Shown: positions 1 through 64,000 of the stretch, one piece after another | Numbering within the stretch: position 1 is the first letter of the stretch | Layout of the letters: every line of letters starts with the position of its first letter | Notes under the pieces: model-generated | Databases searched by the model: none | Told to the model about the DNA's origin: nothing | What the model saw: the letters and a program-made list of their open reading frames with translations, nothing else | Position numbers and translations under genes: made by a program | DNA from: Chamaesiphon sp. | Lineage (GTDB): Bacteria; Cyanobacteriota; Cyanobacteriia; Cyanobacteriales; Chamaesiphonaceae | NCBI GenBank assembly: GCA_965246715.1 | Contig: CBDFFH010000015.1 | Span: 160,001 to 224,000 of the forward strand | Length of the DNA stretch: 64,000 nucleotides | Direction of reading: 5' to 3'

Positions 1-2
1 AA

Positions 3-539
3 TATAATACCCTGGCTGCGATTACCACAGTGGAATCGATCGGCGTGAAAAAAGAAGTTATTTTAGATACGATTAGCACCTTCCAAGCTGCCTTCGGTCG
101 ATCGGAAGAACTAGTTTACAATGGCAAAAAAGTGCGGATTTTACTGACTAAAAATCCCGCCAGTATGAACGAAACCATCCGCGCTGTCAGTCAAGTCCGT
201 CGATCTGGTGGTAGTTCTGTGAGTCTGATGGTACTTAACGATCGCACCCCAGACGGTACCGATGTCTCGTGGATTTGGGATGTGGATACCGAGAAATTTG
301 TCAATTCTGGCGGGACGATTGTAGTTAGTGGCGATCGGGTTTATGATATGGCATTGCGGTTGGAATATAGTAAAACCGACCCAAGTAGCGGTTGTCAAAT
401 TATCGTTAAGGAAGATCTAAAAGACGCGATCGATACCGCCTTAGAACTCACTGCAAATACTGAAACTCTGCATATTATTCCTACATATTCTGCAATGCTA
501 GATGTTCGCGAAATTTTAACGGGTAGAAAGATTCTTTAA
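3..539 (+). CDS. murT: MurT-type Mur ligase, C-terminal part (DUF1727); 5' end outside window
   Basis: Open from window start; L-x-KNP and DG.DVSWIWD motifs; directly upstream of GatD-like gene. Confidence 0.85.
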   Translation, partial: YNTLAAITTVESIGVKKEVILDTISTFQAAFGRSEELVYNGKKVRILLTKNPASMNETIRAVSQVRRSGGSSVSLMVLNDRTPDGTDVSWIWDVDTEKFVNSGGTIVVSGDRVYDMALRLEYSKTDPSSGCQIIVKEDLKDAIDTALELTANTETLHIIPTYSAMLDVREILTGRKIL

Positions 540-709
540 GCTCATATTGCTGGAACTAGCTAGATCGGTAAGAATCTACAGCTAAATATTCGTAACATCA
601 AAATCAACTCCAAATTAATACTGGTGGGCAGTGCAGACCCTACCGTAAAGGCTCAAGAATTGAGTAGTTATCCACAAGTATCGATTGACTAGTACTAAGC
701 TCAGATCCA

Positions 710-751
710 ACCCACCCCGCCCTATCGGGCACCCCTCCCAGGAGGGGAATT
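710..751 (+). repeat. 42-bp dispersed hairpin repeat; exact reverse-complement copy at 51298-51339
   Basis: ACCCACCCCGCCCTATCGGGCACCCCTCCCAGGAGGGGAATT read at both loci. Confidence 0.9.
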
Positions 752-787
752 TACTAGTCACTATTCCCTATCCCCTATTCCCTAAAC

Positions 788-1570
788 ATGGAACTAAAAA
801 TCGGCTGGCTTTATCCTACTCTCATGAGTACCTATGGCGATCGCGGTAATGTCATCGCCATCCAACAGCGCGCCCAGTGGCGGGGCATCGACGTAGAAGT
901 CATCCCTTACGATCGTGATTCTGCGCCAGAAGTCATCGATCGAGTCGATGTGATGGTGGGTGGTGGCGCTCAAGATCGACAACAAGAAATCGTGATGCGC
1001 GATCTTGCTGGAGCCAAAGCTGAGGCAATTAAAGCCAAACTCGATGCTGGTGCGCCAGGAGTATTTACCTGCGGTTCGCCGCAATTATTGGGGCGATTTT
1101 ACGAGCCGGGATTGGGCGAAAAAATCGAAGGGATGGGCATTATCGATCTCGAAACTAAACATCCGGGGATCGATACTCAGCGGTGCATTGGTAATGTGAT
1201 TTTTGAGATTACCGCCAAAAGATTGGCAGCCGAACTGACAGAGCTACTAGGCGGACAAAGACCGATAATCGTTGGCTTTGAAAATCATGGTGGTCGGACT
1301 TTTCTCGGCCCGAATGCCGAAGCATTGGGGACGGTAATCAAAGGTTACGGTAATAATGCCAGCGATGGTACTGAAGGGGCTTTTTATCACAATGCGATCG
1401 CGACTTATTCGCATGGGCCACTAATTCCCAAAAATCCATTTATCGCTGATTGGATGATTAAAACTGCCTTACAAAATAAATATCAAACTGAAATTAACCT
1501 GGCACCTCTCGACGATAGTTTAGCCGATCGAGCGCGTGCGGCGATGTTAAAACGATTAGATATTAATTAG
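788..1570 (+). CDS. gatD: GatD/CobQ-like glutamine amidotransferase
   Basis: YGDRGN, GFENH and TYSHGP motifs, catalytic Cys in TCGSPQ; paired with murT. Confidence 0.88.
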   Translation: MELKIGWLYPTLMSTYGDRGNVIAIQQRAQWRGIDVEVIPYDRDSAPEVIDRVDVMVGGGAQDRQQEIVMRDLAGAKAEAIKAKLDAGAPGVFTCGSPQLLGRFYEPGLGEKIEGMGIIDLETKHPGIDTQRCIGNVIFEITAKRLAAELTELLGGQRPIIVGFENHGGRTFLGPNAEALGTVIKGYGNNASDGTEGAFYHNAIATYSHGPLIPKNPFIADWMIKTALQNKYQTEINLAPLDDSLADRARAAMLKRLDIN

Positions 1571-1600
1571 TTGGCAGCGGGTCTGTCTACTCGATCGACA

Positions 1601-2248
1601 TTAAGTTTTTGGTAAATAGCGATAGTGTCCGTTAATTTTCCAACTGCGGGGAATTGTTTCTACCTTGGTACCACAGCAAGCGTTATGCACCATTTGATAA
1701 TAACCATGATTATCTTTGATATTGGTGACGATCGCGATGTGTAAGCCGATTTTTTCACCCAGATCGTAAGTAACTAGATCTCCTGGTAAATAGTCTGCTG
1801 AATTCTTGGAAATCGGTAGTTCGGCACCGCGCCGCTTGAAAAAAGTCATGAGGTTTGCCACTCTCCGATGGTCGATATTTTTATCGGGTTGTTTCAGTCC
1901 CCAGATCTGTGGATATGCGGCAAAATTGCGCTGCATATCCTCGTGAACCGATCGTTGCAAATCGATCCCGATCTGACGATAGGCGCGCACGATGACATCC
2001 GTACACACCCCCGTACTGGCGGATACGTCGCCACCTGGATAAGTTAAGGAAACATAAGCCGGATCGTAGCTTTTAGTGACATCTGTTTGTGCGATGCCAC
2101 CCGCGACTAATTTGCGGATCGTTGGATTGGTAATTTTTGTGGTAGTCGGCTCTGGATTAATAACTGTGGAAATTCGCTGCGGGACACGACAAGCAGAGAG
2201 CGGGAGGATCGCGCAAAATATTAATACCAGTCTCATTTGTAGCTTCAT
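1601..2248 (-). CDS. DUF1287 (YijF-like) lipoprotein
   Basis: Lipobox LSAC; GVCTDV and NIDHRRV motifs. Confidence 0.8.
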   Translation of the reverse strand: MKLQMRLVLIFCAILPLSACRVPQRISTVINPEPTTTKITNPTIRKLVAGGIAQTDVTKSYDPAYVSLTYPGGDVSASTGVCTDVIVRAYRQIGIDLQRSVHEDMQRNFAAYPQIWGLKQPDKNIDHRRVANLMTFFKRRGAELPISKNSADYLPGDLVTYDLGEKIGLHIAIVTNIKDNHGYYQMVHNACCGTKVETIPRSWKINGHYRYLPKT

Positions 2249-2425
2249 TTATTCTCGCTGTAGCAACTACCCAACTCCCTGCTTAAATTTCGCTGGAGAC
2301 AACCCTCGATCGACGATAAACTTAAAGAAATTACTGCCTAAAAGTTAAAACTCGATCGAGTTAACTATGTAAAGCTTCCTACAGTCGATCGCGATCGATT
2401 TTCGGATTATTGCCCCGAATCAATT

Positions 2426-4003
2426 ATGAATTCAGCGCCTAGTTACTGCTACACAGGGATTTGTCCCACTCACGGCGAACGCTTGCAATTACCCCGCACT
2501 CAGGAAGTTGAAACGATCGCGCGTGACTTAATGGCACAGCTAGCTCAGGATGAGCTGTATGCTCGTGAGGGCAAAATGTACGGCGTGTTGCTAGTCGAGT
2601 CCAAAAGTGGCGAACGCAGCGTTTTCAAGGCTTTTTCGGGGCTATTGGCGGGCAAATCGACGATCGATGGTTGGGTACCGCCAATTCCAGGGCGAGAGCA
2701 TGTTGCTGAAGCTGAAGCTGAAACCCTGGTTGATCTAGCAGCGATGCTGCAAGAATTAATCGAACTCGATCGATCCACAGAACGCGAGCGCTCCAAATTA
2801 TTAGCACTAGAATTTAAACAGCGATTGGCAGCATTAGCGATCGTTCATCGTCAGCGCAAAGAATTACGCCAGCAACAACGCGAACACCTGAGTGCAACTC
2901 TCGATCCGAGCGAAATCGAGAGCACCCTCGCACTACTCGAAGCCCAAAGCTGTCAAGACGGGCGAGAACGTCGCCAACTCAAACAAGAACGCGACACGGC
3001 TTTACAGCCGCTCAAGGAGATTTTAGACCGAACCGATGCGCGAATTCGGGAGGTGAAACAACAGCGGAAAATTCGATCGCGTCAACTGCAAACTCAGATG
3101 CATGAAGCTTATCACTTAATGAATTTTCTAGGGACGAGTAGCTCGTTACGCGAACTGATGCCCGCAGGGATTCCCACCGGAACGGGTGATTGTTGTGCCC
3201 CCAAATTACTCCACTATGCAGCCACCCAGCAGCTTAAACCGATCGCGATGGCCGAATTTTGGTGGGGCGAACATAGTGCGGATAAATATCAGGGCGAATT
3301 TTATGGTGCTTGTGCCGAACGTTGTCAGCCATTGATGGGATTTATGCTCTCGGGCTTGACTCCAGCAGTTGGCAAACCGTCCTTAGCGATTATTTATGAG
3401 GATGCATATCTAATTGCCATCGATAAGCCTGCTGGATTACTCTCTGTCCCAGGACGTTATCTCGACGGACAAGACAGCGTGCTGTCTCGACTGCGGCAAC
3501 TATTGCCAGCTGAGGAGATTTATACCGTCCATCGGTTGGATCGAGATACATCGGGAATCTTATTATTAGCACGCGATCGATCTACATACCAACACCTCAC
3601 TCGCCAATTTCACGAGCGCCAGATTCAGAAAGTTTATACAGCAATTTTGGCAGGTAAAGTCGATCGCGACTCAGGCACGATCGATTTACCATTATGGGGC
3701 GATCCGACCGATCGACCGCGCCAACAAGTCGATTTCGATCGGGGCAAACCCAGTTTGACTAAATTTCAAGTTTTGGAGCAAATTGGCGACTCCTCGCGCG
3801 TTGAATTTATCCCCATTACTGGGCGAACCCATCAACTGAGAGTCCATTCTGTCGATAAATTGGGGCTAGGCATCCCAATTTTAGGCGATCGGTTGTACGG
3901 TTGTCAGACAACTGGTAGGCTCCATCTTCATGCCCGAGAACTTACTTTTATACACCCTGTCCGTGCTGATTTAGTTCGCCTCCAGCTAGAAGCCAAGTTT
4001 TAA
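2426..4003 (+). CDS. RluA-family pseudouridine synthase with long N-terminal extension
   Basis: HRLDRDTSG and TGRTHQLRVH motifs in the C-terminal part. Confidence 0.9.
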   Translation: MNSAPSYCYTGICPTHGERLQLPRTQEVETIARDLMAQLAQDELYAREGKMYGVLLVESKSGERSVFKAFSGLLAGKSTIDGWVPPIPGREHVAEAEAETLVDLAAMLQELIELDRSTERERSKLLALEFKQRLAALAIVHRQRKELRQQQREHLSATLDPSEIESTLALLEAQSCQDGRERRQLKQERDTALQPLKEILDRTDARIREVKQQRKIRSRQLQTQMHEAYHLMNFLGTSSSLRELMPAGIPTGTGDCCAPKLLHYAATQQLKPIAMAEFWWGEHSADKYQGEFYGACAERCQPLMGFMLSGLTPAVGKPSLAIIYEDAYLIAIDKPAGLLSVPGRYLDGQDSVLSRLRQLLPAEEIYTVHRLDRDTSGILLLARDRSTYQHLTRQFHERQIQKVYTAILAGKVDRDSGTIDLPLWGDPTDRPRQQVDFDRGKPSLTKFQVLEQIGDSSRVEFIPITGRTHQLRVHSVDKLGLGIPILGDRLYGCQTTGRLHLHARELTFIHPVRADLVRLQLEAKF

Positions 4004-4068
4004 GATCGGAAGGGACGATATCGATCCAGCCATCCCAAGCACCATCGACTAGGGTAAGATCGAAGTGA

Positions 4069-5115
4069 ATGCCCAGCGAGAACCAAATGCCAGATCGATC
4101 CCAGCCAGCCACCCCAGGTAATGAATCCGTAGTAGAAGCTTACCTGTCGTCTCTCGACAATGGTGTTGGCGAGCAAGATGCAGCGCCAGGACTGATTCCG
4201 ATTGCGCCAGAGGGATTTCGATCGGGATTTGTCGCCATCATCGGGAGACCGAATGTAGGCAAATCCACACTGATGAACCAACTGATCGGTCAAAAAATCG
4301 CGATCGTCTCTCCAGTCCCCCAAACCACCCGCAACCGCTTACAGGGCATTCTCACCACCGATGCAGCCCAAATTATCTTCGTCGATACCCCCGGTATTCA
4401 CAAACCCCATCACAAACTGGGTGAAGTCTTAGTCAAAAATGCCCAAAGTGCGATCGGCGCTGTCGATGTGGTGCTATTCGTAGTCGACGGCATGGAAATT
4501 GCTGGCGGTGGCGACAGATTTATTGCCGATCTGCTGGAAAATGTTAAGACTCCCATAATTTTAGGGATCAATAAAATCGATGCACGGACGGATCTGAGTC
4601 CATCCCATCTCGACGCGATCGAGCGCAGCTATCAAGAGCTAGTGGGCGATCGGGAGTGGCAGATCGTCAACTTTTCGGCGGTTACCGAGACGGGTTTACC
4701 TGAATTACAAACCAGTCTAACTGCCGAATTAGGGATCGGGCCATATTACTACCCGCCAGATCTGGTCACCGACCAGCCCGAACGGTTTATCATGGGCGAA
4801 ATGATTCGGGAAGAAATCATCCTACTTACCCGTGAAGAATTGCCACACTCAGTTGCGGTAACGATCGATCGCGTTCAAGAAGATGCCAAAATTACCCGCG
4901 TATTGGCGACGATCTATGTCGAACGCGACTCTCAAAAAGGGATCCTGATCGGCAAAGGCGGGCAAATGCTCAAGCAAATCGGTTCGAGTGCCAGAGAGCA
5001 AATGCAGAAATTGATTGCCGGCAAAGTTTATCTGGAATTATTTGTTAAAGTGCAACCCAAATGGCGACAATCGCGCCTCCGGCTGGCGGAACTCGGCTAT
5101 CGGGTGGAGGATTAG
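4069..5115 (+). CDS. era: GTPase Era
   Basis: GRPNVGKS, QTTR, DTPG, NKID; C-terminal KH domain (ILIGKGG). Confidence 0.95.
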   Translation: MPSENQMPDRSQPATPGNESVVEAYLSSLDNGVGEQDAAPGLIPIAPEGFRSGFVAIIGRPNVGKSTLMNQLIGQKIAIVSPVPQTTRNRLQGILTTDAAQIIFVDTPGIHKPHHKLGEVLVKNAQSAIGAVDVVLFVVDGMEIAGGGDRFIADLLENVKTPIILGINKIDARTDLSPSHLDAIERSYQELVGDREWQIVNFSAVTETGLPELQTSLTAELGIGPYYYPPDLVTDQPERFIMGEMIREEIILLTREELPHSVAVTIDRVQEDAKITRVLATIYVERDSQKGILIGKGGQMLKQIGSSAREQMQKLIAGKVYLELFVKVQPKWRQSRLRLAELGYRVED

Positions 5116-5231
5116 GACGCTCGATCGACCTAAAAATCTCTAAAATCACAAAATATCCAATCTGGCAACGTTAAATATACTGAAATTGCTGTAAAGTTAC
5201 AAATTAAGTTGCAACGCACTTAATTTAACTA

Positions 5232-6074
5232 ATGGTATCAACCCCCCGTCGGGATAGCATCTCCCCTTCAGTCGAACCGCAAGTAGATCCATATACCCTC
5301 GCCCAAATGGGAATTGCGATGTTAATCGATCTCGCCCAGCGTGGCGAAATCGATCCGTGGGATGTCAAAGTGATCGACGCGATCGATTTGCATTTGAGCA
5401 AATTACCATTACAGGCTGATGCCACACTAGCGCATAAGCAAGCCAATCTCTCCCAATCCGGACAAGCATTTCTGTGGGCGGCGATGCTCGTCTTACTCAA
5501 AGCTGAAAGCTTAGAGCAGAGTCAATCCCCAGCCGAAGATTTTGAATTTCTGGAAGAAGATCTCGATTTTGAAGCGATCGGCACAGCTGGACTACCGCGC
5601 AACTTAGAGCGGCATATCCGCCGCCGACTAACGTCGCCACCACACAAGACGCGTCCGGTGACACTGGAAGATCTGATCCAGCAACTCCGCCAAATTGCTG
5701 ATAAAATTGCCGAACCTACCGTCGTGCGTCGATCCATTCGGGGCAAGGCAATGTCAGTCAAACGCGCGACACAAACCATTGCTGGACTGGCGCACGATGA
5801 AAATCTAACTGAGATGGCGGCACTTGTCGCTGAGTTTCTGGTCACGTACACTAGTGAAACCAACTTCTGGACGCTCGATGACCTCGTGAATCTCTGGTCT
5901 GATAAATTTCCCGCCGCACCAGGGCAGCATCATGGAGTCAACCACGATCGAGTGGGCGTATTTTGGGCACTATTACTATTATCAGCTCAATCTAAGGTCG
6001 AGCTAGATCAGACAGAATTTTACCAAACCCTCACTATCCGCAGACTGCATGAAGAATCGGTTGAAATGAACTAG
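5232..6074 (+). CDS. scpA: Segregation/condensation protein ScpA
   Basis: EIDPWDV N-terminal motif; C-terminal FWALLLLS...KVELDQ kleisin motif. Confidence 0.85.
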   Translation: MVSTPRRDSISPSVEPQVDPYTLAQMGIAMLIDLAQRGEIDPWDVKVIDAIDLHLSKLPLQADATLAHKQANLSQSGQAFLWAAMLVLLKAESLEQSQSPAEDFEFLEEDLDFEAIGTAGLPRNLERHIRRRLTSPPHKTRPVTLEDLIQQLRQIADKIAEPTVVRRSIRGKAMSVKRATQTIAGLAHDENLTEMAALVAEFLVTYTSETNFWTLDDLVNLWSDKFPAAPGQHHGVNHDRVGVFWALLLLSAQSKVELDQTEFYQTLTIRRLHEESVEMN

Positions 6075-6312
6075 TTGTAACGTGCGAAGCGATCGTCCTA
6101 CATTAGGCAAGCTTCTTAAAAATAGCAGTATTGCGGTGGCATTCACCGTTGATGAGTAACGAATCGGCAATTAAAAAACTGATTCTATCCTCGCTACTGT
6201 TAACTTACAACTTATCGGTGAAACTCTCAAAATGGTATGGAGAGTATCCCGCCAACAATCGATCGCTGCTAAAGTAGATGGGATAGAGGACTATCAGTAG
6301 ATAATATTAAAT

Positions 6313-7467
6313 ATGAAAGCAATGATTCTGGCTGCCGGAAAAGGTACCCGCGTTCGCCCGATTACCTATACTATTCCCAAACCATTAATTCCGATCCTCC
6401 ACAAGCCAGTAATGGAGTTTCTCGTGGACTTGCTCAAACAGCATGATTTCACCGAAATTATGGTTAATGTCAGTCATCTTGCTAAAGAAATTGAAAGTTA
6501 TTTTCATGACGGGCAAAGGTTTGGAGTCCAAATTGCCTATTCATTTGAAGGAACGATCCGTGAGGACGGAGAATTAGAAGGTCAAGCATTAGGTTCCGCA
6601 GGCGGGATGCGCCGGATTCAAGATTTCTGCCCCTTCTTTGACGATACTTTCGTAGTTTTGTGTGGCGACGCACTGATCGATCTCGATCTGACCGCCGCCG
6701 TCAAATGGCACAAAGAAAAAGGTTCGATGGCGACGATCGTAACTAAAACAGTTCCCCGAGAAGAAGTTTCAAGTTATGGGGTCGTAGTTACCGATGAAAC
6801 TGGTCGCATCAAAGCTTTCCAAGAGAAGCCCTCGGTCGAAGAAGCACTGAGTACGAATATCAATACTGGGATTTATATTTTTGAGCCAGAAGTATTAAAT
6901 TACATTCCTTCCGGTCAGGAATATGATATCGGTGGAGATTTATTTCCACAGTTGGTTGAGATGGGTGCCCCGTTCTACGCTATTTCGATGGATTTCCAGT
7001 GGGTAGATATTGGGAAAGTGCCCGACTACTGGCAAGCAATTCGCAGCGTCTTAATGGGTGAAGTCAAGAATGTGCCGATTCCTGGGCATCAAGTCAAACC
7101 GGGTATTTACACGGGTATCAATGTCGCCGTCAATTGGGATAAAGTCGATATTACTGGCCCGGTCTACATCGGTGGGATGACTAAAATCGAAGATGGCGCT
7201 AAGATCACTGGCCCCGCGATGATCGGACGTAATTGTCATATTTGTAGCAATGCCCACATCGACAATAGCGTGATCTTTGAATACTCACGGATTGCCTCCA
7301 ATGTCATTCTTACTGATAAATTAGTGTTCGGTCGATATTGTGTGGATAAAGAAGGATCGACGATCGACGTTCAAGCAGCTTCGCTGGATTGGTTGATTAC
7401 CGATACCCGTCAACCGATCGAGCATATTACCAAAAAAGCTGCTCAATTTGTTGCCCAAGTCTTCTAA
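6313..7467 (+). CDS. cugP: NDP-sugar pyrophosphorylase, cyanobacterial CugP type
   Basis: MKAMILAAGKGTRVRP nucleotidyltransferase motif plus C-terminal hexapeptide beta-helix. Confidence 0.75.
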   Translation: MKAMILAAGKGTRVRPITYTIPKPLIPILHKPVMEFLVDLLKQHDFTEIMVNVSHLAKEIESYFHDGQRFGVQIAYSFEGTIREDGELEGQALGSAGGMRRIQDFCPFFDDTFVVLCGDALIDLDLTAAVKWHKEKGSMATIVTKTVPREEVSSYGVVVTDETGRIKAFQEKPSVEEALSTNINTGIYIFEPEVLNYIPSGQEYDIGGDLFPQLVEMGAPFYAISMDFQWVDIGKVPDYWQAIRSVLMGEVKNVPIPGHQVKPGIYTGINVAVNWDKVDITGPVYIGGMTKIEDGAKITGPAMIGRNCHICSNAHIDNSVIFEYSRIASNVILTDKLVFGRYCVDKEGSTIDVQAASLDWLITDTRQPIEHITKKAAQFVAQVF

Positions 7468-7543
7468 TTCAGCCGCATCACTGATTATCAGTGCGAGCAA
7501 CTGCAATTTATGCCACACGATCGGTAGATCGAGCCTCAGCCAC

Positions 7544-7819
7544 CTACCGATCGTTTGGCCATAGCAATCTTACCGCGAGCACCGCAAATCCCAATGCGGC
7601 AAAGCCTTTGAGTACCTTAACTGGTAAGAATGCGGCAATTTCTCCACCAGCTAAGACCCCGATCGAACTAGCTAGCAATAAAGCAGCAACCGAACCGAAG
7701 AATACTGCGCGTGGATGCTGGGTGCTACCACCCAACGCGATCGCGGCTAGTTGACTTTTATCGCCGATCTCAGCGATAAATACCGTGATAAAAGTCAGTC
7801 CCAGGAGTTGCCAGTTCAT
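7544..7819 (-). CDS. Half-size UPF0016/TMEM165/GDT1 transporter
   Basis: One EIGDKSQ motif, about three hydrophobic helices. Confidence 0.85.
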   Translation of the reverse strand: MNWQLLGLTFITVFIAEIGDKSQLAAIALGGSTQHPRAVFFGSVAALLLASSIGVLAGGEIAAFLPVKVLKGFAALGFAVLAVRLLWPNDR

Positions 7820-7928
7820 ACTTTAAGTAAGGAAGGTCGGTTTTGGAGCGAAATTTTTGGTGAGTCGCAGGGGCTACTTATCTAAACTTACCCCTTGGAT
7901 GTGTTAAAAGACAAGCGATCTCTACCCA

Positions 7929-9341
7929 CTAGCCACTAGTTTCACTCACTTCCGCGATCGAGACAATCTCAGCTGCTGGTGGTGACGGCATCAACTCATC
8001 GCGCAACCGCGCCATAATCGTCGCATCATCAATCCGCGCCAGTATTTCCTGAATGACGGTATTCGCCCCCAATTGACCCCAAGTACTCCCAGCTTCGAGA
8101 TAAGTCTGAGTAGCTTTACCGACACTATAAGCGCCATAACCCGCGATCGCGGCTTGAATCGCGCCCCCACCAAGATAACCAGGCGCAGCACTCCAATTTA
8201 GCGTACCATCGACGATCGCCGAAAACTTGCCGATGCCAAACAGGATGCTAGTAGCTACTTCGCCGAGTAATAAACTCCCCGCGCTAAACAACAAGCCACT
8301 GAATAACTTACTCAGCTCGTATTTAGTCATCGGGAGATTGTACAGCTTCGCCAGTGAGAAGATTAAGATGAGATCTACTATCGCGCCGCCCGCTACATCT
8401 AAAATGGCGATCGGGTTGAGCGCTACAGCGAGCGCCTTATACTGAGCAAATCTCCGTACCAAGTTATTCGCATCAGCTTGCATGTCAGCAAGGGTATTTT
8501 TTGCTAAATTCCGCTCGGACGAACGTGCCTGAACTAATGCATTGATCGCGAGTAACGATCGACCTTCCCGATCTAGTAGTTCTTTAATTTTCTGCTGCAG
8601 GGGGGCGATTTGGGGTTCGGGCTGTTCCCACTCGGTTTTGGTCGTACCATCGGGGTACTCAGTGCGGACTTGGATGGGGGTAGGATCGGCGGCGACCATC
8701 ACTACCTCATCCGCAGATAGCAACCGTTGCAATAACTCATCATTGGCGCTTTCTCCACCCAAATTTTTCAACTGCGTGTAGATTGTTTGCCGTTCCTGCT
8801 CGGGATAGAGATCGGACTTGTTAAACACTAGCAATAACGGCTTCTGCGCTTTCCGCAACTCGCACAAAGCTTGATATTCTAGCTGGGTAATATCGCCAGC
8901 AATGATAAATAAAATTAAGTCGGCTTGAGCGACAACTTCTGATGCCATTTTGCCCCGCGCATCGCCATCGATTTCATCCAATCCCGGCGTATCGATTAAT
9001 TCGATTTGCATGATGCCATCTGGCGACCAGGGAATCGATCGCGGGAACCGAGTTACACCGTTGAGGGGGCCAGTTTCCAAGATCTTTTTGCCCACCAAGG
9101 CATTTAATACTGCCGACTTACCGCGACTGACCAAGCCAAATGCCGCAATACTGTAATTGGTTTGCTCCAACTTAGCTAAAGTGTGCGCTAAGGTGTCTAA
9201 ATCGCTCTGTAAGCTGGGTGAAACTTCCCCAACCTTTAGGGATGCGTATCGGGACAAACTCTGCTGTAAGCTCGCTTTAGCGCGATCGAGATCTAATGAG
9301 ACTGGTGCGGGAGAATTGGTAGCTAGCTCGGGGATGCTCAT
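7929..9341 (-). CDS. Era-like GTPase with DUF697 C-terminal domain
   Basis: GLVSRGKS, DTPG, NKSD motifs; hydrophobic C-terminal region. Confidence 0.85.
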   Translation of the reverse strand: MSIPELATNSPAPVSLDLDRAKASLQQSLSRYASLKVGEVSPSLQSDLDTLAHTLAKLEQTNYSIAAFGLVSRGKSAVLNALVGKKILETGPLNGVTRFPRSIPWSPDGIMQIELIDTPGLDEIDGDARGKMASEVVAQADLILFIIAGDITQLEYQALCELRKAQKPLLLVFNKSDLYPEQERQTIYTQLKNLGGESANDELLQRLLSADEVVMVAADPTPIQVRTEYPDGTTKTEWEQPEPQIAPLQQKIKELLDREGRSLLAINALVQARSSERNLAKNTLADMQADANNLVRRFAQYKALAVALNPIAILDVAGGAIVDLILIFSLAKLYNLPMTKYELSKLFSGLLFSAGSLLLGEVATSILFGIGKFSAIVDGTLNWSAAPGYLGGGAIQAAIAGYGAYSVGKATQTYLEAGSTWGQLGANTVIQEILARIDDATIMARLRDELMPSPPAAEIVSIAEVSETSG

Positions 9342-10129
9342 ATATCCGGTTTCAGGTTGGAGGAAGTTTGTTGCAGCGGAAGTTCGATTAATTGCCAGAC
9401 ATTTAAATCTCGACTCTCATCGCTCACTCCGAGTCGAATATCGCTTGGCTCGACATCAGCAGTATGAGATTGAAAGATCCGATCCCACCACACGAACACG
9501 CTCCCATAGTTGGATTGACTCTCACTCTGGATCTGGGAATGGTGGATGCGATGGTAGTCTGGAGTGACGATCGCATAGGCTAAAAGTCGATCGAGCGACT
9601 GCGGCAGGGCAAAATTACTATGTTGCAGAGCCACAACTACTGTAAATATTAGCTCGTAAGTCAGCACGATGTTTGCCGAAATACCCAACCCCCAAATCAG
9701 TATTAGTTTGGGAATACTCGAGCTGAGAATTTCGATCGGGTGAAAGCGATAAGCAGTCGAGACATTCATCGATCGATCGGTATGATGGACGCGATGAAAT
9801 CGCCATGCTAGCGGCCAGGTATGCATCGCGCGATGCCATAGATATATATAAAGATCGAGCATGAGGATCGTTACGATCCCCAGCATTACGGGAGAAAAAA
9901 ACGGCTGGATCGACTCTAACTGCGGAAGATTGCCAATCGGCAACCGCGCGAGTGAGATCGTTAACAGGCTTGAAGCGATCGAATTTAACAATCCTAATTG
10001 TAGATTACTCGTGATTCTCGATCTCAAAGAATTATGAAAGGAAAAAAATGGCAGCTTATTTTCCAGAATTAGCAGCGTGACAATGGTAGTAATAATCAGG
10101 ATTAACTTAACTGGCATCGGCTTTAACAA
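9338..10129 (-). CDS. Sterol desaturase / fatty acid hydroxylase family protein
   Basis: His boxes HRAMH, HRVHH, HRIHH. Confidence 0.88.
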   Translation of the reverse strand: MLKPMPVKLILIITTIVTLLILENKLPFFSFHNSLRSRITSNLQLGLLNSIASSLLTISLARLPIGNLPQLESIQPFFSPVMLGIVTILMLDLYIYLWHRAMHTWPLAWRFHRVHHTDRSMNVSTAYRFHPIEILSSSIPKLILIWGLGISANIVLTYELIFTVVVALQHSNFALPQSLDRLLAYAIVTPDYHRIHHSQIQSESQSNYGSVFVWWDRIFQSHTADVEPSDIRLGVSDESRDLNVWQLIELPLQQTSSNLKPDI

Positions 10130-10226
10130 ACAGTCGATCGTGGCGAGGTGGTGGGTATGCTAGAGACGATAGCGCTGGATCTCCATTAGTTTCAGCGCAG
10201 ACACTCAATCGATCGTAGGAGTTTTT

Positions 10227-10559
10227 ATGGCTAAGATCTGTGGTCTGGCGCTAATCGTAGTAAGTATCTATTTTCTAGGACAAGATATCGAGTTTACGAC
10301 CCACTATTACTATAACTGGTGGCAAAAAGTTCCGGCGGCAGGTTCGGTAATATCATTGCTGCTGGGAATTGCCTCGCTAACACTGTGGCGACAGGCGATG
10401 GGGAACTTTGGGTGGATTTTTATCGCCATCGGGATTATCCTAGTTTTCTTGAGTGCGGGAGTTATCTTACAACCGACGAGCTTGTGGAAATTTTTTGTCA
10501 CGATGTTGGCGTTCGCCAGTGGATACCAATTGCTAACTAGCGGTAGAATTAGATTTTAA
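10227..10559 (+). CDS. Small membrane protein, unknown function
   Basis: AGGAG RBS; four hydrophobic segments. Confidence 0.7.
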   Translation: MAKICGLALIVVSIYFLGQDIEFTTHYYYNWWQKVPAAGSVISLLLGIASLTLWRQAMGNFGWIFIAIGIILVFLSAGVILQPTSLWKFFVTMLAFASGYQLLTSGRIRF

Positions 10560-10591
10560 GTATTTTGAGGTTTGCAAGCTGGGTAGCAGTG

Positions 10592-11479
10592 ATGAAAAAA
10601 CAAATTTACCTCTGCCTATGGATATCGATCGGGTTACTAACTGCTTGTAGGACGAGTCAGCCACCTAAGACTCCAGTTATGCCGACCGCTCCTACCCCTA
10701 CTCCGCTTGTCGTCGTTCCGACTAGTCCATCCCCAGTCCCGATCGTTTCACCATCACCAGTGGTACCCTCTCCCGTACCTGTAAAAATCCCCCCCGTCCA
10801 ACCGACACCCAAAGCATCACCATTTACAGTGACAGCTTTACCAAAATCGATTTACCCGACCCCTACTCCCGTCGCAATTCCGCTACCCGCAGCACCAGCT
10901 AAAACTAAAGCAAATCCCAAACCCGAACCGCTGACAAAATCGATCGATCCCGCCCAGCAGATTACAACGAATGGCATCGGTAATGCCAAAATCGGCATGA
11001 CATTTAAACAACTCAAGCAGCAGATGGGCACAGGGTTTGAGTTTCCCATTAAAACTAGCTTTATCGAAGGCTTCGACGCGATCGCCGTTACCAAAGCTGG
11101 TACCGTACAGTATTATATTCCTTATCCCGCTGGGACTAATTTTACCGACGCAGATCGGATCGAACACTTGACCACCGATAATCCTAACTATCGTACCGAA
11201 CAAGGTGTTGGGCCGGGCACCTCGATCGCCAGAGCAGCCTCTGTTTATGGCAATGCAACGCTATCGATGAGTAAAGAAAACGAGTCGCGCGAGTTTATTA
11301 GCTTCACCCAGCATCCTAATGGTTTGGCATTTCGTCCCAAACCAGCCAAAACCCGTTCCTTTGCGGGTGACTATCCCGAAAGTAACGACGAGTATCTCAA
11401 AACTCAAAAGTACGACACCAAAGCCGCGATCGGTCAAATAACTGTCTCCTGTGCTGAAGACCAGTGTAATCAGGAATAG
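10592..11479 (+). CDS. Proline-rich lipoprotein
   Basis: ATG at 10592, lipobox LTAC, long Pro-rich linker. Confidence 0.75.
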   Translation: MKKQIYLCLWISIGLLTACRTSQPPKTPVMPTAPTPTPLVVVPTSPSPVPIVSPSPVVPSPVPVKIPPVQPTPKASPFTVTALPKSIYPTPTPVAIPLPAAPAKTKANPKPEPLTKSIDPAQQITTNGIGNAKIGMTFKQLKQQMGTGFEFPIKTSFIEGFDAIAVTKAGTVQYYIPYPAGTNFTDADRIEHLTTDNPNYRTEQGVGPGTSIARAASVYGNATLSMSKENESREFISFTQHPNGLAFRPKPAKTRSFAGDYPESNDEYLKTQKYDTKAAIGQITVSCAEDQCNQE

Positions 11480-11507
11480 AGATTTTGAATTTTGAATTTT
11501 GGATTTT

Positions 11508-11555
11508 GCGACTCGCGCCCGTGGGGTTTCCCGAGGTGAAAAGCGAGTCAAGACA
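11508..11555 (+). repeat. 48-bp GCG...CAAGACA micro-element inserted in a GGATTTT heptamer run
   Basis: Removal restores GGATTTT-GGATTTT; relatives at 14109, 36915 and probably 60056. Confidence 0.75.
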
Positions 11556-11633
11556 GGATTTTGGATTGTCCCCATAATTTATCTATTCTCACTCCCCCAT
11601 TCCCCTACGGTGGTACAGTCCACTCCCCTAAGT

Positions 11634-12230
11634 ATGTCTCCTCTCCGCGTTGGTATTGCTGGCCCTGTTGGTTCTGGTAAAACTGCCTTGCTCGATGGAT
11701 TGTGCAAGCAATTGCGCGATCGTTATCAGTTGGCGGTAGTCACCAATGATATCTACACTCAAGAAGATGCTCAATTTCTGGTCAGAAGTCAGGCATTAGC
11801 GTCGGAGCGAATCGTGGGAGTCGAGACGGGTGGCTGTCCGCATACGGCGATTCGCGAAGATGCCTCGATGAATATTGCCGCGATCGAAAGATTGGAAAGT
11901 CAATTTAGCGATTTAGATATCGTCTTTCTCGAAAGCGGTGGCGATAATCTCGCAGCTACTTTCAGTCCCGAACTAGTAGATTTGACGATCTACACGATCG
12001 ATGTTGCAGGTGGCGATAAAATTCCCCGTAAGGGTGGCCCAGGCATCGTCAAGTCAGATTTATTAGTAATTAACAAGATCGACCTTGCGCCGTATGTCGG
12101 AGCCGATCTTGGCATCATGGAACGCGATACGATAAAAATGCGCGGTGACAAACCGTTTATTTTTACCAACTTAAAAACTGGTATCGGTTTAGCTGAAGTT
12201 GTCAAATTTGTCAGTAATAATTTAACGTGA
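11634..12230 (+). CDS. ureG: Urease accessory GTPase UreG
   Basis: [22 protein letters not shown] at 11634. Confidence 0.95.
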
Positions 12231-12397
12231 GATCGGGTTAAGGATATTTGCTTCGATTGAGTCCCGCCACCGATTGAAATCGGGGCTAGCACTGCAAAGT
12301 CCGCCTTCGCGGACTAATATCCTAGTCCGCGAAGGCGGACTTTGCATCACAAGTCGAGACTTCCAGTCTCTATGCTCTTCTTAACCCGAACTCACGT
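12225..12397. mobile_element. MITE with ACGTGAG..CGGGTTAAG terminal inverted repeats (probably IS982-derived)
   Basis: TIRs ACGTGAGATCGGGTTAAG / CTTAACCCGAACTCACGT; 7-bp TAATTTA duplication; internal hairpins. Confidence 0.8.
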
Positions 12398-12426
12398 TAA
12401 TTTAGTTTGATATTTTTTATCTGGCG

Positions 12427-13041
12427 ATGCTCCTGACTCATTATTACGATCGAGCTGCGCGACCTTTGCAAACCTTATCAGCACTAAGCGATCGTGCAGC
12501 GTTAGATCTAATTTACAGTCTTAAAGATCGAACTGGAGCGGTCTATCACCGATTTAAACATCCAGAAAGTTATCTAAAATTGCGCCGCGAGACCGAGCGC
12601 TGGTTGAGAGCCGAATTTATTCGCAAAGGCGGTAAACCAGCTTCGGCTTACCCACATTACTTCGTTGTCGATCGATCGATTTGGATTGAAGAAGGCTATA
12701 ACGGATGTAGCAATAAGCTCCAAATTCCCATTACAGATTTCGATCCCGATCTGGTGAGCTTTACCTATCCCGATAGCATGGTGAGTTATTGGTTGCGAAG
12801 TCAGATCGATCGAGATTATTATCAGCCTGAATATCATGGTCGAGTATTTACTCTAGCTAAAATTCCGGGCATTATCGATCGATTTGGGATCCCAGTCCGA
12901 GAATGGCAAACTGATGCCGATCGAAAATACGATCTATTTATTGAAGCTCAATTCTGCCATACTCTCATCCTGAACCAGTTTGAAGATACTAGTGCTAACC
13001 GTATATCCAGGGTACCCACAAGGGGCACCCCTACAGGTTAA
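12427..13041 (+). CDS. Hypothetical protein; C-terminus reads into a REP hairpin
   Basis: 204-aa ORF with normal composition. Confidence 0.65.
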   Translation: MLLTHYYDRAARPLQTLSALSDRAALDLIYSLKDRTGAVYHRFKHPESYLKLRRETERWLRAEFIRKGGKPASAYPHYFVVDRSIWIEEGYNGCSNKLQIPITDFDPDLVSFTYPDSMVSYWLRSQIDRDYYQPEYHGRVFTLAKIPGIIDRFGIPVREWQTDADRKYDLFIEAQFCHTLILNQFEDTSANRISRVPTRGTPTG

Positions 13042-13071
13042 TTGTGTAGGGGTGCCCCTTGTGGGTACCCT
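13009..13071. repeat. Inverted pair of GTAG-type REP-like units
   Basis: AGGGTACCCACAAGGGGCACCCCTAC ... GTAGGGGTGCCCCTTGTGGGTACCCT. Confidence 0.85.
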
Positions 13072-13198
13072 CAGATCTCTGCTTTTACTAGTCTTTGATG
13101 TATTGGTGCAAGATATGAGGATATTGATTTTCATTCCGAACAGCTTTGCAAACAATCTTAGTTCGATCTCCCAATTGTTTCCTGTTCTCGATCTTTTT

Positions 13199-13981
13199 CT
13201 AGCGGACATATTGCTGTCGGCGAACTTCATATAACATTAACGCCGCCGCAGTTGCAACATTTAATGATTCTACAGCTGCTGACATCGGAATCTTAACTTG
13301 CAGATCGGCTAGTGCTGCCAACTCATCACTCAATCCCGCGCCTTCATTTCCGAGTAAAATTAGTGTCGGCGATCGCAAATCCACATCCCAATAGCTAGTT
13401 TCAGTATACGAAGTGGTGGCAACTACTTGTACCCCCTGTTGTTTGTAACCAGCAACTAATTCTACGAGATTATCGCTGACGCCCATCGCCAAGCGAAACC
13501 ATTGTCCTGCGGAGGCGCGCAGTACCTTGGGATTGTCTAAATCGACGCTATCCTGACTCACCCACAAACCATCGGCACCAGCAGCCGCTGCGGTACGAAT
13601 CATCGTCCCTAAATTACCTGGATCTTGAATGGTAGCTAGGGCGATGGTTAAATTTGCGGGAATGGGGGGTTTTGGTAATGCCAACCGTGGCGCGATCGCG
13701 ATAACTCCATCTGGAGTTACAGTAGTAGCGATCGCTTTCATCACTTCATCGCTGACTAGTTCGACTCGATCGGATCTTTCAACGGCGATCGACCATAATT
13801 CAGGATGGTGTGCTTGCCAATGCTCGGTATAGCATAGCGTTGTCAGCGGATATTTGACCGCAACAGCTTCCTGGATCGGATGTGTCCCCTCAACCAAAAA
13901 TAACTGCGCTTCCCGCCGCTCTTTCGCACTTTGCAGCTTTCTAATTTGCTTGACGAGCGGGTTTTGAGTACTAGTTAACAT
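13199..13981 (-). CDS. TrmH/SpoU-family RNA methyltransferase
   Basis: QDPGNLGT, GNEG, SLNVA SPOUT motifs. Confidence 0.9.
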   Translation of the reverse strand: MLTSTQNPLVKQIRKLQSAKERREAQLFLVEGTHPIQEAVAVKYPLTTLCYTEHWQAHHPELWSIAVERSDRVELVSDEVMKAIATTVTPDGVIAIAPRLALPKPPIPANLTIALATIQDPGNLGTMIRTAAAAGADGLWVSQDSVDLDNPKVLRASAGQWFRLAMGVSDNLVELVAGYKQQGVQVVATTSYTETSYWDVDLRSPTLILLGNEGAGLSDELAALADLQVKIPMSAAVESLNVATAAALMLYEVRRQQYVR

Positions 13982-13987
13982 TATTTA

Positions 13988-14210
13988 GCGTCAGCTCAGG
14001 ATAAGAAGAGCCTGGAGACTGGAAGTCTCGGCTCATAAGGCAAAGTCCGCCTACTCGGACTAAGAAGATAGTCCGCATAGGCGGACTTTGTAACGCTAGC
14101 CCCGATTTGCGAAAAGTGCGGTCTTGGGGTTTCCCCAAGTAGAGCACCTTTTCAAGACATAATCGGTGGTGGTACTAAAACGAAGCGAATAGCCTTAGCC
14201 CGAACTTAGA
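13988..14210. mobile_element. Degenerate inverted copy of the 12225 MITE carrying a 51-bp insertion (14109-14159)
   Basis: Aligns to reverse complement of 12225-12397; TTATTTA duplicated at both sides. Confidence 0.75.
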
Positions 14211-14320
14211 TTATTTAGCGATCGATGTGGTGGAGCATTCTCCACCCTACTATGTAAAACGGTAAGTATTTACCAGCTTCTAACTAATAAGTACTTACCG
14301 CTCTATTGTTGTCGAATATA

Positions 14321-14404
14321 TGCGCGACCCGAGACTCGAACTCGGAAGTCCTTGCGAACACTAGAACCTGAATCTAGCGCGTCTACCAATTCCGCCAGTC
14401 ACGC
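14321..14404 (-). tRNA. trnL: tRNA-Leu(CAG)
   Basis: GCGTGACTGGCGGAATTGGTAGACGCGCTAGATTCAGGTTCTAG...GTTCGAGTC; long variable arm; CCA not encoded. Confidence 0.95.
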
Positions 14405-14569
14405 AAAACACTTGGTTTTTCAACCAGCTCCATATTATCGAATATTTAACTGGTATTTGTCAAGTATTTCAGTAAGTGCAAGCAGAAAATGTATCGCTCA
14501 ATCCCCTCTTAACCTCAAGATAAACCGGACATTAACTGAATCTTTTATCATCCGATCGATGTTGAGGAT

Positions 14570-15097
14570 TTGCTTGTGGAAATCATTACAGCAATTATTG
14601 CAGCTTGGCTTTTACTCCTGCTGGGAGATTTCTTCTCTACGTTTTTCTACCATGTACCCGAGCATGTATTTGGTAAATTTCATTCGATCGTCCATCATGG
14701 TAAAAATCGGAGTTTCTTTCATTACGCCGTTTTGACCAGAAATCCCCTAGTATTTCTCGATGGGATGCTCGGTGCGATCCCCTATTTTATCTTTGTGCCG
14801 TGGCTATGGCAATTGTCTCCAGTTGGCACCCTGATTGGATTGGCATTTGGCGAGTTTCATGTAGTATGGCGACATGTTTCGATTCTCAAATGGAAGACAC
14901 CCAAACCGATCGAACTTCTGTGCAATTTATTGTTTATCACGACACCCGAACGGCATTGGCAACATCACCGTAACGCTTTTGCTGCCTATGGTGATATTTT
15001 CACTTTCTTCGATCCGCCAGCTCAAAAATGGTTGATTTTTCTCCGCTTTGTTCGGCGCAGATTCAAGCAAGTGGCTCCAACAGTTGCCGTTGAATGA
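14570..15097 (+). CDS. Fatty acid hydroxylase / sterol desaturase family protein
   Basis: His boxes HVPEH, HSIVHH, HWQHH. Confidence 0.75.
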   Translation: MLVEIITAIIAAWLLLLLGDFFSTFFYHVPEHVFGKFHSIVHHGKNRSFFHYAVLTRNPLVFLDGMLGAIPYFIFVPWLWQLSPVGTLIGLAFGEFHVVWRHVSILKWKTPKPIELLCNLLFITTPERHWQHHRNAFAAYGDIFTFFDPPAQKWLIFLRFVRRRFKQVAPTVAVE

Positions 15098-15266
15098 TAC
15101 TTCATTACTTCCTGTAAATAAGCCTCAAGCCAGACTGCTTGAGGCTTATTTATCGGCTTGTAAGCGCAGCATTATCGATGAGCGGTTGTCGATGTTGGAG
15201 CTTGTCTGGAAGAGCATCAGCCAAATGTACTATAATCTCTGATATAAATTACACAACATAGACGGG

Positions 15267-15677
15267 ATGTCATCTACCAATCGATCGATGTTAGTCGAAT
15301 TAGATCTGCCGATCCGGACTTATGATATCGATTTTGCTGGGATTGTTAGCAATATTGTTTACGTTCGCTGGTTGGAAGATCTGCGGTTGACAATGTTAGC
15401 GCAATACTACATGCCACTGCCAGCGCTAATTTTAACTGGCGTTGCGCCAATTTTAACTAACACCGAGATTAATTATCAACGGCAATTGACCATCCACGAC
15501 CTCGCATTTGGGCGCATGTGGGTCGAGGAATTGGGGACGCTCCGATGTATCTTAGCTGGCGAAATCCTTAACGGGGAACATTCTGCCGCTCAAGCCAAAC
15601 AAACGGTATTATTTATCAATCTCACTACCCGTCGTCCAGTGAGAATTCCACCAGATTTTATCGCCAGTCTTCAGTGA
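15267..15677 (+). CDS. Acyl-CoA thioesterase (4HBT hotdog fold)
   Basis: DIDFAGIVSNIVY motif. Confidence 0.85.
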   Translation: MSSTNRSMLVELDLPIRTYDIDFAGIVSNIVYVRWLEDLRLTMLAQYYMPLPALILTGVAPILTNTEINYQRQLTIHDLAFGRMWVEELGTLRCILAGEILNGEHSAAQAKQTVLFINLTTRRPVRIPPDFIASLQ

Positions 15678-15690
15678 TAGGAGCGCATTA

Positions 15691-16446
15691 ATGTCAACTA
15701 ATATCCGTTTGATTACGATCCCTGTCAGTCACTATTCTGAAAAAGTCCGGTGGGCACTGGAGTACTTGCAAATTCCATTTCGAGAATTTTCGCACATGCC
15801 GCCGTTTCATCGGAATGCTACTAAAAAATATGGCGGAACGAGTGTGCCCGTTCTCGTTACGAATACACAAGCGATCTGTGATTCGACCGAGATATTACGA
15901 TATTTAGATACGCTCCAACCTGGAAAATTGTATCCTGACGAGCCAGAATTACAGGAACTCAGCACAGAGCTAGAAACTTTGTTTAACAATACTCTGGGCG
16001 TAAATACTCGGCGCTGGGGTTATTCTTATATTCTCACGCCGCAGACGATCTATCCAAAGTGGACTCAAGGTGTGCCGCTCTGGGAAAAATTATTATTTCC
16101 GATTATATTTCCCAAAGTAAAATCGATCGTGCTAGATAGTCTGAATATTGCGGAAACATCAGCGATCGAATCATCTCGAGAAATCGATCGGGTATTCGAT
16201 CGAGTTAATGAAATTTTAGCCGATGGTCGGCAGTATTTATTAGGCGATCAATTTTCGGCGATCGACCTGACCTTTGCCGCACTAGCCGCACCGATCCTTC
16301 AACCGCCAGAACATCACATCCCACCTTCACCCATACAGACATTGCCAACTCAGATGCAAGCTGATATTCGCAATTGTCAGGCGACTCCTGCGGGTGAATT
16401 TGGATTACGCTTATATCGAGAACATCGTCGTCGATCGATCCGATAG
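15691..16446 (+). CDS. Glutathione S-transferase family protein
   Basis: SHYSEKVRWAL, VPVL, DSTEI, FSAIDL. Confidence 0.88.
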   Translation: MSTNIRLITIPVSHYSEKVRWALEYLQIPFREFSHMPPFHRNATKKYGGTSVPVLVTNTQAICDSTEILRYLDTLQPGKLYPDEPELQELSTELETLFNNTLGVNTRRWGYSYILTPQTIYPKWTQGVPLWEKLLFPIIFPKVKSIVLDSLNIAETSAIESSREIDRVFDRVNEILADGRQYLLGDQFSAIDLTFAALAAPILQPPEHHIPPSPIQTLPTQMQADIRNCQATPAGEFGLRLYREHRRRSIR

Positions 16447-16520
16447 ATTCTGTCCATTAAGATCATCTGCGGAAATTTATTGTCAGGGTAACCACAAAGA
16501 TTACCCCGACAACGATCTAG

Positions 16521-16979
16521 TTAGAATCGCAGACCTAATCCGCCACCGACGGTAGTGGAATAGTTAGTACTATCGAACGGAATACTCACAGAACCTTTTA
16601 AAACAACACTATCGGACAAGTTATAATCTGCGCCCGCGATCGCATAACCAGTAGCATTGTTATTACCATTATTATTGCTGACATCAAAGTTGACACCCGC
16701 ACCAACGTAGGGAGTTAAGTCTCGATTGGAGCCAGTTAAGTTGAAGTCATAAGTAGCAGCTGCACCAACGGATGTGCGGCGATCTTGAAAATAAATATTC
16801 GGACGCACTGATAAGTTGTTGGCAATCCCAAACCGAGAATTTACACCATAAGCAGTACCGCCATTATTGCCAAAGATAACTGATGGGCCGATATCATTTT
16901 GGCCGATTTCTGCTTGGGCTGGTTTGACGATCGCAAGGGTAGCAGTCAACGCAGCAATTACGAGGAGTAGTTTTTTCAC
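16521..16979 (-). CDS. Small outer-membrane beta-barrel protein
   Basis: Signal peptide, PYVGAG strand motif, C-terminal Phe. Confidence 0.75.
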   Translation of the reverse strand: MKKLLLVIAALTATLAIVKPAQAEIGQNDIGPSVIFGNNGGTAYGVNSRFGIANNLSVRPNIYFQDRRTSVGAAATYDFNLTGSNRDLTPYVGAGVNFDVSNNNGNNNATGYAIAGADYNLSDSVVLKGSVSIPFDSTNYSTTVGGGLGLRF

Positions 16980-17361
16980 GATCTTATTTTTTTGGGTGAT
17001 TGTAGATTACAAGTAGAAAATAACAACTGAGTTTTCGATCGGTTAGACAATGCGAATGGTTAGCTTTTGGTTATTTCCTACCTTGCTTACTAGCATACTA
17101 GAGCTAATAAAAAGTAGCCTCTAGCTGAGGTCACAACTATTCTGAAACCCAAGCATGACTTTAGTGATACGACCTAACTACCTTCCCTATCTAACCGCCT
17201 AGTTAGGACTGTTACTAAAGTCATCAAGCATCAAAAATAAATATAACTTGTGATAGAAGCTAATTTTTAATATTAGCGATAAAGTCGAGTTAATAGCATT
17301 TAATTTACTCGTTATAGATACCACCTTTTCTATAAGTTAACCTTCAAATAACCACTCGAAC

Positions 17362-17637
17362 ATGTTGAAATTATCTTCAGTTATCGTGGGTCTTGTTGCA
17401 GCCGTGGCAATCGCTCAACCTTCGCTAGCGCTAAGTGCTGCGAGTACTACCGCTAATCCAGTTGCCGCGACGACACCTAGTAGCGATCTCCAAGCCCAAG
17501 TCATCTTCAAAATCGGTACGCCCGAGTATCGGCGTGAAAACATCCGTCGCCGCGAACGCGAACGCGAACGGATTCGGCGACAAGAAGAACGCCGTGCAGC
17601 CCGCCGCGAGTACAACCGCAATTATCGACGGTACTAA
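17362..17637 (+). CDS. Small secreted Arg-rich protein
   Basis: Signal peptide followed by R/E-rich tail. Confidence 0.55.
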   Translation: MLKLSSVIVGLVAAVAIAQPSLALSAASTTANPVAATTPSSDLQAQVIFKIGTPEYRRENIRRRERERERIRRQEERRAARREYNRNYRRY

Positions 17638-17665
17638 GCTGCGCTAATTTCTCGCTGGTTAAACC

Positions 17666-17729
17666 TTGCTGAATTAATGTATGAAAACATCGGTAGGGGC
17701 AATTCATGAATTGCCCCTACCGATGTTTT
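17666..17729. repeat. REP hairpin GTAGGGGCAATTCATGAATTGCCCCTAC inside a partial GGCGTTGCTGAAT-type MITE
   Basis: Same structure as the site occupied by the IS110 at 46108, but empty. Confidence 0.85.
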
Positions 17730-17796
17730 TAGCGTTGCTGAAAATTAGATCGATTGCCTGGTGAAATCCTTACAGAAGGCGATCGACTCAGATCGC

Positions 17797-18801
17797 CTAG
17801 AATTGACGCATGAAGCGGAGATCGCTGGCGTAGAGTCTGCGGATATCGTCGATTTGGTGTAATACCAATGCGAGGCGTTCTACCCCTAATCCAGCCGCAA
17901 ATCCACTATAGACTTCCGGATCGTGACCGACTTTGGTCAGGACATTGGGATCGACCATCCCACAACCCATAATTTCCAGCCAACGACCTTGCCATTGCAC
18001 GTCTACTTCTGCCGAAGGTTCGGTGAAGGGGAAATAACTCGCACGGAAGCGAATCGGTAATTCCATCCCAAACGCCTGGGTCAAAAATTCTTTGATCGTC
18101 CCTTTGAGATCGGTAAAAGTCAGATCGCGATCGATCGCCAAGATTTCAAATTGATGGAATACTGCCGAGTGCGTTGCATCCACCGTATCTCGCCGATAAC
18201 AGCGTCCTGGCGAAATAATCCGAATTGGCGGTTCGTTTTCTTCCATGTAATGGATTTGGACTGAGGAGGTATGCGTGCGGAGCAGATTGCCATCGGGTAG
18301 ATAAAATGTATCTTGCATGTCCCGCGCTGGGTGATCCGGTGGGGTATTGAGCGCTTCAAAGTTATAGTAATCCGTCTCCATTTCTGGCCCGGTTGCGACG
18401 GTATAACCCATCCCCACAAAGATATCGATCGCCCGATCGATCGTCGCATTAATCGGATGTACCCGCCCAACGGGACGATATACTCCTGGCATCGTCACAT
18501 CGAGCGTCTCTGCTGCTAATTGTGCCTGAATTTGGGCGGCTTGAAGGTCGGCTTTGGCCCGATCGAGTCGTTCTTGAATCGCATCTTTGACGACATTTGC
18601 CGCTGCGCCAATCGCCGGACGATCCTCTGCGGCTAATTGTCCCATCCCACGCAAAATGACGGACAGTTCGCCCTTTTTACCGAGATAATTTAATCGTAGT
18701 TGTTCTAATGCTTCTAGCGTCTGTGTTTGTGCGATCGAGTCGAGTGCTGTCGCCTGTAGTGTTGCTAGTTGTTGTTCGAGATCGCTAAGAAGTATCGCCA
18801 T
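17797..18801 (-). CDS. pheS: Phenylalanine-tRNA ligase alpha subunit
   Basis: [23 protein letters not shown] motifs. Confidence 0.97.
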
Positions 18802-19288
18802 ACCGGATTTTTACAGTTAACAGTTCGCAGTTACTCAGTTACCAAGTTTTGGCGGTAACTGTTCGCCAACCTAGATCTTAACCGATAATCGCAGTCTACC
18901 CACTGTTGCATGAGTCTCGATCGACTGGTTAGCTCAGAAGCCAATCGTCAATTTTTAGATTTAAGTTACAAAGTATCCCGATCTACCTAAATGGCTAGTG
19001 AATATCTAAATAATCGCGATCGTCGCCAGTATTCCTAGATATTTATACTTATGGTTAGCACCGCTCCACCACAACCTAAAAAAACATTTAAATCTAACAT
19101 CACTACCAGACAACTGGTTGAGATTTGGTCGAGCCTGCCAAATGACTCCACTGAATCAAATTTAGGTCATGCCTTAGTATCTAAAATATTCGGGCATTTA
19201 GGCTACGGTCACGATCGAGTTAAAATCTCACCTAATATTGCTACTGGTGCTGCGCTAATGCCAGATTATTTAATTTATAACGATCTAA

Positions 19289-20193
19289 GAGGATGTTTGA
19301 AAAGTCAGTTGGTAAAAAAGCTCACTCGGTATAGACTACAGATAGATAATGAGTAGTGCTAAGTGAGCAGAATGAGTAAAGCATATCCTAGTAACCTGAC
19401 CACAGACCAATTTGAATTAATTAGTGGGATGATTCCAGCACCAAAGCCAGGTGGTCGTCCACGAGAGGTGGAGATCGCAGAGGTAATCAACGCAATCTTC
19501 TATCTACTGTGTGAAGGATGTCGTTGGCGAGCGTTACCAGGAGATTTCCCAGCATGGCAGACGGTATATACTTATTTTCGAGACTGGCGCAAGGATGGAA
19601 CATGGGTCAAAATCCACGATCGGTTGAGAGCATGGGTAAGAATAGAACAAGAGCGTCAACCCAGCCCATCAGAGGCTGCAATCGATAGCCAAAGTGTCAA
19701 AAGTGCCGCAATGGTCAGTGAGGCAGTTGGTTATGATGCAGGTAAGCAAATCAAGGGCAGAAAGCGGTTTGTGACAGTAGACACACTCGGCTTAGTCTTA
19801 CGGGTATGGGTGACAGCAGCCAATATCACTGAACGAGATGGTGGCATCCAAGTGTTGAAAAAAGTCAAACAAATGGGTCAATCGGTATCTCGACTGCATA
19901 CAATTTGGGTGGATGGTGGTTTTAGTGGTGAGAATTTTCTGCACTTGGTAATGGATGTCTGTCATTGGCTGGTGCAGGTCGTGCTGCGACCAAAAGAACA
20001 TAAAGGATTTGTGCTATTACCTAAGCGTTGGGTTGTCGAACGTACCTTTGGTTGGTTAATGAACTGTCGGCGATTGACCAGAGATTATGAGAAACTACCT
20101 GAAACATCCGAGACATTTATTTATCTGGTGATGATCCGTATAATGGTGCGGCGTTTAGCATAAAATTTGACCAGAAACTTTTCAAACATCCTC
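19289..20193 (+). mobile_element. IS5-family element (IS1031-like group)
   Basis: 17-bp TIRs GAGGATGTTTGAAAAGT / ACTTTTCAAACATCCTC; TAA duplication at 19286-19288 and 20194-20196. Confidence 0.93.
19363..20163 (+). CDS. IS5-family DDE transposase
   Basis: YPSNLT, IDSQSVK, RWVVERTF motifs. Confidence 0.93.
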   Translation: MSRMSKAYPSNLTTDQFELISGMIPAPKPGGRPREVEIAEVINAIFYLLCEGCRWRALPGDFPAWQTVYTYFRDWRKDGTWVKIHDRLRAWVRIEQERQPSPSEAAIDSQSVKSAAMVSEAVGYDAGKQIKGRKRFVTVDTLGLVLRVWVTAANITERDGGIQVLKKVKQMGQSVSRLHTIWVDGGFSGENFLHLVMDVCHWLVQVVLRPKEHKGFVLLPKRWVVERTFGWLMNCRRLTRDYEKLPETSETFIYLVMIRIMVRRLA

Positions 20194-21444
20194 TAAGCCA
20201 AGCACCTACATTAGTTGTAGAGATTAAAAGACGGCTCCCAATCCTAGCAAATGCTAGCGATGCAGCTTTTGTCAGTACCTGTGAAAGGAACGCTCTCTAT
20301 CGAGACGCAGTTGGACTGAGTACTGCACCCAATAATGGTATTCTCCAATATTTAGATGTCACCAAAGTTAAACCAGAGTATTTGGCTGATTATGGGCTGG
20401 TATTTAATGGTGACTTCTTCCAACTGTGGCGACGGGTTGGTGGTTTGATTATGCCACTGACGACCATCAAGCGCGTAAATAAAACTAGCTTACCTAAATT
20501 ATTAAAAGAACTAGCAAAATGCTTGCAAACTCAGCCAGCAGCTCTAGTAACAGCGATTTGGAATCGTAAAGGTGGCGTGGCGAAAACGACTAATACGATT
20601 AATGTTGCCGCTTGTCTGGCACTGGCAGGTAAAAAAGTATTATTAATCGATCTCGATCCACAAAACGATCTGACTACAGGCATCGGCTTGAAAGCTAACT
20701 TTGCACCAACTTACTTCGAGCAAGCTTATGAGAAAATCCAACTGCAACAACTAAATTTTGCCAAGACAATAATTGCCGCAGCGATTCAAACCAAGAATTA
20801 CCCAACTAGCAACCAACAGACGTTTCAATTATCGCTGCTATCCGCAGATAGCATACGGCTTAATGCTATTAATGATACGCTCTATGCCCACAAGCCACAT
20901 GTAATTTTTAATCAGATTCTCGATCTAGTTCGGCATGAATATGATTATATTTTTATCGATTCTTCACCCAAGCACGATCGCCTGACAGAGTGCTTGTTAT
21001 GTACTACTGAAGCGATCTTGCTGCCGCTAGATTCAGGCTGTAAATCATTAAAACACGCGATCGATCTTTCTCAGCAAGTGATTCCCGGCATTCAAGCCAT
21101 GCGAAACAAAGCTGATGATTTTACCCTCGGCCCGTGGAATCTCGGTTTGTTATTTAGTAATTGCCCGAGCGAGATTGCTATTGGTGCTGGCATCCAAAAA
21201 TCGATCGACAAGGTGATTGAGGATAAAGGCTTTACGGGCAAAAAAGTTAATACTCGGATTGTAAATCTAGCCAAGGTCAAAGATGCAGAATTCAAAGAGA
21301 TGCCCGTGGTTTGTTGGCAGAATTCGCCCGTGACTAAACTCTATCACGAGCTAACTCAAGAAGTATTCCTCGGACATAATTGTATAACTGAATAAATTGT
21401 TACAGCTTATCAAAACATCATAGATCGAATAGAGGAAATTAATT

Positions 21445-21981
21445 ATGGTATCGACTTTAGAGCGTCGCAATACAACTACTCCGATAGGACAAGTGTTGCG
21501 GCTCCCGTGTAAATTCATTCAAGGCACTGCGACGATCGCCCCAGCGATTATCGATACGATCGCCAAAGAATTAGTAAATACAGGTAGAAATGTGTTGCCT
21601 GTGATGGTAGAAGATATCAAAACAGATAAGTATGCTGCTGTATTTAATCAGCAAATTTTATTAGCAGCAAAACAAGCAGGACTTGATTTTGTTTACTGCA
21701 TCGTCGTCGATCGAGAGATGACAGCTCAACTCAAAATCGAAGCTGGCAAAACGATTAAGGTGGATCTCAATCTAGCATCGGAAGCCGAATTAACCGCAGC
21801 ATTTGCAAATATTAAAGTGAATATCGCTGGTTTAACTAAAATCGAACCACAGACGATCGCAAAATCGATCGTTAGCTATCGTACTGGAAATCGGATTAAA
21901 GATCTGAATTTTTTAACAAAGTTAAAATGTGGGATTGGCAAAGCTAAATTACCACTATTAACCGATCGATTACGATTTTAA
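21445..21981 (+). CDS. Hypothetical protein, possible ParB-like N-terminus and helix-hairpin-helix C-terminus
   Basis: GAGG RBS; RNVLPVMV..KYAAV segment; KVDLNLAS...LKCGIGK resembles ComEA-type HhH. Confidence 0.6.
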   Translation: MVSTLERRNTTTPIGQVLRLPCKFIQGTATIAPAIIDTIAKELVNTGRNVLPVMVEDIKTDKYAAVFNQQILLAAKQAGLDFVYCIVVDREMTAQLKIEAGKTIKVDLNLASEAELTAAFANIKVNIAGLTKIEPQTIAKSIVSYRTGNRIKDLNFLTKLKCGIGKAKLPLLTDRLRF

Positions 21982-22301
21982 TTCAAACAGGGTCTACCCT
22001 ATTTCCCGTACATGTGAATTGTGGCTGCCGCGATCGACCGAATCATCGCCCATCAACACTAGCATCGAGTAAAGGCTACAATCGATCGCTCAAAATCTCG
22101 ACTGTAGGCGCAGCCATTGGCGCGCTCGCCAGTTTTTATTTATCCCCACTCAAGCTTTTGGGTATCGCTCAACCAGCGCCGGAGCCTTTGACCATTTTCG
22201 GTACGATCGGCGGCAGTGCGGCGGCTTGGAAGATGAATAAAAAAATGAAATCGATCGACAAAGTATCAGTTAAAAACTTTACTTTCTAAGCTTTTTCTTT
22301 A

Positions 22302-22335
22302 AATAGATACCACCTCGATCGAGGTGGTATCTATT
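22302..22335. repeat. Perfect 34-bp palindrome centred on CGATCG
   Basis: AATAGATACCACCTCGATCGAGGTGGTATCTATT is its own reverse complement. Confidence 0.85.
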
Positions 22336-22479
22336 GCTATTTAGTACCAATTTAACATCAGCATTCTTGCTGAGGGTGGATGAAGTCTCGCCTTGTTATA
22401 TTTGGTGAGGCTTCGACGGTTGGCAATTTTGGCTGGCGATCGCCAAAGATATATAAATAGTTAAAAGTCGTTTGTAGTT

Positions 22480-23499
22480 ATGATGTCACTGATTTTCGGC
22501 GCAGCTTCGATAATTACCGCTGGTGCTGGCGTTGTGTTGGGAGCAGATGGTATTTCCAAACTTGATGAAGCGAAGAAAATCGAGCAAGATGCGCGCAAGC
22601 GTTACGAACAAAAACGTGAATCGGTAGCACGATTATTCCACGCAACCCAAGAATTAGCTAAAGAATACGGACAGCTTCAAATCCAAGCGCATTTTCAAAC
22701 GATCGAACGTTTCGTTGCTTTTATCGATCGCATCGATCGCGCCCCCATCCACAATGTATCTAAGTTTTTAGCTGGAGTAGATCGAGTCTCACCACAACAA
22801 ATTCAACAATATCAAGCGATTTCATCTGAACTTAAACCGATCGCGACGAGCTGTTTGACAACAGTAACTATTGGCGATCCAACGGATTGGGCGCAGTTAA
22901 CACCAATGAAATTTTCAGGCAAGGCCGGCACCAGAACTGCGTTCGGCGGGTCGATCGATGCCATGACCCTCGGCTGGCTGGGCGGTGGCTCCTTGGCCGC
23001 AGCAGGCGGGACTGGTATGGCATTTGGATCGGTGCTGTTGGGTGGGTTTATCGCGGCACCAGTGCTGGCGATCGGTGGGTCGATCCTCGGCAGACGCGGT
23101 GGAAAATCGCTAGTAGAGTCCAATCACTATGAAGAGAGTGTTAATGCTGAAATTGCCAAACTTAATGCATTTGAGGATTTTCTCGGACACGTCCAGCGGC
23201 GAATTATCGAGTTAAAGCAGCTGGTTACCAACTTGAACGAGCGCGCGATTCAGAGTTTGACAGCGATCGAATCGCGAAATTTTAGCAACGAACGCGATGC
23301 CGAAAAATTACAACAAGTTACGCTATTAATTAAAACATTAGCGGAAGTAATGAAAACTCCTGTGTTGGAGGATAATGGCAATCGCGGTGGCGCAGTAGCC
23401 GTGCGAGAGCAGCAAGCGACAGCACCATTAAATGCGAAGTATTTACTATTTAGCAAGCCTACAGTTGCGAATGGTGAGCTGTCATTTGCGAGCTGCTAA
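22480..23499 (+). CDS. Coiled-coil protein with glycine-zipper hydrophobic hairpin
   Basis: TLGWLGGGSLAAAGG..G..VLLGG segment between helical regions. Confidence 0.7.
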   Translation: MMSLIFGAASIITAGAGVVLGADGISKLDEAKKIEQDARKRYEQKRESVARLFHATQELAKEYGQLQIQAHFQTIERFVAFIDRIDRAPIHNVSKFLAGVDRVSPQQIQQYQAISSELKPIATSCLTTVTIGDPTDWAQLTPMKFSGKAGTRTAFGGSIDAMTLGWLGGGSLAAAGGTGMAFGSVLLGGFIAAPVLAIGGSILGRRGGKSLVESNHYEESVNAEIAKLNAFEDFLGHVQRRIIELKQLVTNLNERAIQSLTAIESRNFSNERDAEKLQQVTLLIKTLAEVMKTPVLEDNGNRGGAVAVREQQATAPLNAKYLLFSKPTVANGELSFASC

Positions 23500-23567
23500 A
23501 CTCAGATCTCGATCTGTACTAGATAGCATTAGAGCTATAATCCAGTGACAGGGACAGATCGAGCATC

Positions 23568-24809
23568 ATGCTAAATAATTTATTCGATCGATCGACAAAT
23601 TTAGAACCACTGTCAATCGATCGACTCACCAGATATATCGAGCGAGCGCTAACTCAAACTCCCGAACTCCGGCAAGTCTGGGTCACTGGCGAAGTTTCGA
23701 GTGCCAATTTTCATCCTTCTGGCATCTACTTTACGCTCAAAGATCCCGTTGGCAAAGCCACACTCCCCAGCGTGGTGTGGAAGGATCGGATTCGGGATCT
23801 CGAAACCAAACCTCAAGTCGGCACCCAGGTATGTGCGTTGGGGACGATCGTGGTATACGCACCACATGGCAAGTATCAGTTTCAAGTTCAGCAAGTTTTA
23901 CCGCTCGGGGAAGGCTTACAAGCACTCCGCTATCAAAAATTGCGGCAACGACTCACCGCTGAGGGTTTATTCGATCTCGATCGCAAACAAGTACTGCCTA
24001 ATTATCCCCACAGGATCGCAGTGATTACATCGCCTACCGCCGCCGCTTGGGGCGATATTCAACGGACGATTTTGTCCCGTTATCCAGGGCTATTAGTATT
24101 GCTATCGCCAGCTACAGTTCAAGGTGAGACGGCACCATCTTCGATCGTGCGGGCGATCGATCGAGTCATCCTCGACGCGCGCGCTGAAGTCTTGATTATC
24201 GCTAGAGGTGGCGGCGCGACCGAAGATTTAAGCTGTTTTAATGATGAAACGGTCGTGCGCACGATCGCAGCATGTTCGATCCCAGTGGTCACCGGCATCG
24301 GCCACGAGCGCGACGAATCACTAGCAGATTTGGCCGCAGATGTCCGCGCATCGACACCTACCGCCGCCGCTGTGCTAGTCGTACCTAATTTAGCCGATCT
24401 CGTTGCCGATCGATCGGTGTTAGTCGATCGGCTCGATACCGCAATCGATCGGGTGCTAGTTGTGCGCCAGCATCAATTAACTCAATTACGGACGCGATTC
24501 GAGCGCGTTCGACCCGATCGACAATTAGCCTTGGAACGCGAGCGATTGGCACAGCTGAGCCACCGATTGCACCGTGCGATTTCTGCTCGCCTACAAACGG
24601 CGCAACAAGAGCGATTGCGACTGCGAGAACGCGCTCAGGCACTCGATCCGCGCTCGATCTTACGACGAGGTTATGCAGTGGTACGGCAAGCAAATGGCGC
24701 GATCGTGCGGGAAAGCGATCGTTTAAGATTAGGAGAAGAGTTGGTAATTCAACTCGATCGGGGTCAAGTTGGGGTGCGCGTACTGGAGATCGACAATGGC
24801 AAAGAGTAA
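23568..24809 (+). CDS. xseA: Exodeoxyribonuclease VII large subunit
   Basis: WVTGEVS, RGGG, GIGHERD, RGY motifs. Confidence 0.95.
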   Translation: MLNNLFDRSTNLEPLSIDRLTRYIERALTQTPELRQVWVTGEVSSANFHPSGIYFTLKDPVGKATLPSVVWKDRIRDLETKPQVGTQVCALGTIVVYAPHGKYQFQVQQVLPLGEGLQALRYQKLRQRLTAEGLFDLDRKQVLPNYPHRIAVITSPTAAAWGDIQRTILSRYPGLLVLLSPATVQGETAPSSIVRAIDRVILDARAEVLIIARGGGATEDLSCFNDETVVRTIAACSIPVVTGIGHERDESLADLAADVRASTPTAAAVLVVPNLADLVADRSVLVDRLDTAIDRVLVVRQHQLTQLRTRFERVRPDRQLALERERLAQLSHRLHRAISARLQTAQQERLRLRERAQALDPRSILRRGYAVVRQANGAIVRESDRLRLGEELVIQLDRGQVGVRVLEIDNGKE

Positions 24810-25074
24810 GGTTAAACAGCCGAGCGCAGATTGGAAATACGAGGAGATCGTCGATCGGGTCGAGGAAATTTTAGATGCGATCGAAGGCGGTGAGTTGGAA
24901 TTGGCAGAAGTATTCGATCGGTTTGCGGTGGGGGTAGATTATCTCCAACAATGCGATCGCTTTTTAGCAGCGCAGCAAGAACGCGTAGAACTCTTGCTGG
25001 AAACACTAGGCGAAACCGATAGTTTGGCAGACTGGGAAATCGGGCGAGTCTTACCGCGACCGCCAGCAAGCTAG
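24796..25074 (+). CDS. xseB: Exodeoxyribonuclease VII small subunit
   Basis: ATG overlapping xseA end; YEE..IE.GELEL..F..G pattern. Confidence 0.88.
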   Translation: MAKSKVKQPSADWKYEEIVDRVEEILDAIEGGELELAEVFDRFAVGVDYLQQCDRFLAAQQERVELLLETLGETDSLADWEIGRVLPRPPAS

Positions 25075-25248
25075 ATCGGCTGATTTACACGATCGTGGCC
25101 AAATATTCGATATTCGATAAAAGGGCTAAGGAAATTACCTGAAATTACTGTGTAAGTCAGCAGTGATGTTTGACTGAGAGCTTAGCTAGTTATACACTCT
25201 AGATTATGGCTTAATTCTTACACAGCCTAGCACAAAATCGATTTATTT

Positions 25249-26223
25249 ATGAGCGATCTACCAGTCGAGCAGTCCGAAGATAAGGGCGCGAAGACGCGAC
25301 AGATGTTGGGGATGAAGGGAGCTTCGACTGAAGCCACTTCGATCTGGAAGATTCGCTTGCAGTTAATGAAACCAATTACTTGGATTCCCTTGATGTGGGG
25401 AGTTGTCTGCGGCGCGGCTTCGTCAGGTGCTTATACATGGTCGATCGAAAACTTTTTCAAAGCATTGCTATGTATGCTGATGTCGGGGCCATTCCTAACT
25501 GGTTATACTCAGGTCGTCAATGAATTCTACGATCGCGAGATCGATGCAGTAAACGAACCCTATCGTCCGATTCCCTCGGGCGCGATTTCGCTATTCCAAG
25601 TGAAAGTACAGATTTTTGTCCTCTTGGCTGGCGGGATTGGCATCTCTTATTTACTCGATCGAGCCGCAAATCATGATTTCCCAATTATGACTTGTTTGGC
25701 GATCGGGGGTGCGTTCGTCGCTTATATATATTCCGCACCGCCACTGAAGTTAAAACAAAATGGGTGGTTGGGTACTTATGCGCTGGGTGCGAGTTATATC
25801 GCTTTACCTTGGTGGGCTGGACACGCTTTATTTGGAACACTCAATTGGACATTGATTGCTGTAACTTTATTTTATAGTTTGGCCGGATTGGGGATTGCGA
25901 TCGTCAATGATTTTAAGAGTGTTGAAGGCGATCGTCAATTTGGTCTAAAATCCATGCCAGTGATGTTTGGAGTTGATAAAGCTGCCTGGATTTGCGTATT
26001 GGCGATCGATATTTTTCAAGCTGGAATTGCTGTCTATCTAACCACCATTCACCAAAATCTTTATGCCGCAATTTTGGGGCTATTGATTATCCCGCAGATT
26101 ACGTTTCAAGATATGTATTTCCTGCGCGATCCACTCAAAAATGATGTCAAGTATCAAGCCAGCGCTCAACCTTTTCTAGTATTAGGGATGCTGGTCGCGG
26201 GTCTGGCGATCGGTCATGCTTGA
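25249..26223 (+). CDS. chlG: Chlorophyll synthase
   Basis: LMKPITWIP, DREIDAVNEPYRPIPSG, NDFKSVEGD. Confidence 0.96.
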   Translation: MSDLPVEQSEDKGAKTRQMLGMKGASTEATSIWKIRLQLMKPITWIPLMWGVVCGAASSGAYTWSIENFFKALLCMLMSGPFLTGYTQVVNEFYDREIDAVNEPYRPIPSGAISLFQVKVQIFVLLAGGIGISYLLDRAANHDFPIMTCLAIGGAFVAYIYSAPPLKLKQNGWLGTYALGASYIALPWWAGHALFGTLNWTLIAVTLFYSLAGLGIAIVNDFKSVEGDRQFGLKSMPVMFGVDKAAWICVLAIDIFQAGIAVYLTTIHQNLYAAILGLLIIPQITFQDMYFLRDPLKNDVKYQASAQPFLVLGMLVAGLAIGHA

Positions 26224-26352
26224 TACTCGATCGAAGCTTAAGATCTTAGAACCTATTTGAGATCTATCATTCTATAGGCAAGCGATCTTCTTAGGACTTA
26301 TTTTGGCGTGTAGTGGGACTGTGTATTTAGCTCTGGCGGAAAGCTCGCTCTA

Positions 26353-27402
26353 TCAGGGGCGCGCTTCAAGAACAAGATTAAACGGTGTTTCTGCAACGCG
26401 GTTGAGATGGCGGAAACCAGCACCGTCCACAATTGCTTCCCTGAGACGTTTTTCTCCTGCTTGGGCACCGAGAGCAGCACCATTTTCCTGAGCCAATGAA
26501 GTCGGGACGCAGACCATTGTTGACCCAGAGTAGTACAATCGGCCGATCGGATTGAGGTTGTCCGCCAAGCGATCGCCTGCCATAGGCTCGACAATCATGC
26601 ACGCGCCATTCTCGTCAAGCAATTGGCGGATGTGCTTCATTGCTCCAACCGGGTCTCCCATGTCGTGCAGGCAGTCGAAAATTGTTACCAAGTCATAATG
26701 ACCAGGGAGTTCCTTGGCCAGACTAACCTCAAATCTAATATTGGTCAGGCTATGAGCGGCTGCATGAGTGCGCGCTGCGTCAATTGAGGGCTGGTGAAAA
26801 TCAAAGCCGACAAATTCCGAGTTTGGAAATGCCTGAGCCATAATTGTTGTGGTAATTCCGTGCCCGCAACCCACATCAGCAACTCTCGCTCCCTGCCCCA
26901 GTTTTTCAACCATACCGCCCAGGGCAGGCAGCCACGACTGAACTAAATTGTTCTGATAGCCGGGGCGAAAGAACTTTGCAACAGCGCAGGAAAGGCATTG
27001 GGTTTGTTCTCCCCAAGGAATTCCAGCCCCAGTCTTGAATGCTTCGCGCACCTGCGGCTCGTTTTGCTGGAACGTGGCAGCAACTCCAAAGGCCGGAGCT
27101 AGGTAGAACGGACTATCTCGATCGGCTAGCAAAAGTGCTTGTTCGGGAGTCATCCAGAACTTCTCGGTGTCCGCGTCGTAGGAAATATAGTTTGAGGCGG
27201 CTTGAGCGCTAAGCCATTCTCTCATGTAGCGTTCGGCAACACCCGTCGATTGAGCGATTTCTGTTACTGTGCTAGGACCAGCATCGTTGAGGGCTTCATA
27301 GAGTCCAAGATGCTCCCCAATTTGCACAAGAGGCACGCTAAATGCTCCGCCTAGGTCTTGAAGGAATTGTCCGACCAATGAATTTAGTTTATTCTCGTCC
27401 AT
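26353..27402 (-). CDS. Class I SAM-dependent methyltransferase with N-terminal winged helix
   Basis: DVGCGHG, DCLHDMGDP, GAQAGE motifs. Confidence 0.9.
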   Translation of the reverse strand: MDENKLNSLVGQFLQDLGGAFSVPLVQIGEHLGLYEALNDAGPSTVTEIAQSTGVAERYMREWLSAQAASNYISYDADTEKFWMTPEQALLLADRDSPFYLAPAFGVAATFQQNEPQVREAFKTGAGIPWGEQTQCLSCAVAKFFRPGYQNNLVQSWLPALGGMVEKLGQGARVADVGCGHGITTTIMAQAFPNSEFVGFDFHQPSIDAARTHAAAHSLTNIRFEVSLAKELPGHYDLVTIFDCLHDMGDPVGAMKHIRQLLDENGACMIVEPMAGDRLADNLNPIGRLYYSGSTMVCVPTSLAQENGAALGAQAGEKRLREAIVDGAGFRHLNRVAETPFNLVLEARP

Positions 27403-27575
27403 AATGCTATTCCTCTACTTCATCAATCGAGAGACTATCAGACAACCGGCCTCGGCATGGACTAAGGACTTAATATCGTAAGCTAATTGCTCCCAACTAT
27501 TACCCTTCTTCAACCAGTCTTCAGCTTCCGGAATATCTGGAGTAATACAGGCGACAGCCCTGAACCACGTCACGA

Positions 27576-27866
27576 TTAGGTGTTCTCCACGAGTGTGGCA
27601 ATCTCCACGAACTCGACACTAGGGCGCACACAGTAAAGACCGGACACCCGATCGAGTAACTCATCAGTGAAGAAAGCTTTGGCCGTGTCCTCTGAATCCC
27701 AAACGTAGAAGTTCACGGCCTCACGCTTTCCGGAATTGAGCGTGAAGGCCTTTGAGCGTAGCCCCAGCATTCCTTCAAACCTTACGCGTGCGGTCTCAGC
27801 GATCTTCCGCACGGCTTGCTCGTCGAAATTGTCTCCATAGCGGAACGTCACGAATACACCAATCAT
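27576..27866 (-). CDS. YdhR-like dimeric alpha-beta barrel (putative monooxygenase)
   Basis: GLRSKAF...NFYVWDSE pattern; AGGAG RBS. Confidence 0.65.
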   Translation of the reverse strand: MIGVFVTFRYGDNFDEQAVRKIAETARVRFEGMLGLRSKAFTLNSGKREAVNFYVWDSEDTAKAFFTDELLDRVSGLYCVRPSVEFVEIATLVENT

Positions 27867-28269
27867 GTCGCACTCCTTTCAATGTAGTTGTTCAGGTCAC
27901 CACGTCTGCCCTGCCGCCTAACTTTCCGCATATCTCCCAGCAAATAGGGGTGTTAGCCCGACAATTATCGGTGTGATACCCCAGATTGGGTATTTAGGTG
28001 GATAAGATTCAGTCTAATCGCGCGATAAAATTATTTTGTCGAATTTAGTATTGTTTGTAACTATATTTAATGTATTTTCATTAATGATGCGGAAAGAACA
28101 GCCAATGCAGAAGTTGCTCGCTCGAAGCTATTCGCCTCACGCATGATTTAGATCGAACACATCAAAGATCTCAAATGGGTTATGTAGATCTATCGACCTC
28201 ACATAGGGGTGTACTTGTGGGTATCCGTAGCCGTGTCGGATACCCACAAGTATCACCCCTGCTTTAATT

Positions 28270-28578
28270 TTATAACAACCATTCTGAAGCTCGATCGCCT
28301 AAATCGAGCAATATGCTGACAGCCTTGCCCAGTCGAGGTTTTTCCGTGGTTTTATCGATAAATTTTTGGACTTGTCCGACACCGCCCATCGCGGCTAAAT
28401 AAGCACCAATTGTATCTAAATGAGCGAGATAATCTGTTTCTGAAAGCGGGAAAGAAGCTTGTTCTTGAAACTTCCACATCACTTGGAGATAGATCTTATT
28501 CGGAGCCTTGCGGATCTGGACATCATACGAATATCCCCATTTATTAACTATAATTTCTCTAAGTTCTTGTCCGGTCAT
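28270..28578 (-). CDS. DUF3067 family protein
   Basis: KWGYSYDVQ...QVMWK..EQASFPL. Confidence 0.85.
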   Translation of the reverse strand: MTGQELREIIVNKWGYSYDVQIRKAPNKIYLQVMWKFQEQASFPLSETDYLAHLDTIGAYLAAMGGVGQVQKFIDKTTEKPRLGKAVSILLDLGDRASEWLL

Positions 28579-28659
28579 AGGATAGGGGATAGGGAATAGG
28601 GAATAGGGGATAGTAAAAAGTGAGCTAAAGCTTAATACTAATAATTACAGAACAAATAA

Positions 28660-29559
28660 TTAACTAATTTTCAATTCACCAGTGTTGCCATCTAAAATGG
28701 CTGTGACTCCGACGGGAAGTGCCGCATTACAGCCATCATGACCGAAGGGGAGATTGGCAACGATCGGGATGTTGAGATCTGTCAATCGATCGCGTAATAC
28801 TTCTTCTACTGTAAAGCTCAAACTCCCGGCTGGGGGATCGCATTGACTGAATCGACCGATCGCGATGCCTGCTACTTTTGATAAGATCCCCGTCAATCGC
28901 CAGTGTGTCAGCAGTCGATCGATCCGATATGGAGCTTCGGTAACATCTTCGATTGCCAAAATTACACCTGCTAAATCTGGCTGAATCGGCGTACTGAGGA
29001 GATGAGTCGCCACAGTTAGATTGCACGGTAACAATCTCCCCGTTGCCACGCCAGGCACCCAACTATCACCCTGAAGTGGTGGAAGCGATTTACCAGCGAC
29101 GAGATCGAATAACCGATCGCGCGACCAGTCTGGTTCGTCGGCTAAAGTAGTAAGTAATGGCCCATGGATACCGCCACCGATCTGATGTCGAGCTTGACTC
29201 CACAACAGCGCGGTAATATCAGAAAAGCCAATCAGCCATTTGGGTGTAGCTAGTGGCGGCCACTGCCAATCTTCTAATAACCGCATCCCGCCATAACCGC
29301 CGCGCACGCACAAAATCGCCCGACATTCGGGATCTGCCCACGTTGCTGCCAATTGGTGGCGACGAAATAAATCTTTACCCGCTAGATAGCCCCAGCCCGT
29401 CATTACATCCCCTAGTACCTCCACGCGATAGCCGCGATCGCGCCAAAGTTCGATGCCACGATCGAGCGCCGTTCGAGATGGTACTCTGCCACTAGGTGCG
29501 ATTACGCACAGTAAATCTCCTGATTTTAAGGGTGGGGGTGTTTGAAAAGGGTGAATCAT
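28660..29559 (-). CDS. LD-carboxypeptidase (peptidase S66)
   Basis: RGGYG, GFSDIT, EDV.E, FGH motifs. Confidence 0.92.
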   Translation of the reverse strand: MIHPFQTPPPLKSGDLLCVIAPSGRVPSRTALDRGIELWRDRGYRVEVLGDVMTGWGYLAGKDLFRRHQLAATWADPECRAILCVRGGYGGMRLLEDWQWPPLATPKWLIGFSDITALLWSQARHQIGGGIHGPLLTTLADEPDWSRDRLFDLVAGKSLPPLQGDSWVPGVATGRLLPCNLTVATHLLSTPIQPDLAGVILAIEDVTEAPYRIDRLLTHWRLTGILSKVAGIAIGRFSQCDPPAGSLSFTVEEVLRDRLTDLNIPIVANLPFGHDGCNAALPVGVTAILDGNTGELKIS

Positions 29560-29818
29560 GGGTATTTATAAGAATAAGCGGATTTATTTCTGATTACAAT
29601 GTAAAGACGGATCGCGAACGCGTAAACGACAAGCTAAAATTTGGATGGATTACCGATCGCTGTGTGAAAATTCCGGTTTCAAAAGCATAACAATCATTGC
29701 GTTACTACTATGATTAGTAGTCCGAGTTGATTAAATTTTCGATCGATCCACCTCAAGCATTACACCCGATCTGCCATCATAGCTTATGCTATAGGCTGCC
29801 TGGAGCAACTCGAACCCC

Positions 29819-31777
29819 ATGACTAATCACCTCGCGGCCAAAATTGTCTGTCAAAATCCTGAATGCCAAGCTCCCAATCCAGTGAGCCACAATTTTTGTG
29901 CTCATTGTCGCACGGCAATACCTAAAGTTTATTTATGGGTCGTAGGCGAGGATGCCCAGAGTTTAAAAATCGGTCAGACACTAGCCAACAATCGCTATTT
30001 AGTCGTTAACGATCGGGTGTTATTGGACACCAAACCAGGGTGGCAACCAGAATCTGTCGAACGTGTGCCCGAACAGATCGTGCCTTATTTAAGATCGATC
30101 GGTCATCGTCCGCATATCCCACAAGTTTATGGATCGATTACCTACAGTCGATCGGGACGACGCTCCACCACCTTATGGTTGCTAGAAAAAGCACCCATTT
30201 ATAGTGAGGGTTTGGGTGCAGCCTTGGCGGGGAAACTCATGCCCGAAATCAGTGAAGGTTGGAAGGGAGCTGGCTCGATGCGCCAACTTAATTGGTTGTG
30301 GCAAATGGCTAATCTATGGGATCCATTACAAGTAGAAGGTGTGAATAAAACGCTGCTGCATCCCGAATTATTACGGGTTGAAGGTGGGTTATTGCGGGCG
30401 GTCGAATTGATGCCCAATGGCGAAACCCCGCCCAAACTGGCCGACTTGGGCAAGTTGTGGAAAATGTGGCAAAAACAAGCCCGCATGGGCATCGCCCAGT
30501 CGCTGGAAAAAATATGTAACCAACTGATCGGGGGAGAAGTTACAACTGCGACACAGTTAATTTCGCTGTTCGATGAGGCACTGCGGACGGTTGGGCAAAA
30601 ACAATTTCTCAACTGTAACTATCTAACGCTCAGTCACAGTGGCCCCACGCGCGAGCAAAATGAAGATGCCTGTTATCCACCCAGTGGCGAACCCCTGTTC
30701 CAAAATACAGGCTACGACCTAAGTTTGGCGATCGTCTGCGATGGTGTCGGCGGCCATCAGGGTGGCGAAGTCGCATCCAATCTCGCGATCGATACCATTC
30801 GCCGCCGGATTGAAAACGTCCTCGACAAGCCCGAAAATCGTTATCCAGAAAGTATTGCCATTCAAATCGAAAACTCGACTTGTGTTGCCAACGACCAAAT
30901 AAGTCTTCGCAATGACAGTGAAAATCGCCACGAACGCGAGCGGATGGGAACGACAATGGTAATGAGCCTAATCTACGGACATGAGGCTTATATCGCCCAT
31001 ATCGGAGATAGTCGCTTGTACCGGATTACCCGCACGGGTTGCCATCAAATGACGCTCGACGATGACTTGGCAACTCGGGAAGTCCGGCTCAGCGGGATCT
31101 TGTATCGCGAAGCCCTTGGGTTGGCTAGTTCGGGTTCGCTATTTCAAGCTTTGGGAATGAATTCTTCAACTGCACTACATCCAAATATTCGCCGAACGAT
31201 CTTGGATGAAGAATGTATTTTTTTGCTATGTTCCGATGGTGTCAGCGATCGCGATCGGGTCGATCAGTACTGGCAATCAGAAATTCTTCCAGTCTTGGAA
31301 GGTAAGGTAGATTTGACTACCGCCTGCCAACGGATGATCAACATGGCAAATTCACGGAATGGGCATGACAACTCTACTGTCGCGCTCGTCCACTGTCAGG
31401 TGAAACAACCAGTCGAAGCAGGACAAACCACTACCTTACAAGACTTTGCGAGTACTGCCACCGCTGCATTCGATCGATCTTCTACGCTATTGCTCAGCAG
31501 TCCAGAAGTAGATCCCAGTGACACGCCGCTTTTGAAGAACAATGCAAATCGCGACTCGACCAAGTTGGGAGATAAGGGCCGTAAAAATCTGCTTCTCGGC
31601 GCGATCGGTTTAGTTTTATTAGTTGCGATCGGTGCTACAGGCTGGTTTGTGTCGCAAGGACAACCAACAGTCACACCATCGACCCCTACTCCAGACCATC
31701 CGAAGACAATCGCTCCCGACCATCCGATTAGCCCCGCTCCTGTTAACAGCCCGAGCCAACCGCCAACTGTAAATTAA
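29819..31777 (+). CDS. PP2C-family Ser/Thr phosphatase with N-terminal zinc ribbon and C-terminal membrane anchor
   Basis: Cys pairs at N-terminus; NED, DGVGGH, GTT, GDSR, SDG, DN motifs. Confidence 0.9.
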   Translation: MTNHLAAKIVCQNPECQAPNPVSHNFCAHCRTAIPKVYLWVVGEDAQSLKIGQTLANNRYLVVNDRVLLDTKPGWQPESVERVPEQIVPYLRSIGHRPHIPQVYGSITYSRSGRRSTTLWLLEKAPIYSEGLGAALAGKLMPEISEGWKGAGSMRQLNWLWQMANLWDPLQVEGVNKTLLHPELLRVEGGLLRAVELMPNGETPPKLADLGKLWKMWQKQARMGIAQSLEKICNQLIGGEVTTATQLISLFDEALRTVGQKQFLNCNYLTLSHSGPTREQNEDACYPPSGEPLFQNTGYDLSLAIVCDGVGGHQGGEVASNLAIDTIRRRIENVLDKPENRYPESIAIQIENSTCVANDQISLRNDSENRHERERMGTTMVMSLIYGHEAYIAHIGDSRLYRITRTGCHQMTLDDDLATREVRLSGILYREALGLASSGSLFQALGMNSSTALHPNIRRTILDEECIFLLCSDGVSDRDRVDQYWQSEILPVLEGKVDLTTACQRMINMANSRNGHDNSTVALVHCQVKQPVEAGQTTTLQDFASTATAAFDRSSTLLLSSPEVDPSDTPLLKNNANRDSTKLGDKGRKNLLLGAIGLVLLVAIGATGWFVSQGQPTVTPSTPTPDHPKTIAPDHPISPAPVNSPSQPPTVN

Positions 31778-31845
31778 CGTCAGTTCGGGATCGGGTTCTA
31801 TCGATCGGTCATCATCACGTCAGCAATTAGCGTAGAAAATCTAGA

Positions 31846-32280
31846 TCATCTGGGTATTGGCATATTGCATTCGGGAATTAGCCCTCTTCCATATCTACTC
31901 CCTACCCAGATACCACCAGCCTGCTTGCACTCACTTTTACGCGTAGCATTCTGCCGCTCGATTTTTCTCACCAGCGTGCCAGTTTTGTCGCAATAAATTG
32001 ATTTCCACATTACCGCACCGCTTCCCTTCAATTTACAGTTATTCAGTTGATAACCTGCATACCCTGGCTCTAAATCGACTTCAGTACCGTCGCATCTTCG
32101 GCCCCGTACTGGCTCTGTTTTTTGGATATACTCCGTGCATAAAGCGCCAACTGTTTTGTTCCAGTCGTCAGGTACGGCGACCCAAGCGGGCTTAGTAGAT
32201 GTCACTGTTTCCTTGGCAGAAACACATAGGGGAAGTACACACAAAAAAGAGAAAAACATCACGATCGACTTGGCTTGCAT
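31846..32280 (-). CDS. Secreted Cys-rich hypothetical protein
   Basis: Signal peptide, several Cys, GAGG RBS. Confidence 0.55.
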   Translation of the reverse strand: MQAKSIVMFFSFLCVLPLCVSAKETVTSTKPAWVAVPDDWNKTVGALCTEYIQKTEPVRGRRCDGTEVDLEPGYAGYQLNNCKLKGSGAVMWKSIYCDKTGTLVRKIERQNATRKSECKQAGGIWVGSRYGRGLIPECNMPIPR

Positions 32281-32383
32281 GATTACCTCATTGTCTAACT
32301 ATCATGCGGAATGTGGGATTAAAATCCGCTTTTCCATTTGGAAAAGCGGATTAATCTACCGCGCGATCGAGTCATCTCGATCC

Positions 32384-33508
32384 TTACGCAGGCTTCACTA
32401 AAAGATCTGCCCCATCGATTACTTTCGCAGACTCGATTTTATCGGCATCTTTAAGTTGTTCGAGGACTTCTTGACCAGAGATTACATAACCAAACACGGT
32501 GTAACGACCGTCGAGGAGATTGCGCCCTGCGGGAGTTAATTCTGGCTCGAACAGAAAGAAAAAGAATTGTGACGAGCCGCCGTTCGGCTCAGATTCGGGA
32601 CGAGCCATCGCTAAGGCACCGAAAGAGGAGAAAGGCAAAACGGGTTCTTCACGGAAGCGTCCAGCATCTTCCATCGTAATTCCATACATTGGTTCTTTAT
32701 CGCCTTTAACCATTACTTCGAGCGGAATCGCCCGATATTTTTTGGTTTTGGGATCGATGAAACCAACCTCATCCCCTGGCGGATCGCCGACTTGCAGGAC
32801 ATAATCTTTTTCGGCGCGGGTAAACGTCAGATTGTTATAGAATCCGCGTTGAATGAGATCGACAAAGTTACCTGCTGTCACTGGCGCACTATAACCATCC
32901 ACGACCACAGTAATATTACCCTTGGTTGTTTTCAAATCGATCGTCGCACGACCTTTGAGTTGGGGCAGATTGCTATATTCTTTCGGTACCGGATAGGGAA
33001 AATTCTCGACCATTAGCGATTCGAGGGTACCGATTTTAGCGAGCGTGGCGGTGCGTTGGGCTTGAACTTGCGGCTTGTCTTTAGCTTCTGCAGCAACAGC
33101 TAATGCCTCAACACCAGTTTGGATGTCGCTAATTAATGTCTGTGCCTGAGCTTGCTTCACTTCTGGCACCCCTTTGAGGATGTCGGCTTGTTTGGTTTGC
33201 AACACTACCGCAGCTTTTTTGACATCGCTATTAATCGAACTCCACTGCTTGCCACGCAAATGATTGACAATATCTTCTAAATTGTTTTGTAGTTCTCGAA
33301 CTGGTTTATTGTCGATCGGTAGTGCATACCGCAAGATCGATTGTCCGTCAGTAATCGCATTGCCCGATGGTAATAATCCTGCCGCACTAATCCCTACAGA
33401 CATGGTTATCAGTAGCATTGCCACTACTCCAGTCTGCAACCACCGCTGCCAGCGAGCGAGTATAGAATTTTTACCCATTTGCCTTACTAAAATATCCAGA
33501 TAATTCAA
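32384..33508 (-). CDS. Cyclophilin-type PPIase (TLP40/CYP38-like)
   Basis: LRYALPI helical domain; APVTAGNF, SSQFF, LDGRY. Confidence 0.88.
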   Translation of the reverse strand: MNYLDILVRQMGKNSILARWQRWLQTGVVAMLLITMSVGISAAGLLPSGNAITDGQSILRYALPIDNKPVRELQNNLEDIVNHLRGKQWSSINSDVKKAAVVLQTKQADILKGVPEVKQAQAQTLISDIQTGVEALAVAAEAKDKPQVQAQRTATLAKIGTLESLMVENFPYPVPKEYSNLPQLKGRATIDLKTTKGNITVVVDGYSAPVTAGNFVDLIQRGFYNNLTFTRAEKDYVLQVGDPPGDEVGFIDPKTKKYRAIPLEVMVKGDKEPMYGITMEDAGRFREEPVLPFSSFGALAMARPESEPNGGSSQFFFFLFEPELTPAGRNLLDGRYTVFGYVISGQEVLEQLKDADKIESAKVIDGADLLVKPA

Positions 33509-33564
33509 CCCCTATCTTCCCACATCACCGAGCTGAAAGGGTTAGGCGCACAGGCGATCGAATG

Positions 33565-34750
33565 TTATTTTTGGCAGAAATCACGGCCACATTGCCGTAA
33601 ATTCCGAATCGTATTGGAGAGCGTCTCGTATTTAAACTTGTTGCCGCGTTGCTTGTATAGAGCGGCGGCTTGGTGAAAATCAGCTAGTTTCCCTTGTTTA
33701 TCTCCCAAACCAGAGCGAGCATTCCCACGTTGTTCGTAAGCCGCTGGCCAATTTTTTGGAAACAAGGAGATTGCTTTACTAAAATCATTAGTCGCCGCTT
33801 GCTACTTGCCCAAGTTAAAGTAGGCTTCGCCACGATAGAAGTAGGCTTCGCCATATTTTGGGTCGATCGCGATCGCGATATTGTAATCGGCGTTGCTGAA
33901 TTAATGTATGAAACGCACAAACAATTTTTGTAGGGGTAATGCCTCGTGCTTACCCCGCATCGATTCAGGGTACTCACAAGGGGCACCCCTACAAAAAATC
34001 ATACCCATATTCAGCAACGCCTTGTAATCTTTAATCGCTGCCGATCGATTAAACTGACGAGTATAGGCGTAGTCACTCGCAAAATAGGCTTCAGCCTTCT
34101 TGGGGTCGAGCGCAAGCGCTTTATTAAAGTCATTCATCGCTGCTTGCTGCTCGTGCCAGTCAAACTGGGCATTGCCACGAACGATATAGAAAGCCGCATT
34201 GTTGTGCGAAAGTACGATCGCGCGATTGAAATCCTCAGTAGCACCAATTTGGTCGAGTAGTCCATTCCGTGCCTGTCCCCGACCGATATAAGCATCTGGA
34301 TAGGTGGGAGCCAGGGCAATAGCTCGATTGTAGTCGTCGATCGCTCCTTGATAGTCTCTGTTTTTAGCTTTTGTATCCCCTACGGTGGCAATCTTAATGG
34401 CGTTGAGGGGTGGGAAATCAGATGGAGTTGTCGCGGTAGGAATGGGGGTTTGAATTCTCACAATCATTGGCTTTGACCATCTAATTAAATCAGAATCATT
34501 TGAAAAATTGACAATTGCCTGAAAATTTTTTAACGCGCCTTGTTTGTCACCGGACTTATCGCGAATATATCCACGATTGAAGTAACCACTATAATTTTTT
34601 GGATCGAGTTCGATTACTTTGGTGTAATCGCTAATGGCTCCTTGCACATCGCCAAAATACTTGCGTAAATTTGCCCGTTTGGCAAAGGCTTGAACATATC
34701 CTGGATTGAGTGCGATCGCTTTGCTGTATTTACCAACCGCACCTTTAAGA
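33565..34750 (-). pseudogene. TPR-repeat protein, disrupted
   Basis: TPR motifs; MITE insertion, in-frame TAG (LGK*QAA), 5' end replaced by IS4 fragment. Confidence 0.85.
33889..34021. mobile_element. 133-bp MITE carrying REP hairpins
   Basis: TIRs GGCGTTGCTGAAT / ATTCAGCAACGCC; 8-bp TTGTAATC duplication (33881-33888, 34022-34029). Confidence 0.9.
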
Positions 34751-35005
34751 TTTCAATTTCTTGAACAATGCCTCTAAAGTTGAGCCATCACATGCCCAAA
34801 CTCTCTCGAATTTTGTGCTAGGAAATTCCAGACTTTGTGGTAATGGTCGCTGTTTTCTCCTGTGCCACTTTGTGCTGAATTCTGGTAATAATTCCTTAAA
34901 TACTCTTTCAAATAACTCGGCTGGAAAAGTCAAGAATCTTTGAGAGATCGCCTGTTGGCTTACTTGTGTTGGTGAACACCACAAAAATGCTTCTTTAGTC
35001 AGAGT
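34745..35005 (-). pseudogene. Internal fragment of an IS4-family transposase
   Basis: VSQQAISQRFLTFPAELF...DGSTLEAL. Confidence 0.75.
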
Positions 35006-35581
35006 TTGACATATTTTCCGTTCCTCCTTGACAACGCTCTAATTTTCTTAACTTGTCACGAATGGACGACACCTGCGATCGCCTACTTAGAGAGTTATTT
35101 TCCCGATGTAATTACCAATCGCTATCTCCCCGATCTTGTCTGGGCTTGGGTCAAGCAGCAAATTTCGCCGATCGATGACGATCGATTGGCGAGGCAGCGA
35201 TTGCCGCTGCGGATCGAGCGTGACGGACGACAACTGACGATGCCCGCGATCGCCGCACCAACGGAAAATCGCTATCTGCTGTTAATCGAAGAACAAACTC
35301 TAGCTCTTTTGCCGCGACTGGAATTATTGGGATTGAGTCAGCGCGAGACTGAAGTGCTGTATTTAGTTATGCGCGGCGAAACCAATCAAGCGATCGCCAA
35401 ACAACTCGACGTGGCAATCGGTACGGTGAGGAAGCATTTAGGTCATGTTTTCGACAAACTTGGAGTTCAAAGTCGTACCGAAGCGATCGCCCAAGTCCTA
35501 CAGAGATTGGGATTACTCGACGATCCGTCGACCGATACTGACCGATCGCCAATCGTCACCAGTGGTAACAAGGAGGATTAA
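35006..35581 (+). pseudogene. LuxR-type HTH regulator, probably N-terminally truncated
   Basis: LSQRETEVL...TVRKHL..KLGV.SR; abuts IS4 fragment, no convincing start. Confidence 0.65.
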
Positions 35582-35722
35582 CAATCCGCGAACATCTCTA
35601 TCGATCGATAGAAAACTCGATCGTCCCAAATATTCAGATCTAAAGATGGCGGTAAACCGTAAGTTAGCTAGATTAAGCGTATCAAAATCTGCTATCTGCA
35701 CTACCAAAATTTAGGAGCTAAC

Positions 35723-36529
35723 ATGCCCGTGGAAGATACTTTAAACCGCCCCTTGGCGGTAGTTACAGGTGCCTCTAGTGGCATTGGTTTCGAGCTGGCA
35801 AAACAGTTCGCTCAAAACGGCTTCGATCTAGTCGTTGCGGCTGAGTCTGCGGACATCGACACAGCGGCGCAGTCCTTCGAGCAATTGGGCACAAAAGTCG
35901 AGAGCATACGGGTAGATCTGGCGACCTATGACGGTGTAGAGCAACTTTACGATCGCATCAAATCCCTCGATCGACCCGTCGCCGCAATCGCCCTCAATGC
36001 AGGTGTCGGTGTCGGTGGCGAGTTTGCCAAAACCGATCTCCAAGAGGAACTCAACCTCATTGCCCTCAACGTTACCTCCACCATCCACCTCGCCAAACGC
36101 ATCGTCAACCACATGCTCCCGCATGGCAACGGCAAAATATTATTTACTTCCTCGATCGTCTCCCAGATGCCCAGCCCCTTCCAAGCAGTCTATGCGGCAT
36201 CCAAAGCCTTCGTTCACTCCTTTGCCGAAGCCATCCGTAACGAACTAAAAGACACGGGTATCACCGTCACGGCTCTGATGCCAGGAGCCACCGATACCAA
36301 CTTCTTCGATCGAGCTGGACTCGAAGACACCAAAGTCGGCGCAGCCAAAAAAGATGACCCGGCTAAAGTCGCCAAACAGGGATTCGATGCATTAATGGCT
36401 GGCAAGGACTCCACCCTAGCAGAATCCCTAGTCACAAAAATCGGCGGCGCGATCGGCAGTATCTTACCCGATACTGTCACCGCCGAAATGAATCGCAAAA
36501 TTAACGAACCAAAATCGGCAAATAACTAG
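35723..36529 (+). CDS. SDR-family oxidoreductase
   Basis: TGASSGIG, NAG, YAASK. Confidence 0.93.
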   Translation: MPVEDTLNRPLAVVTGASSGIGFELAKQFAQNGFDLVVAAESADIDTAAQSFEQLGTKVESIRVDLATYDGVEQLYDRIKSLDRPVAAIALNAGVGVGGEFAKTDLQEELNLIALNVTSTIHLAKRIVNHMLPHGNGKILFTSSIVSQMPSPFQAVYAASKAFVHSFAEAIRNELKDTGITVTALMPGATDTNFFDRAGLEDTKVGAAKKDDPAKVAKQGFDALMAGKDSTLAESLVTKIGGAIGSILPDTVTAEMNRKINEPKSANN

Positions 36530-36809
36530 CGATCGGCCTGTGTGGGCGATCTTTTTTGACTTAATTACTTGGTGGATTTACAGCTTGTAGATCGCTGGAT
36601 GAAAGCGTAGGTGGTGGAATCCCCCTAAATCCCCCTTTTTAAGGGGGACTAAGAGCAGAGCGAGGGGAAATTCTTAATAGGAATAGAAATCATACCAAGC
36701 AAGGGACTAATAACCCGCTCTTAGCTCCCTTTTTAAGGGGGTTGGGGGATTCAGCCCTCGCAACGCAGCCAAGCCAAGCTCGTTCGTCACCCCCCCCTAA
36801 CAAACAACC

Positions 36810-37015
36810 GACTGGCGCAGCTAATGCGAAGCGCGCCACGCTGCCCACAAACCAACCCTTATGCAGAGGAGTTTAAGGAGCGGAGTGCCGCCCCTCAACG
36901 GGGGGTCTGGGGGAGCGGCTCGCGCCCGTCGGGTTTCCCGACGCGAAAAGCTATAGTCGGTGCACCGACTATGAGCCAAGACAAGCCTCCCCCAGATCCG
37001 GGTTCTCTTAGCACC
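36810..37015 (+). repeat. Structured ~170-bp repeat (same family as 39399-39565) with nested insertions
   Basis: Shares GACTGGCG.AGCTAATGCGAAGCGC and CCCCAGATCCGGGTTCTCTTAGCACCA. Confidence 0.8.
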
Positions 37016-37056
37016 AATAAATCAAGACCAAGCATCAACACCCCCAAAAAGCACCA

Positions 37057-37433
37057 ATGATAAAAGCCATCGGCTACGCAGCCCAAACCGCCACCGACCC
37101 CCTCAAACCGCTAGAATTCGATCGCCAAGAACCCACCGCCAACCAAATCCAAATCGATAGCCTCTACTATTTTGCCCTCAAAATGCCCGAAAACCTCGAC
37201 ATCAAATCGATCGTAGCCAAGTTGCTTTTTATCGGCGATCGATCTCAGGTTCCCTCATCGGTGGGATTGCCGAAACTTAGGAGGTGCTGGACTTTTGTGC
37301 CGAACATGGCATCGTTTCCGAGGTTGAAATCATCCCGATTCAAAAAATCAATCAAGCCTACGAGCGAATGCTCGCAGGTGAGGTGAAATACCGTTTTGTC
37401 ATCGATATGGAATCGCTCAAACAAACTATTTAG
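37057..37433 (+). pseudogene. Remnant of a CAD/YahK-like Zn alcohol dehydrogenase
   Basis: N-terminus KAIGYAAQ and C-terminus GSLIGGIAET*EVLDFC...KYRFVIDM; most of the middle deleted. Confidence 0.8.
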
Positions 37434-37445
37434 GGAACAAAACTG

Positions 37446-38591
37446 ATGGTTAGTCAACTTAAGAAATTACCCACGATCGAAATGGCAGGCACGTTAGAGC
37501 CTGTCGCTCACTTTAACGACGCGATGCCCACAGGTGTTACCGTCTCCCAGCAAGGACGGATCTTTGTCAACTTCCCCAAGTGGGGCGATAACGTCGAATA
37601 CTCCGTCGCCGAAATTCGCAACGGCGAAGCAGTTCCCTATCCCAGTGCTGAATTCAACCGCGACGAACCAGATGCACCAGTCGCATCGCTCGTATCCGTC
37701 CAAAGCGTAGTTGTCGATCCGATCGATCGCTTATGGATCCTCGATACAGGCAGTCCGATGTTTCAGCCGACGCAATATGGTGGCCCCAAATTAGTCTGCA
37801 TCGATCTGGCAACCGATCGGGTCGTCAAAACTATCCTCTTCCCCCAAGATGTTGCCCTCGCCACGACCTACCTCAACGATATCCGCTTCGACTTGCGGCG
37901 TGGGAGTGAAGGGATGGCATTTATCACCGATTCCGCCGACAAAGGCGCGAATGGGATTATCGTTGTCGATCTCGCCTCCGGCGAAAGCTGGCGCAAACTC
38001 CACGACCATCCCTCAACCAAAGCCGAATCCCTGCATGATTTCCTGCCGATCGTCGAAGGCAAACCCTTAATGGAACGCCAAGCCGATGGCAGCACCAAAC
38101 CGATGACGATGGGTGCCGATGGGATTGCGATTAGTGCCGATGGTTCGCGGTTGTATTATTGCCCCCTGATGAGCCGGAAACTATACAGTGTCTCGATCGA
38201 TTGTTTGTGCGATCGAGACATGGACGAGGATACCGTGGTGGCTTCCGTTATCAACGAAGGCGATAAAGGCGGCGGAGCCGACGGACTCGAATCCGATGCT
38301 GCTGGTTATATTTACGTCACCAATTACGAGCATCAAGCCATTCTCCGCCGCACCCCACAAGGCATGTGGGAGACCGTCGTCCATGACTCGCGCTTGATGT
38401 GGACGGATACGATGTCGATCGCATCCGATGGCTATCTATACATCATTGCCAACCAATTACACCGTCAGCCCAAGTACCAACTAGGTCGCGACCTCCGCAT
38501 CAAGCCCTATACCCTATTTCGGATTCGGATCGACGCGCAACCGATTCGGTTGTACTCGCATAACCAAGCACAGGTACCCATTCACCACTGA
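37446..38591 (+). CDS. Major royal jelly / yellow-family beta-propeller protein
   Basis: SVQSVV.D..DRLWILDTG, YLNDIRFD, GADG. Confidence 0.88.
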   Translation: MVSQLKKLPTIEMAGTLEPVAHFNDAMPTGVTVSQQGRIFVNFPKWGDNVEYSVAEIRNGEAVPYPSAEFNRDEPDAPVASLVSVQSVVVDPIDRLWILDTGSPMFQPTQYGGPKLVCIDLATDRVVKTILFPQDVALATTYLNDIRFDLRRGSEGMAFITDSADKGANGIIVVDLASGESWRKLHDHPSTKAESLHDFLPIVEGKPLMERQADGSTKPMTMGADGIAISADGSRLYYCPLMSRKLYSVSIDCLCDRDMDEDTVVASVINEGDKGGGADGLESDAAGYIYVTNYEHQAILRRTPQGMWETVVHDSRLMWTDTMSIASDGYLYIIANQLHRQPKYQLGRDLRIKPYTLFRIRIDAQPIRLYSHNQAQVPIHH

Positions 38592-38603
38592 AAGCAAACT
38601 ACC

Positions 38604-39083
38604 ATGACACCATTTAAAGCCACCAAAACTCTGACGATTAATAAGCCCGCTCCCGAACTTTACAAGTATTGGCACAACTTCGAGAACCTACCCAGCTTCA
38701 TGAAGCATCTCCAATCCGTCAAGGTTATCGATAATGTCAAATCCCACTGGGTTACACGCGGCCCCTTGGGTGGCACCGTCGAATGGGATGCCATCATCAT
38801 CGAAGACTTTGAAAATCAATCGATTTCCTGGGCATCTGCCGAACAAGCCGACGTGCAAAATACTGGCTTTATCCGCTTCACGCCGCTATCTCACGATCGC
38901 GGTACTGAGGTGAAGGTCGAGATCGAGTACAACCCTCCCGCAGGGGCGATCGGCGACAAGCTTTTGGCTCTGTTCGGGGAGTCTCCAAAGCAGCAGTTAG
39001 GCGACGATCTGCGTCGGTTCAAGATGCTGATGGAGGCGGGGGAGATTGCGACAACTGAGGGGCAATCGAGAGGACACGATTGA
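38604..39083 (+). CDS. SRPBCC / polyketide cyclase family protein
   Basis: W.NFENLP.FM, EWDA, DLRRFK.L.E.GE. Confidence 0.9.
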   Translation: MTPFKATKTLTINKPAPELYKYWHNFENLPSFMKHLQSVKVIDNVKSHWVTRGPLGGTVEWDAIIIEDFENQSISWASAEQADVQNTGFIRFTPLSHDRGTEVKVEIEYNPPAGAIGDKLLALFGESPKQQLGDDLRRFKMLMEAGEIATTEGQSRGHD

Positions 39084-39111
39084 TAGATCTGGCAAGCTGG
39101 ATTTTAGATAT

Positions 39112-39565
39112 GTGCTTAGTTTGAAGTTGCTGGTGCTAGAGAACCCGGATCTGGGGGTTCTGACCCCCAGACCCCCCACCGAGGGGGTGCGTCCCGCCCC
39201 TCGGACTCCCCATCGTAAGGTTTGGTTTGTGGGAATCGATTAGCGCTTCGCATTAGCTACGCCAGTCATCGATCTGTATGCGAGTGGGAGCGGATTGCAG
39301 CCGCCTAACCAATACGACTAAATAAGAAGCTAACTAATTTCAAGAACGATCGATACATTCCAACCATCGAGCTTACGCTCGATCGCCAAACCCCACCCAC
39401 AGATCGATGACTGGCGTAGCTAATGCGAAGCGCTAATCGATTCCCACTAACAACACCTTGTGCAGGGGAGTTTGAGGGGCGGCACTCCGCCCTTCAACGG
39501 GGGGTCTGGGGGAGGCCGCCCCCAGATCCGGGTTCTCTTAGCACCAGTAGCTAAAAACTAAGCAC
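39112..39565. repeat. Inverted pair of ~165-bp structured repeats
   Basis: 39229-39277 is the exact reverse complement of 39399-39447; outer arms similar. Confidence 0.9.
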
Positions 39566-39618
39566 TAATCACCCCCTTAATATCAGAACGTAGCAAACCA
39601 TCCCCAAAGGAAAAAACC

Positions 39619-40785
39619 ATGAAAGCCGTCTGCTGGCAAGGTACCGATAAAGTCCAAGTCGAAACCGTACCCGATCCCAAAATTCTCAACCCCAGAGATG
39701 CGATCGTCAAAATCACCTCCACCGCAATTTGTGGATCCGACCTCCACCTCTACGGCGGCTACAACCCTACCATGAAACACGGCGACATCCTCGGCCACGA
39801 ATTCATGGGCGAAATCGTCGAACTCGGTAGCGAAGTCAAAAACAAAAAAATTGGTACCCGCGTCGTCGTTCCCTTCGCAGTCGCCTGCGGTGGTTGTTTC
39901 TTCTGCAACCGCGATCTCTGGTCGCTGTGTGACAACGGCATCCCCAACGGTTGGCTCCCCGAAAAAGTTATTGGTTATGCCCCATCTGGTATCTTCGGTT
40001 ACTCCCACTTCACAGGCGGCTACGCAGGCGGTCAAGCCGAATACGCTCGCGTCCCCTTCGCCGATGTCGCCTTGCTAGAAATTCCTGACGGCATTCCCGA
40101 TGAGAAAGTCTTATTCCTGACCGATATTTTCCCCACAGGCTACATGGCCGCCGAAAATTGCCATATTCAGCCAGGGGATACCGTCGCGATTTGGGGCTGT
40201 GGCCCTGTCGGGCAATTTGCCATCCGCAGTGCCCTGATGCTCGGGGCCGAAAAGGTCATCGCGATCGATCGCGTCCCCGAACGCCTGCAACTAGCCAGAC
40301 AAGGCGGCGCAGAAATCTTAAATTATGAGGAAGTCGAGGTCGGCGAAGCCCTCAAAGAAATGACTGGCGGACGCGGCCCCGATTCGGTGATGGATGCCGT
40401 CGGCTCCGAAGCGCATGGCATGGGTTTAGAAGGTTTCTACGATCGCGCGATGCAAACTGTCGGACTCGAAACCGATCGACCCAGCGCCCTCCGACAAGCG
40501 ATTGTATCATGTCGTAAAGGCGGTACCGTCTCCGTTCCTGGCGAATACTCTGGCTTGGTCGATAAGCTGCCGATGGGCGCATTTATGAACAAAGGTCTGA
40601 CGATGCGGAGCGGCCAAACCCACATCCATCGCTACTTACGTCCGTTACTCGATCGGATTCAAAACGGCGATATCGACCCCTCATTCGTCATCAGCCACAT
40701 TCTCCCGCTCTCGGAAGCACCCAAGGCTTATGACATCTTCAAGCACAAGAAGGATAACTGCATCAAGGTCGTGCTCAAGCCTTAA
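39619..40785 (+). CDS. Zn-dependent (formaldehyde dehydrogenase-like) dehydrogenase, copy 1
   Basis: ICGSDLH, GHEFMG, Cys cluster, GCGPVG. Confidence 0.92.
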
Positions 40786-40820
40786 TGGAACTCGATCTTG
40801 AGGGATCGAGCACAAATTTT

Positions 40821-40923
40821 GCCCTCATCCCCTAACCCCTTCTCCTAGAATTAGGAGCGATTCGCTCCGGTCTGACTCTTGCTTCTCTCTCCCAGAATTG
40901 GGAGAGGGGCTGGGGGAGAGGGC
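40821..40923. repeat. CCCTCATCCCCTAACCCCTTCTCC-type inverted repeat
   Basis: Arms pair with GGGAGAGGGGCTGGGGGAGAGGGC. Confidence 0.7.
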
Positions 40924-40959
40924 CAGCCAAACATCATTCAATTAATGGAGATTTAAATC

Positions 40960-42126
40960 GTGAAAGCAGTTTGTTGGCAAGGTACGAATAAAGTTGAAGT
41001 CGAAACCGTTCCCGATCCGAAGATTCTCAACCCCCGCGATGCGATCGTCAAAATCACCTCCACCGCCATTTGTGGCTCCGATCTGCACTTGTATGATGGT
41101 TACAACCCCACCATGAAACATGGTGACATTCTCGGTCATGAATTCATGGGCGAGATCGTCGAACTCGGTAGCGGAGTTAAAAATAAAAAAGTCGGTACCC
41201 GCGTCGTTGTCCCCTTCACCATTTCCTGCGGGAACTGTTTCTTCTGCAAGCGGGATTCTTGGTCGCTGTGCGATAACTCCAACCCCAATGCGTGGATGGC
41301 AGAGAAAATGCTCGGTCATTCCCCTTCGGGCTTGTACGGCTACTCGCATCTGACAGGCGGCTATGCAGGCGGTCAAGCCGAATACGCGCGCGTCCCGTTT
41401 GCGGATGTCGGTCTATTTGAAGTTCCCGATGGTTTAACTGACGAGCAGGTATTATTCCTGACCGATATCTTCCCGACTGGCTACATGGCTGCGGAAAACT
41501 GCGATATTCAACCTGGGGATACCGTGGCGATTTGGGGGTGCGGTCCTGTCGGACAGTTTGCGATTCGGAGTGCCTTTATGTTTGGTGCCGAGCGGGTAAT
41601 TGCGATCGATCGCGTGCCCGAACGTCTGGCGATGGCTAAAGCTGGCGGCGCGGAAATCCTAAATTATGAAGAGATCGAAGTCGGTGAAGCGCTCAAGGAA
41701 ATGACCAGCGGACGCGGCCCCGATGCCGTGATGGATGCCGTGGGGATGGAAGCACACGGACTGGGGTTGGAAGGGTTTGTCGATACCGTCAAACAAAACC
41801 TCAAAATCGAAACCGATCGACCGAGTGTGCTCCGTCAGGCGATCGTTGCATGTCGCAAAGGTGGCACGGTATCGGTACCTGGAGTCTACACGGGTCTAGT
41901 CGATAGCATCCCGATGGGCGCATTCATGAATAAAGGTTTGACGATGAAAACCGGACAAACGGACATTCATTACTACATACCGAAGCTACTCGATCGGATC
42001 CAAAATGGCGACATCGATCCCTCCTTCGTCATCAGCCACCGCCTCCCACTTTCCCAAGCCCCCCACGCTTACGAAATCTTCAAGCACAAGCAGGATAAGT
42101 GTACCAAGGTCGTCCTCAAGCCTTAA
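40960..42126 (+). CDS. Zn-dependent dehydrogenase, copy 2 (tandem paralog)
   Basis: Same length and motifs as copy 1. Confidence 0.92.
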
Positions 42127-42242
42127 ATTTGGTCGCTGACGGTAGCTCGATCGATTAGACTCGATCGAGCTATTTTCACATTAACATCGATACTTTCTAT
42201 CGATTTATCAGATTTTGGCAGTTGGGCAATATTGCTACTGCC

Positions 42243-42617
42243 TTATCTCAGTGCTTCGCGCAGACGTAACAGGATGCCCGTCTGACAGAGATTGAGCGGT
42301 AAGAGCGAGATGCCTTCCAATCGGGATTGTACCCAACCTTCACCCCAACACCATTCATGATAGCCATCGATGCCTTGACTCAAGAGCAATCGTAACAGTT
42401 GGGGACTAACACGATCGACTTGCAGTTCGAGCTTTATCGGCCCCAACGCCGCCTGAAATTTAGTACCGACCGTTAGGATGTCTTTATTGGGAAAACTCAC
42501 TTGTTGAGGAAAAAGCCACTCGGTCAGCGCTGGAGGCGATAATAATCGATCGCGAATTGTTGCAGCCGAAGCTGGGACTTCAATTCGTAACTCACTGCGT
42601 TGAAAATTACCGAACAT
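42243..42617 (-). CDS. Conserved hypothetical protein
   Basis: GIDGYHEWCWGEGWVQSRLEG. Confidence 0.7.
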   Translation of the reverse strand: MFGNFQRSELRIEVPASAATIRDRLLSPPALTEWLFPQQVSFPNKDILTVGTKFQAALGPIKLELQVDRVSPQLLRLLLSQGIDGYHEWCWGEGWVQSRLEGISLLPLNLCQTGILLRLREALR

Positions 42618-42783
42618 GATGGGGTAACGCCTTGGGGTGGATCCTTCTCATCATAACAATCCTCAGCGATTAAATTGGAGTTTTCAGGAATTCTGTGCGT
42701 GGCGATTGTAGTAATGGGTAACGATAACTCAACCATTAACCAATCGCGCAACCGCACCGCTCCCGGTTGCTACTCAACTAAAT

Positions 42784-43080
42784 ATGAAATTTTTAAACTT
42801 ACTCCCAATCGCGGCTGTAGCCACCATCGGTCTTTCTTTACCCGCTCGTGCTAACGAAGCCACTATTAACGATACCGTTCAGAACGTTATCATCACTGGT
42901 AGTAACAACTCAGTCAATCAAAGTAATAATTCCACTATCAACAATAATAGTCGGCGAAATGGCGACAATAGCGCTACGGTCGTCCGCACTCGCCAAAATG
43001 CTGATGTCTTCGGCGATGGTAATACTGTCAATCAATTCAATCAAACTCGTGTCGGTCAGTCGAAATATCGGAATCGTTAG
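42784..43080 (+). CDS. Secreted Asn/Gln-rich repeat protein (curlin-like)
   Basis: Signal peptide; two Q-x4-G-x2-N-x-V-x-Q-x-N repeats. Confidence 0.65.
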   Translation: MKFLNLLPIAAVATIGLSLPARANEATINDTVQNVIITGSNNSVNQSNNSTINNNSRRNGDNSATVVRTRQNADVFGDGNTVNQFNQTRVGQSKYRNR

Positions 43081-43189
43081 AATTTATCAATGTAGAGCAG
43101 CGCGATTCTCAGTCATCGCGCTAAAGATCTCATCGATTCGCCATTGCCAGCTCAGTTCGCATCCACCCCTTACTCGTGAGCTAATTGAT

Positions 43190-43750
43190 ATGTCTAAACG
43201 CCAGTTTGGTCTCACTGCGATCGCAATTTTATTGCTATCGCCTACTTTAGTTAGTGCTAACGAACCGCTCGACGCTACACATTTAACCGTCGCGAAAATT
43301 CAGATCGATACAAATAATAATCGGACGAGCATTAACACTCCGAATATTCAAATCGATACTCCGACAACTACCGACAGTCGGCTGCTGAGTCGCGGCCAGC
43401 GTTCGCGCACACTAGTCCGCAAGCGCATTCCAGCAGTCGTTCGCCCACGCATCGATCTCGACGATGACAACGAGCCGATCGTCATTATCTTCCCATCGCA
43501 AAGCACCCCGACGATCCCAAACGTGCCCAAAGTGCCCTCAGTACCCTCAGTCCAGACCTCGACAATTCGCACGACCCCAACCGTGCGGAGTTCTATCATT
43601 CGGACTACCAGCGATGATAATGATTCGTTATCTGTAACCGAGCAACGCCAGTCAGTACAATGCAGTGGTGGTAGTACGGTCAGTCAATCGTCATCGAGTA
43701 CGATTAACGGACGCACGGTTAAATCAGAAAATCGTTATAAGTGCTACTAG
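43190..43750 (+). CDS. Secreted low-complexity hypothetical protein
   Basis: ATG at 43190 followed by signal peptide; Ser/Thr/Pro rich. Confidence 0.6.
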   Translation: MSKRQFGLTAIAILLLSPTLVSANEPLDATHLTVAKIQIDTNNNRTSINTPNIQIDTPTTTDSRLLSRGQRSRTLVRKRIPAVVRPRIDLDDDNEPIVIIFPSQSTPTIPNVPKVPSVPSVQTSTIRTTPTVRSSIIRTTSDDNDSLSVTEQRQSVQCSGGSTVSQSSSSTINGRTVKSENRYKCY

Positions 43751-43864
43751 ATCTCGATTCAGGCGATCGACTTTTTCGCTAGCTTTACGATGAGCGCTAG
43801 GTGCCTGGATTATTTAGTAACTCGCAACTATTTGCCCCGATGACGCGGTAGCCGAACTGAATCG

Positions 43865-44335
43865 TTAATCTCTTACATTGCAGCGAATTTCGACAATAAA
43901 GCCGTCAGGATCGTATCAATACACGCCGCGACCTGTCGATCGAGTGACTGGTTCGCCATCGATCTCCACCCCATTGGCCCGCAATACCTCCACCGCCAAG
44001 TCAAACAAATCTGGTGCGATATCGAATGCCATGTGATTGGCGCGTGTAAATTGCAGCGTTGGATCGGCTGCTGGTGGCGTTAAATCTGGCTCGGCAAATA
44101 AATCTATTACCGTCCCGTCGGGAGTCCGAAAATTGGCAACTTTTCCTCGATCGACTAGTTCGGTGAGGCTGGAAGGTATTTCATTTCCACTCAACTCGTG
44201 TAATCCCAAAATCGTCCCGTAAAAGTGGCGAGAAGCTGACATATTTGCGACATTGAGGGCAATATGATGCACTCGACGCAGCGCGCCAGTTGGGAGCGAT
44301 CGAGTGGAGATAGACTGATTTGTAGCGAATGTCAT
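43865..44335 (-). pseudogene. VOC/glyoxalase protein with in-frame TGA near the C-terminus
   Basis: HHIAL, HMAF; ...RGVY*YDPDGFIVEIRC continues past the stop at 43916-43918. Confidence 0.8.
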
Positions 44336-44621
44336 TCGATTTTGGATGGTGGATTGCCTCAGCCTTGAAATGACGGAAGCTCTAAAAACGGAAAAACTTA
44401 TTCTTCTTTAAATATAACTTGTAACTTTAAATATTTTATGTTACTACCGCGCTACCCTCGGTTTTCTCTATAGAACCCATTTGAGATCTTCTAGTGGGTA
44501 GGGTGGGTTCGTTCACGATCGATCGGTAAGAGCGATATCAGCTAGCATAAACCTACCCCTACAGATCTATAACTAACGTATTACGTATTTTACAGATCGA
44601 CCGTAGATACTGTCTTGAATG

Positions 44622-45593
44622 TCAAGGGGTGGCGAGCGAATAATTAGGGTCAAAGGGCTGTTGAGACTTTAAAATGCCAAAAGCCAAATGGACTAATTTA
44701 CGCATGATGGCACCAATCGCCTGCATTTTAGCCTTGCCACGATCGAGTAATCGTTCGCTGAAAGTTTTGAGCAGAGGATTATGACGCATCGAGACTACCG
44801 CAGGCATATAAAGAGCTTTGCGGAGTCGAGAATTACCAGTACAAGACAACCGAGTTTTGCCATGAACGCTGGTGCCACTAGAGCGCTCAGATGGAGTTAA
44901 ACCCGCATGGGCAGCTAATTGACGAGCATTCTGGTAATCTTCGATCCGACCGATTTCTGCCAACAAGACAGCCGCAGTCTGTGCGCCAATTCCAGGAATT
45001 GAGACCAACAGATCTCGCTGTTGTTTTAACTCTGGATGTTTGTCGAAATGGTCGCTAATTAATTGTTTAATTAGGGCTTGCTGTTCCTGGAGATAGGTCA
45101 GATGAGATTGAGTGAGTTCAGCTACTTTGGTGGTGGCTGTTTCCAAGCGATTGTGTTCGGCTGTGACCATTTCCTGAAGAGAATCTAATCGCCGGACCAG
45201 GGCTTGTAGTTCTTTGATTTCAGGGGCTGTTGGTTTCCACAGTTCTGGTTTAATTGCTGCACAAAAACGGGCAATCAATGCTGCATCAACTGAATCAGTT
45301 TTCGTCCGTAATAGTTCGCCCTTGGCAAACCCTTGAATTCGGGCTGGATTGACGACACTAACGGCAAAGCTGGCTGAGTAGAGGAATTCGGCTAAAGCGT
45401 CTCCATAGATGCTGGTCGCTTCCAGACAGGCGTGCATTTGGTCGATCCCTTTTTGTTTGAGCCACTGCTGCAAACTCTCAAACCCTTGCAGATCGTTGGT
45501 GAATTTTTTGGATTTTGTTCTCGTCTCTCCCATGATTAGTACTACATGAAAGTCTTTTTTGCTGATGTCTATCCCTAAAAAATTAACTGTCAT
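44622..45593 (-). CDS. IS110 DEDD recombinase A
   Basis: GID, EAT, KTDSVD and SSGTS motifs. Confidence 0.95.
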   Translation of the reverse strand: MTVNFLGIDISKKDFHVVLIMGETRTKSKKFTNDLQGFESLQQWLKQKGIDQMHACLEATSIYGDALAEFLYSASFAVSVVNPARIQGFAKGELLRTKTDSVDAALIARFCAAIKPELWKPTAPEIKELQALVRRLDSLQEMVTAEHNRLETATTKVAELTQSHLTYLQEQQALIKQLISDHFDKHPELKQQRDLLVSIPGIGAQTAAVLLAEIGRIEDYQNARQLAAHAGLTPSERSSGTSVHGKTRLSCTGNSRLRKALYMPAVVSMRHNPLLKTFSERLLDRGKAKMQAIGAIMRKLVHLAFGILKSQQPFDPNYSLATP

Positions 45594-45629
45594 TAACTGC
45601 TTACTCCACTCCTAACTATGCTCAAAGAA

Positions 45630-45840
45630 CTTGACAGACTGTTTAACTAACCTTGTGATTGCAGGCTTTTCGGTAAATCGATTGCCTAAGATACTGTCCA
45701 GCTTTAGGTGTGTCTGTCATCAGTTGTGGGAGCTTATCTACGCAGCAGACTAACAATGTTGTCTAAGGGGCGGGCCAGCTTCACCGATTACTGATGTCCT
45801 CACTCTCACTTTCTCGCATCTGGCGATCGCGCTCTGAAAC
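45630..45840 (-). ncRNA. Bridge RNA of element A (ends approximate)
   Basis: LTG CCCGCCCCT 45766-45774, RTG CGTAG 45738-45742, LDG ACAGTATC 45690-45697, RDG ACAAG 45652-45656, each pair inside a stem-loop. Confidence 0.85.
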
Positions 45841-46124
45841 TGTTATGGTTTCTTTACGCCGATCGATTTATTCCTCTGACTCACTTGGTTTGTGTCGATC
45901 TCTTTGAACTACGTTTGTTCTAAGCATTGTCTATATCGATCGATTACCTACCTCTCTTTAAGATACAAGGGGCGGGTTTATGCTAGAAATTTCCGCCAAA
46001 CATGACCAAATCAGAACAAACCCGCCCATCTTCACCAATATGTTAATTTTGGAGCGTGGCTGAATTAAGGTATGAAAACATTGGTAGGGGCAATTCATGA
46101 ATTGCCCCTTGGATCCTAAAGGAA

Positions 46125-46325
46125 GGTCAAAGAGTAAAATCGTAAGACCGAGCATCAACAGCAAAAGGGAAAGGGAAATTCGGATTGCCCCTAGGGACAC
46201 CAAGCCCGTTAAGTAGATCGAATTACCTTAACCTAAACAGTGGAACCAGTCAAAGCTGGACAGTATCAGAGGTCGTCCCAAACGGGTAAACCTGCATTTA
46301 CAAGGATAGTTTATCGCCACTAATT
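46125..46325 (+). ncRNA. Bridge RNA of element B (ends approximate)
   Basis: LTG ATTGCCCCT 46184-46192, RTG GTAG 46213-46216, LDG ACAGTATC 46260-46267, RDG ACAAG 46300-46304. Confidence 0.85.
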
Positions 46326-46362
46326 GCTGTTGAAGCAGTCCATTAGCAGATAGGAACTGGCA

Positions 46363-47355
46363 ATGAGTAATTCAAACGAAGAGTTAGACATACTCGGTAT
46401 CGACATCAGCAAAGCCAAATTTGACGTAGCCTTACTCAAAAACAACGGCAAAGACAAAATCAAAAGCAAGGTATTTGCGAATACCCCAGAAGGGTTTGAG
46501 CAATTACAGGAGTGGCTAAACAGCCAAGGAATAACCAAACTACATGGCTGCATGGAAGCAACTAGCATTTACGGAAATGCCCTAGCCAGATTTCTAGTTG
46601 CAGCAGGATACATCGTAAGTATCGTTAATCCATCCCGTCCAAAAGCATTTGGACGAAGTGAATTAAGTCGGACGAAAACCGATCGTGCGGATGCAAAAGT
46701 GATTGCCAGATTTGGCGCGGCATTACGCCCAGCACCCTGGACTCCTCCAGCGATCGAAGTCGAACAACTTCAAGCTTTGGTTCATCGCTGGGATAGTTTG
46801 ACTGCCATGCAGCAACAAGAGCAGAATCGACTCGAAACGGTTGACCCAATTTTAGTCGAGGCGATCGCCGCACATATTGACTTCCTCAAGCAACAAGTTG
46901 CTGCGACTCAACAACTGATTCGCGACCATTTCGATCGATTCCCCACTCTTAAAGCTCAACGAGATTTACTGATTTCGATGCCAGGTATTGCCGCCGCTAC
47001 TGCAACGGTAATACTAGCCGAAATTCGCGATGTGGCTACCTTTGACAGTGCCGACCAGCTTGCTGCTTTTGCGGGTTTGACCCCGCATGAGTTTTCTTCT
47101 GGTTCCTCTGTTCATGGCAAACCCCGTTTGTCTAAGATCGGTAACGCTCGTTTGAGAAAGGCTCTCTATCTGCCTGCGATTGTTGCTCGTCGCGATCATC
47201 CCTTGATTCAGGTTTTTTGCGACCGTCTGTTGGCTAAAGGTAAGTCGAAAATGGCGATGATTGGTGCTGCTATGCACAAACTTCTGCGCCAGGTCTTTGG
47301 TGTGCTGAAATCTCAACAACCTTTTGACCCGAATTTTCTTTCTCTTCTCTCTTGA
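46363..47355 (+). CDS. IS110 DEDD recombinase B
   Basis: GID, EAT, KTDRAD and SSGSS motifs. Confidence 0.95.
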   Translation: MSNSNEELDILGIDISKAKFDVALLKNNGKDKIKSKVFANTPEGFEQLQEWLNSQGITKLHGCMEATSIYGNALARFLVAAGYIVSIVNPSRPKAFGRSELSRTKTDRADAKVIARFGAALRPAPWTPPAIEVEQLQALVHRWDSLTAMQQQEQNRLETVDPILVEAIAAHIDFLKQQVAATQQLIRDHFDRFPTLKAQRDLLISMPGIAAATATVILAEIRDVATFDSADQLAAFAGLTPHEFSSGSSVHGKPRLSKIGNARLRKALYLPAIVARRDHPLIQVFCDRLLAKGKSKMAMIGAAMHKLLRQVFGVLKSQQPFDPNFLSLLS

Positions 47356-47412
47356 CTCTCAAGACAGTATCTACCAATGTTTGTGCGTTTCATACATTAA
47401 TTCAGCAACGCC

Positions 47413-48059
47413 AGAAATTGCTCACCGCACCACTTGCCCGCAAACTAGTTCGCCAACTGCGACGTGCTGGCGTACCAACACTCAACCTTACCCCCGAAAA
47501 GTTTCGACAAATTTCAGCTACCGAGCGCGCTTCTGGCATTGCAGCGATCGTCAAACAACGCTGGTCGAAATTAGCTGCAATCTCACCCCGCGATGGGTTG
47601 TGTTGGACAGCGCTAGAATCCGTGCGATCGGCAGGCAATCTCGGCACTCTGATTCGCACTTCCGAAGCTGTTGGTGGGGAGGGTTTTATCCTGATTGGTA
47701 AGCACATCGATCCGTTCGATCCCGATGTGATTCGTGCATCGATGAGCGGGATTTTTTGCCAGCATTTCGTGCGTACCAGTTTACCGCTACTGGCCGAATG
47801 GCTGCAACGGCATGATTGCCAATCGATCGGGGCTTCGCCAGATGGGATGACAGATTTGCACCAGTTCGATTATGCTCGCTCTACGTTGCTGTTCCTGGGT
47901 GCAGAGCGGCAAGGGTTGACTCCACCGCAGCGAGAATTATGCCATCATTTGGTCAAAATTCCGATGGTTGGCGAAGCTGATTCGCTCAATCTGGGGGTCG
48001 CTGGGAGTTTATTCTTGTATGAGATTAAGCGATCTGTCGATCGACATGCTTCAGGTTAA
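47413..48059 (+). pseudogene. TrmH-family methyltransferase missing its N-terminus
   Basis: SAGNLGT, GAER, SLNLG; reading frame begins at the MITE boundary. Confidence 0.75.
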
Positions 48060-48231
48060 CTTTGGCAGAGACGTTCTCCAGGAACGTCTCTGCTAGGGTG
48101 GGGCAATTTGGCACGAGCGAGATTTGCCTTAACCAGAGAAAATATCGAACGTTTGTACTATAATCATAGAGTGATGGTTGTTACTCCACTGAGGATATAA
48201 CAGAGTCAGATCGATCTATTGACATAACTAC

Positions 48232-48608
48232 ATGACGAAAGTTACTAACGGAGCATTGGCGGAACCTCTCGATCGAATCGAGAAAATCTTGACTGAGTTA
48301 AAGCAAGTCTACCCCAATGCAACCTATGAATTGGACTGGGAGACACCACTGTGATTCTCAACTGTGCGTTTAATATGCCCTCTGGTGTCATTGTCGATAC
48401 CCATGTCTTCCGTGTCAGTCAACGGATCGGATTGTCCGCACAGAAGAATCCTGACAAGACGGAGCAAGATTTAATGAAAATCGTTCCGCAGGATGAATGG
48501 GTGTTTTTTGGCCCGGCAATGGTGTTACACGGTCGGTATACTTGTACCGCTAAGAATCCAAACTGCGTCGCGTGCGTGTTGGAAAGTGTGTGTGAGAAGA
48601 AAATTTGA
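48232..48608 (+). pseudogene. nth: Endonuclease III with internal deletion and frameshift
   Basis: N-terminal YPNA.YELDWETPL joined out of frame to VDTHV.R and Cys-x6-Cys-x2-Cys-x5-Cys; HhH core absent. Confidence 0.85.
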
Positions 48609-48670
48609 CCTGTGACCCACCTGGGTATATTTCATGCTTTATTCAATCGAATCCAAAATCCATAATAAAT

Positions 48671-49351
48671 ATGCCGATCTCATCGCTTCATAGTTCTTGG
48701 CAATCAGTCCTCGCTCCAGAGTTTGAAAAACCCTATTTTCAAAAGTTGCAAGATTTCCTGGTCGCCGAAAGACAAACTGAAACTATTTTTCCGGTGGAAG
48801 CAGATATCTTCTCGGCATTTGAATTGACACCTTACGATCGAGTTAATGTCCTCATCTTGGGACAAGATCCTTACCATGATGACAACCAAGCACATGGCTT
48901 ATGTTTTTCGGTTAAGCCAGGGATTAAAACACCGCCATCATTGGTAAATATCTACAAAGAACTTCAGAGAGATATCGGATTTGATATTCCTAATAATGGT
49001 TATCTAATCCCTTGGGCAAAACAAGGAATGCTGATGTTAAATGCGGTATTAACCGTTCGCGCGCACACACCAAATTCTCACAAAAACCAAGGTTGGGAAA
49101 CTTTTACAGATGCGGTAATTAGCACTGTTAATAACAAACCAGATCCAGTAATCTTTCTGCTGTGGGGTGCTTATGCCCAGAAGAAGGTGAAATTAATCGA
49201 TACCAGCCGTCATACCGTTATTCAATCGGCTCATCCTTCGCCACTATCGGCCCGAAATGGCTTTTTTGGCAGTAAGCCGTTTTCCACGATTAATGCTACT
49301 TTGCAATCTTTTGGTAAACCAGCGATCGATTGGCAAATTCCAAATATTTAG
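48671..49351 (+). CDS. ung: Uracil-DNA glycosylase, family 1
   Basis: GQDPYH, PPSL, LMLN, HPSPLS. Confidence 0.95.
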   Translation: MPISSLHSSWQSVLAPEFEKPYFQKLQDFLVAERQTETIFPVEADIFSAFELTPYDRVNVLILGQDPYHDDNQAHGLCFSVKPGIKTPPSLVNIYKELQRDIGFDIPNNGYLIPWAKQGMLMLNAVLTVRAHTPNSHKNQGWETFTDAVISTVNNKPDPVIFLLWGAYAQKKVKLIDTSRHTVIQSAHPSPLSARNGFFGSKPFSTINATLQSFGKPAIDWQIPNI

Positions 49352-49585
49352 GTGCTCGTGCTCGCTCCTTGTTGCTTTGTTCGGTAAAGTGAACCTCGAT
49401 CGACCTGAGAACCGAACATGTAAATTAGTCGAGCTTTGTTATCTTAATATTATGTCGAATTGAGAGATCAGTGGACTCAATAAAGCTACTTCTTTCATTT
49501 CACACGATCGAGATTAATTGTCATCAACGAATGTCGATCGAATCTGACTGAATCGATACTATATTTAGATTTGAGGCTCACTAAT

Positions 49586-50014
49586 ATGACAATAGTTCGT
49601 TGGCAACCAATGCGCGAGATTACTACTATCCAACGGGAAATGGATCGATTATTTGCAGGCCTTGGCGACACTACTACAACTAGTTTCGTTCCAGCCGCAG
49701 AACTGAAAACCGATAACGACAACATCTACCTGCAACTAGAAGTTCCTGGTTTGACTCCTGAAGAAATTGATGTACAGGTAAGTGCAAACTCTGTTGCAAT
49801 TACTGGAGAACGTAAAGAGGAAACAACTACTGACGAGAATGGCACCAAGCGATCCGAATTCCATTATGGCAAGTTTCATCGCGTCATCGCTCTACCCAAA
49901 AAAATTCAGCAAGATGCCGTCCAAGCCAAATACGAAAACGGTGTTCTCAAACTCACCTTACCTAAATTAGAAGATGAGAAACCCAAAATCGTCAAAGTAG
50001 AAGTTGCTGCATAA
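49586..50014 (+). CDS. hspA: Small heat-shock protein Hsp20
   Basis: SEFHYGKF.R...A.YENGVL.L.LPK. Confidence 0.92.
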   Translation: MTIVRWQPMREITTIQREMDRLFAGLGDTTTTSFVPAAELKTDNDNIYLQLEVPGLTPEEIDVQVSANSVAITGERKEETTTDENGTKRSEFHYGKFHRVIALPKKIQQDAVQAKYENGVLKLTLPKLEDEKPKIVKVEVAA

Positions 50015-50057
50015 CAACCAATCGGGCACGTAAAAATCTCCTCCAATAAATTCACTC

Positions 50058-50084
50058 GCCGACTTCGCCAGAGGTCGGTTTTTT
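50058..50084 (+). terminator. Intrinsic terminator after hsp20
   Basis: GCCGACTTCGCCAGAGGTCGGTTTTTT. Confidence 0.65.
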
Positions 50085-50178
50085 ATGGGAGATCGATCGA
50101 CTCGCTAAGTCAGCCGCCAGTGATACAGTCCCATCCTCTATAATTAGAGGAAAGTTCAGCCATTAAAGTTCTTCGACG

Positions 50179-50997
50179 ATGACCCCAGAAGTAGACAGCG
50201 ATCTTCAGTCCACTACCGAACTGAGTACTGCACTATGGTCGCCAGATGACGACTCGACAATTACTAGTGAGGAACTAGACGAATTAGACGAACTCCCTGC
50301 AGAGCAGGAGATGTCTTTTTTCGACCATTTGGAGGAGTTACGCCAGCGGATATTTTACTCGGTAATTGCCGTCGCACTTGGCGCAGTGGGCTGTTTCGTC
50401 TATGCCAAACAAATCGTCCAAATTTTGGAAGTCCCAGCAACGGGGATTAAATTTCTGCAACTGGCTCCAGGGGAATACTTTTTTGTCTCGGTGAAAGTAG
50501 CTGGCTATTGTGGCTTGTTGGTCGCCAGTCCGATGATCCTTTATCAAATCATCCAGTTTGTGATTCCGGGATTGACTCGGCGCGAACGGCGGTTGGTGAT
50601 CCCTGTCGTGGCGGGTTCGTCGCTGTTATTTGTCGCGGGAATTGCGTTTGCTTATTATGCATTGATTCCAGCGGCGCTCGATTTTCTAATCGGTTATGGT
50701 GAAAGTGTCGTCGAACAGGCTTGGTCGATCGATCGATATTTTGAGTTCGTGTTAGTCTTATTATTCGCGACGGGCTTGCTATTTGAGTTACCGATCGTCC
50801 AAGTGATATTATCCCTATTGGGGATTCTGTCTTCTAAATTGATGTTGTCCGGCTGGAAGAGTGTCGTGGTAGGCTCGATGGTAGTAGGCGCGATCGTTAC
50901 TCCGTCTACAGATCCACTCACCCAAAGTTTACTCGCCGGTGCGGTTTTAGCGCTATATTTTGGTGGGATTGGAGTTGTGAAGTTGTTGGGTAAATAG
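50179..50997 (+). CDS. tatC: Twin-arginine translocase TatC
   Basis: HLEELR.R, FELP, TPSTDP. Confidence 0.95.
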   Translation: MTPEVDSDLQSTTELSTALWSPDDDSTITSEELDELDELPAEQEMSFFDHLEELRQRIFYSVIAVALGAVGCFVYAKQIVQILEVPATGIKFLQLAPGEYFFVSVKVAGYCGLLVASPMILYQIIQFVIPGLTRRERRLVIPVVAGSSLLFVAGIAFAYYALIPAALDFLIGYGESVVEQAWSIDRYFEFVLVLLFATGLLFELPIVQVILSLLGILSSKLMLSGWKSVVVGSMVVGAIVTPSTDPLTQSLLAGAVLALYFGGIGVVKLLGK

Positions 50998-51297
50998 CTC
51001 GCCAACACAACGCAATCGCTTGAGTCTCACGATCTTCGAGTGACAAAAACACGCGATCGAATATTCTTAGTGAATGATAGTTTTGTAGGGTGGGCAATGC
51101 CCACGGTATCAACCACAAAGCTAACTAAAAAAATTTAAGCGGCTTTAAAACTCGATCGCCAGAACAAACATCTTGCTAATCTATATATACAAAAAAGATC
51201 GAGTCTCACGATCTTCGATCGCCAACAACACGCGATGAATATTTTTAGATATTACCCGTACATGGTAGGGCAGGCATCTGCCCACCCTACTTTGCTT

Positions 51298-51339
51298 AAT
51301 TCCCCTCCTGGGAGGGGTGCCCGATAGGGCGGGGTGGGT
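51298..51339 (-). repeat. Copy of the 710-751 repeat
   Basis: Exact reverse complement. Confidence 0.9.
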
Positions 51340-51345
51340 CTGGTC

Positions 51346-52167
51346 TTATTTCCCCTTCACCACATGTACCCGCTGAGTGAGCGTAGTCATCCCCGTAGGG
51401 CGGATGAAGACAGTCGATAACCAATAATCCCCCGACTTACCTGGAGCGCGAGCGATTTTAAATAAACCGCCAGCCGTGAGCAATTCAAACTTATAATTCG
51501 ATGGTTGAGCGTAACCTGCCGAAACGGGTTGTTCGAGTGTCGTACCGAGTAATACGTCGTCACCTAGCGGCTCGGTGACGATCGCATCGAGATTGTACTC
51601 CGCATTGGTTTGGAGCTTATCAGGTAAAGTGAGTTCGATCGTCGGTGGCTTGGTACCGCTGGATACCTGAGTGCGTTCCTGAAGCACCTGTTGCTGCACG
51701 ATTTGTCCGCCGACGATCTTTTGACGAGATTCGATCGTCGCTAATAGATTGTACGTTCTGCCATTTGCCTGTTGTACGCCAGTAATTTTGGTAATGGTAG
51801 TGGCTGTATAACCATTTCCCTGTGCCTGCCAGCTTGCCAGGGTGGTTGTATAGTTGAGATTGTTATAACCTTGCCAAAACTTTTCTAAAGACTGTTGCCA
51901 TGCTGCCTTATTCAAGCCGTCGCTGGTGGTGAAATTTGGGCTATAGTAGCGAGCCAAATCGGGTAATTTGCGCAGATTTGCCGCAGCATCGATCTTCGTT
52001 ATGATTGTCTGGAGCGGAGCGGGTGCATTTAACGCTGCGCTTTGTGCCCGAGCGGGAACCGCAACCAGCTGCTGACAACCGACAACCACTGCCGGAATTG
52101 CTAGTCGGTACCAAGATCTAGCTGACAGCGACAAAGATCGAAAATGAAAGATAGATTGCAACAACAT
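51346..52167 (-). CDS. Secreted NTF2-like domain protein
   Basis: Signal peptide; YSPNF..SDG motif. Confidence 0.7.
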   Translation of the reverse strand: MLLQSIFHFRSLSLSARSWYRLAIPAVVVGCQQLVAVPARAQSAALNAPAPLQTIITKIDAAANLRKLPDLARYYSPNFTTSDGLNKAAWQQSLEKFWQGYNNLNYTTTLASWQAQGNGYTATTITKITGVQQANGRTYNLLATIESRQKIVGGQIVQQQVLQERTQVSSGTKPPTIELTLPDKLQTNAEYNLDAIVTEPLGDDVLLGTTLEQPVSAGYAQPSNYKFELLTAGGLFKIARAPGKSGDYWLSTVFIRPTGMTTLTQRVHVVKGK

Positions 52168-52289
52168 AGTAATGCGGTCGAGGGGTAGATCGATATTACA
52201 TCTAGAATAACAGAACAACGATTCTCCTAGCGGAGATGCTACGCAAACGGCTAAAATAGCGGTGTCGCAGGTGAGGAGTCAAAATACTA

Positions 52290-53402
52290 GTGTCAAAGGA
52301 AGCTATCAAGCTACTGATTGCAGCAAGTGGAACTGGGGGACATGTATTTCCCGCGATCGCCGTCGCCCAAAAGCTGTCAGGATATCAGATTGAATGGTTG
52401 GGCGTACCCCATAGGTTGGAATCTAAATTAGTACCAAAAGAGTATCCACTACATATTATTAAAGTAGGTGGTTTTCAGGGTAAATTTGGTTTAAGTACAT
52501 TCAAAACTCTGAGCGGATTGATTAAAGGGATCTTTCAAGTCCGCACACTCCTCAAACAGGGAGAGTTTGATGCTGTCTTTAGTACAGGTGGCTATATTTC
52601 CGCCCCAGCGATTTTGGCGGGTTATTCACTCGGTTTACCCGTTTTCTTGCACGAATCAAATGCGCTTCCAGGTAAGGTTACCCGCTGGCTCAGTCCATTT
52701 TGTACGAAAGTAGCCGTCGGCTTTGTCGCCACCAGTAAGTATCTCCCGCGTGCGAAAACGATCTATCTCGGGACACCCTGTCGTCAAGAGTTCTTGTCGC
52801 CACAACCCCTCGATTTACCGATACCTGAAGGCAGTCCCCTAATTGTCGTCGTCGGCGGCTCACAAGGCGCAGTAGCCCTCAATCAGATGATTCGCAAATG
52901 TGTCAATCTGTGGTTAAATGCTGGCGCAACGATCGTCCATATCGTCGGTGGTGCCAATGCGCCGACAGAAAAAATCGAACATCCTCGATATATAGTGCTG
53001 CCCTTCTATGACAATATGGCGGGACTTTTTCAACGTGCCGATTTAGCGATTAGTCGGGCTGGTGCAGCAACGCTCAATGAGTTGATGATTACCCGCACTC
53101 CCTCGATCTTAGTGCCATACCCCTATGCGGCTGAAGATCATCAATATTACAATGCAAATGTTTTAGCGGCGGCTGATGGTGCGTTATTGTTTCGCCAGGA
53201 AAATCTCACATCGCAATTTTTAGCTGTCGAAGTCCTCAATCTGCTCCAAAATCCCCAACGCCTGAAAACAATGGCATCGAATACTAGTTCGTTAGGTGTG
53301 ATTAATAGTGCAGATTTGCTAGCGGATCTGATCGGAGAATCAGTTAAAGAGCGAATGCGAGCGCATTCGGCAAATCCTCAAACTAATAGATCGCATAGCT
53401 AA
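52290..53402 (+). CDS. murG: MurG glycosyltransferase
   Basis: GTGGH, HESN, GGSQGA, SRAGA, DHQYYN. Confidence 0.95.
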   Translation: MSKEAIKLLIAASGTGGHVFPAIAVAQKLSGYQIEWLGVPHRLESKLVPKEYPLHIIKVGGFQGKFGLSTFKTLSGLIKGIFQVRTLLKQGEFDAVFSTGGYISAPAILAGYSLGLPVFLHESNALPGKVTRWLSPFCTKVAVGFVATSKYLPRAKTIYLGTPCRQEFLSPQPLDLPIPEGSPLIVVVGGSQGAVALNQMIRKCVNLWLNAGATIVHIVGGANAPTEKIEHPRYIVLPFYDNMAGLFQRADLAISRAGAATLNELMITRTPSILVPYPYAAEDHQYYNANVLAAADGALLFRQENLTSQFLAVEVLNLLQNPQRLKTMASNTSSLGVINSADLLADLIGESVKERMRAHSANPQTNRSHS

Positions 53403-53490
53403 AGCCCCCGATCGCGATTTCACCCGACACTTAGATAATCGACGTTATAATTCGATTAGTTCATCCTCATCAACGATCTCAAATAAAATC

Positions 53491-53769
53491 ATGAAAGCAA
53501 CTTGGAATGACGTTACATTAGCTGAAAGCGACGCTACGGTAGTCGTCGAAAATAATCAGTATTTTCCCCCAGATAGTCTGAACAAACAGTATTTTATCGA
53601 CAGCACTACTCATACCAATTGTCCTTGGAAAGGGTCGGCTAGCTATTATAGTATCGAAGTTGATGGTAAAACAAATCCAGATGCAGCTTGGTACTATCCA
53701 GAGCCAAAAGATGCTGCTAAGAATATCAAAGGTTATATTGCTTTTTGGAAGGGAGTTAAAGTTGGATAA
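53491..53769 (+). CDS. DUF427 protein
   Basis: YFP, CPWKG.ASYY, AAWYY. Confidence 0.9.
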   Translation: MKATWNDVTLAESDATVVVENNQYFPPDSLNKQYFIDSTTHTNCPWKGSASYYSIEVDGKTNPDAAWYYPEPKDAAKNIKGYIAFWKGVKVG

Positions 53770-53829
53770 ATCTAGGTTAGCACGGATGAAAAATTGAATC
53801 GGTTTCCATTGCATTATCATTGAAGTAAC

Positions 53830-54199
53830 ATGATCGATCTCCAAATCATTACGGAATTACAATCTCAATTTATCAATATTCCTGAAGCTCTCATATCTCT
53901 GGAAACTATTGCTGACTGTGAGGGCGATCTCGAAGATGCTGCGATGGCTTTAGCAATCCGCGCCGGACAACAACCTGATATCAATAACAGTGAGTGGTTG
54001 CAAGGACTGGCTAAAAAAATGTCGCGTCGCTATCTGTATGTCAGAATTCCGTAATGATATGGTTAACGGCAACTTCACAACTTTATTCGAGCATTTTGTG
54101 GAGGTTAAAGTCTGTCCAAAAGTACTGATATTGCCAGTACTTTTATATGTTCACGAGCAAGGGGTTAACAAGTTTTGTGAACCCCTCGACCCAATTTAA
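53830..54199 (+). pseudogene. Hypothetical gene frameshifted at an A7 run
   Basis: Deleting one A at 54013-54019 joins the ORFs 53830 and 53990 (LAKKCRVAIC). Confidence 0.7.
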
Positions 54200-54287
54200 T
54201 TTCATAAATTCAGGTGTACCCCGATTGGGTGTTCGATCGAGATGGATTAGTAATGCGATCGACCGTACATACTAGAAATCGATCGTG

Positions 54288-54740
54288 CTAGTTAATATCC
54301 TGAAATAATGACTCTTTATAACTAGGATCTATTTCCCAATCTTCATTTTCGCCACCGATAAGTAGCTGAAGAACCTCTACATATTCTTTGCTTAATTGAT
54401 AGAGTGAATTAATTAAAATATCGATCGCAATCGCATCGCTAGTTCCGAGATCCATCCAGCAACGCGCCCAATTTCCCTCATATTCAAAATCTCCCATATT
54501 ATGCATCAATGACATCATACTGCTCTCAGCAGCATCGTTGTCATAATTCATATAACTTAGTTCTAAACCTGTTTCTTGAACTTGAGTATTTTCAGCATTA
54601 AAACCACCTAATTTACCCAAGAAAAACCACGAAGAAAATACTTCTTCAACTAATTTCTTTTCTTGTTCTGATGGAACGTTACTGAACTCCAGCCAAAACC
54701 AGACATCAAACTGACTGAACTCGCGAAACTGAACTTGCAT
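54288..54740 (-). CDS. DUF3531 family protein
   Basis: SWFFLGKLGGFN, WMDLGTSD. Confidence 0.85.
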   Translation of the reverse strand: MQVQFREFSQFDVWFWLEFSNVPSEQEKKLVEEVFSSWFFLGKLGGFNAENTQVQETGLELSYMNYDNDAAESSMMSLMHNMGDFEYEGNWARCWMDLGTSDAIAIDILINSLYQLSKEYVEVLQLLIGGENEDWEIDPSYKESLFQDIN

Positions 54741-54833
54741 ATTTAGGAGTGAGGGAGTGAGGGAGAATTAACTTACTTCTTTTTCCGATTCGTTAATACC
54801 GCCAGAATTTCATTCTTGGTGGAAGACGTGAAT

Positions 54834-55613
54834 TTACATATATCTAGTTAGATTGATGCGGTAGCGTTCTTTTTTGGTGATGGCTACTTCACCAACTTCT
54901 AGTCTACCTTTCCCGCGAATAGCAATTAAATCGCCAGCTTTGAGTGCGTGAGAAGATTGACCGATTTCTTTCCAATTGACGCGCACATCACCGCTTGATA
55001 TTAGATCTACCATTTTACTCCGAGACATCCCAAAGCCTGCAGATGCGATCGCATCTAATCTGAGCGAAGCTTCAACAGTCGTCATTTCCTTTTTCTTCGG
55101 TTCGCGAATTTTTAGTTCGCTCAAATCGATCCGGCGAGTTTTGACGGGAACCGATCGAACTTGAGTCAAATGAGTTTCTAAAAACTCTACCAACTCCGGC
55201 GCGACGATTGCTTGAGCGCCTTGTTCGCCCAAGACAATGATATCACCTGTCTTCTCTCGGACGATCCCACAACCCAACATTGCGCCTAAAAAATCCCGAT
55301 GCGTTGGCGGATCGAATAGGAAATTTCCAGCAATCTGAATGGCTGCCAAAGGAACTTGACTCTCTTCAAATGGCATTTCGCTACGGCAGAATGCTAACCG
55401 CTGTCTCTCGGCTTGTGGATAGCCACCAGATGCGATGATGTCTACTTCTGTGAGACGATCGAATATCCCTACGATTTCAGCAATTTCTGGTGGCGAAAGA
55501 AAGTCCGTTCCGACAATTTCCCAAGTTTTAATTGCTCGATCGGCAAGATCGATCGCGCGCGCTACGACTTCACGATTTTCAACACGTTTTAATAAATCTT
55601 CTCTGGGGAGCAT
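54834..55613 (-). CDS. Photosystem II S4-domain protein (YlmH/Sll1252-like)
   Basis: HRDFLG, SLRLDA, RGKGR. Confidence 0.9.
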   Translation of the reverse strand: MLPREDLLKRVENREVVARAIDLADRAIKTWEIVGTDFLSPPEIAEIVGIFDRLTEVDIIASGGYPQAERQRLAFCRSEMPFEESQVPLAAIQIAGNFLFDPPTHRDFLGAMLGCGIVREKTGDIIVLGEQGAQAIVAPELVEFLETHLTQVRSVPVKTRRIDLSELKIREPKKKEMTTVEASLRLDAIASAGFGMSRSKMVDLISSGDVRVNWKEIGQSSHALKAGDLIAIRGKGRLEVGEVAITKKERYRINLTRYM

Positions 55614-55865
55614 CGGTGAAATTATGAATTATGAGTTATGAATTTAAGAGATAAGTTGCCAAGGCGATCGCTGACGGAGATCGTCATCTAATCTGCACTA
55701 ATTATATGCTCCGAGCGATATATACTCTATAAACGGGAGATAGAAATAGACCGAATATTCACTCGATCGCCTACTAAGTGGTTCCCAATCGAATGAGGTA
55801 CCTTCACTAGCCACTAGCCACTAAAACCACTAATAATGCTCTTCACTGGAATGAGAACCGCTATA

Positions 55866-56432
55866 TTAATTATAAACATCTTCATAGATGAGCGACAGTG
55901 GAATGGTGAAATCGATCGATTGTAATTCTAAGCTATCTTCCTCCGCTAGCGTTTTTATCGACCACTTACCTATACTGTCACGGCGATAGATTTCCACCTG
56001 CTGCTCTATTTGTGAAACTAATACATATTCCTGAAGACTCGATAATTTTTGATATTCCAACCATTTCTCCCGACGGTCGGTTGCTTCAGTACTTGGAGAA
56101 AGAACTTCGACAATCAGGCATGGACATGTCAGAAAAAACTTTTGATTATCTTGAGGATTGCAAGTAACAACGACATCGGGATAATAGAAGATATCTGTTT
56201 GTTGACTATCGATCTTTACCTTCATATCTGAGACAAATCCCCGGCAATTAGTGCCGCGTAAATGATTGCGTATCGCCGAGGCAATATTCAAAGCAATTAA
56301 ATTATGATTGCGGCTGGCTCCAGACATTGCATATACTTGGCCGCCCAGATATTCATGTTTGATTTCACTTTGTTCTTCAGCTGCTAAATATTCAGCGATC
56401 GTTAGTAAGTAATCTTTGATTGGTAAGTACAT
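55866..56432 (-). CDS. Uma2-family endonuclease
   Basis: YPDVVV, VEVLSPST..DR.EK. Confidence 0.9.
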   Translation of the reverse strand: MYLPIKDYLLTIAEYLAAEEQSEIKHEYLGGQVYAMSGASRNHNLIALNIASAIRNHLRGTNCRGFVSDMKVKIDSQQTDIFYYPDVVVTCNPQDNQKFFLTCPCLIVEVLSPSTEATDRREKWLEYQKLSSLQEYVLVSQIEQQVEIYRRDSIGKWSIKTLAEEDSLELQSIDFTIPLSLIYEDVYN

Positions 56433-56475
56433 ATTTAAAATGTCTCATCATAAAAAGGCCGCATTAATCTTAGCT

Positions 56476-56994
56476 CTACTGATACATATCGATGTAGCTT
56501 TGAATGTTTTCCAGGTCGAACTTGCGTAAGATGGTAGTTGCTTGTTGGAGTAACATTTGGGAGCCTTCAACGACGATTAGATATTTCCCGGCATTAATGC
56601 GATTGCGATACGGTAAAGCATCGCCGCTACCAAAGGCAATCCCGCCACCACCACCGATAAAGACGCTACCCATCGCACCGCCGATCGCACCTAGCAATCC
56701 ACCGATAACCCGATCGCCGATTTCCCCAGCCCAGGCAAATGTATGTAAATTAGTGCTCAGACTAAAAGCGACTCCACCAATAAAACCAAATGGAATCAAC
56801 CAAATTGCCATCAGTTTGGCTTGTTTTTGGGCTACTTCATTGGGATCGATCAGTCCAAATTCGTCAGCGGTTTTGTAGCCGCGCCCGAGAATAGTCACTT
56901 TGTTTAGCGGTAAACCTTGTTGTTCGAGCATCGTATAGGCAGATTCAGCTTGGATGCGATCGGATAGAACGGCGACGAGATAATTATTATTCAT
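56476..56994 (-). CDS. Conserved membrane protein
   Basis: ATG at 56994; Gly-rich transmembrane hairpin. Confidence 0.7.
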   Translation of the reverse strand: MNNNYLVAVLSDRIQAESAYTMLEQQGLPLNKVTILGRGYKTADEFGLIDPNEVAQKQAKLMAIWLIPFGFIGGVAFSLSTNLHTFAWAGEIGDRVIGGLLGAIGGAMGSVFIGGGGGIAFGSGDALPYRNRINAGKYLIVVEGSQMLLQQATTILRKFDLENIQSYIDMYQ

Positions 56995-57152
56995 GGTGGC
57001 GGAGAATCGATCCGAGTAAGTGCTTACTCCCAGTTTGCGGTAATTATGTAGCGATCGCAATTGTGAAATTGAACCAACGGATAGCGCAACTCGATGGCGA
57101 ATCCAGTTAAAATGCCTATTGCGTTGACTTTTTTCCCTAATCTAACCGAATC

Positions 57153-58739
57153 ATGTCTAAGGTTCTTGTTTCCGACCCTATCGACCAAGCAGGGATTGAT
57201 ATCCTCTTGCAAGTCGCTCAAGTAGATGTAAAAACTGGGCTACCACCAGAAGAATTGGCGCGGATTATCGGCGACTATGATGCGATTATGATTCGCTCGG
57301 AAACCCGCGTCACCAAAGAAATTATCGAAGCCGCTACCAATCTCAAGATTATCGGACGTGCGGGTGTAGGGGTAGATAACGTCGATGTCCCCGCCGCTAC
57401 CCGCAAAGGAATCGTCGTCGTCAACTCTCCCGAAGGTAACACGATCGCGGCTGCCGAACACGCGCTGGCGATGATGCTCGCGATGTCGCGCTACATCCCC
57501 GAAGCGAATAAGTCGATGAAAGAGGGACAGTGGAACCGCAAACTGTTTGTCGGGACTGAAGTTTACAAAAAGACCCTGGGTGTCGTCGGCTTGGGTAAAA
57601 TTGGCTCCCATGTTGCTACCGTTGCCAAAGCAATGGGGATGAAATTACTCGCATACGACCCCTTTATTTCAGCCGAACGTGCGGAACAACTGGGTTGTAG
57701 ATTGGTAGATTTGGATGCGATTTTCCGCGAGTCCGACTATATCACCCTCCATATCCCCAAAACGCCAGAAACAGCCAATTTAATTAACGCTGAATCGCTG
57801 GCGAAGATGAAACCCAATGCGCGAATTATCAACTGCGCGCGTGGCGGAATTATCGACGAAGCCGCTCTTGCAGCCGCATTAAAGGCAGGCACGATCGCTG
57901 GTGCTGCGATCGATGTATTTGCAGTCGAACCACTCGGCGAATCTGAATTACGCTCCCTCGGCAAAGAAATCGTGCTTACGCCCCACCTAGGAGCCTCTAC
58001 CGCCGAAGCCCAAGTCAATGTCGCTCTAGATGTTGCCGAACAGATTCGGGACGTGTTGCTGGGGCTACCAGCCCGCTCTGCGGTAAATATTCCTGGTCTG
58101 CATCCCGATGCGATCGCCAAACTCAAGCCCTATCTCCAACTCGCCGAAACACTCGGTAATATGGTCAGCCAACTAGCTGGCGGACGCATCAACGATCTCC
58201 AAGTTGGATTGTACGGCGATCTTGCCGAACAGCAAACCAAACCGATTATTACCGCTGCGCTCAAAGGCTTGCTCTCTCCCGCACTTCGGGAACGGGTGAA
58301 TTATGTCAATGCGGGCATCGAAGCTAAAGAACGCGGCATTCATGTCTTGGAGACTCGCGACGCATCGGTGCGGGACTATGCAGCTACCATCAAACTGATT
58401 GCCAAAGGTTCGCTAGGACAACATTCAGTTACTGGGGCACTGCTAGGCGACAGTGAGATGCGAATCACCAGTGTGGATGATTTCCCTGTCAACGTTGTAC
58501 CTACCCAAAATATGTTGTTCACGGTACACAAAGATGTTCCTGGCATCATTGGGATCATCGGTTCGCTACTGGGTAAATTTAATGTCAATATTGCCAGTAT
58601 GCAAGTCGGTCGCAAAATCGTGCGCGGCGATGCAGTCATGGTCTTGAGTTTGGACGATCCGTTGCCGGATGGAATTCTCGCTGAAATCAAACAAGTGAAT
58701 GGAATTAGTGATGCTTATACCGTGACTTTAACTAGTTAA
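57153..58739 (+). CDS. serA: D-3-phosphoglycerate dehydrogenase
   Basis: RAGVGVDN, GLGKIG, TPHLGAST, C-terminal ACT domain. Confidence 0.96.
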   Translation: MSKVLVSDPIDQAGIDILLQVAQVDVKTGLPPEELARIIGDYDAIMIRSETRVTKEIIEAATNLKIIGRAGVGVDNVDVPAATRKGIVVVNSPEGNTIAAAEHALAMMLAMSRYIPEANKSMKEGQWNRKLFVGTEVYKKTLGVVGLGKIGSHVATVAKAMGMKLLAYDPFISAERAEQLGCRLVDLDAIFRESDYITLHIPKTPETANLINAESLAKMKPNARIINCARGGIIDEAALAAALKAGTIAGAAIDVFAVEPLGESELRSLGKEIVLTPHLGASTAEAQVNVALDVAEQIRDVLLGLPARSAVNIPGLHPDAIAKLKPYLQLAETLGNMVSQLAGGRINDLQVGLYGDLAEQQTKPIITAALKGLLSPALRERVNYVNAGIEAKERGIHVLETRDASVRDYAATIKLIAKGSLGQHSVTGALLGDSEMRITSVDDFPVNVVPTQNMLFTVHKDVPGIIGIIGSLLGKFNVNIASMQVGRKIVRGDAVMVLSLDDPLPDGILAEIKQVNGISDAYTVTLTS

Positions 58740-59057
58740 ATAGTTGCTCGCTAACAAATCTCCTTCCCAGCGGTGAGAAAGGCAAGAGTTATGATACTGT
58801 GGTGATGACAAATCAGAGATTTGCCACAGTATCTGCCAAAATATCTCTCAAAATCGAGTAGAATCTCAGCGATTATCTAACTTAAAATAATTTGGCTGTA
58901 TCTACCGATCGAACCATTCGGGGTGACGCGCTTCAAGAATGGCACGATTAGCATCACTGTCGAACCATCACGAAGATCGACCCGATCTCCTGGCAGACAC
59001 TAGTTTGTTGACTCCTTCCCATCTCAACAACAGATTAATTCATAATTTTTAAGCATC

Positions 59058-59981
59058 ATGACCAATAGCTGGTGGGAAATTAAGATCGAATGCGTACCTA
59101 GTTTAGAAGAAATAATCTTCTGGAGACTGAGTGAGTTTGGATGCAAAGGGATGTCAACCCAAAAACTGGGCCAAGATCTGTCTATTTCGGCATATATCCC
59201 ACAAATCCAATTTAAGTTAGTCGAAGTAGCCGATGCCTTACTTCAGATTGAAGGAGATGCTGAACAAAACGGTTGTCCGATCCCAGTTTCTAGCTGTGTT
59301 TTAATTGATGAAGAAGATTGGTCGAGTAGCTGGAAACAACATTGGACGGCACAACCGATCGGCGATCGATTATTAATCAATCCAGCTTGGTTAGAAGTGC
59401 CAGCAGATACGGAGCCTCTTGCAGAGGGGCAATGCCAACGCATCGTTCTCCAACTCGATCCTGGTGTTGCCTTTGGGACGGGTACTCATGCGACGACACA
59501 ATTGTGTCTAGAAGCCCTCGAAATGCGCCTGCAACCTGGGATAAATCTCTCGCAGGGCATAATTATCGCCGATCTTGGCTGCGGCTCGGGGATTTTGTCC
59601 ACAGCAGCGTTATTGTTGGGTGCAAAACAGGTTTATGCTGTCGATACCGATCCGTTAGCTGTCAAAGCAACTGGCGAAAATTGCATCTTAAATGGCATTG
59701 CCCCAGAGAGATTGGTAGTAGAGCTAGGTAGTATCGAAATGCTGCAACTAATAATTCCCGAACCGTTAGATGGCTTTGTCTGCAATATTTTAGCGGATGT
59801 AATTATCAAGCTAGCACCACAGATGAAAACGCTCGTCAAACCAAAAGGGTGGGCAGCACTAAGTGGTATTTTGTCGAGTCAAGTTGCAACTGTTTCCCAC
59901 ACGCTCGAACAACATGGTTGGATGGTAGGTACTGTCTGGAATCGGCAAGAATGGAGTTGCATCAATCTCAAGTTAAAATAA
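59058..59981 (+). CDS. prmA: Ribosomal protein L11 methyltransferase
   Basis: AFGTGTH.TT, DLGCGSGIL, NIL. Confidence 0.93.
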   Translation: MTNSWWEIKIECVPSLEEIIFWRLSEFGCKGMSTQKLGQDLSISAYIPQIQFKLVEVADALLQIEGDAEQNGCPIPVSSCVLIDEEDWSSSWKQHWTAQPIGDRLLINPAWLEVPADTEPLAEGQCQRIVLQLDPGVAFGTGTHATTQLCLEALEMRLQPGINLSQGIIIADLGCGSGILSTAALLLGAKQVYAVDTDPLAVKATGENCILNGIAPERLVVELGSIEMLQLIIPEPLDGFVCNILADVIIKLAPQMKTLVKPKGWAALSGILSSQVATVSHTLEQHGWMVGTVWNRQEWSCINLKLK

Positions 59982-60155
59982 TGGGTTAGCTCCCAATCTC
60001 AGATTTTTTATAGGTGCGCTCCATTCACAGATAATCAGCCTCACATCTTGCACCAGCGGCTCACGCTCTGGAGGTTCCCTCCAGAGCGCTCGACACAAGA
60101 TAATATATAAAGACTAGTAAAAGCAGAGATCTTAGGGTACCGTGGATCTACTAAG

Positions 60156-61946
60156 TTAAAATCCTTTGGCAACACCCTCGCCACGAGGATCTGCCGCTCC
60201 TTCGAGTCTACCATCCGGTAATTGCCCGATCGCATTAGCATTACCCCAATACTCGCGTTGCTCGATCGTGTGTCCCCGCCGCCGCAATTCGGCTAGTGTC
60301 GTCGCATCAAAACCCCACGGATCGACATTTACCTTGTCTGGTAACCATTGATGGTGAATGCGCCCCGCAGCAACAGCCGCGCCGACATCCATTTTGTACT
60401 CCAAGACATTTAGTAAGATCTGCAACACGGTAGTAATAATCGTACTCCCGCCAGGTGCCCCGATCGCCAGCCGAAATTTACCGTTTTCAGTCACGATCGT
60501 CGGTGTCATGCTCGATAATGGTGTCTTGCCAGGGGCGATCGAGTTTGCTTCACCACCCACTAACCCAAATACATTCGCAACTCCCGGTGCTGCGGCGAAA
60601 TCATCCATCTGGTCGTTCAATAAAATCCCCGTTCCAGGTACTACCACCCCCGCACCAAAACGGTAATTTACGGTAAATGTCAAGCTGACGACGTTCCGCT
60701 GTTTGTCTACAACTGTCAGGTGACTGGTTTCCTTCGATTCGGATAATGGTTGCTTACTACTAGTTATTTGTGCGGAGGAGTGTTTCTGGTGGGTACCGCC
60801 GACAGCAGCGGATCGCTCGAATTGTTTTAAGATCTCTGGTGCAGCTGGTTGCACGGTGCTAGAAGGGCGCGCCTTGTCCATTTTAATTTCCTGACGGCGC
60901 AGTGCGGCATAAGCTGGATTGATGAGCGCAGCTACAGGTACTTTAGTAAAATCTGGATCGCCGAGATATTTCGATCGATCTGCATAAGCAATTCGCATCG
61001 ACTCGATCAGCAGATGCAAAGCATCCGGACTATGCCAACCCATTTTCGCCAAATCGGTACTCCCGATCGTATTTAAGATTTGCACTAGATGTACTCCGCC
61101 AGATGATGGTGGTGGCATCGAACAGACATCATACTGGCGAAATTTGCCACATAGCGGCTCCCGCCATTTTGGGCGATAAGCTTTGAGATCTGCCAGGGTA
61201 ATCAAACCCTTATTCTGGCGCATGTCACGATCGATCGCACTCGCAATCTTCCCGGTATAAAAGTTCTGCGGATTGCGTGCGATCGCAATTAACGTCTGCG
61301 CTAAATCGCGTTGAATTAACTTTTCGCCTGGTTGCAAAGGTTGCCCATTGCGCGTGAAAATTTCTCTCGCAGCGGCATTGCTCGCGAGGAGTTTCTGTTT
61401 GGACTTGGCTTGTTCGGTATAGATTTCACTGACGGTAAAGCCATCGCGCGCGAGTTTAATCGCAGGTGCTACTACCGTCCGCCAGGGTAACTTACCATAC
61501 TTCTGATGTGCTGCTGCCAGTCCCGCGATCGTCCCCGGTACGCTAGCTGCTAAATGACCTTCCAGACTAGCATTCGGGCGCACTTTGCCCTGAGCATCTA
61601 GAAACATATTCCGCGTTGCTTTCTGTGGTGCGCGTTCGCGAAAATCTAGCGATTTCGTCTCGCTCCCCACCTTTGCCAGCATAAAACCACCAGCGCCAAT
61701 TCCTGCCGAAAACGGCTCGACGACAGAAATAGCTAGCGTTGTCGCTACCGCAGCATCGATCGCATTTCCACCTTGCTGAAGCATCTCCACCCCCGCCTGT
61801 GTCGCCAGCGGATGCGCCGATGCCACCATCCCATTTTGACTGTGAACGGGACGCGGAAACGCCGCAAATGCAGGAGCAGAAATAGCTAAGATAACGAGCG
61901 AACTAACAGTTGCTCCGAATCGATGAAAATACCCGATCGTACTCAA
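60156..61946 (-). CDS. ggt: Gamma-glutamyltransferase
   Basis: GGNAIDAA, ETSH (nucleophile Thr), SSMTPT, DPR. Confidence 0.95.
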   Translation of the reverse strand: MSTIGYFHRFGATVSSLVILAISAPAFAAFPRPVHSQNGMVASAHPLATQAGVEMLQQGGNAIDAAVATTLAISVVEPFSAGIGAGGFMLAKVGSETKSLDFRERAPQKATRNMFLDAQGKVRPNASLEGHLAASVPGTIAGLAAAHQKYGKLPWRTVVAPAIKLARDGFTVSEIYTEQAKSKQKLLASNAAAREIFTRNGQPLQPGEKLIQRDLAQTLIAIARNPQNFYTGKIASAIDRDMRQNKGLITLADLKAYRPKWREPLCGKFRQYDVCSMPPPSSGGVHLVQILNTIGSTDLAKMGWHSPDALHLLIESMRIAYADRSKYLGDPDFTKVPVAALINPAYAALRRQEIKMDKARPSSTVQPAAPEILKQFERSAAVGGTHQKHSSAQITSSKQPLSESKETSHLTVVDKQRNVVSLTFTVNYRFGAGVVVPGTGILLNDQMDDFAAAPGVANVFGLVGGEANSIAPGKTPLSSMTPTIVTENGKFRLAIGAPGGSTIITTVLQILLNVLEYKMDVGAAVAAGRIHHQWLPDKVNVDPWGFDATTLAELRRRGHTIEQREYWGNANAIGQLPDGRLEGAADPRGEGVAKGF

Positions 61947-62044
61947 GATCTTACCTCTGCGCTCTCTGCGCCGCTGTGGTTAAATTATCGAGAGATCTAC
62001 GGCAAACAAATCGCCTACGATTGCTATAGAACATAGTTAATAAT

Positions 62045-62632
62045 ATGCCAAAACTAATTGTCGCGACTAGCAATCCGGGTAAATTGAAAGAAATGCAAGC
62101 CTATCTCAGCGCTAGTGACTGGGAACTCAGCCTCAAACCTGCGGAATTAGATGTCGATGAAACGAGAGATAGTTTTGCCGCTAACGCCTGTCAGAAAGCC
62201 TCAGAAGTGGCGATCGCACTAAATTGTTGGGCGATTGCTGATGATTCGGGCTTACAGGTGGATGCGCTGGGTGGCGCGCCGGGGATCTATTCAGCACGGT
62301 ATGCCGACACAGATCCAGCTAGGATCGATCGAGTGTTGCGGGAATTAGGCGATAATCCCGATCGGGGCGCTCAATTTAGCTGTGCGGTAGCGGTAGCGCG
62401 TCCCGATGGCACGATTGCCGCCCAAGCAGAAGGGATCTGTCGAGGGGAAATCCTCACAGCTCCGCAGGGTGTGGATGGATTTGGTTACGATCCGATTTTT
62501 TATGTGCCAGAGCGACAACTTACTTTCGCCGAAATGTCCAAGGACATCAAACGCAGTATCAGTCACCGGGGCAAGGCATTTGCGATCGTTAACAACCAGC
62601 TAGCTCAGATCGCCAGTCACGATCGGATCTAA
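62045..62632 (+). CDS. rdgB: Non-canonical purine NTP pyrophosphatase (RdgB/HAM1)
   Basis: TSNPGK, DDSGL, FGYDP, SHR. Confidence 0.93.
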   Translation: MPKLIVATSNPGKLKEMQAYLSASDWELSLKPAELDVDETRDSFAANACQKASEVAIALNCWAIADDSGLQVDALGGAPGIYSARYADTDPARIDRVLRELGDNPDRGAQFSCAVAVARPDGTIAAQAEGICRGEILTAPQGVDGFGYDPIFYVPERQLTFAEMSKDIKRSISHRGKAFAIVNNQLAQIASHDRI

Positions 62633-64000
62633 ATCTTTTTTGGTACCAAACCGATCTTTATGTGGGTTGCGCGGAAACTTTTTAACCCGCTCGCGATTAA
62701 CCCACCAATCTTCTTCCCGATATTCGCTGAACTCTGGGATGGAGTCGGTTCTAATTACTGCGAGCTTAGGACTATTCATGCCCCTAATCAATAGTGCCAA
62801 GGTGTCCCGATGATAGTGAATATCGACTCCGGCTGCGGACATTTCTTGAGTATTCGTACCCCAAGCAATAATATCCGCTAATCTCGCAGCATCTGCTAGC
62901 AAAAATGAAGAGAGTGCGATTTGTTTTTCGCCATCGATAACTGTCTGCTTGATCGCGGTATCGGTAGAAAAAATCGCTAGTTTGATGTTCGTCAGACATC
63001 GAGCTAAAACGCGCTCATCAAATGGCCCGATTCGAGCGATTACCGTATCTCCCGCTGGAGAGATTTCGCTATCGTCTGCTTCTAAAACATTGAGCATGGG
63101 CAATGTCTCTTTTTTACCACTGAGATCGAGTTGTCCTAAAAATACATGCCGTTCGTAACCAGCCGGAATTCCTGTAAAATAAATCGGTAGATCTCGACCC
63201 GATCGCACGATCTTATGTAATGCTAGATCGAGCGTATTAATCGGCCAACCCAGATCTTTGACAGCCAATAGCTTCGTCTGTCCTGGCTGGAGAATGGTGA
63301 GCGCATTGAGCAATAAACCCATTGCTTCTTCGATATTTTGGGTGTAAATATAGCGATCGGGTGCGTGCATACTCACGATGCCATTAGCTACGCATGCGTC
63401 TAAATCGGCACTAACGGGACTATTTTCGACGACATGCGTGAATCTCACGATGCCATATTGACAAGTTCTGGGTTGCGAATAATCACTAAATAACCACTCA
63501 GCAATCTTCTTCGATGCTGCATAAATATCGGGAGTAAAGTATCGCGAAGCTTTGCCTGTTGAAGAAAAAATACAAGCTTCGACTCGATTATTTTCACATA
63601 GCTTGATGATATTATCGCAGCCTAAAATATTAGTGCTGACAGTTTGATGAATTTGAATTTCAGCCAATCCTGGCAATCTTTCTGCTGCCAAATGAAATAC
63701 GATCTGTGGCTGCTCGATATCAAAGATCGCTTGGAGCGATCGCACATCGCGAACGTCGCCATAATAATAAGCAACGGGAATACTTATGTCGCTGGAAGTA
63801 GCATCGATGGCAACTCGTTGTGAACGATCTGTTGTGATATCGACGGAAACAATCTTTTTGACACCAAATTGTTGGAGCTTGGCAATTAAATTAGTAGCGA
63901 CGAAACCTTGGCCTCCAGTTACTAATACTACTTTATTTTTTAAAGCCGCTGTAACTTTTGGCAGATCGATCGCAATCTGGCGCTGATAAACTTCAGTAAA
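62600..64000 (-). CDS. CapD-like nucleotide-sugar epimerase/dehydratase; 5' end outside window
   Basis: Open from window end; VLVTGGQGFV, HLAA, YAASK. Confidence 0.8.
   Translation of the reverse strand, partial: FTEVYQRQIAIDLPKVTAALKNKVVLVTGGQGFVATNLIAKLQQFGVKKIVSVDITTDRSQRVAIDATSSDISIPVAYYYGDVRDVRSLQAIFDIEQPQIVFHLAAERLPGLAEIQIHQTVSTNILGCDNIIKLCENNRVEACIFSSTGKASRYFTPDIYAASKKIAEWLFSDYSQPRTCQYGIVRFTHVVENSPVSADLDACVANGIVSMHAPDRYIYTQNIEEAMGLLLNALTILQPGQTKLLAVKDLGWPINTLDLALHKIVRSGRDLPIYFTGIPAGYERHVFLGQLDLSGKKETLPMLNVLEADDSEISPAGDTVIARIGPFDERVLARCLTNIKLAIFSTDTAIKQTVIDGEKQIALSSFLLADAARLADIIAWGTNTQEMSAAGVDIHYHRDTLALLIRGMNSPKLAVIRTDSIPEFSEYREEDWWVNRERVKKFPRNPHKDRFGTKKDLDPIVTGDLS

Follow-up and report, generated by a model that had tools for sequence, protein, structure and literature searches.

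A gene pair in a 64,000-nt stretch of the Chamaesiphon sp. genome (the window) encodes, once an insertion sequence (IS) is removed, a putative restriction endonuclease (REase)-like head fused to a ParA ATPase, followed by a degenerate ParB-like protein. We moderately favour the reading that this is an IS-interrupted cyanobacterial effector-ParAB unit, and that its intact form is likely to be an ATP-switched, DNA-cutting module for defence or conflict against plasmids or phages.

An insertion sequence splits the nuclease–ParA gene

The ORF list of the window shows two fragments, 19051-19356 and 20382-21395, on either side of a gene for a 266-residue transposase (19363-20163, plus strand; Pfam DUF4096, 1e-25, and DDE_Tnp_1, 2e-22). 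The transposase lies in a 905-nt IS5-family element (19289-20193, plus strand), presumably of the IS1031-like subgroup, which has perfect 17-nt terminal inverted repeats and is flanked by a 3-nt TAA target duplication, the left copy read in the sequence at 19286-19288 and the right at 20194-20196 (both plus strand). Upstream are codons 1-79 plus one base of the interrupted gene (19051-19288, plus strand), including E35 in the first helix and P71-D72 (19261-19266). Downstream are codons 80-478 (20197-21395, plus strand), which contain the ExK motif (E88, 20220-20222; K90, 20226-20228), QY, YGLVFNGD and, further on, the ParA domain, whose Walker A motif KGGVAKT lies at 20568-20588, with DxDxQ and Walker B in the same piece. 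Removing the IS and one TAA leaves a frame that is open from 19051, with its first stop after codon 478. An intact 478-residue homologue, P0001, aligns without gaps to both the 5′ piece (residues 1-79, 81% identity) and the 3′ piece (residues 80-478, 91.7%), which argues that the 478-codon reconstruction is not due to chance; among the named homologues of the protein, those closest to it come from Chamaesiphon. A public sequencing run, X3, contains an IS-free allele at this pheS locus: a contig of the run joins 19283 to 20194, matching at 88% likeness with 255 letters on its shorter side. The hidden frame proposed in the earlier note, which had been read from the window alone, is thus borne out by the target duplications, the gapless match and the IS-free allele.

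The insertion is recent, because the genome holds five full copies of the element at 100% identity and one at 99.8%, and because a perfect TNA duplication flanks five of these six full-length copies. The insertion site lies between D72 of the PD motif and E88 of the ExK motif and parts the two halves of the nuclease site. The nuclease is predicted from the sequence to be dead in this genome, with a headless ParA frame and the partner gene still open. A promoter scan returned five sites, fewer than the 8.2 found in shuffled sequence.

A predicted nuclease head on a ParA ATPase

The motifs on which the earlier note had based its domain calls (PD-YLIY, VVEIK, QYL, YGLVFNG and KGGVAKTT) are all present in the sequence. 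For the ATPase, the 3′ piece matches Pfam AAA_31 (5e-31) and the C-terminal part of a structure model of P0001 (pLDDT 92.7) matches ParA with a Z-score of 28.2, consistent with the ParA domain that had been called. Residue conservation was counted over 82 aligned homologues out of the 120 listed. K204, G205, G206, V207, K209, T210, D233, Q235 and D334 of the ParA domain are present in all 82, as is N202 just before Walker A. N202, V207 within Walker A and Q235, two residues after DxD, are the PriB1/ConB1 signatures; residues of this type are also common in ordinary ParA proteins, so that they are necessary for a PriB1/ConB1 assignment and not diagnostic of it. Walker A in this clade mostly reads KGGVAKT (alanine in 73 of 82), rather than KGGVGKT.

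In the head, E35, D72, K90, R92 and Y131 are found in all 82 aligned homologues and E88 in 81. Residues 18-192 of the P0001 model resemble the endonuclease domain of the type IIG enzyme BpuSI (Z 10.8, r.m.s.d. 3.1, 142 residues aligned), the one row of the whole-protein structure search on which the fold assignment rests. The head of this clade has no Pfam match of its own, HSDR_N included, and a sequence search of the head alignment against the PDB found nothing. A profile of these heads picks up those of a sister clade (best E 2.7e-7), and HSDR_N_2 matches 10 of the 12 sister-clade heads scanned, three of them above the cut-off. Head and ParA core are similarly conserved (mean top-residue frequency 0.64 and 0.65), so that the head is well conserved and not fast-evolving. 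Taken together, the modelled fold, the motif and the profile bridge to the sister clade let the assignment of a probable REase-like, PD-(D/E)xK-type head stand. The arrangement E..PD..ExK..QY..YG and the fold are shared with HsdR N-terminal and type IIG BpuSI domains; unlike those systems, the operon here includes no helicase, methylase or specificity subunit, and the head is fused to ParA.

The partner is a degenerate ParB with a helix–hairpin–helix domain

The next gene is an open frame of 178 codons (21445-21981, plus strand) encoding a ParB/Srx-fold domain without a GxRR box, followed by a ComEA-type helix–hairpin–helix (HhH) domain. In the partner model, the first domain is matched by ParB in Foldseek (E 1.5e-6), by Srx (Z 10.4) and by KorB (Z 10.3, r.m.s.d. 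1.7, 73 aligned), and the C-terminal domain by the ComEA HhH (Z 7.9, r.m.s.d. 2.2, 63 aligned). Pfam matches are below the cut-off (HHH_3, E 9e-4; ParB_N, E 0.15). The GERR box of ParB aligns to NxQI in the partner, in a weak alignment (E 0.025), and only 1 of 71 partner members has G..R in the GxRR region. Polar residues are retained, with N49, N68, Q95 and E99 kept in 70-71 of the 71 members. The partner is therefore what the earlier note had supposed, a degenerate ParB with an HhH module, and it is unlikely to be a CTP clamp enzyme. In the sister clade, Rho_N was found in four of the six partners scanned. A complex prediction for the ParA domain and the partner scored 0.00 and was counted neither for nor against an interaction.

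Some partners are longer, at about 260-270 residues, and carry a duplicated HhH (L007, L010, L012, L025, L031 and L050-L058). The ParB-like domain also recurs, often twice, in proteins of 307-761 residues (P0225, P0228, P0232, P0233, P0237, P0239, P0242 and P0245), one of which has an ADP-ribosyltransferase domain and one Rho_N. The viral_contigs set yielded no relative of the partner.

The pair is an accessory cassette that is repeatedly lost

Of 43 loci fetched, 35 are family members, and in 34 of these the partner lies directly downstream of the ATPase gene, the remaining locus stopping at a contig edge. Conversely, a ParA gene lies directly upstream in 27 of the 30 best partner loci of the phylum sample. 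The two genes are thus co-conserved, as had been anticipated. Within the genus the pair is an accessory cassette: the ATPase gene occurs in 7 of 27 genomes and the partner gene in 10 of 27 (6 of the 15 high-quality ones). The partner has matches in 58 of the 401 genomes of the phylum, only five of them close, and the genes that flank the pair differ from genus to genus. Among 72,556 plasmid records, 7-8 carry the pair; most copies are not on recognised plasmids. On three Nostoc plasmids the pair is accompanied by a ParAB or ParM gene that is annotated separately, and on a 12.6-kb Pseudanabaena plasmid there is no other annotated par gene. Nostoc sp. UHCC 0870 has three different REase-ParA/ParB-like pairs on three plasmids (L075, L077 and L078), with a site-specific integrase a few genes away at most in each case. 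As to parS centromere sites, a repeat scan of the 64-kb window found no repeat array near the pair.

The limits of the cassette were drawn against G026, the closest genome, where the pair is missing: 3,125 nt here (18971-22095) correspond to 103 nt there, with 94-96% identity in the flanks on both sides. G026 keeps a 67-nt scar of the partner gene, matching 21777-21842 (plus strand) with a local score of 72, compared with maxima of 44 in 1,000 random genome stretches and 48 in 1,000 shuffles; the scar is only about 76% identical, whereas the flanks are at 95%. This scar favours loss in G026, and we disfavour reading the empty site as a gain in the present genome. In two further public runs, X1 and X2, joints skip 18938-22095, with short sides of just 30 and 22 letters, and the window itself may derive from X1; an empty site is better documented by the G026 genome. 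Other lesions are a 115-residue, internally deleted ATPase gene beside an intact partner (G014), a 44-residue remnant (G012), both of which may be artefacts because these assemblies are fragmented, and a split ATPase frame (L022). The pair has therefore been lost repeatedly, by the IS here, with a scar in G026 and through the lesions in G014, G012 and L022.

The earlier note had placed the pair in accessory DNA between pheS and xseA. Accessory status holds for about 18971-22095 and not beyond: a gene for 339 residues (22480-23499), located between the pair and xseA, lies outside the cassette, since G026 has this gene and no pair. The 339-residue product belongs to no known family, has a glycine-rich hydrophobic middle and gives only sub-threshold NCBIfam matches.

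Linkage to defence islands, which the earlier note had put forward for survey, was not detected. PADLOC has no model for the pair; with the ATPase it gave just 36-45-residue P-loop matches to PDC-M28B, and with the partner none. In a neighbour set of 123 proteins, hand-picked from 266 with clear housekeeping genes excluded and one window gene added, eight match PADLOC, mostly through generic domains, and many neighbours of the pair are housekeeping genes. Pfam matches of toxin–antitoxin type or to other toxin domains lie near 13 of the 34 loci scanned, a count that has no control set for comparison.

Relation to effector-ParAB and to a core paralog

The earlier note had called the system uncharacterised, a description that no longer applies, because the architecture has been described as effector-ParAB (Li, Burroughs and Aravind; bioRxiv 10.64898/2026.10.19.760177, October 2026). 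In the parts of that preprint available to us, effector-ParAB comprises operonic ParA and ParB, mostly with a REase N-terminal to ParA; the ParB is likely to be inactive, keeps polar residues and has HhH or Rho-N at its C terminus; and the class is over-represented in multicellular taxa such as cyanobacteria. The pair described here matches in each feature compared with that description. It shares the order of a ParA gene and then a ParB-domain gene (at 34 of the 35 loci of the family), a partner with a ParB fold, the REase head N-terminal to ParA (here split by the IS), cyanobacterial hosts, a likely inactive ParB that keeps polar residues, HhH at the ParB C terminus with Rho-N in the sister clade, and the PriB1 asparagine and glutamine and ConB1 Walker A valine. 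It differs in that this copy is broken by the IS and in its predominant Walker A sequence. Because the class had already been described computationally, this broken member adds little as a discovery.

The immune role of effector-ParAB is a computational prediction in the preprint, whose proposed model has ParB and ParA form a static coat on the invading DNA, backed by the effector as a second line (10.64898/2026.10.19.760177). The available preprint text draws no distinction between accessory clades and one that is core to a genus, and a clade of the latter kind is represented in the same genome. About 0.7 kb past the window end, on the minus strand, is a second pair, an HSDR_N_2-ParA protein (456 residues) and a degenerate ParB (319 residues; G000:C15:224680-227037, L080:3681-6038), in which the E..D..ExK..QxxxY set looks intact. 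Of the 27 genus genomes, 26 have a single copy of this paralog (one split in two pieces), and in the phylum it occurs in 77 of 401. A quick tree was built from 90 ParA domains; it excluded two duplicates and loci whose ParA did not fit the Walker A pattern used (for example KGGVSK variants such as L001 and L006), and it did not resolve deep branches. It joins the present clade to the Rho-N clade as its sister (SH-aLRT 99) and sets the core paralog apart in its own clade. In relatives within the core clade, the N-terminal slot holds a REase, nothing or part of a helicase. A genus-core paralog of the same layout in the same genome makes it questionable to assume an immune role for every effector-ParAB unit, and challenges a pure defence reading of the class.

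Among other ParA systems, subtype 4 of ParA-HeH includes an experimentally tested Salmonella antiphage system, according to the available preprint text (10.64898/2026.10.19.760177). ParA-HeH likewise combines a ConB1-type ParA with a small DNA-binding partner; its partner is HeH and not ParB-HhH, and its effector is a separate third gene. We found no other description of the REase-ParA/ParB architecture in the literature searched, in which subscription journals are thinly covered. The accessible part of 10.1101/2025.10.10.680097 does not mention it under the terms searched, and PMC13043305, considered as a ParA system, was rejected since its subject, in the part available, is HepS.

Possible functions of the intact unit

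ATP-bound ParA dimers coat non-specific DNA. By analogy with this behaviour, ATP would lead the intact protein to dimerize on non-specific DNA and so bring two nuclease heads together, and the partner would use its HhH to bind DNA and would gate ParA, restraining it until foreign or abnormal DNA is met. The target of cutting may be the DNA of the invader or the chromosome of the host. The operon contains no cognate methylase, and the single methylase among 128 neighbours of 34 loci is separated from the pair by other genes; because none travels with the pair, self-protection would have to come from regulation. If this scheme is true, a nuclease would be switched on by the ATP-driven dimerization of ParA on DNA, and the ATPase cycle known from partition would have a new use.

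A conflict module of this kind is supported by the conservation of catalytic and ATP-site residues, the gene pairing, the accessory spread, plasmid carriage, repeated loss, the toxin-type Pfam matches near some loci and the immune role that the preprint predicts. Against defence are the lack of defence-island linkage, a head as conserved as the ParA core, and the absence of any experimental report on a member in the literature searched, again with thin coverage of subscription journals. The core paralog, being single-copy in nearly every genome of the genus, is also unlike typical defence genes. Its prevalence in genus and phylum suggests instead that these proteins could form a non-canonical ParA/ParB-like system acting on the cell's own DNA, in polyploid chromosome organization, in the resolving or processing of DNA or in the handling of DNA from transformation, with the present clade a dispensable extra. 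One strict pattern for a canonical Box II ParB found no match in this genome, cyanobacteria lack classical ParABS according to the accessible part of a review (PMC7766704), and the HhH of the partner resembles ComEA. However, the core paralog belongs to a separate clade in the quick tree, the present clade is patchy, plasmid-borne and repeatedly lost, and the N-terminal slot varies even in the core clade, so that we regard such a nucleoid role as unlikely, although worth keeping in view.

The patchy spread also fits a selfish, toxin–antitoxin-like addiction module, in which the nuclease–ParA protein would be a stable toxin neutralized by the partner and cells that lose the module or its plasmid would be killed. 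The pair has the makings of such a module, with two genes, the enzyme first and a small DNA binder second, no methylase and a presence on small plasmids. Moreover, the three partial disruptions (this genome, G014 and L022) all strike the nuclease–ParA gene and leave the partner open, although the sizes of the genes would by themselves give this outcome with a probability of about 39% (0.73 cubed). The majority of copies lie amid chromosomal-type genes, a full ATPase is elaborate for simple addiction and whole-cassette deletions occur, and we consider addiction a rather poor prospect.

Type I ParABS systems (Soj/Spo0J; P1 ParA and F SopA in type Ia) have a ParB with a GxRR CTPase box, an HTH after ParB-N, and parS sites. 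The pair shares with them the ParA fold and motifs (Z 28.2), the ParB-N fold and the gene order, and the Pseudanabaena plasmid without another annotated par gene would suit a plasmid-type partition system whose head is a repurposed DNA-binding domain, like the N-terminal HTH of type Ia ParA. By contrast with type I ParABS, the pair has a nuclease-like head that retains its full catalytic set, a partner with HhH in place of HTH and almost without exception no GxRR (G..R in 1 of 71), and an accessory spread; separate partition genes are present on the three Nostoc plasmids and most copies are off recognised plasmids. These features make plasmid-type partition highly improbable, and agree with the earlier note in setting housekeeping partition aside.

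Besides the defence or conflict module that we favour, the layout may serve two behaviours in one cell, the core clade being a nuclease-armed, CTP-independent stand-in for ParABS and its mobile offshoots conflict weapons that are repeatedly purged; we think this an outside chance. The near-identical strains offer three states at one site (intact, IS-broken and deleted with a scar), which form a natural set for studying cost and protection.

Three further features were seen in these genomes. A 512-nt partial copy of the IS immediately precedes a full copy elsewhere in the genome (G000:C25:66383-67799). Perfect palindromes of 46 nt, between converging genes, and of 34 nt lie in the window at 17684-17729 and 22302-22335, respectively. 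In G026, xseA is interrupted by about 1.45 kb of extra DNA (G026:C3:2790538-2791991; L074:4539-5992).

Follow-up and report, generated by a model that had tools for sequence, protein, structure and literature searches.

A predicted IS621-group bridge RNA in a Chamaesiphon-like cyanobacterium and the repeat arms that its guides match

Two IS110 elements in the window

The window, by which we mean the whole 64,000-nucleotide stretch analyzed here, belongs to contig C15 of a genome of 6.1 Mb. Back to back in it are the genes for two IS110 recombinases, A (45593-44622, minus strand) and B (46363-47355, plus strand), and the nearest named relatives of element A come from MAGs of Chamaesiphon and other cyanobacteria. 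The ends, recombinase, and junctions of the elements are as follows.

44605..45969, minus strand: IS110 element A (IS621 group), core CT to core CT; ends seen in 5/5 genomic copies
44622..45593, minus strand: bridge recombinase ORF, 323 aa
45970..45976, minus strand: left target CCCGCCC; its core CT is at 45969-45968
44601..44604, minus strand: right target ACGG; the core CT before it is at 44606-44605
44607..44613, minus strand: left donor ACAGTAT, right end of element A; equals the IS621 donor
45963..45967, minus strand: right donor TGTAT, start of the left end of element A; equals the IS621 donor
44620..44625, minus strand: TTGACA, predicted -35 box of a circle-junction promoter
45960..45965, minus strand: TATCTT, predicted -10 box
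46108..47372, plus strand: IS110 element B, same left donor as A; ORF 46363-47355, 56% identical to A

The A recombinase combines the Pfam domains PF01548 and PF02371 (DEDD RuvC-like and Transposase_20 with the catalytic serine) and is identical to the IS621 protein at 136 of 323 residues (42%). Its D9, E58, D100, D103, and S239 align with D11, E60, D102, D105, and S241 of IS621, so that all five catalytic residues are kept, and its only PDB matches are IS621 and ISCro4. The joined ends of element A read ACAGTATCTTGTAT, which is the 14-nt IS621 donor as given in the accessible part of the supplement of PMC11208160. A repeated CT core bounds the element in all five genomic copies, with no target duplication beyond the CT. 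These five copies have identical loops and unrelated distant flanks (46 to 55%), and three of them differ from the window copy by just 3 to 8 bases in 1,361. By this comparison, element A is one that has spread recently, through five independent insertions. One further observation concerns the copy at G000:C15:36983-38550, which is split by a 1,568-bp insertion with a long open frame; a 90% identical copy of that insertion is present on contig C36, and it is likely another IS.

The predicted bridge RNA

The non-coding left end of element A (45967-45594, 374 bp) lies upstream of the ORF, and positions 45796-45632 (minus strand) within it are predicted to encode the bridge RNA. The element, an IS110 member of the IS621 group, is intact, and its host is a Chamaesiphon-like cyanobacterium. 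A preliminary description of this DNA had already read a target loop and a donor loop here; that reading was right, it matches IS621 element by element, and the strings that it quoted are all present where it placed them. On the minus strand, the target loop comprises CATCAGT (45796-45790), GTGAAGCT (45784-45777), and CCCGCCCCT (45774-45766), followed on the 3' side by GCGTAG (45743-45738), AGCTCC (from 45734), and ACTGATG (45724-45718), and the donor loop comprises TGACAGAC (45719-45712), ACAGTATC (45697-45690), ACAAG (45656-45652), and GTCTGTCA (45639-45632).

45718..45796, minus strand: target-binding loop module (predicted fold and homologue alignment)
45796-45790/45724-45718, 45785-45777/45734-45728, and 45765-45746, minus strand: outer stem, inner stem, and hairpin of the target module
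45766..45774, minus strand: left target guide CCCGCCCCU (matches left target plus core; guide-target covariation)
45736..45741, minus strand: right target guide GUAG (45741-45738) and handshake AU (45737-45736)
45632..45719, minus strand: donor-binding loop module
45719-45712/45639-45632, 45703-45700/45648-45645, and 45688-45662, minus strand: outer stem, short stem, and hairpin of the donor module
45690..45697, minus strand: left donor guide ACAGUAUC (invariant in 19/19)
45650..45660, minus strand: right donor guide (45660-45652) and handshake GU (45651-45650)

In the target loop, the left guide equals the left target plus core and the right guide is complementary to the core plus right target, and the donor loop carries guides for the joined right end-left end sequence. 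Some details of the earlier reading need adjustment. The outer stems are present as described, but they overlap by 2 nt (45719-45718) and cannot both be of full length; the fold uses 6 and 7 bp for them. The letters GCGTAG-ATA are there as quoted; the right target guide is GUAG and the AU that follows is the handshake. Likewise, ACAAG in the donor loop stands, but the GU after it is a handshake guide that had been overlooked.

In a single-sequence fold, the stems described earlier have pair probabilities of 0.83 to 0.99 outside the overlapped ends. Folding energy was rejected as proof of structure, as the z-scores are weak (0.22 for 45615-45830; target loop -1.57, donor loop -2.66, the two together -0.2). 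Support for a bridge RNA comes from guide complementarity and conservation. RNAalifold run on 19 homologues (an alignment that leaves out L054, L055, L058, L060, L061, and L067) recovered both outer stems, the inner target stem, and both hairpins. Under an IS621-based structure, 92.4% of 697 cells in these 19 homologues are paired and two-sided changes occur in 5 of 37 pairs, although the short inner donor hairpin is paired in just 59.6% of cells. None of 500 shuffles scored as high and slid controls reached 26 to 38%, figures that amount to no probability since the sequences are kin. The bridge RNA positions of the flipped A, the syn G, and the handshake dinucleotides of IS621 are described in the accessible text of PMC11208158; the equivalents of A43, G48, A67, G72, A116, A150, G155, and A81 are invariant in 19/19 homologues, and, as aligned, those of G121, U82, G166, and U167 are kept in 17/19, 18/19, 18/19, and 17/19, respectively. 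Covariation in the alignment supports both predicted stem/internal-loop/hairpin modules. Rfam gave no match in 44400-47500 at E values up to 0.5. In four related elements (L015, L051, L052, and L055), the right donor guide is replaced by nonmatching letters in an otherwise conserved bridge RNA, a change that may be linked to half-match recombination.

Comparison with known systems

The comparison with IS621 of Escherichia coli draws on the accessible parts of PMC11208160, PMC11208158, and PMC13626964 and on PDB entry 8wt6. The two share an RNA encoded ahead of the ORF in the left end, the same 14-nt donor, the CT core, a 9-nt left and a 4-nt right target guide (GUAG preceded by UGC), a left donor guide, AU/GU handshakes, a G at guide position 4 that accepts wobble, a REP-type target, and the DEDD and serine residues. 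They differ in the left target guide (CCCGCCC here, AUCGGGC in IS621) and in protein sequence (42% identity); here, moreover, the left end is 374 bp long with about 170 nt before the target loop, the target and donor stems adjoin with 2 nt in common, few targets are perfect (4 of 8 family arms are filled), and the host is cyanobacterial. Loop spacings are 33/44/42 nt, versus 27/46/39 nt in an IS621 copy. Element A carries every sequence-level mark of the IS621 group; by analogy, its bridge RNA is predicted to bind the recombinase and to program recombination.

The second PDB match, ISCro4 (IS622; 10.1101/2025.05.14.653916; PDB 9t56; E=7.4e-75), is described in the available part of that preprint as the Citrobacter orthologue of IS621, 88% identical to it, and has the same two-loop design with handshake guides; our comparison with it was by protein, not RNA. 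ISPpu10 and ISPpu9 of Pseudomonas putida resemble element A as IS110 elements whose insertion sites are repeated palindromes in intergenic DNA (accessible parts of 10.64898/2026.03.19.712850 and PMC12288879). However, the ISPpu9 RNA lies downstream of its ORF (PMC12288879, same part), unlike that of element A, and a role of the target hairpin is shown for ISPpu10, whereas here the hairpins are predicted. The target itself resembles the GTAG-tagged REP superfamily, of which GTAG-12, -15, and -16 are described in cyanobacteria (available text of PMC3733652), in its GTAG/CTAC-ended arms, inverted pairs, and intergenic location; here, however, the arms flank variable spacers of 40 to 50 bp in a composite palindrome.

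The mechanism itself has been published, and CCCGCCC-CT-AC is already in the IS621 target set: as far as the accessible part of PMC11208160 goes, CCCGCCCCTAC targets appear in it twice. "Chamaesiphon" was not found in the readable part of the supplement of that paper, which may still list the element. Titles and the openings of abstracts, with few subscription papers among them, yielded nothing on cyanobacterial bridge RNAs, guide-repeat coevolution, or guide sharing between co-resident elements, and bioRxiv supplements may list such orthologues.

Proposed mechanism and circle junction

The reading that we favor, at a probability of roughly 93%, is that this is a predicted IS621-group bridge RNA. 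Its two loops agree letter for letter with the occupied site and with the ends of element A, and by pairing it would steer the recombinase to CCCGCCC-CT-AC arms of a GTAG-type palindromic repeat. If element A behaves as IS621 does in the accessible parts of PMC11208160, PMC11208158, and PMC13626964, low-level read-through would allow rare excision to give a circle, the joined ends would form a TTGACA-17 bp-TATCTT promoter (17 bp as counted on the junction), and the RNA would be transcribed. A recombinase tetramer would bind both loops, the top strands would be cut after CT and exchanged between donor and target, and the handshake pairs (AU with donor positions 7 and 6 and G with target C7) would favor insertion. 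Near the core, site choice would be strict, whereas rG:dT would be tolerated at position 4 and positions 1 to 3 would be looser; being graded in this way, it would usually, not always, let a perfect arm beat a variant one.

Neither a circle joint of element A nor an empty allele was present in the four contig sets searched (4/4), and contigs drop rare forms. RNA contigs of relatives cover the bridge RNA region in 4/4 metatranscriptomes; as these were selected for holding the region, may contain DNA, and represent relatives only, they are a weak hint of expression.

The target repeat and site choice in this genome

The target is a multicopy intergenic palindrome tagged with GTAG, whose arm family is present in 27/27 genomes of the genus. 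The occupied target had been given as CCCGCCC-CT-ACGG, and this is borne out (45976-45970, then CT, then 44604-44601). A nearby "sibling REP" had been described as empty, with two mismatches to the guide; both points hold (positions 3 and 4), but it is not a separate copy. It is the opposite arm, on the other strand, of one palindrome of about 190 bp that it shares with the occupied arm. The empty arms around the two elements, with the guide of element B, are as follows.

44552..44562, plus strand: empty partner arm CCTACCC-CT-AC, then A (CCTACCCCTAC)
46021..46031, plus strand: outer arm CCCGCCC-AT-CT, full left-target match without CT core, empty
44498..44508, minus strand: empty outer arm ACCCACC-CT-AC, which departs from the guide at three positions
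46084..46094, minus strand: perfect, empty target of element B, ATTGCCC-CT-AC, 6 bp from the occupied arm of B
46184-46192, plus strand: left target guide of element B, AUUGCCCCU

All five copies of A are in CCCRCCC-CT-AC, four of them in CCCGCCC-CT-AC and one, on contig C14, in CCCACCC-CT-AC, and about 480 other abundant CTAC-ending repeat arms are unused (p=3.5e-8). The genome has 37,028 CTAC positions, and repeat arms present in 118, 89, 88, 76, 54, and 39 copies are ignored by A. At the level of the repeat family, the guide does pick the site, to judge from these counts.

Whether it also discriminates between arms of the family was claimed earlier from the empty sibling, which alone proves nothing: with 5 insertions among 25 family arms, blind choice would leave any given arm empty with a probability of 0.8. 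The argument is weakened further because perfect sites are empty too, including that of element B; genome-wide, five perfect CCCGCCCCTAC 11-mers are empty. The mismatch of the sibling at position 4 is an rG:dT wobble, which is accepted by the C14 copy and, according to the accessible part of PMC11208160, used routinely by IS621, and the informative mismatch is the C:A at position 3. The genome-wide counts, in contrast, favor the guide. The comparison of occupied with empty sites that had been proposed was run on AA-CCYRCCC-CTAC arms and gives modest support: 4 perfect arms are occupied and 4 empty, against 1 variant arm occupied and 16 empty (4/8 versus 1/17, p=0.023). Taken against the CCTACCC arms alone (0 occupied, 5 empty), the difference has p=0.098, and for perfect plus wobble arms against position-3 variants, p=0.082. 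Three A sites have a partner arm, and in all three the insertion is in the perfect arm.

The alternative that survives best, although we consider it unlikely, is that the guide picks the repeat family only and that the arm is settled by chance, by the palindrome hairpin, or by host tolerance, which would make the empty sibling uninformative. The two higher p values and the blind probability are compatible with it, as is the empty perfect arm beside element B. All five reconstructed A insertion sites fold into hairpins, and ISPpu10 tolerates distal guide mismatches and uses a target stem-loop (accessible part of 10.64898/2026.03.19.712850). Against it stand the 4/8 versus 1/17 contrast, the partnered sites, and the poor tolerance of IS621 for double mismatches (available sections of PMC11208160), together with the events in related genomes given below.

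Two further ideas were not borne out. The data do not support a choice between arms by a fifth right-guide pair (C opposite G): it is available in three of the four occupied perfect arms and in one of the four empty ones (p=0.24), p is 0.18 over 23 elements, and IS621 has the same UGC there. Nor do the counts establish that the repeat has escaped the guide. Among empty arms, the share of perfect ones, 4/20, is the second lowest of the 27 genus genomes (median of the others 0.61, some at 0.33 to 0.41), and it becomes 8/25 here once the insertions are added back. In a check for a cognate REP-associated tyrosine transposase, the genome gave six Y1_Tnp matches, one of which, a weak one (C34:104298-104570), stops 72 bases from a perfect arm.

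Guides and sites in related genomes

When 15 distinct guides are set against the sites that they occupy, 92 of 105 positions agree, versus a permuted mean of 44 and maximum of 73 (0/100,000 as high). With one element set apart, all guide-site differences are at positions 1 to 3 and six of the seven are wobble-compatible, and in an element of Leptolyngbya boryana the right guide is altered to GAAG and faces CT-TC. The exact guide CCCGCCCCU accounts for 19 events: 17 in perfect sites, 1 in CCCACCC, 1 in CCTGCCC, and none in CCTACCC. Perfect arms dominate in four genomes (G106, G113, G481, and G062), and matches in them are therefore hardly informative. G524 has an A4 guide in a CCCACCC arm where 42 of the 44 empty arms are CCCGCCC, and in G165, which also has an A4 guide, both family junctions (2/2) are in CCCACCC. 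A general rule that guides track the commonest repeat variant was rejected, CCCACCC arms numbering 64 in G165 but 1 of 44 in G524.

In a pool of nine genomes, guide and site agree at positions 3 and 4 in 13 of 16 events, where 7.8 would be expected (p=0.002). This is a test with few events and kin genomes in which guides were read by eye with the sites known and in which L097 and L107 entered by their left ends with their own guide unread. Leaving out this genome, 9 of 11 match versus 6.2 expected (p=0.044); before two events were added, the counts were 11/14 (p=0.008) and, again leaving out this genome, 7/9 (p=0.15). In the four closest genomes, 9 of 10 events match versus 3.5 expected. This and the pooled p value also argue against a guide that selects the family only. 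Both misses in G046, where the element with a CCCG guide occupies CCTG and the one with a CCTG guide occupies CCCG, mismatch at position 3 and fit that alternative. Further misses are the wobble site of C14, a G:G mismatch at position 3 in G105, and, in G021, the guide of L018, which matches its site at 1 of 7 positions. A G165 remnant with three distal mismatches was excluded from the pooled count, and L098 and L106 fall outside the arm family. Duplicates were counted once (L004=L013; L024/L028/L031). Dropped from the set were L047, L049, and L062 (3 of 17 metagenome matches; chance, inside another gene), L003, L058, L059, and L060 (no left junction), L008 to L011, L019, and L022 (fragments), and 20 of 33 listed matches, taken as chance.

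Overall, the sites used in the relatives follow the guide, probably down to single letters. Site choice is likely graded, not absolute, in line with the mismatch scans of IS621 and ISPpu10 and with half-match insertion (available part of 10.64898/2026.08.31.748434).

A less probable alternative is that the guide-site match arose partly after insertion, with young, unmutated arms being the occupied ones or with later mutation of flank or guide inflating or blurring the discrimination. Three of the occupied A sites belong to one repeat subfamily, with near flanks 73 to 90% alike, and the mismatched G046 event is an old, partly frameshifted triplicate whose three copies share both flanks and were thus duplicated as a block. 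However, the 3 to 8 differences in 1,361 bases among A copies leave little time for flank decay, and guide changes in relatives are paired with site changes. That the target is chosen by protein or DNA structure, with the guide-like strings as nonguiding remnants of captured target DNA, is very improbable: the weak folding z-scores and the fact that element A is known from sequence alone leave room for it, but it runs against the covariation over 15 guides, including GAAG opposite CT-TC in L. boryana, the conserved IS621 loop geometry, and the reprogramming shown for IS621 (accessible part of PMC11208160).

Two structures were seen along the way. L013, L024, L028, and L031 of G046 carry about 400 extra bases with IS110 remnants before the right end. 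On a metagenome contig (minus strand), the mini-element L061 stops where the DNA of its own left donor guide is repeated with CT-AC after it, as though this guide DNA had been used for the right end.

Possible guide sharing and possible use

With pairing to CCCGCCC-CT-AC arms as the preferred reading for element A, one may tentatively picture a cyanobacterial series of IS621-type elements on one fixed donor, in which guides are retuned by single letters, families are divided (A versus B), and an element is at times delivered by another's RNA. Retuning is seen in the A4 guides in CCCACCC arms and in a U3 guide where CCTGCCC arms are abundant. Guide sharing is possible because the donor is nearly constant across elements while the guides vary. 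In G021, L018 (guide GAAACCC) lies in ACCGCGA-CT-AC, the exact 7/7 target of the co-resident L026 (L026/L112), and 14 empty ACCGCGA-CT-AC sites are present versus 4 for the guide of L018 itself, which suggests that L018 was delivered by the RNA of its co-resident. In G046, two guide variants are each in the other's site. The cross-sites in these two genomes may instead be due to later mutation or misassembly.

An intact, recently active IS621 orthologue with the same donor is a candidate tool for cyanobacteria, and the genome lends itself to a test of specificity in nature, as most of its targets are imperfect.

Element B and neighboring genes

Counting remnants, element B has seven left junctions in this genome (three ATTGCCC, three ATTACCC, and one ACTGCCC), which match its guide AUUGCCC, and A and B never cross sites (0/5 and 0/7). 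In two B copies (window 46110-46114; G000:C47:100229), the right donor reads TGGAT instead of TGTAT, which alters the predicted -10 box; one of them may have moved after the change. Another copy (G000:C43:136545 onward) has a palindromic repeat of about 230 bp inserted between the target and donor loops. A mini-element of about 110 bp with B-type ends and without RNA or ORF (G000:C54:20245-20146) occupies an ATTGCCC site and probably either moved in trans or was deleted in place. Truncated B-like remnants at G000:C22:145018 and C41:88679 are about 85% identical to B and retain the whole bridge RNA, with most of the ORF lost.

At 39619-42126 in the window are two tandem, similar 388-aa ORFs, which we take to resemble zinc-dependent alcohol dehydrogenases. 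An ORF for what is presumably a TrmH-like RNA methyltransferase is called from a TTG within the right end of B (window 47352-47355), and B may therefore have altered the start of this gene.
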